DNA from: Candidatus Iainarchaeum sp.
Lineage (GTDB): Archaea > Iainarchaeota > Iainarchaeia > Iainarchaeales > Iainarchaeaceae
Direction: 5' to 3'
DNA: 18,736 nt
NCBI GenBank assembly: GCA_043812975.1
Contig: JBDRLP010000002.1
Coordinates: 1-18,736, forward strand
In this document: positions 1 to 18,736 of the stretch, in pieces
How the letters are laid out: every line of letters begins with the position of its first letter
Numbering within the stretch: the stretch's first letter is position 1
Position numbers and translations under genes: made by a program
The notes under the pieces: generated by a model
Databases searched by the model: none
What the model was told of the DNA's origin: nothing
What the model saw: the letters and a program-made list of their open reading frames with translations, nothing else

Positions 1-542
1 ATTTTTTTTGTTTCAAGTGGTCCAAAAAAACCAAAAACAGCATACTTGTAATGATTCCTGATTTTTCCTGCTTTCTTTGAAGGGTATGGGGGAAGCCCTA
101 TAATTGCTCCAGAGAATTGTTCTGCTATAACATCTCCCAAACCTGTTCCTGCTTCTATTTCTGCCTTGGCAGCAATCTCAACAACTTCTTTTTTTGCCAA
201 TTTCAGTTTGAGTGTTTTGTTCAGTGCTTCTGCTAATGAAAAGGCTCCCGCACCGCTTATCCCTAACCCAAAACCTATTGGAAATTCAGTTTTATGATTT
301 ATAATAATTTCAAATTTTTGTTTTGTTTTGGCAAGAATTTTTTTTATTACTTTTTGAGAGGTTGTAAATGTATTAGTTTTTCCCCCGTTGATATAAATTT
401 TGTAAGAACTTTTTGGAGATTTTTTTGTTTCAACAGTTGTTTTCATTCCATTTTGTATATTGAATCCGGCTCCTGTTGATCCGTTGGAATAAATTTTGAA
501 GAAACCGGTTATGTGTCCCTGTGAAGTTGCTGTTTCTTTCAT
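1..542 (-). CDS. Pantoate kinase-like GHMP kinase (COG1829 family), 3' end outside window
   Basis: Not in ORF track. Manual translation from ATG at 542: MKETATSQGHITGFFKIYSNGSTGAG...FPIGFGLGISGAGA...AEIEAGTGLGDVIA...GPLETKK. Contains GHITGFF, GSxGAG, the GHMP ATP-binding loop PxGxGLGxSGA and the ExxxGTGLGDV motif of archaeal pantoate kinase. Frame is open to the window edge; starts 4 nt after the fibrillarin stop. Confidence 0.88.
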   Translation of the reverse strand, partial: MKETATSQGHITGFFKIYSNGSTGAGFNIQNGMKTTVETKKSPKSSYKIYINGGKTNTFTTSQKVIKKILAKTKQKFEIIINHKTEFPIGFGLGISGAGAFSLAEALNKTLKLKLAKKEVVEIAAKAEIEAGTGLGDVIAEQFSGAIIGLPPYPSKKAGKIRNHYKYAVFGFFGPLETKK

Positions 543-546
543 TGAA

Positions 547-1218
547 TCACTTTTTTATACAATGAATCATTGCATGGTCTTTTTCAAACGGTTGTAAAGA
601 AATTATTTCAAGTACTTCAAATTCGTTTTCCAGTTTTTTTGCTTCAGCTTCCACAATATTTTCCATCGGTGAGGATGAATCAATGCTTCTTGCTTTCACG
701 CTCAAAAAACCATGGCTGCCGTGTTTTAGGTAAAGTCTTGAATTTCGAAGAAATATTTCTGCCTGGTTTTTTTGCGAAACATCCTGAAACAATGCGTCAA
801 TTGTAAATCCGTTTAAGTATTCTCGGTAAGTGTTTGGCTGGTTAGCATCGCCCATAATAGGAATCATATTTGAGCGTTGCTCGCATAAGTAAATAAATTT
901 TCTCATGCTTCTTGCGCTTATATCAACCCCGAATATTGTGCCTTCTTTTTCCACGATGTCGCTTAAATGAGAAATAGTAGTTCCTTCAGCAGCCCCTAAA
1001 TAAAGCACTTTAGAGCCTTTTTTGATGTAAATTGTTTTTATTCCTTTTTTTATTGCCGCACCAACTTTGCTTCGGGCAGGATTCCATAATCTGAATTCTT
1101 TTCCTTCAGCAGTAATCAGTTCTTCACCATAAACTTTTTTTCCAGGAAGCAAATTAACAGTAGCTAATTTTGATTGTATTTCATAAACTCCGTCAAATAA
1201 TTCTGTTGCTTTTTTCAT
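547..1218 (-). CDS. flpA: Fibrillarin-like rRNA/tRNA 2'-O-methyltransferase
   Basis: Motifs VYGE, FRLWNPARSKVGAAI, KVLYLGAAEGTTISHLSDIV, DVSQKNQAEI, KARSID, LQPFEKDH; adjacent to nop5. Confidence 0.97.
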   Translation of the reverse strand: MKKATELFDGVYEIQSKLATVNLLPGKKVYGEELITAEGKEFRLWNPARSKVGAAIKKGIKTIYIKKGSKVLYLGAAEGTTISHLSDIVEKEGTIFGVDISARSMRKFIYLCEQRSNMIPIMGDANQPNTYREYLNGFTIDALFQDVSQKNQAEIFLRNSRLYLKHGSHGFLSVKARSIDSSSPMENIVEAEAKKLENEFEVLEIISLQPFEKDHAMIHCIKK

Positions 1219-1240
1219 TAGTTTTTACCTTTAATAGGTG

Positions 1241-2515
1241 TTAATTTTTTTTCTTTCCGAATTTTTTGCTAGGGCTTGCTCCTTTTTTAAAATTTGGTTT
1301 TCCAAAAGCTTTCTTTTTTCCAAATGGTTTTCCATGCGGTTTTTTTTCGTATGGTTTTTTCTCTGAATAACTTTTTGGTTTTGGTGAAGGGCTTTTTTCT
1401 GATGTATTTGGTTTTGGGGTTAAATAAGATCTGTTTTTTCCCCTGCGGGACTCCCTTTGGTCGCTGCCTTCAGGTTTTTCAGTATACCTTGGTCTAGAAT
1501 CATAAATTGGTTTTCTGCTTTCAGGTTTTCTATCGGTTCTTGGTCTTGAATTATAGTTAGGTTTTCTTCTATCATCTCTTCTTGGAGGAGTCCTTTCTCT
1601 GTGTTCAGGTCTTCTTTCCCTGTACTCTGGTTTCCTTTCTCTTCGTTCTGGTAATCTTTCTCTATCATCGTATCTTCTTTCTCGATGTTCAGGTTCTGGT
1701 TTGTTAGTTGGTTTTCTTTTTGAGAGTTCTTCTGCTCTTTTTTCAAGTTCTTTTTTCATTTCTTTTGCAGAACTTGTGTTGTGAAAATAATCTTTCTTTA
1801 TTGCGATTGCGAGTTTTGCTGCTAAACTTCGTGCGATTTTTCCTTTGTTCTCGTACCTTGCGGCTTTAATCATTGGGTGCTGGAACAGATAACCATACTT
1901 TGGACTTTTTGCACCTTTCTTTTTATGTAAAAATAATGCCTTTTCAGCTCCAATAACCTGAATTCCTGAAGCAGGCATGAAGGCTAGTTTCTTTTTGGTT
2001 CCTACTTTTGCAAGTATTTTTGCTCCAATTACCGCACCTGCTAATTCAGTGAAATTAGGGAGTTCCTTTTTCATGCTTTCTTCAAGGTACTTGGTTAGGT
2101 ATTCTCTTTGTTCGCGCAGATTGTAGCAGTTTAATGCAAGTGTTTTTATTTCTGCCATGTCTTTTTCTTCTGTTTTTGAACCCATTGTTTTTTTTGCAGA
2201 ACTCATTATTTTTCCAATGTTTTGTTCCTCAATGCCCGCATCTTTAAGTTTTTTCTCCGTGAATTTTTCTCGGTCTCCAATTTCATAAACAAGTTTTAAA
2301 TATGGCTTATTCTCTTTAACCAGATTATTTAATTCAGGGAAGTGGGTTGAGTACCATTCTCTTAACTGTTCAATGAATAAGTTTGATGCAGAATCAAGAT
2401 CTTCCAGTAAATTTACTGATTTTATTATGTGTACTTCTTTTCCTTCATATTTTTCCTGCACTTTCTTTTTTGCAGAACTGATTAGTTTTTTTCTAAGCAA
2501 ATCCATGTTATCCAT
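1241..2515 (-). CDS. nop5: Nop5 (Nop56/58) C/D box sRNP protein with short N-terminus and long basic repetitive C-terminal tail
   Basis: LREWYSTHFPEL, PASGIQVIGAEKALF, SPKYGYLFQHP and GKIARSLAAKLAIA are Nop-domain motifs. GGTGA SD at 2529-2525; start overlaps the glyS stop. Confidence 0.95.
   Translation of the reverse strand: MDNMDLLRKKLISSAKKKVQEKYEGKEVHIIKSVNLLEDLDSASNLFIEQLREWYSTHFPELNNLVKENKPYLKLVYEIGDREKFTEKKLKDAGIEEQNIGKIMSSAKKTMGSKTEEKDMAEIKTLALNCYNLREQREYLTKYLEESMKKELPNFTELAGAVIGAKILAKVGTKKKLAFMPASGIQVIGAEKALFLHKKKGAKSPKYGYLFQHPMIKAARYENKGKIARSLAAKLAIAIKKDYFHNTSSAKEMKKELEKRAEELSKRKPTNKPEPEHRERRYDDRERLPERRERKPEYRERRPEHRERTPPRRDDRRKPNYNSRPRTDRKPESRKPIYDSRPRYTEKPEGSDQRESRRGKNRSYLTPKPNTSEKSPSPKPKSYSEKKPYEKKPHGKPFGKKKAFGKPNFKKGASPSKKFGKKKN
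1466..1567 (-). repeat. Two degenerate 51-bp (17-aa) tandem repeats in the nop5 tail
   Basis: RKPNYNSRPRTDRKPES / RKPIYDSRPRYTEKPEG. Confidence 0.8.
1589..1693 (-). repeat. Five degenerate 21-bp (7-aa) tandem repeats in the nop5 tail
   Basis: PEHRERR / YDDRERL / PERRERK / PEYRERR / PEHRERT; first DNA unit CCTGAACATCGAGAAAGAAGA versus last CCTGAACACAGAGAAAGGACT. Confidence 0.85.
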
Positions 2516-3992
2516 TTAGTTTTTCACCCAAAATTTTTTCAAGATCTTCAATTTTAACTCTTTCCTGTTTCATTGTATCTCTTTCACGCAAAGTTACTGT
2601 GTTGTCTTCTTTTGTATCATAATCAACTGTAATTCCAATTGGTGTTCCAACAGCATCCTGTCTTGAGTAACGTCTTCCTATGCTTCCACTTTCATCATAA
2701 TAACACAAGTACTTGTTTCCCAGTGTTTTTATAAGTTCTTTTGCCTTTTCTGCAAGGCCGTCTTTTTTAACTAAAGGGTATATTCCAACCTGTACTGGCG
2801 CAATCCAAGGAGGGAGTGTAAGCAAGGTTCTTTTTTCATCTTCTCTTTCATCATAATTAAGGTCAAGAAGTGCAAAGAACGGCCTGTCAACTCCAAATGC
2901 AATTTCAATTACGTGAGGTATTTCTTCTTTTCCTTCTAGGGTTCTTGCTGTTAATTTTTCATTGCTGTGTTTTTGGTGCTGGCTCAAATCATAGTTGGTT
3001 CTGTCGCTTATTCCGCATACTTCTGTCCAGCCAAAGCTTTTCAATTGCACTTCTAAGTCCCAAGTGTCGTCTGAGTAAAATGCTTTTTCATCTGAGTGGT
3101 GCTGTCTTAATCTTAATCTATCTTTTTTGATTCCAAAATCAGTGAATATTTTGAAACTTAACCATACGTGCCACGCATAAGCCTGATTTTTTAACAATTT
3201 TTTCTTCATTGCATCTTCTAAAGAAATTTCTGTTGGTTCTTTTTTTTCATTCTGCATTTTTTCGGTCCATAAAGGAAGTTTTTCTTTTTTTGCTTCTTCA
3301 AAACCAGGCCATTTAGTTTTCATTTCAGGAAACAGGAATGTTTGTGATTCTGCTTGTGTAAATTCCCTGCTTCTCAATAAGTGCTGCCTAGGACTTATTT
3401 CATTTCTGAATGCTTTTCCAATTTGAAAAACTCCGAACGGAAGTTTGTCCCTGAAAAAGTTCATGTAATTCTTAAAAGGTAAGTATGTTGTGGTTGCGGT
3501 TTCCGGCCTGTTGTAAGCTTCAATGTTTTTTCCAATTGTGGTTTTCATCATTAGTGAGTGTCTTTCAATTTTCATGGCTAGCTTTTTTCCGCCAGGTGCT
3601 TTAATGTTTTTTTCTTTTATTGTTTTTAATAATTTTTCGTCAGAAAAGTGATCTGCTTGTATTCCTGTTATTTCTTCAATCAGTTTGTCAGCTCTGTAAC
3701 TTTCTTTTCCGTCTTCAGCAAGAATTACTGGATCATTAAAACCATCTAAGTGGCCTGATGCTTTCCAAACTTCTTTTGGAGAAATTATTGGGTATTCAAT
3801 TTCATAAAACCCGTTTGAATTGAAAACCTTTCTTATTACTGCTTCTACATTGTTCTTGAGTCTTTTTCCAAGAGGGCCGTAAGTGTAAAAACCTGCTATG
3901 CCACCATAAATCTCAGGTTCTGGACCATACACAAATCCTTTGTCTTTCAAATAGGTTGTCAGTGTTTCTGAGAAATCATCCTTTTTTGCCAT
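2508..3992 (-). CDS. glyS: Glycine--tRNA ligase (alpha2, archaeal/eukaryotic type)
   Basis: EIYGGIAGFYTYGPLG, VWKASGH, RPETA, QIGKAFRNEISPRQHLLRSREFTQAE, PHVIEIAFGVDR, and anticodon-binding domain GSIGRRYSRQDAVGTP. Start moved from 4010 to ATG 3992 (MAKKDD) because a TATA-like TTTAATA lies 22-28 nt upstream of it. Confidence 0.97.
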   Translation of the reverse strand: MAKKDDFSETLTTYLKDKGFVYGPEPEIYGGIAGFYTYGPLGKRLKNNVEAVIRKVFNSNGFYEIEYPIISPKEVWKASGHLDGFNDPVILAEDGKESYRADKLIEEITGIQADHFSDEKLLKTIKEKNIKAPGGKKLAMKIERHSLMMKTTIGKNIEAYNRPETATTTYLPFKNYMNFFRDKLPFGVFQIGKAFRNEISPRQHLLRSREFTQAESQTFLFPEMKTKWPGFEEAKKEKLPLWTEKMQNEKKEPTEISLEDAMKKKLLKNQAYAWHVWLSFKIFTDFGIKKDRLRLRQHHSDEKAFYSDDTWDLEVQLKSFGWTEVCGISDRTNYDLSQHQKHSNEKLTARTLEGKEEIPHVIEIAFGVDRPFFALLDLNYDEREDEKRTLLTLPPWIAPVQVGIYPLVKKDGLAEKAKELIKTLGNKYLCYYDESGSIGRRYSRQDAVGTPIGITVDYDTKEDNTVTLRERDTMKQERVKIEDLEKILGEKLNG

Positions 3993-4008
3993 GGCAAATT
4001 TAAAATAC

Positions 4009-4021
4009 AAAAGTATTAAAA
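4009..4021. promoter_or_regulatory. TATA-like element between divergent glyS and tRNA-Thr
   Basis: AAAAGTATTAAAA on plus, TTTTAATACTTTT on minus; spacing fits a leaderless glyS transcript and it may also serve the tRNA. Confidence 0.5.
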
Positions 4022-4063
4022 CCGCTTGTAGCCCAAGTTTAGCGTTATAATAGCCGATTTAGA

Positions 4064-4135
4064 GCCTCCGTAGCATAGTGGTTGTGCACCTGCTTCGTAA
4101 GCAGGGGGTCGCGAGTTCGAATCTCGCCGGAGGCT
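4064..4135 (+). tRNA. tRNA-Thr(CGT), no intron, CCA not encoded
   Basis: Cloverleaf: acceptor GCCTCCG/CGGAGGC, D arm GCAT-AGTGGTT-GTGC, anticodon arm CCTGC-TTCGTAA-GCAGG (CGT at 4096-4098), T arm GCGAG-TTCGAAT-CTCGC, discriminator T, followed by a T-tract. Confidence 0.97.
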
Positions 4136-7049
4136 ATTTTTGTTCAGAAGTTTCATTATAAAGTTTTTTCATTTTTTCTTTAACTTCTTTAGATATTTTC
4201 TTTGCTAATTCATCTCTTTCAGTTTGGGTCATTTTAACCAGTTTATTATTCTGAGATAGTTTTTCAATGTGTTTTGCTTTTTTGGCGCCTAATAATTCAT
4301 CTACAGTTGTTAGCTCTTGTTGTGTTCTTAAGTATCGTTCCTTGAATTCCTGTTCTGAAATGTGTCGTTGTAAATACTCGTGTTTTAATCTTGTTTGTAA
4401 ACCAGCAAGGTTTGTTTTTTCTAATTCTAATCCTTTTTTTAATTGCCCTTTTTCTTTTATTATTGATTTTAATACATAACCTAAACCCCCTAATACAAAC
4501 AGAACAGTGATGACTAAGATTAGCGGCGTTAAGTCAAACGCTTCTGTTAATGCAACGCTGAATACTGTATTTGAGTTGAATTCTTCTCCCTCAATAAATC
4601 CTCGTCCATTAATGCTGAATTTTAGTGAATCTAATTCAAAATTATTTTTTTTAGGAATTTTTGCAATAGCTTCGTAATTTCCATTAAGCTCATTCAGATG
4701 CATTTTTGCGTTGAGGTTAATTTCCTGATTTTCAAGAAACACTGAAACATTTTTTAACAAATCTTTTTTGGTCGAGTTAACCTGTACAATCACTAAATGT
4801 TCATTCCCATAATTGAAAACAATTGGGTTTACAGGGTCTGGTTCTATAACCTGCACATTAAACAAAGGATTTATTTCTTCTATTGGTATTTCAATTATTT
4901 TTTCAAAAAAGTTAGCTGAACTGTCAGTTCCGCTGATTGTAAATTTAATTAACTCATCACCCTGCTGAACCAAGTAATTTATTTCTGAGAAAAAGTATTC
5001 TCCCGGAGCTGTTTCTGTATAGTTTAATGTTTTTGATGTGCTGGCATCTAAGGTTGCTGTTATAATAGCGTCTTTTACTTTTTCACCAGTGGGATAAGTG
5101 AGTTCTAATGCTAATCCAGTGATCAGTTCTCCAATTCTTATTTTTTTCGGGGTTAGTCTGTACTCTGCATTTATTTCAATTGGTTGATAGTAAACGGATT
5201 TTAGAGTTGTAGCTGTTAATTTAGCATTTCCTACAATAGCTATTGTTTCTACTCTTATTGTTGTTTCGCTTGGGGTTAAATGGTTCGGGTTATAAGTTCC
5301 TTTATAGGTTCCATCTATTTGTCTGAAAAGTTTTACTTCTTGGTTTGCTATTTTTGCAGTTAACTTGCTTAATGAGTTTCCGCTTATTAAAGCTCCTTTT
5401 TTATCCGTTACCCAAAGAGCAATTTCGGTGTTTGAGTTTTTGCTTAATCTTTGATTCTGGTTTGAAATCGGTTTTTGAATAGTAATATTTAATTCTGCTC
5501 TTCTGACATTAACTATTGTTGTTTTGCTTTTTGTTGCTCCGTGTTCATCAGTAACTATAAGTTGTACTGTGAAAAGTTCTTCAGGATATACTTGTGAACT
5601 TATGTCAAAAGAATGTTCCACGGGATTACCTGTTCCTGTTGTTCCATCTCCAAAGGACCATTCATAGGTTAATTCATCATTATCAGCATCATTTACTAAA
5701 GCATTAAACAGCACAATTGTTGATTCATCTATTTCAGTCGGGGATACATCAATTCTGAGTATTACTGGATTGTTGTTTGGTAGGTTCAGTACCTCAATTA
5801 CTATAGTATCTATTATTTCTTTTCCGGTTGAATCAGTTACTTTTACTTTAGGGGTGTAAGTTCCTATTTCTGAGTAAATATGGTTTATGGTTGAGTTTGT
5901 ACTGATTCTATCAAATGAACCATCACCATCAAAATCCCATTGAAATGAATATGGTTCTGTTCCGTTTGCAGGAATGGCTGTAAAGATTATTAGTAATGGA
6001 ATTGCTCCTGGCGTAGGATTTGCTGTTAAATCCACTGTGAATTCGTTAATTGTAAATTCTATTTTTCCTTCTGTTGATTGATTCAAATTATCAGTTATTG
6101 TAACAATACAATAAGCATTTCCGTTTGTTCCATCCGCGGTCTGGTACAATAATGTTGATCCGTCTAGTTCACAATTAATCGCAAATTCTTGTTTTATTAA
6201 ATAAGTTAAAGTGCTCATGGCTTCATCAAAAATATGCTCAGTTAATTCAATTCTTCCGGAAGAAGGATGAGTTAAAGCTCCTCCTGAAAAAACTGAACCG
6301 TCATTAAATATTGGCGGATTGTTTTGTGTTGTTCCTGGGGCAATTAATTCAAAATTCCAATTAGTGATGTCTGTTTGACCATTTTGATTTTGTAATTTTA
6401 TTGTTGCATAGTAAGTTCCATCAGATAAACCAGTTGCTTGATAAGAAACTGTTTTATTTACTAAATCTTCACTAAATGTACTGCTTAAATCAAAAGGGGT
6501 CCCGTTATTTACTAAAGTAAATTCTGTTTGGCTTCCATTTAAAGGAGATTCTGATTCATAAAAAATAATTATCTGAAAATCGTTTGCCTGAACAGTTTCT
6601 TCATGATTTGGAATTGTTTTTATGATAGTAATTGGTATTATTGGACTAATAGTGTTTGCTATATTTACCTGAATTTCATCAGACTTTATTATAATAGAAT
6701 TATCATAACTTGCGGTTGCTTTTATAGTAAACAATCCATTTAATCCGCTTGTGTCCCAGTCAAAAGAAAAAGGGGCAAGAACATCGGTTCCAATTTTAGT
6801 AGTGTGTCCGGAACTATTTGTATAAGAAAATTCAACTTCATTAGGTACACAAGACCCGGAATAATTTGTCTTTATTTCCACAATTCCTGAAACTGCACTA
6901 TTATTTATTGGTGCAGTAATATGTATTGCAGAATTTTCACAGAGTGGTGTCGGTGTTGTGGGAATATCTAAACCATCGGCGCTGGAAAAACTAATTAAAA
7001 AAATTAATAATGCTCCAAGTAAAATTTCTTTGTTAAAAAGTGTATTCAT
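4134..7049 (-). CDS. Large type I membrane surface protein with Ig-like and two PKD domains
   Basis: Signal peptide (ILLGALLIFLISFSSA); Ig-like segment ITAPINNSAVSGIVEI...FSFDWDTSGLNG; PKD motifs YSFQWDFDGDGSFD and LTYEWSFGDGTTGTG; C-terminal TM LILVITVLFVLGGLGYVL followed by a ~105-aa charged tail. Confidence 0.85.
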   Translation of the reverse strand: MNTLFNKEILLGALLIFLISFSSADGLDIPTTPTPLCENSAIHITAPINNSAVSGIVEIKTNYSGSCVPNEVEFSYTNSSGHTTKIGTDVLAPFSFDWDTSGLNGLFTIKATASYDNSIIIKSDEIQVNIANTISPIIPITIIKTIPNHEETVQANDFQIIIFYESESPLNGSQTEFTLVNNGTPFDLSSTFSEDLVNKTVSYQATGLSDGTYYATIKLQNQNGQTDITNWNFELIAPGTTQNNPPIFNDGSVFSGGALTHPSSGRIELTEHIFDEAMSTLTYLIKQEFAINCELDGSTLLYQTADGTNGNAYCIVTITDNLNQSTEGKIEFTINEFTVDLTANPTPGAIPLLIIFTAIPANGTEPYSFQWDFDGDGSFDRISTNSTINHIYSEIGTYTPKVKVTDSTGKEIIDTIVIEVLNLPNNNPVILRIDVSPTEIDESTIVLFNALVNDADNDELTYEWSFGDGTTGTGNPVEHSFDISSQVYPEELFTVQLIVTDEHGATKSKTTIVNVRRAELNITIQKPISNQNQRLSKNSNTEIALWVTDKKGALISGNSLSKLTAKIANQEVKLFRQIDGTYKGTYNPNHLTPSETTIRVETIAIVGNAKLTATTLKSVYYQPIEINAEYRLTPKKIRIGELITGLALELTYPTGEKVKDAIITATLDASTSKTLNYTETAPGEYFFSEINYLVQQGDELIKFTISGTDSSANFFEKIIEIPIEEINPLFNVQVIEPDPVNPIVFNYGNEHLVIVQVNSTKKDLLKNVSVFLENQEINLNAKMHLNELNGNYEAIAKIPKKNNFELDSLKFSINGRGFIEGEEFNSNTVFSVALTEAFDLTPLILVITVLFVLGGLGYVLKSIIKEKGQLKKGLELEKTNLAGLQTRLKHEYLQRHISEQEFKERYLRTQQELTTVDELLGAKKAKHIEKLSQNNKLVKMTQTERDELAKKISKEVKEKMKKLYNETSEQK

Positions 7050-7107
7050 GTTTTAAATGATAAGAAAAGCCGTATATATTGATTTCTTTTTTCATTTATG
7101 GTGAATT

Positions 7108-8610
7108 TTACTCTGTTGTAATAGTAACAAGCTGATCTTTGTTTATTGGTTGGTCACTGCTTGGTTCTTGGTAGCTAATTCTTAAATTGCATCTTGCTAC
7201 TGAGCCTAATGGGGTGCTATTTGGAACTTCTATGGTGAATGGAACAGCTTTTGTTTGGTCTTTTTCTAAAATGTCAAATCTGTAAAGGTTTTTTCCTGCT
7301 TCCAAATTTAACCAGTCTGATCCGGTTGGTGAATCAGTACATGAACTTTTAACCTCAAATTCTGTCAGCACTACTTTCCCAGAGTTTGTTATTTCTATTG
7401 AGCCAACTTCTTTGTTGTATTTTCCATTATTTTTTTTCAGAGTGTAAGAATCTGAAAGTCCTTTAACGCTTATTCTTGCTTCTGATTTTCTTATTATCAA
7501 ATCAAGGTTGAATCTTCTCTGGAACGAAGTTGTTTTTACAATAAATTCCCCGTCTATTGTTTCTTCTGTTTTTCCTGTATCAAAAGACACATCATCAGGA
7601 ATACTAAGTAAAATGTTTATGATTTCTTTTTCACCTGGTTTTACACTATCTATTATTGGTTCAAAATCAAACCATGTTTTTACTTCTTCTGCATCAGTAA
7701 ATTCTGTTGAGGTAATATCAAGTTCTATTTCTACATTGGTTATTTCTGTGTCGGTTTCATTTTCAATTGAAATACTTTTTTCTGAACTATCTCCTGTATT
7801 TATTATTCTAAAATCGGCATTGGTTTTTGAGGTGCCGAACTTAATTTTTATATCTTCAAGATTAAGTTCTATTAAACTGTATTTTCCCTCTACTTTTGTT
7901 TTGCTTCCGTCAAAACCCTCAATCCTTATTGTGCCGTTTTTATTATCTCCCAGTTCGCTGCTCTTTGGATTATCGTCAACTTTTAGAGTTACAATAACAT
8001 CCCATGTTCCTTTCAAAACATAAAGCGGTTTTGTGTATTCAATAGTCATTACTTCTGCTGCGTCATCATCCAGAACAAGGTTGATTATCTGGGCATCAGC
8101 TTCATTGTTAATTACAGTAAGAGTTATTTCTTTTACTTCTCCCGTGAACAAACTTTCAGGGAATGAACCGCTTAGTTCAAATTTTTTGGCTATTTCCATT
8201 TGAACAAAAAATTCTGTTGAATCAGGAGAAACTTCTATTTCCCTGTTTGAAATCGATTTAAAACCACCAGAAGCAACATCAATTGTGTAGGTTCCGTTTT
8301 TGATGGTTACTGTTCCACTGCTGTTTATTTGTTCAATTTCCTCGCCGGTGTTATCTCTGATTCTAATATCTGCCGGAATTGGGGTTCCTTCTGTGTTTTT
8401 TATGTCAAAAGAAACTTCCTGGTAGCTTCCAATGAAAAAATCGTAAACAAAAAACACTACTAAAAGTCCGATTATCCCTATAATTATAAACTTCCCGTGC
8501 TTTTTGAGAAAACCACCAGCAGCGTCCCCTACTTCTCTTGCCTGGTCCATTGCGGTTTTTTCATAAATATCCATCTCTTCTGAGTTAGGGTCATCGTATT
8601 TATCGTACAT
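7108..8610 (-). CDS. Membrane-anchored extracellular protein, probably several beta-sandwich (Ig/CARDB-like) domains
   Basis: Acidic N-terminus, single TM (FIIIGIIGLLVVFFVYDFFIG), then GTYTIDVASGGFKS and repeated beta-rich units (ISIENETDTEITNV...VKPGEKEII; IEITNSGKVVLTEF...KDQTKAVPFTIEVP). Confidence 0.7.
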   Translation of the reverse strand: MYDKYDDPNSEEMDIYEKTAMDQAREVGDAAGGFLKKHGKFIIIGIIGLLVVFFVYDFFIGSYQEVSFDIKNTEGTPIPADIRIRDNTGEEIEQINSSGTVTIKNGTYTIDVASGGFKSISNREIEVSPDSTEFFVQMEIAKKFELSGSFPESLFTGEVKEITLTVINNEADAQIINLVLDDDAAEVMTIEYTKPLYVLKGTWDVIVTLKVDDNPKSSELGDNKNGTIRIEGFDGSKTKVEGKYSLIELNLEDIKIKFGTSKTNADFRIINTGDSSEKSISIENETDTEITNVEIELDITSTEFTDAEEVKTWFDFEPIIDSVKPGEKEIINILLSIPDDVSFDTGKTEETIDGEFIVKTTSFQRRFNLDLIIRKSEARISVKGLSDSYTLKKNNGKYNKEVGSIEITNSGKVVLTEFEVKSSCTDSPTGSDWLNLEAGKNLYRFDILEKDQTKAVPFTIEVPNSTPLGSVARCNLRISYQEPSSDQPINKDQLVTITTE

Positions 8611-8635
8611 TTTAAACCAAATTAAAAAGGAAAAA

Positions 8636-8646
8636 CATATATTAAA
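8636..8646. promoter_or_regulatory. Shared TATA element of divergent genes 8610(-) and 8671(+)
   Basis: CATATATTAAA centred in a 60-bp intergenic gap, about 25-35 nt from both ATGs, with A-rich BRE-like flanks on both strands. Confidence 0.55.
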
Positions 8647-8670
8647 CGTTTTCGGAACAACTTTTCTTTA

Positions 8671-9066
8671 ATGAAAATCGCATTAGCCTCATCTAAGAAA
8701 TCAATTGTGGAAATAATCCCTTTAATTAGCAAAATCCTGAGTGTTCAGATAAAAGGTGTTCAGGTTAAGGAAATCATTGCTGATAATAATCTTGATCTTG
8801 TAAACGAAGTTTCTCAGTTAGAAAATTTTGATTTGGTTGCGGTTATACTTTTTTATGAACAGGATTCTTCAGATGTAAAGATTTTGATGGAAAAACTTGT
8901 GAATTTTGATTTATCTGGAAAAAGAATTATGAAGTTTTTTGAAAAAGGAGAGGACTTTTCTGAGGAAGAAGAGTCCCAGAGAATTGCAGGGGAAATCTTG
9001 GAAAAATTATTCGGAAAAAAAGAAACTCCTGTTGATGACAACTATGGAAGCTTTACAACGCTTTAA
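8671..9066 (+). CDS. Hypothetical protein, possible degenerate lumazine synthase / archaeal riboflavin synthase (RibC) fold
   Basis: 131-aa ORF with upstream TATA and alternating beta/alpha pattern; spaced residues (MKIAL, DL, FDLVAV, L-SGKRI-FF, LF) line up by eye with archaeal RibC. Confidence 0.5.
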   Translation: MKIALASSKKSIVEIIPLISKILSVQIKGVQVKEIIADNNLDLVNEVSQLENFDLVAVILFYEQDSSDVKILMEKLVNFDLSGKRIMKFFEKGEDFSEEEESQRIAGEILEKLFGKKETPVDDNYGSFTTL

Positions 9067-10211
9067 TTTTTTTTCTTTGATTTCTTTTTAGTTTTTTTCT
9101 TTTCTGGTTTTGAAAGATTTTTCTTAATGTGCTCGTGCTTTTTAAGTGCCTTGTTAACCAGTTCGAGCTTATCAACATCATCTTCCAGAGAAACTAGTTT
9201 TTTTTCTTTTCTGGAAATGGTTTCCTGGAAATGATTTATAAGTTTGTTTTTTTCTTTCAGTTCTTCTTTCAGTTCTTTTACTTCTTTTTCATATTTTTCT
9301 TCCAGAGAATTCTTTAAGTTGATTTTTTCTTCCTGCAATCCTAATAATTCTTTTGAATAAGTATTCCTCAGTTGGATAGTGTCCTGTTCTATTTCAATCA
9401 AAACTTTTTTTACATAATCCCTTTCTTTTTTGAGTATTGTTATTAGTTCAAATGTTTTTCCCGTGATTTGCGCTTCTGTTTCTTCAACTGAATTAATTCT
9501 TGATTCTGTTTCCTGCATTTTTCTCTGATAGTTTTCAAAATAATCCCGCATGTCCTCAAATGCTTTCTTCATCAATGCTGTTTTGCCCTCTAAACTTCTG
9601 GATAATTGATTTAGTTCCGCTTCTGTTTCTATTGAGGATTCTTTCTCAATTAAACCTAAAAAAGAATTTTTTCTTGTTTCCTCGTATTTTTTTCTTAAAT
9701 CCGCGAGTTCATCTTCACGTTTTTCAAGTATTTCAAGAACGTTTCTCTGTGCTCCTTTTGTTCTCATTATAGGTTCGTGTTTTCTTTCAAAAACCCTGAT
9801 TCTTTCAACAAGGTAATTGCTTTTCAGAAGTATTCCTAAAGTTTTTTGTTCCAAATCAGAGTAAAGTTCAGGAACAGTTATTGTGTCAGCCATTTGATGA
9901 ATGTTCTGCATTTTTGCTTTTTCAATTCTAATGTGTTCCATTTCCTTGTTTCGCTTCAGCACGGTTATAAGCTGGTTTAATTCTTTCAAATGAGCTCCGA
10001 CATCAAATCTGTTTGCTTCTGCTTTTTTTTCGATTTCAGTTCTTGCAAACTGAAAAAGAGAATACAGTTCCTCCAATCCCGGAATCACTGTTTCTAAATT
10101 ATAAATAAATGCCCTTCTTGAAAAAGCAGCCCATGGTTTTCCACTGGCTTTTTGCCTTATGTCAGTTATTTCATCTTCGATTTTTTCTACAATTTCCTTT
10201 AAACTATGCAT
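9063..10211 (-). CDS. Hypothetical long coiled-coil protein
   Basis: 382 aa, E/K/L-rich with heptad character over the C-terminal ~210 aa and a Lys-rich end; ATAAATA 22-28 nt upstream; stop overlaps the convergent gene's stop. Confidence 0.8.
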   Translation of the reverse strand: MHSLKEIVEKIEDEITDIRQKASGKPWAAFSRRAFIYNLETVIPGLEELYSLFQFARTEIEKKAEANRFDVGAHLKELNQLITVLKRNKEMEHIRIEKAKMQNIHQMADTITVPELYSDLEQKTLGILLKSNYLVERIRVFERKHEPIMRTKGAQRNVLEILEKREDELADLRKKYEETRKNSFLGLIEKESSIETEAELNQLSRSLEGKTALMKKAFEDMRDYFENYQRKMQETESRINSVEETEAQITGKTFELITILKKERDYVKKVLIEIEQDTIQLRNTYSKELLGLQEEKINLKNSLEEKYEKEVKELKEELKEKNKLINHFQETISRKEKKLVSLEDDVDKLELVNKALKKHEHIKKNLSKPEKKKTKKKSKKKN

Positions 10212-10248
10212 GATAATCTTACAGTTTTCTCCTATTTATTAGTAGCTT

Positions 10249-11271
10249 TTAGGGGTATTTTGTTTTGCCTGTATTTACAATCAGGATTTTTTTGTTCTTT
10301 GGAACCTTGTTTTTCATCTGTAAAAGCAATGCCAAACCGGCTATTCCTGACGGTTCGCAGTTAATGTTTTGTGATTCAGCTATATCAATTGCCTTGTCAA
10401 GGTAGTTTTCTTTAATAAGGTGTACATTACTTTCCGGACCGCAAAATCCTGCGTATTTGTAAAGCCTTATCCACTGCTCATCAAAGTGCACAAAAGGAAG
10501 GTGCGGCGAGTAAAGCTTGTCCGCTTTTGATTTTGGATTGTTTGTTGTTGCACCAAGGAAATTGCATCTTTTTAGTTTCTCGAGATTTCCTTTAAAGCGC
10601 GGATCGTGCTTTTCTGTTGAAACCTCTTTCTTATTAATGTTCAGAATGTTTTCATACAAGTTTCCCGTGCCGAACGGTATGAAACAATAATCAGGGGAAC
10701 TGTTCAGTATTTCGTAGCTCATCCAGTCATAAAATCTTGTTGTGGGGTCAAGAGCTTCTGATGAAGTAATGTCAAGTCCGTTAGGGTTGTGAGTTAATGC
10801 CAGAATTTCTTTCCAGTTGAATGGTTTTTTTGAGAGTTCTGTGTGAAAAATTTCACAGCCTAATTTTTTCATTGCTTTTTCAATTTCACAGCCAATATTT
10901 GCGTCTGTCAATATTTTTAGATTTGGCAGTTTGTATTTTTTTAGTTGTGTCTGTATTGCAATTGCGGCAGAACCAGAGCTTATGATTGACATTTTTGGTA
11001 ATGCTCCTTTGATTTGGTTTCTTTTTTTTGAAAGGAGAAAATCTCTGTAAGTGACAACCATTTCCCATGCCATTCTATCCTTATGAGTTCCTGTGGGGTT
11101 AATGCTTTCATCCTTCAGCCAGATATTTGAAAAACCAGATACTTTTATTTTGTAAGTTGGTGTTGCCGGAAACTTTGGCTTATCTGCCGGAAACTCAGGA
11201 TTGTCAGGGTCGTTCTCAGATGCAATTACAATTGATTTCAGTATTTTCTCCTCTTTTTTTGATAAGCCCAT
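10249..11271 (-). CDS. PLP-dependent enzyme, fold type II (threonine synthase / TrpB superfamily), substrate unknown
   Basis: TP...WLKDESINPTGTHKDR (PLP lysine), SSGS, PFGTGNL phosphate loop, CEPSGIAGLA, IVNTG. Confidence 0.88.
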   Translation of the reverse strand: MGLSKKEEKILKSIVIASENDPDNPEFPADKPKFPATPTYKIKVSGFSNIWLKDESINPTGTHKDRMAWEMVVTYRDFLLSKKRNQIKGALPKMSIISSGSAAIAIQTQLKKYKLPNLKILTDANIGCEIEKAMKKLGCEIFHTELSKKPFNWKEILALTHNPNGLDITSSEALDPTTRFYDWMSYEILNSSPDYCFIPFGTGNLYENILNINKKEVSTEKHDPRFKGNLEKLKRCNFLGATTNNPKSKADKLYSPHLPFVHFDEQWIRLYKYAGFCGPESNVHLIKENYLDKAIDIAESQNINCEPSGIAGLALLLQMKNKVPKNKKILIVNTGKTKYP

Positions 11272-11303
11272 AATAATACCTTCATTTAAAAAAATTTAAA
11301 TTT

Positions 11304-12038
11304 TCATGCTTTTGCAGTTTTCCACAGTATCTGGAAATATTTTTCATAAGAATCAGCAAGTTCCTTATTGTGGATTAATATCCCGATTGGTTTTTCAATC
11401 CAGAGAAGAATCCCGATTTTATCATTTCTTATTATTGTTTCGCTTAAAGGTTCAAAACCATGTCCATGGAACTTTATTGTTGCATGAGGATACTGGCCTG
11501 TTTCTCTGATTTTTTTAATCCATTTTCTTAGTGATTCATTGAAAAGTAGCTTTGCAGAAATTTCTTTTTCTGCTCTTCTTTGGTGATAATCAATCCAGAA
11601 TGTGTCCCCCATCATAACTGATTCAGCAGGGGAACCAATAGTGTGGTGGGTTTTTCCTCCTGCTTCTAAAAGTTCATGGAGTATCTCTCTCATGCCTTTT
11701 ACTCCTCTGAAAGTCATTACTTCCGGCTTTTCCTGTGATGCTCCTTGTTTTGCCAGTAACTCAGGAAGGATTTTTCGTAAATTTTCTTTTTTTTGTTCAA
11801 TATACTCAAGAATATGTTTCGGGTTTGCAGGTTGATACCTGTTTCTTTTTCCTTCTTTGAAATATGAGACAAGTCCTTTGTCAATTAGTTTGTTTAGAGT
11901 CATATGCACGACAGAATTGTGTAAATTTGTTTTGTCAAGGATAGGTCCTGCGGTTGATGTGCCTAATTCAAGCAATGCTATGTAAACTTTAATTTCAGCA
12001 TTAGTAAGACCCACATCTTCCAGAATGGATGTATCCAT
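11304..12038 (-). CDS. TrmB-family transcriptional regulator
   Basis: N-terminal wHTH LEDVGLTNAEIKVYIALLELG...LNKLIDKGLVS; C-terminal effector domain ending IHNKELADSYEKYFQILWKTAK; TTTAAAT 23-29 nt upstream. Confidence 0.92.
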   Translation of the reverse strand: MDTSILEDVGLTNAEIKVYIALLELGTSTAGPILDKTNLHNSVVHMTLNKLIDKGLVSYFKEGKRNRYQPANPKHILEYIEQKKENLRKILPELLAKQGASQEKPEVMTFRGVKGMREILHELLEAGGKTHHTIGSPAESVMMGDTFWIDYHQRRAEKEISAKLLFNESLRKWIKKIRETGQYPHATIKFHGHGFEPLSETIIRNDKIGILLWIEKPIGILIHNKELADSYEKYFQILWKTAKA

Positions 12039-12107
12039 AGTATACTTGTGCTATTGGACAATTTAAACCTATTGTTTTATCCTCCTTTTTTGGAGAATAA
12101 GTGTATA

Positions 12108-12164
12108 TCTATCGCTTCTGCCCCAAGTTTAGTAGGTCCAGTCATCTGGGCAGGAGGCGATAGA
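12108..12164 (+). promoter_or_regulatory. GC-rich stem-loop sequestering the Shine-Dalgarno site of the downstream zinc-finger ORF (putative cis-regulatory RNA or small ncRNA)
   Basis: 5' arm TCTATCGCTTCTGCCC (12108-12123) pairs with GGGCAGGAGGCGATAGA (12148-12164): about 16 bp with one G-U and one bulge, 24-nt loop. The 3' arm contains GGAGG and ends on the base before ATG 12165. Confidence 0.65.
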
Positions 12165-12308
12165 ATGTTGGTATGTTCGTTTTGCGGAGAAAAGTTCGAA
12201 AGAAACCTTGGTGCTGATGCACAAAAACATTTGAGTCACCATGCAGGAATTTACTGCAAATTAATTAAAGTGGATAACAATCTGGGGAATTCAATAAAAT
12301 ACAGTTAA
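12165..12308 (+). CDS. Small C2H2-type zinc-finger protein (47 aa)
   Basis: MLVCSFCGEKFERNLGADAQKHLSHHAGIYC...: CxxC-x3-F-x10-HxxxH; GGAGG SD at 12153-12157. The real start is likely this ATG rather than the GTG at 12048 used in the ORF track. Confidence 0.7.
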   Translation: MLVCSFCGEKFERNLGADAQKHLSHHAGIYCKLIKVDNNLGNSIKYS

Positions 12309-12318
12309 TGGTGAAAAA

Positions 12319-12675
12319 ATGTTACTGGAAGTTTTAGCACATTTGGTAAGCTTTGATGTCACTTGGTTTATACCTTTTATAATGAATAATTTAATCTGGG
12401 TATTTTTCCTTGCGACTCTGGCTCATTTTATTTATGAAAAAAATCTTTTGTTTGGAACAATATTTGTTTCAATTTACCTTTATGCTACTTTTGATTTTGC
12501 AAATGTTTTCGGATGGGTTTTCCAAAAAGGTTTTTTTTGGGCTCCGTTACTCGTATTTCTTGCTTTAACAGTTTATGATGTATTTTTCAAAAATAGTCTG
12601 CAGTTTTTAAGAAGACCAATATTTGCAGGCGGAATATTTTACTCAGCATTATTTTTCATAAATGTGGTGATGTGA
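12319..12675 (+). CDS. Hypothetical integral membrane protein (118 aa, about 4 TM)
   Basis: GGTGA SD at 12310-12314; almost entirely hydrophobic and Phe-rich. Confidence 0.8.
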   Translation: MLLEVLAHLVSFDVTWFIPFIMNNLIWVFFLATLAHFIYEKNLLFGTIFVSIYLYATFDFANVFGWVFQKGFFWAPLLVFLALTVYDVFFKNSLQFLRRPIFAGGIFYSALFFINVVM

Positions 12676-12822
12676 ATGATTTTCCGAAGTTTTTTACATG
12701 CAATTTTCATTTCTTTAGTAGTTTTTGTTATTTTGTTAATTATTGGTTTTGAAGGTTCTTTTTTTGGCTCAATTGTTGTTTTTTTAATGGCTTTTTTGGA
12801 GCTTTTTGGAGCAAGATGGTAG
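12676..12822 (+). CDS. Small hydrophobic 2-TM protein (48 aa)
   Basis: Below the ORF-track cutoff. MIFRSFLHAIFISLVVFVILLIIGFEGSFFGSIVVFLMAFLELFGARW; GGTGA SD at 12666-12670; ATG immediately follows the previous TGA and the ORF fills the gap to the next promoter. Confidence 0.7.
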   Translation: MIFRSFLHAIFISLVVFVILLIIGFEGSFFGSIVVFLMAFLELFGARW

Positions 12823-12853
12823 GAATAAATACTCCTTAAAACTTACTTTACTG

Positions 12854-13840
12854 ATGCAGGTTCTTGAGAAGAAAGGTATTCTATTTAAGGATAAAACAGA
12901 GTTGTTTGTGGATGCGCGTGGCATTAGAAATAAAGAAGCCTTAATCACGCATGCTCATAGCGATCATGCAAAAACTTCCTTAACCAATACGTATTGTATG
13001 ACTCCTGAAACAGCTTCTCTTATTGATGCTAAAAACAAAAAATGCGGAATCAAAGAAATTCCATTCAAAAAGAAATTCAATATAAAGGAGTTTGAATGTT
13101 CATTCCACCCAAATGGCCATATTCTTGGTTCTGCACAATTAAAAGTTTCAAATGAAATTGATGCTGTTCTTACTTCTGATTTCAAATTGCAAAAAAGTAT
13201 TTTGTTTGATGGTGCTGAAATCCTCCCTTCGGAAATTCTTGTAATAGAATCAACTTTCGGAATTCCTGAATATAGTTTTCCTAAGAGAGAGGATGTTTAT
13301 GAGGATATGATTAAGTGGATGCATTCGCACTTAAACAAAAATAATTTCATTGTTCTTGGGGGTTACTCTACAGGAAAAGCGCAGGAACTCACAAAAATTG
13401 TGAATGAATTTTTGGGTGAAACTCCTCTGGTTCACAAAAAAATTTTTGAGCAAAATAAGGTTTATGAAAATGAAGGAGTAAAACTCGGGAATTATCTGGA
13501 GTTAAACCACAACCTGAACGATGCAAATATTCTCATTATGCCTCCTCATCTGATTAATGATGATTTGTTGTTTGCATTGCAGCACCAGATAAAAAGAAGA
13601 GTTGAGCCTGCTATAGCAACCGGCTGGAAAAACCATTCAAAATACAAAACATTCCCTGTTTCTGATCATTCTGATTTTAACGGCCTAATAGAATATGTGA
13701 AACAAAGTGAACCTAAATTAGTTTTAACAACTCACGGGTATGAAAGAGAATTTGCCTCTTATGTTCAGCGAAGATTAAAAATTCCTGCAAAACCTTTAAG
13801 CGAATCAAGACAGATGATTTTACAGGAGTTTAATGTATGA
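12854..13840 (+). CDS. Metallo-beta-lactamase / beta-CASP family nuclease (COG1236-like)
   Basis: ITHAHSDH, GHILGSAQ, SDF, IESTFG, YSTGKAQE, SDHSD, THG. Start moved from TTG 12806 to ATG 12854 (ATAAATA 23-29 nt upstream; avoids overlap with the 48-aa ORF). Confidence 0.92.
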   Translation: MQVLEKKGILFKDKTELFVDARGIRNKEALITHAHSDHAKTSLTNTYCMTPETASLIDAKNKKCGIKEIPFKKKFNIKEFECSFHPNGHILGSAQLKVSNEIDAVLTSDFKLQKSILFDGAEILPSEILVIESTFGIPEYSFPKREDVYEDMIKWMHSHLNKNNFIVLGGYSTGKAQELTKIVNEFLGETPLVHKKIFEQNKVYENEGVKLGNYLELNHNLNDANILIMPPHLINDDLLFALQHQIKRRVEPAIATGWKNHSKYKTFPVSDHSDFNGLIEYVKQSEPKLVLTTHGYEREFASYVQRRLKIPAKPLSESRQMILQEFNV

Positions 13841-14649
13841 ACCTAAATTCTTTGTTAAAAATAAAAAATTTCTTGATGAAAATAAAAGCATCCATTGCAT
13901 TATTCGCAGTTTTAATTTTAACGTATTTTTTTCTTTCAAACGGTAATGTTTTTATTCCGCTTCCAAAGATTTTTTCATTATCTTTTTCAATGAGTTCTTT
14001 GGAAAATATTTTTTCATTTATTTTTGTTCACGAAAATCTTTATCACTTACTTGCAAATGCGTTAACCGTGCTTGGTTATGCTGTTCTGGTTGAACTTTCT
14101 TTAGGTGCACTTGATGTAATTGCTATTTTTATTTTTTCAACAATTATTTCTGCTTTGCTTTTTGCTTTTGTCAATCCAAGCGTTGGATTAATCGGTTCTT
14201 CTATTGGGATGAGCGGATTAGCCGCGGTTTCACTGATTATTGATCCGAAAAGAGCAGTTGTTTTAACAATGGGGTTATTTTTGATTTTATTTTTTATTAC
14301 TCCTTTAATTTTTTCTTCAATAGATTCTGAGGGGCAAAATATTAAGGATGAAAAACTTGTTGTTGAACAACAGATTCAGGAAGCTATAAATCAAGGTGAT
14401 GTTGAACAGCAAAAAGTGTTGGTTGAAAAAAGGTTTGAGATTCAGCAAAAACAAGAGGAATTTGATTTATCCAAAGAATTTTCTAAGAAAACTCCTATAA
14501 ATAACGAAATTCATGCTTTTGGGGCGTTTTTTGGAATGCTTTATTTAATATTGTTCAGGCGAAAAAAGTTTAATAAATCTGTGAGAAATATTTTTCATCC
14601 TAATTTTATTGACTTTGATAAGCATGGTTTGTTCTCTGAAAAGAAATAA
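13837..14649 (+). CDS. Rhomboid-family intramembrane serine protease with soluble insertion
   Basis: FVHENLYHLLAN (HxxxxHxxxN), IGSSIG (GxS, Ser122), HAFGAFFG (HxxGxxxG, His226), about 6 TM; ATGA overlap with the nuclease stop. Confidence 0.88.
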   Translation: MNLNSLLKIKNFLMKIKASIALFAVLILTYFFLSNGNVFIPLPKIFSLSFSMSSLENIFSFIFVHENLYHLLANALTVLGYAVLVELSLGALDVIAIFIFSTIISALLFAFVNPSVGLIGSSIGMSGLAAVSLIIDPKRAVVLTMGLFLILFFITPLIFSSIDSEGQNIKDEKLVVEQQIQEAINQGDVEQQKVLVEKRFEIQQKQEEFDLSKEFSKKTPINNEIHAFGAFFGMLYLILFRRKKFNKSVRNIFHPNFIDFDKHGLFSEKK

Positions 14650-14673
14650 TAATGAGCGATTCCTTATTATTTA

Positions 14674-17600
14674 ATGCAAATTCCTGAAATTGAGAGAAAA
14701 TATCTTGCGGTAGTTGCTGTAGTTATTGCTTTTTTTGTAATTTTTTCTCAGGTTCCTGAAAATACTGATTTTGAGGAAACTTATTACATTACTTATTCAT
14801 CTCTTACTGCCAGAAAATTGGTTTCCAGTTCAAACGGAGTATATGAGGAAACAGTTTCTTTAGCCACTAATAATAATCGGTTTGTGCTTTTCACTGTTTT
14901 TCCGGATTCATTAAGCGAACATTTTTCTGAAAAAGAAGCAACTGGTGTTGTTAAAGAATTAGAAAAAAACAGTGTTTTTGAAACAAGACAAAAAACAGGA
15001 AATTCTGAAGTTTCTGTTAAATTTGTTTTTAATGAAAGACCAGAGAACAGTTCCGGAATAAATGTTGTGCTTGCTGAATCTTTTGTAGATGAACTTTCAG
15101 AATCTCAGCTGAGAGAATTTAATGAAAAATTATTTGAATTAAAAGAATTAAAGCTTTCTCCTGTTAAAGCAAACAAATTTGAAAACGAGATTGCGAAAAA
15201 AATAGTTTCTGCTTATTCTGTTGATTTGAAAGGAAAAGAAAATCAGGACTTAATTTTATTTGCAGGTGCTGGAGTTCCTTTAGAATTTTTTTATTCAATT
15301 CTTTCTGCTATTGAACCAAGTGAAGAGTTTACCGGGCCTGCGGTTACTGAAACTCCTGAACAAGTTCCTTCTTATGTTTCTGTAAAAGACGAGTGGCTTC
15401 CTTCAACAAGAGCTGAAAAAAGAACTGCGTTTGAACAAAAACCTATTCAAGTTGAGGTTGAGGATTACTTTAATCCAAAAGCTTCTACTTCTTTCATGGC
15501 GGTTAACCCTAATGATTTGTCCTCTACTGATTTGGAGGATAATGGTCGTCATTGGATGCCTTCATTTCAGGAGAACAACGGGTATGGTTCAGGAAGATGG
15601 ATTGAAGGAGTTCCGCTTGAAAATTATTCAGTAAAACAAACCCCTACTTATGAGTTTAACCCAAGCTTTAAAAGTGTAACTTACCCTCAGGCTGATGTGC
15701 TTGACAGGCTTGCAGAATTAAATTCAGAAGGCCGGTTAAAAGGTAATTTTGAAAAAAATTTAACTAATTCTGAATTGGATGTTTTTAATTCAATGGTTGA
15801 GCAGGGAGTAATAAGAGAAAACGAGCCTTACAAAATTGAGGTGGATTTTGATTTTACTTCTTATCTTGAACAGCACGAAAGAATTCCTGAGAGCTTTGAA
15901 GGAACCTTATCAACAACTTACACTCCTTTGCTTGGAGGAACAGCTAATTATCCTGTAGAAGTAAATGTTAAACAGATAGATGCTGATGTTCTTTTGGTTA
16001 CTCATGGGGGTCAGCTTGAAAAGGATCCTGGTTATGAAGCTGCTTTACAGAGCTATTCCAAAGCTCTTGAAGCAAAAGGATTGAAAGTTGCATATTATGA
16101 AATTGATGATCCGAAGATTGCAAAGCTTTTTGTTGACAATGATTTCAGCGAGTTTGTTGGTGATGAACCAAACACTGAGTCTACTGAAACACGTGTTCTT
16201 AAAGCGGGGGAAAACGTTGAATTTGGTGACGGGCTTAAAATTAGTGTTAATGAAGATCTTTCATATTCATTTCCATCAACAAGAAATTTAGACATTTCTC
16301 CTGAAGTTGACGAGGAAGCAGGAACTGTAACTTTTGATGTAACCAAATTTAAAATCCCGCAGAATGAGTTCAGACTAAATCGTGTTGCAAAAACAAAAGA
16401 AGTGATTGATACTTTGAGAGTTCACACGGGACCTGATTACCTTGTTGTGCTTGGAGGTGATGAAATTATTCCGATGCCGAGTGTTCATCTTTGGGGAGTT
16501 GAGACGTCTGATTATGTTGGAACAGAAGTTTACACTGATGAACTTTATGGTGCATCAGAACTGGAGTTCGATGATCCAGAAGGAATTAAAATCAGTGCCG
16601 AGGATGAAGGTTTAGAGAAACTCTTTTCAGATATTGTTGTTTCAAGAATGCCTGCGCCTGCAGAATCAAATTCAACAGAACTTATCACCAGACAGCTTGA
16701 AGTAGCAGCAGAATTGCACAATGCAGAGACAAGAGTAACGGATGATGTCGCAATTTATTATGATGATGACCAGCCCACAAAGGCTTCCACGAGGTTTTTT
16801 GACAAGGTTTTCAGACGGGACCGAAATGAAGCAGTTCTTGAAGAGGAAGCAGAATTAATGAATGATTATCTGACAACAGATCACGGTTATTACAATGTTT
16901 CAGATAATTACTCTTATTATTTTCCGAAAGACAATCCCGATAACATCGTAGGAGCTGAAGACAATTCATTTTATGAAACATTACCTGGCCATGATTTGGT
17001 AATGTATTATCTTCATGGTACTGGTGATGAAATAAAAGCTTATGGCCCTCCTGACAAAAAGGAAAATATTACTATGCTGGGTGAGGATGGTAAAGAGAAA
17101 ACTGAGAAAGTTAATGCTACGTATGTTCTTACTTCTTCAGAAAATCTTTCCCAACAGGATATTGATCTTGGCGGTCAAATGGTTTTGTGCACTGCGTGTT
17201 ATGGAGGAAGTCCTTTTGAAAAAGAAAATCCATTGTATGAAGAATTTTTGAGAAAAGGAGCAGGTTCCTTTGTGGGCAACACAGATTTGGGTCGTGGTAT
17301 TGAAGGATCGGAAAATGACATTGGAGGAATTCTCTTTGATGTTGTCGGCGAACTTCGTGAGGGTTCAACTATTGGAGCTGCTGTTCAACAAACTAAATCA
17401 CAAAAATTAACTGCTTTGCAGAAAAATGGTTCTATAAATCCTTTAGAACTGCACCAGCTTTTTAATACTCAGCTTTATGGTGATCCTTTGCATTCGCTAA
17501 ATTTTGATCCTAGTTATGATTCTTTTCCAGAGGGAATGATGCCAAAATCTTCCGGAGAATCTTCTGCAGGAGATGGGGCTGAATCCACTGGTAATGAAGG

Positions 17601-17694
17601 AACCCCTTCCGAAGGAGAAGGTTCTGGTGAAGGAACTTCTGTTCCGCCATTAGTACCAGCTCCTGCTGCAGGTGCTGGGGATGCCGGGAATTAG
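14674..17694 (+). CDS. Membrane-anchored/secreted peptidase C25 (gingipain-like) domain protein
   Basis: N-terminal hydrophobic anchor (YLAVVAVVIAFFVIF); from about aa 438: LLVT, PDYLVVLGGDEIIP, TDELYG, DIVVSRMP, YYLHG (His781), TACYGG (Cys842), GAGSFVG, TIGAA, LYGDP; low-complexity G/S/E tail. Confidence 0.8.
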   Translation: MQIPEIERKYLAVVAVVIAFFVIFSQVPENTDFEETYYITYSSLTARKLVSSSNGVYEETVSLATNNNRFVLFTVFPDSLSEHFSEKEATGVVKELEKNSVFETRQKTGNSEVSVKFVFNERPENSSGINVVLAESFVDELSESQLREFNEKLFELKELKLSPVKANKFENEIAKKIVSAYSVDLKGKENQDLILFAGAGVPLEFFYSILSAIEPSEEFTGPAVTETPEQVPSYVSVKDEWLPSTRAEKRTAFEQKPIQVEVEDYFNPKASTSFMAVNPNDLSSTDLEDNGRHWMPSFQENNGYGSGRWIEGVPLENYSVKQTPTYEFNPSFKSVTYPQADVLDRLAELNSEGRLKGNFEKNLTNSELDVFNSMVEQGVIRENEPYKIEVDFDFTSYLEQHERIPESFEGTLSTTYTPLLGGTANYPVEVNVKQIDADVLLVTHGGQLEKDPGYEAALQSYSKALEAKGLKVAYYEIDDPKIAKLFVDNDFSEFVGDEPNTESTETRVLKAGENVEFGDGLKISVNEDLSYSFPSTRNLDISPEVDEEAGTVTFDVTKFKIPQNEFRLNRVAKTKEVIDTLRVHTGPDYLVVLGGDEIIPMPSVHLWGVETSDYVGTEVYTDELYGASELEFDDPEGIKISAEDEGLEKLFSDIVVSRMPAPAESNSTELITRQLEVAAELHNAETRVTDDVAIYYDDDQPTKASTRFFDKVFRRDRNEAVLEEEAELMNDYLTTDHGYYNVSDNYSYYFPKDNPDNIVGAEDNSFYETLPGHDLVMYYLHGTGDEIKAYGPPDKKENITMLGEDGKEKTEKVNATYVLTSSENLSQQDIDLGGQMVLCTACYGGSPFEKENPLYEEFLRKGAGSFVGNTDLGRGIEGSENDIGGILFDVVGELREGSTIGAAVQQTKSQKLTALQKNGSINPLELHQLFNTQLYGDPLHSLNFDPSYDSFPEGMMPKSSGESSAGDGAESTGNEGTPSEGEGSGEGTSVPPLVPAPAAGAGDAGN

Positions 17695-17753
17695 CTTTTT
17701 AATGGCTTTTCAATTATATTCTATCTGAATATTTAGGTTTATGAGGGATTTTT

Positions 17754-18736
17754 ATGAATAGAACGCATTCTTGCGGGGAATTAACAAAAAAGGAAATTGG
17801 CAAAAAAGTGGTTCTTAATGGCTGGATAGACACCAGAAGAGACCACGGAAACCTTACTTTTATTGATATTAGGGACAGGTACGGCTTAACACAGGTTGTT
17901 TTGAACCCTGAAACCAGTAAAGAAGCTCATGAAACAGGAAAAAAGCTCAGAAGAGAATTTGTTGTTAGGGTTGAGGGTTCTGTAAGGGAAAGACCAACCG
18001 GGAATGTAAATAAGGATTCAAAAACCGGGTCAATAGAAGTTGAGGCAGTTAAACTTGAAATTATTTCAAGTTCACTTCCATTACCAATTGAAGCTTCTGA
18101 CAAAAAACAATCAAGTGAAGAATCAAGGTTAACTTACCGCTATCTTGATTTGAGAAGTGAAGAAATGCAGAAGAATATTATTGCAAGACACAGGATTACA
18201 AAAATTGTAAGAGATTTTTATGATGAAAACGGTTTCCTTGATATTGAAACACCAATACTTGCAAAGAGTACTCCGGAAGGTGCAAGGGATTATTTGGTGC
18301 CAAGCAGAGTAAACAAGGGAAAGTTTTTTGCTTTGCCTCAGTCACCGCAAATTTTCAAGCAATTGATTATGCTTTCTGGTTTTGACAGGTACATGCAGAT
18401 TGCGAGATGTTTTCGTGATGAGGATTTAAGAGCGGACAGGCAACCGGAATTTACTCAGATTGATGTTGAAATGAGTTTTATTACAGAGGAAGATATTTTT
18501 GAAATTCATGAAAAATTAATGCACAGAATCTGGAAAGAATTTTTTGGATTAGAGTTAAAGATTCCTTTTCCTAAGTATGATTACCAAGAGGTTATTGATC
18601 GCTGGGGTGTTGACAGGCCTGATTTAAGATTTGGTTTGGAATTAGTTGATGTTACAGAAATAATCGGAAATGCAGGCTTCAATGCTTTCGAATCAGTGGT
18701 TGCCGGCGGCGGAATAATAAAAGGAATAACTGTTCC
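17754..18736 (+). CDS. aspS: Aspartate--tRNA ligase, bacterial type, probably non-discriminating Asp/Asn; 3' end outside window
   Basis: Not in ORF track. Manual translation: MNRTHSCGEL...GWIDTRRDHGNLTFIDIRDRYGLTQVV...RLTYRYLDLR...IETPILAKSTPEGARDYLVPSRV...ALPQSPQIFKQ...QIARCFRDEDLRADRQPEFTQIDVEMSF...GVDRPDLRFGLEL. GAGG SD at 17743-17746; TTATAT at 17714-17719. Confidence 0.97.
   Translation, partial: MNRTHSCGELTKKEIGKKVVLNGWIDTRRDHGNLTFIDIRDRYGLTQVVLNPETSKEAHETGKKLRREFVVRVEGSVRERPTGNVNKDSKTGSIEVEAVKLEIISSSLPLPIEASDKKQSSEESRLTYRYLDLRSEEMQKNIIARHRITKIVRDFYDENGFLDIETPILAKSTPEGARDYLVPSRVNKGKFFALPQSPQIFKQLIMLSGFDRYMQIARCFRDEDLRADRQPEFTQIDVEMSFITEEDIFEIHEKLMHRIWKEFFGLELKIPFPKYDYQEVIDRWGVDRPDLRFGLELVDVTEIIGNAGFNAFESVVAGGGIIKGITV

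Follow-up and report, generated by a model that had tools for sequence, protein, structure and literature searches.

Stems that occlude a ribosome-binding site occur in several described systems. RNA thermometers (ROSE, fourU) and riboswitches occlude the Shine-Dalgarno (SD) sequence with an upstream strand, and the stems of thermometers are weak and mismatched. In the IS200 tnpA type, a stable cis hairpin pairs an upstream anti-SD with the SD and blocks 30S binding, both arms lying in the mapped 5′ UTR. A further arrangement is the fold-back inhibition of the IS10/Tn10 transposase, reportedly described by Davis, Simons and Kleckner in 1985, in which one arm of an inverted repeat is said to lie upstream of the gene's own start. 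Only read-in transcripts reportedly fold and hide the ribosome-binding site, and the gene's own mRNA is said to start inside the structure and to be translated. A literature search returned no archaeal case of fold-back inhibition, a thin basis for claiming that none exists, and excerpts of PMC8450116 contain nothing on read-in protection.

Two archaeal systems also bear on the locus. According to excerpts of the P. furiosus dRNA-seq study (PMC6640164), the BRE lies at −36 to −32, the TATA box at −30 to −23 and the start at a pyrimidine-purine step; one symmetric TATA box can fire bidirectionally, with starts 49–50 bp apart, and the excerpts treat such bidirectional transcripts as noise. For the TrmB family of regulators, excerpts of PMC4158304 give TACT-N3-AGTA and the TGM (TATCAC-N5-GTGATA) as operators and report autoregulation.

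We analyzed a stretch of 18,736 nt from Candidatus Iainarchaeum sp. (contig JBDRLP010000002.1), referred to here as the window. Within an intergenic spacer, the 5′ arm (TCTATCGCTTCTGCCC, 12108-12123, + strand) and the 3′ arm (GGGCAGGAGGCGATAGA, 12148-12164, + strand) of an inverted repeat form a stem of 16 pairs, 10 of them G-C, with one G-U pair (T12116-G12156), one bulged G (12154), and a loop of 24 nt. The 3′ arm carries the SD AGGAGG (12152-12157) 7 nt before the ATG at 12165, and the stem ends at 12164; both AGGAGG and the base before the ATG are paired with the upstream strand in a stable stem. An earlier note had described this geometry correctly and had read the hairpin as a translational OFF switch or a stand-alone small RNA. 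RNAfold gave −25.2 kcal/mol for 12105-12170, compared with −14.5 ± 2.7 for shuffled sequences (z = −3.96; 0 of 200 shuffles as good), and −32.5 kcal/mol for 12075-12175 (z = −3.14; 1 of 200 as good), so that the predicted fold also withstood comparison with shuffled controls. The minus strand of the region is nearly as stable as the plus strand (−22.5 kcal/mol, z = −4.39), and fold energy therefore cannot tell the strand.

To place the hairpin in its genomic context, we used a 7-mer-seeded scan of the whole 1.24-Mb genome, which stems without a 7-bp perfect run can escape. Helices of at least 16 pairs were found at 24 of 560 non-redundant folded loci, the hairpin being one of them, and helices as long as its stem occur in coding DNA too. 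On the + strand of the window, it is the second most stable of 18 local folds at or below −18 kcal/mol. The hairpin is thus non-random yet, at about one helix of such length per 50 kb, not unique. The 131-bp spacer has no second genomic copy, its only 5 other matches being at chance level (E ≥0.9), and the arm motifs were found nowhere else in the genome; a repeat or mobile-element copy was rejected as an explanation because both are single-copy. GC-rich hairpin inserts of the same genome likewise mask a ribosome-binding site, but these are copies of a repeat family, whereas the hairpin studied here is single-copy and bears no sequence resemblance to them. In the 5 copies found of these inserts, CACCTC acts as an anti-SD to GGAGGTG immediately ahead of a start codon.

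Searches for known RNA elements gave little. At the gathering threshold, Rfam matched only a tRNA at 4064-4135, and a permissive scan of 11980-12360 returned 5 matches with E values of 0.56–9.1, all far under gathering scores, in keeping with the earlier view that the hairpin is not a recognized riboswitch. In contrast to riboswitches, it has neither an Rfam match nor a conserved loop, except for an initiator-like TTTAGTA. The sequence directly after the stem is ATGTTGG, with no T-run, and no terminator-like site was found within 11900-12900, which agrees with the earlier judgment that this is not an intrinsic terminator. The same note had offered a thermometer as one way of opening the stem. 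This is unlikely: with 16 pairs and −25.2 kcal/mol at 37 °C, the stem lacks the weakness of thermometer stems and is too stable for a switch of that type; it suits permanent silencing or no function.

Comparison with 15 related loci shows that the spacer, about 126–131 bp long, holds two back-to-back archaeal promoters that flank a conserved palindrome. From this set we left out L068 and L075 (identical to L055 over the region shown), L025/L026 and L007/L008 (duplicates of the window and of the G003 locus), and L034 (G021), an N-terminally cut match at which no operator was found; G016 was represented by L056, and L031, a G016 region with a degenerate operator copy, was left out. On the left of the spacer lies a divergent gene (11304..12038, − strand) for a TrmB-family winged-helix regulator of 244 aa, assigned through Pfam PF01978 (TrmB, E = 2.3e-13, residues 6–74). 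The NCBIfam TrmBL1/TrmB models matched only its N-terminal part (wHTH), with scores far below the cut-offs. Orthologues with 65–91% identity are present in 9 other genomes.

The palindrome (12080..12100, not assigned to a strand) reads TCCTCC-T6-GGAGAATAA in the window and TCCTCC-N6-GGAGAATAA across loci. Of 196 genomes of the order, 8 contain the pattern TCCTCCNTTTTNGGAGAATAA, each a single time and on the contig with the TrmB orthologue, and the reversed control gave 0 occurrences. It is located ~35–45 nt from the regulator start in the 7 loci where that start could be placed, and ~250 nt from the regulator gene in G016. A metagenome scan with the same pattern returned 30 loci: 8 relevant ones in the same context, 16 unrelated phage-like hairpin/ribosome-binding site loci, and 6 other unrelated ones. 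Together, these data indicate that the palindrome is likely the operator of the TrmB-like regulator, and it is distinct from the large hairpin. Like the TrmB operators in the excerpts of PMC4158304, TCCTCC-N6-GGAGA(A) is a short inverted repeat by BRE/TATA elements next to a TrmB-family gene, and its place upstream of both TATA boxes is the position reported there for activation by TrmBL1/Tgr; unlike them, it has a different half-site sequence. The mini-palindrome CCTCC-T6-GGAG (12081-12095) of the earlier note is present, as is its GTATAT (12103-12108), but the CCTCCT that it proposed as an alternative partner for AGGAGG turned out to be the left half of this conserved DNA palindrome and probable operator.

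The leftward promoter contains TATA1 (ATTTAAAC, 12061..12068, − strand), a near-symmetric box that would serve a leaderless regulator mRNA; on either strand, 7 of its 8 positions agree with WTTTAWAW. TATA1 lies 23–30 nt from the regulator ATG, and a TATA-like box is found at 21–32 nt in related loci that keep the regulator start. This geometry puts the predicted minus-strand start on 12038, the A of the regulator ATG. Being near-symmetric, TATA1 may also fire rightward, with a predicted + strand start at about 12091/12092. Its plus-side BRE-like word is GGACA (4 of 5 positions); read by eye, a plus-side BRE is not conserved across loci, and the minus-strand BRE-like word is AGAAA in L055, L028, and L065. 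TATA1 has the TTTAAA core of the bidirectional P. furiosus boxes in the excerpts of PMC6640164, and the distance between its predicted divergent starts (12038 and ~12092) is 54 bp, compared with the 49–50 bp given there.

The rightward promoter is represented by TATA2 (GTGTATATCTA, 12101..12111, + strand), which overlaps the first 4 bases of the 5′ arm and would drive an operon that begins with a zinc-finger (ZnF) micro-protein gene. Its 8-mer (GTGTATAT or GTATATCT, within 12101-12110) matches the consensus at 6 of 8 positions. A TATA-like box is present at operator +21 to +31 in all 15 aligned loci (e.g. AATAAATA), and distant loci have the near-consensus boxes GTTTAAAT, ATTTATAA, and TTTTATAT. 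Just upstream of TATA2 is the BRE-like GAATA (12095-12099; 4 of 5 positions of RRAAA), which doubles as the right end of the palindrome. TATA2 begins 62–64 nt before the ATG, in the −75 to −36 zone; when 175 SD-led genes of the genome were profiled, 23 of their 31 perfect upstream TATA matches fell in this zone, although the profile is noisy and its support weak. Because TATA2 and its BRE-like word are fixed in position in 15 of 15 loci, the 5′ arm would occupy about −26 to −11 of a real promoter.

The predicted initiator region (TTTAGTAGG, 12128..12136, + strand) lies in the hairpin loop, 30 nt from where the TATA2 8-mer begins (12101 or 12103). At the distance expected from TATA2, T12130-A12131 and T12133-A12134 each offer a pyrimidine-purine step. 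All three ZnF loci share TTAGTA within a loop whose flanking sequence varies, and TATAGTG or TATGGTG stands at the initiator position in other orthologous loci. From these features we infer that the operon mRNA starts at 12131-12134, inside the loop. In agreement with this, the 5′ arm aligns with the TATA-to-start spacer (TACC.CTTC.AC) of loci that have neither the ZnF gene nor the 3′ arm. In addition, 12096-12140 can be aligned with the sequence upstream of a tRNA-Thr gene in this window; the TATA-to-CCCAAGTTTAG register is shared by the two, and 28 columns are invariant. CCAAGTTTAG has only 6 occurrences in the genome. The earlier note had named a start inside or downstream of the 5′ arm, driven for example by GTATAT, as an argument against its switch. 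GTATAT does belong to the TATA box fixed in 15 of 15 loci, and the start predicted from it falls in the loop.

Taken together, these observations favor, by a modest balance of probability, a repeat that straddles the operon's own promoter and could block only transcripts initiated upstream, if anything. TATA1 would drive the leaderless mRNA of the TrmB-like regulator, which would bind the candidate operator at 12080-12100, and TATA2 would drive the operon for the ZnF micro-protein and two small hydrophobic proteins. The 5′ arm would then consist of the end of TATA2 and the TATA-to-start spacer, and probably never enters the main mRNA. With its start in the loop (A12131 or A12134), that mRNA would include only the 3′ arm with the SD, in a leader of ~31–34 nt with a free ribosome-binding site, and the hairpin would be no switch on the main message. 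The hairpin would form only in longer transcripts, such as those from rightward firing of TATA1 at about 12092, in which it would lock the ribosome-binding site and block translation. Such fold-back insulation would tie the translation of the operon to the promoter under operator control. The OFF switch of the earlier note thus stands to the extent that the SD is locked at −25 kcal/mol if both arms are in one RNA, but its 5′ arm lies in the TATA2 promoter and the predicted start lies in the loop; a weaker version, silencing only transcripts begun upstream of the operon's own promoter, may survive.

We then compared the stem across loci. It is weakened in the closest orthologue, L060 (−15.7 kcal/mol, z = −1.2), in whose lineage it carries one deletion and up to two mismatches; in L072 it is shifted and only partly re-formed with changed bases (z = +0.15); and it is absent in the ZnF-bearing L029 and in L070, a close relative of L028. 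L028 itself has an independent 12-pair stem, ACCTCTTCAACG/CGTTGGAGGGGT, over the SD of a different first gene, and the core of both strong stems (window and L028) is a CTTC/GGAG-type pairing. The stem is thus not generally conserved, and its distribution is patchy. Among the three ZnF loci, 78% of cells are paired compared with 33–50% in slid controls, and double changes occur at 3 pairs, a number reached by 19 of 500 shuffles, with the tested structure derived from one of the three sequences. The 3′ arm keeps 14 of 17 positions in the G003 orthologue, where the raw synonymous divergence of the adjacent gene is 0.55. The earlier note had counted the lack of a conserved or covarying stem upstream of homologues against its switch, and here the result is divided: the weak (L060), partial (L072), and absent (L029) stems go against it, whereas the three double changes among three sequences are suggestive of it.

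The loci were also ranked for pairing with their own ribosome-binding sites. In 5 of 15 loci (L061, L060, L028, L059, and L089), the upstream segment of the same locus ranked first as partner, where ~1 would be expected, and the pairing reached a shuffle p ≤0.05 in 4 of 15; these figures come from related loci (L061 and L060 are not independent) and from mononucleotide shuffles. The result suggests that promoter-proximal segments are complementary to the ribosome-binding sites of their loci more often than chance would produce. One tentative interpretation, which we consider possible without giving it great weight, is an archaeal fold-back insulator: leaked rightward TATA1 transcripts (~12092), which escape the promoter under operator control, would fold and be untranslatable, the transcript starting in the loop would be translated, and the complementarity in 5 of 15 loci would be a footprint of selection against translating bidirectional-promoter noise. 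Given the promoter anatomy, we see such insulation and a function-less, lineage-specific quasi-palindrome as about equally probable.

A search of sequencing runs for the region listed no RNA run and a single DNA run (share 0.13), whose pieces were short and mostly unlike and left 12083-12430 uncovered. TATA2 is a mediocre box (6 of 8), whereas TATA1 is better (7 of 8) and has GGACA (4 of 5) on its plus side, so that the principal transcript here could be the one fired rightward from TATA1. The main operon mRNA would then begin at or before 12107 (e.g. ~12092) and carry both arms in its 5′ UTR, as the earlier note supposed, and the stem would be a translational OFF element that some factor opens. 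Such an element is in keeping with a significant stem that covers the SD and ends at the ATG, with G-U pairs, which favor a + strand RNA, and with the independent stem over the L028 ribosome-binding site. Moreover, the excess of paired cells, the three double changes, and a 3′ arm that has changed less than synonymous sites point to possible selection on pairing, and hence to an RNA with both arms; the complementarity would be unexplained if the 5′ arm were never transcribed. Against this stand the fixed TATA2, with near-consensus boxes in distant loci, its fixed BRE-like word, and the lack of a conserved plus-side BRE for TATA1. L029 has lost the stem, L070 lacks it, and L060 and L072 have weak versions of it, and three sequences, one of them the source of the tested structure, are too few for covariation statistics. 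In addition, a stem of −25 kcal/mol would block a gene under purifying selection with no opener evident, and Rfam has no match for it. On balance, we regard such an element in the main mRNA as rather unlikely. The patchy distribution, in which the window and L028 have strong stems, L060 a weaker and L072 a shifted one, and L029 and L070 none, is what would be expected of a function-less, lineage-specific quasi-palindrome, seeded by complementarity between the pyrimidine-rich spacer (C.CTTC) and the purine-rich GGAGG. The CTTC/GGAG-type core of both strong stems, the frequency of such helices (about one per 50 kb, coding DNA included), and the deletion and mismatches of the L060 lineage point the same way. 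A template-switch origin of quasi-palindromes is known from the bacterial literature, and template-switch mutation would perhaps have lengthened a stem that is now decaying. What a function-less repeat does not account for is the first rank of the own partner in 5 of 15 loci, a 3′ arm more conserved than neutral sites, and pairs preserved through double changes; we consider such a repeat improbable, and rank it slightly behind the OFF element.

Much less probable is a DNA-level dyad that brackets the start site as a repressor site and is bound by a protein, either the TrmB-like regulator or the ZnF micro-protein. The region is equally palindromic on both strands, and the outer arms, TATCGC...GCGATA, resemble the TGM half-sites TATCAC/GTGATA of TrmBL1/Tgr in the excerpts of PMC4158304, where repressor sites of the TrmB family overlap the start site. 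However, the half-site gap is 42 bp, compared with 3–8 bp in the known TrmB sites given there, and the arms occur nowhere else in the genome. Unlike half-sites for one protein, the arms differ in sequence among the window, L072, and L028 while their complementarity is kept; their spacing also differs, about 40 vs 57 bp from center to center, and the G-U positions would be mismatches in a DNA dyad. The last alternative, a stand-alone small RNA or a terminator, draws on the stability of the hairpin in an AT-rich spacer. The small RNA suggested by the earlier note found no support, with no separate promoter or end evident, no Rfam match, and no second genomic copy, and a terminator is at odds with the missing T-run, the lack of a terminator-like site in 11900-12900, and the absence of a + strand gene just upstream to terminate. 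We consider this alternative extremely improbable.

For the repeat that straddles the promoter, the proposed anatomy is the same as that of IS10/Tn10 fold-back, given the predicted start at 12131-12134. IS10/Tn10 is a bacterial mobile element that guards against external promoters, whereas the present case is a chromosomal archaeal operon with BRE/TATA promoters, known from sequence, and its "external" transcript would come from the neighboring divergent promoter. The likeness to the IS200 tnpA hairpin is in the pairing of an upstream anti-SD with the SD; there both arms lie in the mapped 5′ UTR, whereas the prediction for the present locus puts the 5′ arm in promoter DNA that is not transcribed. 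At face value the hairpin would be a rare archaeal cis-acting translational switch, but the evidence points rather to an ordinary divergent promoter pair with a shared operator. This calls for caution with sequence-only calls of buried ribosome-binding sites in archaea: because an archaeal TATA box lies 23–30 nt before the start, an arm that adjoins a TATA-like word probably belongs to the promoter. If confirmed, the locus would be a test case for archaeal fold-back silencing of the translation of bidirectional-promoter noise.

The first gene of the operon (12165..12308, + strand) encodes a C2H2-like ZnF micro-protein of 47 aa with the pattern C-x2-C-x14-H-x3-H, which we examined by dN/dS, alignment, and AlphaFold. 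Its dN/dS of 0.15–0.21 against two orthologues indicates that the 47-codon ORF is a real gene under purifying selection. An alignment of 14 family members shows no variation at C4, S5, C7, and H26 and almost none at D18, H22, and Y30; the spacing between the Cys and His pairs is x14, compared with x12 in the C2H2 pattern C-x2-4-C-x12-H-x3-5-H. The AlphaFold model is beta-beta-alpha (pLDDT 71). A PDB fold search with this model returned nothing significant, the only weak match being a SALL4 zinc finger (E = 7.2), and a word-indexed protein search returned 2 proteins only, the query and one of 77% identity with extra N-terminal residues. Excerpts of PMC3541406 and PMC6562870 deal with archaeal C2H2-type zinc-finger proteins and zinc-finger micro-proteins, to which the 47-aa protein may be compared for its Cys2-His2 pattern and predicted beta-beta-alpha fold; the Haloferax micro-proteins use C(P)XCG pairs, whereas the 47-aa protein has C-x2-C-x14-H-x3-H and no match in Pfam or NCBIfam. 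In the metagenome scan, the ZnF gene was present in 1 of the 8 relevant loci (L072).

The second gene (12319..12675, + strand) encodes a conserved hydrophobic protein of 118 aa that appears membrane-like by eye and has no family match in Pfam or NCBIfam. Its homologues directly follow the same promoter in 7 ZnF-less loci (L055, L028, L070, L059, L057, L056, and L089), and another is found in a paralogous operon on contig C40. The third gene (12676..12822, + strand) encodes a hydrophobic protein of 48 aa, whose homologues end in ...FLE.(F/V)G.RW and come after the 118-aa homologue in related loci. The paralogous module G003:C25 has the same order: TATA, the palindrome CACCCC-TAA-GGGGGG, TTTATATC, ~57 nt, and the ATG. 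By eye, its leader has no comparable inverted repeat; the 152-nt upstream region as a whole folds at −22.0 kcal/mol. If confirmed, the regulator, its own palindrome, the ZnF micro-protein, and the two small hydrophobic proteins would form a compact, repeatedly duplicated DPANN-type module, the operator-regulator pairs of which could be read by comparison.

Finally, we folded the leader predicted for the operon's own promoter. In the fold of 12131-12200, AGGAGG is unpaired, and the fold itself is not significant (z = −1.03). A small local hairpin, GUCCAG-UCAU-CUGGGC (12136..12151, + strand), is predicted within this short leader. On visual inspection, a comparable GTCC/GGAC pairing would be possible in the G003 orthologue.

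The window belongs to a small archaeal genome (1.24 Mb over 68 contigs, ~33% G+C) and carries fibrillarin and Nop56/58 genes. The 126-bp spacer that holds its inverted repeat (12108–12164, plus strand) separates a minus-strand TrmB-family regulator gene (11304–12038; PF01978, E 2.3e-13) from a plus-strand 47-codon ORF (12165–12308). The 47-aa product has orthologues in the related genome G003 (89% identity) and on metagenome contig L072 (81%); together with a dN/dS of 0.15–0.21 against both, these indicate a genuine protein. Across 14 family members, C4, S5, C7, and H26 are invariant and D18, H22, and Y30 nearly so, giving a Cys2-His2 pattern (hereafter ZnF), and the AlphaFold model is beta-beta-alpha (pLDDT 71). 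Pfam and NCBIfam gave no match for the protein, and the sole PDB match to the model was weak, to a SALL4 finger. Downstream follow genes for two small hydrophobic proteins (118 and 48 aa), both with homologues in related loci. Overlapping the 3′ end of the 48-aa gene is a 344-aa ORF (12806–13840) with a beta-CASP/RMMBL C-terminus and a resemblance to the ligase-associated DNA-damage-response exonuclease (TIGR04122, 185.7 bits, under the cut-off of 325); a rhomboid-like gene (13837–14649) comes next.

The 5′ arm TCTATCGCTTCTGCCC (12108–12123) pairs with the 3′ arm GGGCAGGAGGCGATAGA (12148–12164) through 16 pairs, including one G-U, with one bulged G and a loop of 24 nt. AGGAGG (12152–12157) falls within the 3′ arm, whose last base directly precedes the ATG; the arms, loop, and buried AGGAGG described in an earlier note are thus all present. 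Folding of 12105–12170 gave −25.2 kcal/mol (z −3.96), a stability reached by none of 200 dinucleotide shuffles and hence beyond chance; the 101-nt context gave z −3.14, and the minus strand was nearly as stable (−22.5). Of 560 non-redundant loci with strong folds in a seeded whole-genome scan, 24 have a helix of at least 16 pairs, this hairpin among them; on the window plus strand it ranks second of 18 local folds, above the tRNA. Given the shuffle result and these ranks, the hairpin is non-random yet not unique. It has no second copy in the genome. Rfam returned no family match at gathering or permissive threshold, and no terminator-like T-run follows, in agreement with the earlier note, which recognised no known riboswitch and saw no likeness to an intrinsic terminator.

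Regulator orthologues (65–91% identity) occur in nine other genomes, and the spacer layout is fixed across their loci. Counting from the first palindrome base (a = 12080), it comprises a TATA-like box of the TATA1 type 21–32 nt from the regulator ATG, the palindrome TCCTCC-N6-GGAGAATAA (a+0 to a+20), a second TATA-like box of the TATA2 type (a+21 to a+31; 15/15 loci), and moderately conserved blocks (a+32 to a+60). The comparison set of 15 loci leaves out L068 and L075 (identical to L055) and L034 (no operator), with L056 standing in for L031 of the same genome. In more distant loci the second box is near consensus (GTTTAAAT, ATTTATAA, TTTTATAT). Among 196 genomes from the order, 8 carry the palindrome pattern, each once, whereas the reversed control gave no hit, and 8 of 30 metagenome matches share the same context; only four ZnF-bearing orthologous loci were found. 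At L031/L056 (G016:C89), where the intact palindrome sits ~250 nt away from the regulator gene, a degenerate extra copy, TCCTCCTTTTAAGAAGAATAA, lies in the stretch separating the two. Sixteen of the 30 metagenome matches (L062, L063, L066, L067, L071, L074, L078–L084, L088, L090, and L091) represent an unrelated, highly conserved unit in phage-like marine contigs: a GC hairpin GGGGGAGTCTTCGGACTCCTCC, then TTTTTAGGAGAATAACATGG, then an ORF starting MEKIMYYETIHQKEEKCSEM, an arrangement resembling a terminator with a ribosome-binding site.

All promoter statements are based on comparison and on geometry borrowed from other archaea. The P. furiosus arrangement described in PMC6640164 places the BRE (RRAAA) at −36 to −32 and TATA (WTTTAAAW) at −30 to −23, with a pyrimidine-purine start. 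By this geometry, the minus-strand start predicted from TATA1 (12061–12068) coincides with the A of the regulator ATG, so that the regulator mRNA is predicted to be leaderless. TATA2 (12101–12110), with a BRE-like GAATA (12095–12099), predicts a plus-strand start at A12131 or A12134, inside TTTAGTAGG, which is part of the hairpin loop; TTAGTA, the sole loop part common to all three close ZnF loci, aligns with TATAGTG or TATGGTG elsewhere. From the positions of TATA2 and the predicted start, the 5′ arm (a+28 to a+43) consists of the TATA-box end plus the TATA-to-start spacer, and it aligns with TACC.CTTC.AC in loci having neither the ZnF gene nor the 3′ arm. A leader folded from 12131 formed only a small local hairpin and left AGGAGG free.

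Positions 12096–12140 align with the region upstream of the window's tRNA-Thr gene in 28 invariant columns, in the same TATA-to-CCCAAGTTTAG register; genome-wide there are just 6 occurrences of the 10-mer CCCAAGTTTAG. A paralogous G003 module has the order TATA, palindrome (CACCCC-TAA-GGGGGG), TATA, with the ZnF start codon ~57 nt past the second box and, by eye, no comparable inverted repeat in the leader. The tRNA-Thr likeness and this order are consistent with 12096–12140 being a promoter. A crude genome profile agrees with TATA2 as the operon promoter: of the 31 perfect TATA matches lying ahead of 175 SD-led genes, 23 start at −75 to −36, a zone that includes TATA2 (−64 to −62) and excludes TATA1 (−104). 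Upstream of tRNA-Thr (4064–4135), 4014–4044 shares GTAT..A.CGCTT.T..CCCAAGTTTAG with 12103–12132, in matching register relative to the TATA-like word; CCAAGTTTAG has only 6 occurrences genome-wide, and the two regions may represent one common promoter cassette.

We lean, by a modest degree, toward a repeat that straddles the promoter, in which the operon's own mRNA would start in the loop, lack the 5′ arm, and keep its ribosome-binding site open. The operon would be regulated via its predicted operator, the palindrome that lies between TATA1 and TATA2. TrmB-family sites, as described in PMC4158304, are short inverted repeats at the BRE/TATA or start site, activating from upstream of BRE/TATA and repressing from downstream; the palindrome here lies upstream of both TATA boxes. 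The long hairpin would form only in transcripts begun further upstream, for which rightward firing of TATA1 is the obvious candidate source; TATA1 scores 7/8 on both strands and is flanked by GGACA on the plus side. One archaeal TATA box can fire both ways, with starts 49–50 bp apart (PMC6640164). A bidirectional TATA1 would give starts at 12038 and ~12092, and the hairpin would then keep the ~12092 transcript locked. Fold-back inhibition in IS10 works through such hairpin locking of upstream-begun transcripts, and the proposed lock would be analogous in logic. Given this anatomy, selected insulation and a function-less quasi-palindrome appear about equally probable.

Some observations nonetheless favour the hairpin. 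Raw synonymous divergence between the window and G003 is 0.55, yet the 3′ arm is unchanged at 14 of its 17 positions. On a three-sequence alignment, the window structure pairs 78% of cells, compared with 33–50% for a slid partner, and in three pairs both partners have changed, a count that 19 of 500 shuffles reach; with three sequences and a structure derived from one of them, this is no more than suggestive. Whole-leader folds gave −25.2 (z −3.1) for the window, −15.7 (z −1.2) for G003 (L060), and −14.1 (z +0.15) for L072; the G004 leader (L029) forms another local hairpin with GGAG free. L028 (G005), which has no ZnF gene, carries an independent 12-pair stem (−20.9, z −2.9) joining ACCTCTTCAACG at the homologous promoter position to CGTTGGAGGGGT over the Shine-Dalgarno sequence of a membrane-protein gene; its close relative L070 is without this stem. 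In a swap control, 5 of 15 loci (~1 expected) had their own upstream segment (a+12 to a+50) as the top-ranking partner, out of 15, for their ribosome-binding site, with shuffle p ≤0.05 in 4 of 15 (mononucleotide shuffles; L061 and L060 not independent). Part of this complementarity is automatic, because the conserved spacer has C.CTTC and the Shine-Dalgarno sequence GGAG. In the long leader that precedes the membrane-protein gene, L028 and L070 also share a small hairpin and then T7 (AACAAAATTGTTTTTTTGTTT) at operator +75 to +95; this may be an attenuator, as an archaeal oligo-T run could stop transcription.

These pairing signals would be accounted for by a hairpin acting on the main operon mRNA, the translational OFF switch of the earlier note. 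The stem over the Shine-Dalgarno sequence is real, but the main mRNA is predicted to start in the loop, without the 5′ arm; the switch would require TATA2, despite its conservation, to stay idle and would set a −25 kcal/mol block, for which no opener is known, in front of a conserved gene, and we regard it as unlikely. Much less probable still is that the arms form a DNA-level protein site: the outer arms recall TGM half-sites, but their spacing is 42 bp, they are absent from the rest of the genome, and they vary among loci though complementarity is kept. A stand-alone sRNA or terminator is the least credible proposal, with scarcely any probability.

The same operon kind occurs elsewhere in the genome, on contig C40 (L017 394–2189), where a divergent Lrp/AsnC-like regulator of 330 aa faces the ZnF gene, and on C65 (L022 686–2002), where another TrmB-like regulator does so. 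In both modules ZnF is followed by a hydrophobic protein of 119–129 aa, and on C40 also by a 60-aa one. Sister genomes contain further divergent TrmB-like/ZnF pairs, each with its own palindrome, e.g. GTTGTGGTA-N5-CCACAAC and CACCCC-TAA-GGGGGG.

GC-rich leaders of the form GTGCACACCTC-N5–7-CGGAGGTGTCCG-N2–3-start codon, in which an anti-SD pairs with the Shine-Dalgarno sequence, precede RNA polymerase A′-like, L19e-like, S19e-like, and other genes (C1 ~39070(−), C1 ~13176(−), C3 ~1908(+), C23 ~10985(+), and C27 ~65138(−)); they have no sequence relation to the 12108–12164 hairpin. An AT-rich hairpin type, CTTTTTCTTTCTT...AAGAAAGAAAAAG, also recurs in this genome (C1:45331, C12:6090, C27:22903, and C1:29178) and stands directly before 3 of 22 tRNA genes: tRNA-Arg (C23:17921), tRNA-Glu (C26:15979), and tRNA-Val (C27:74848). 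Several other tRNAs have the GC-rich element upstream in its place.
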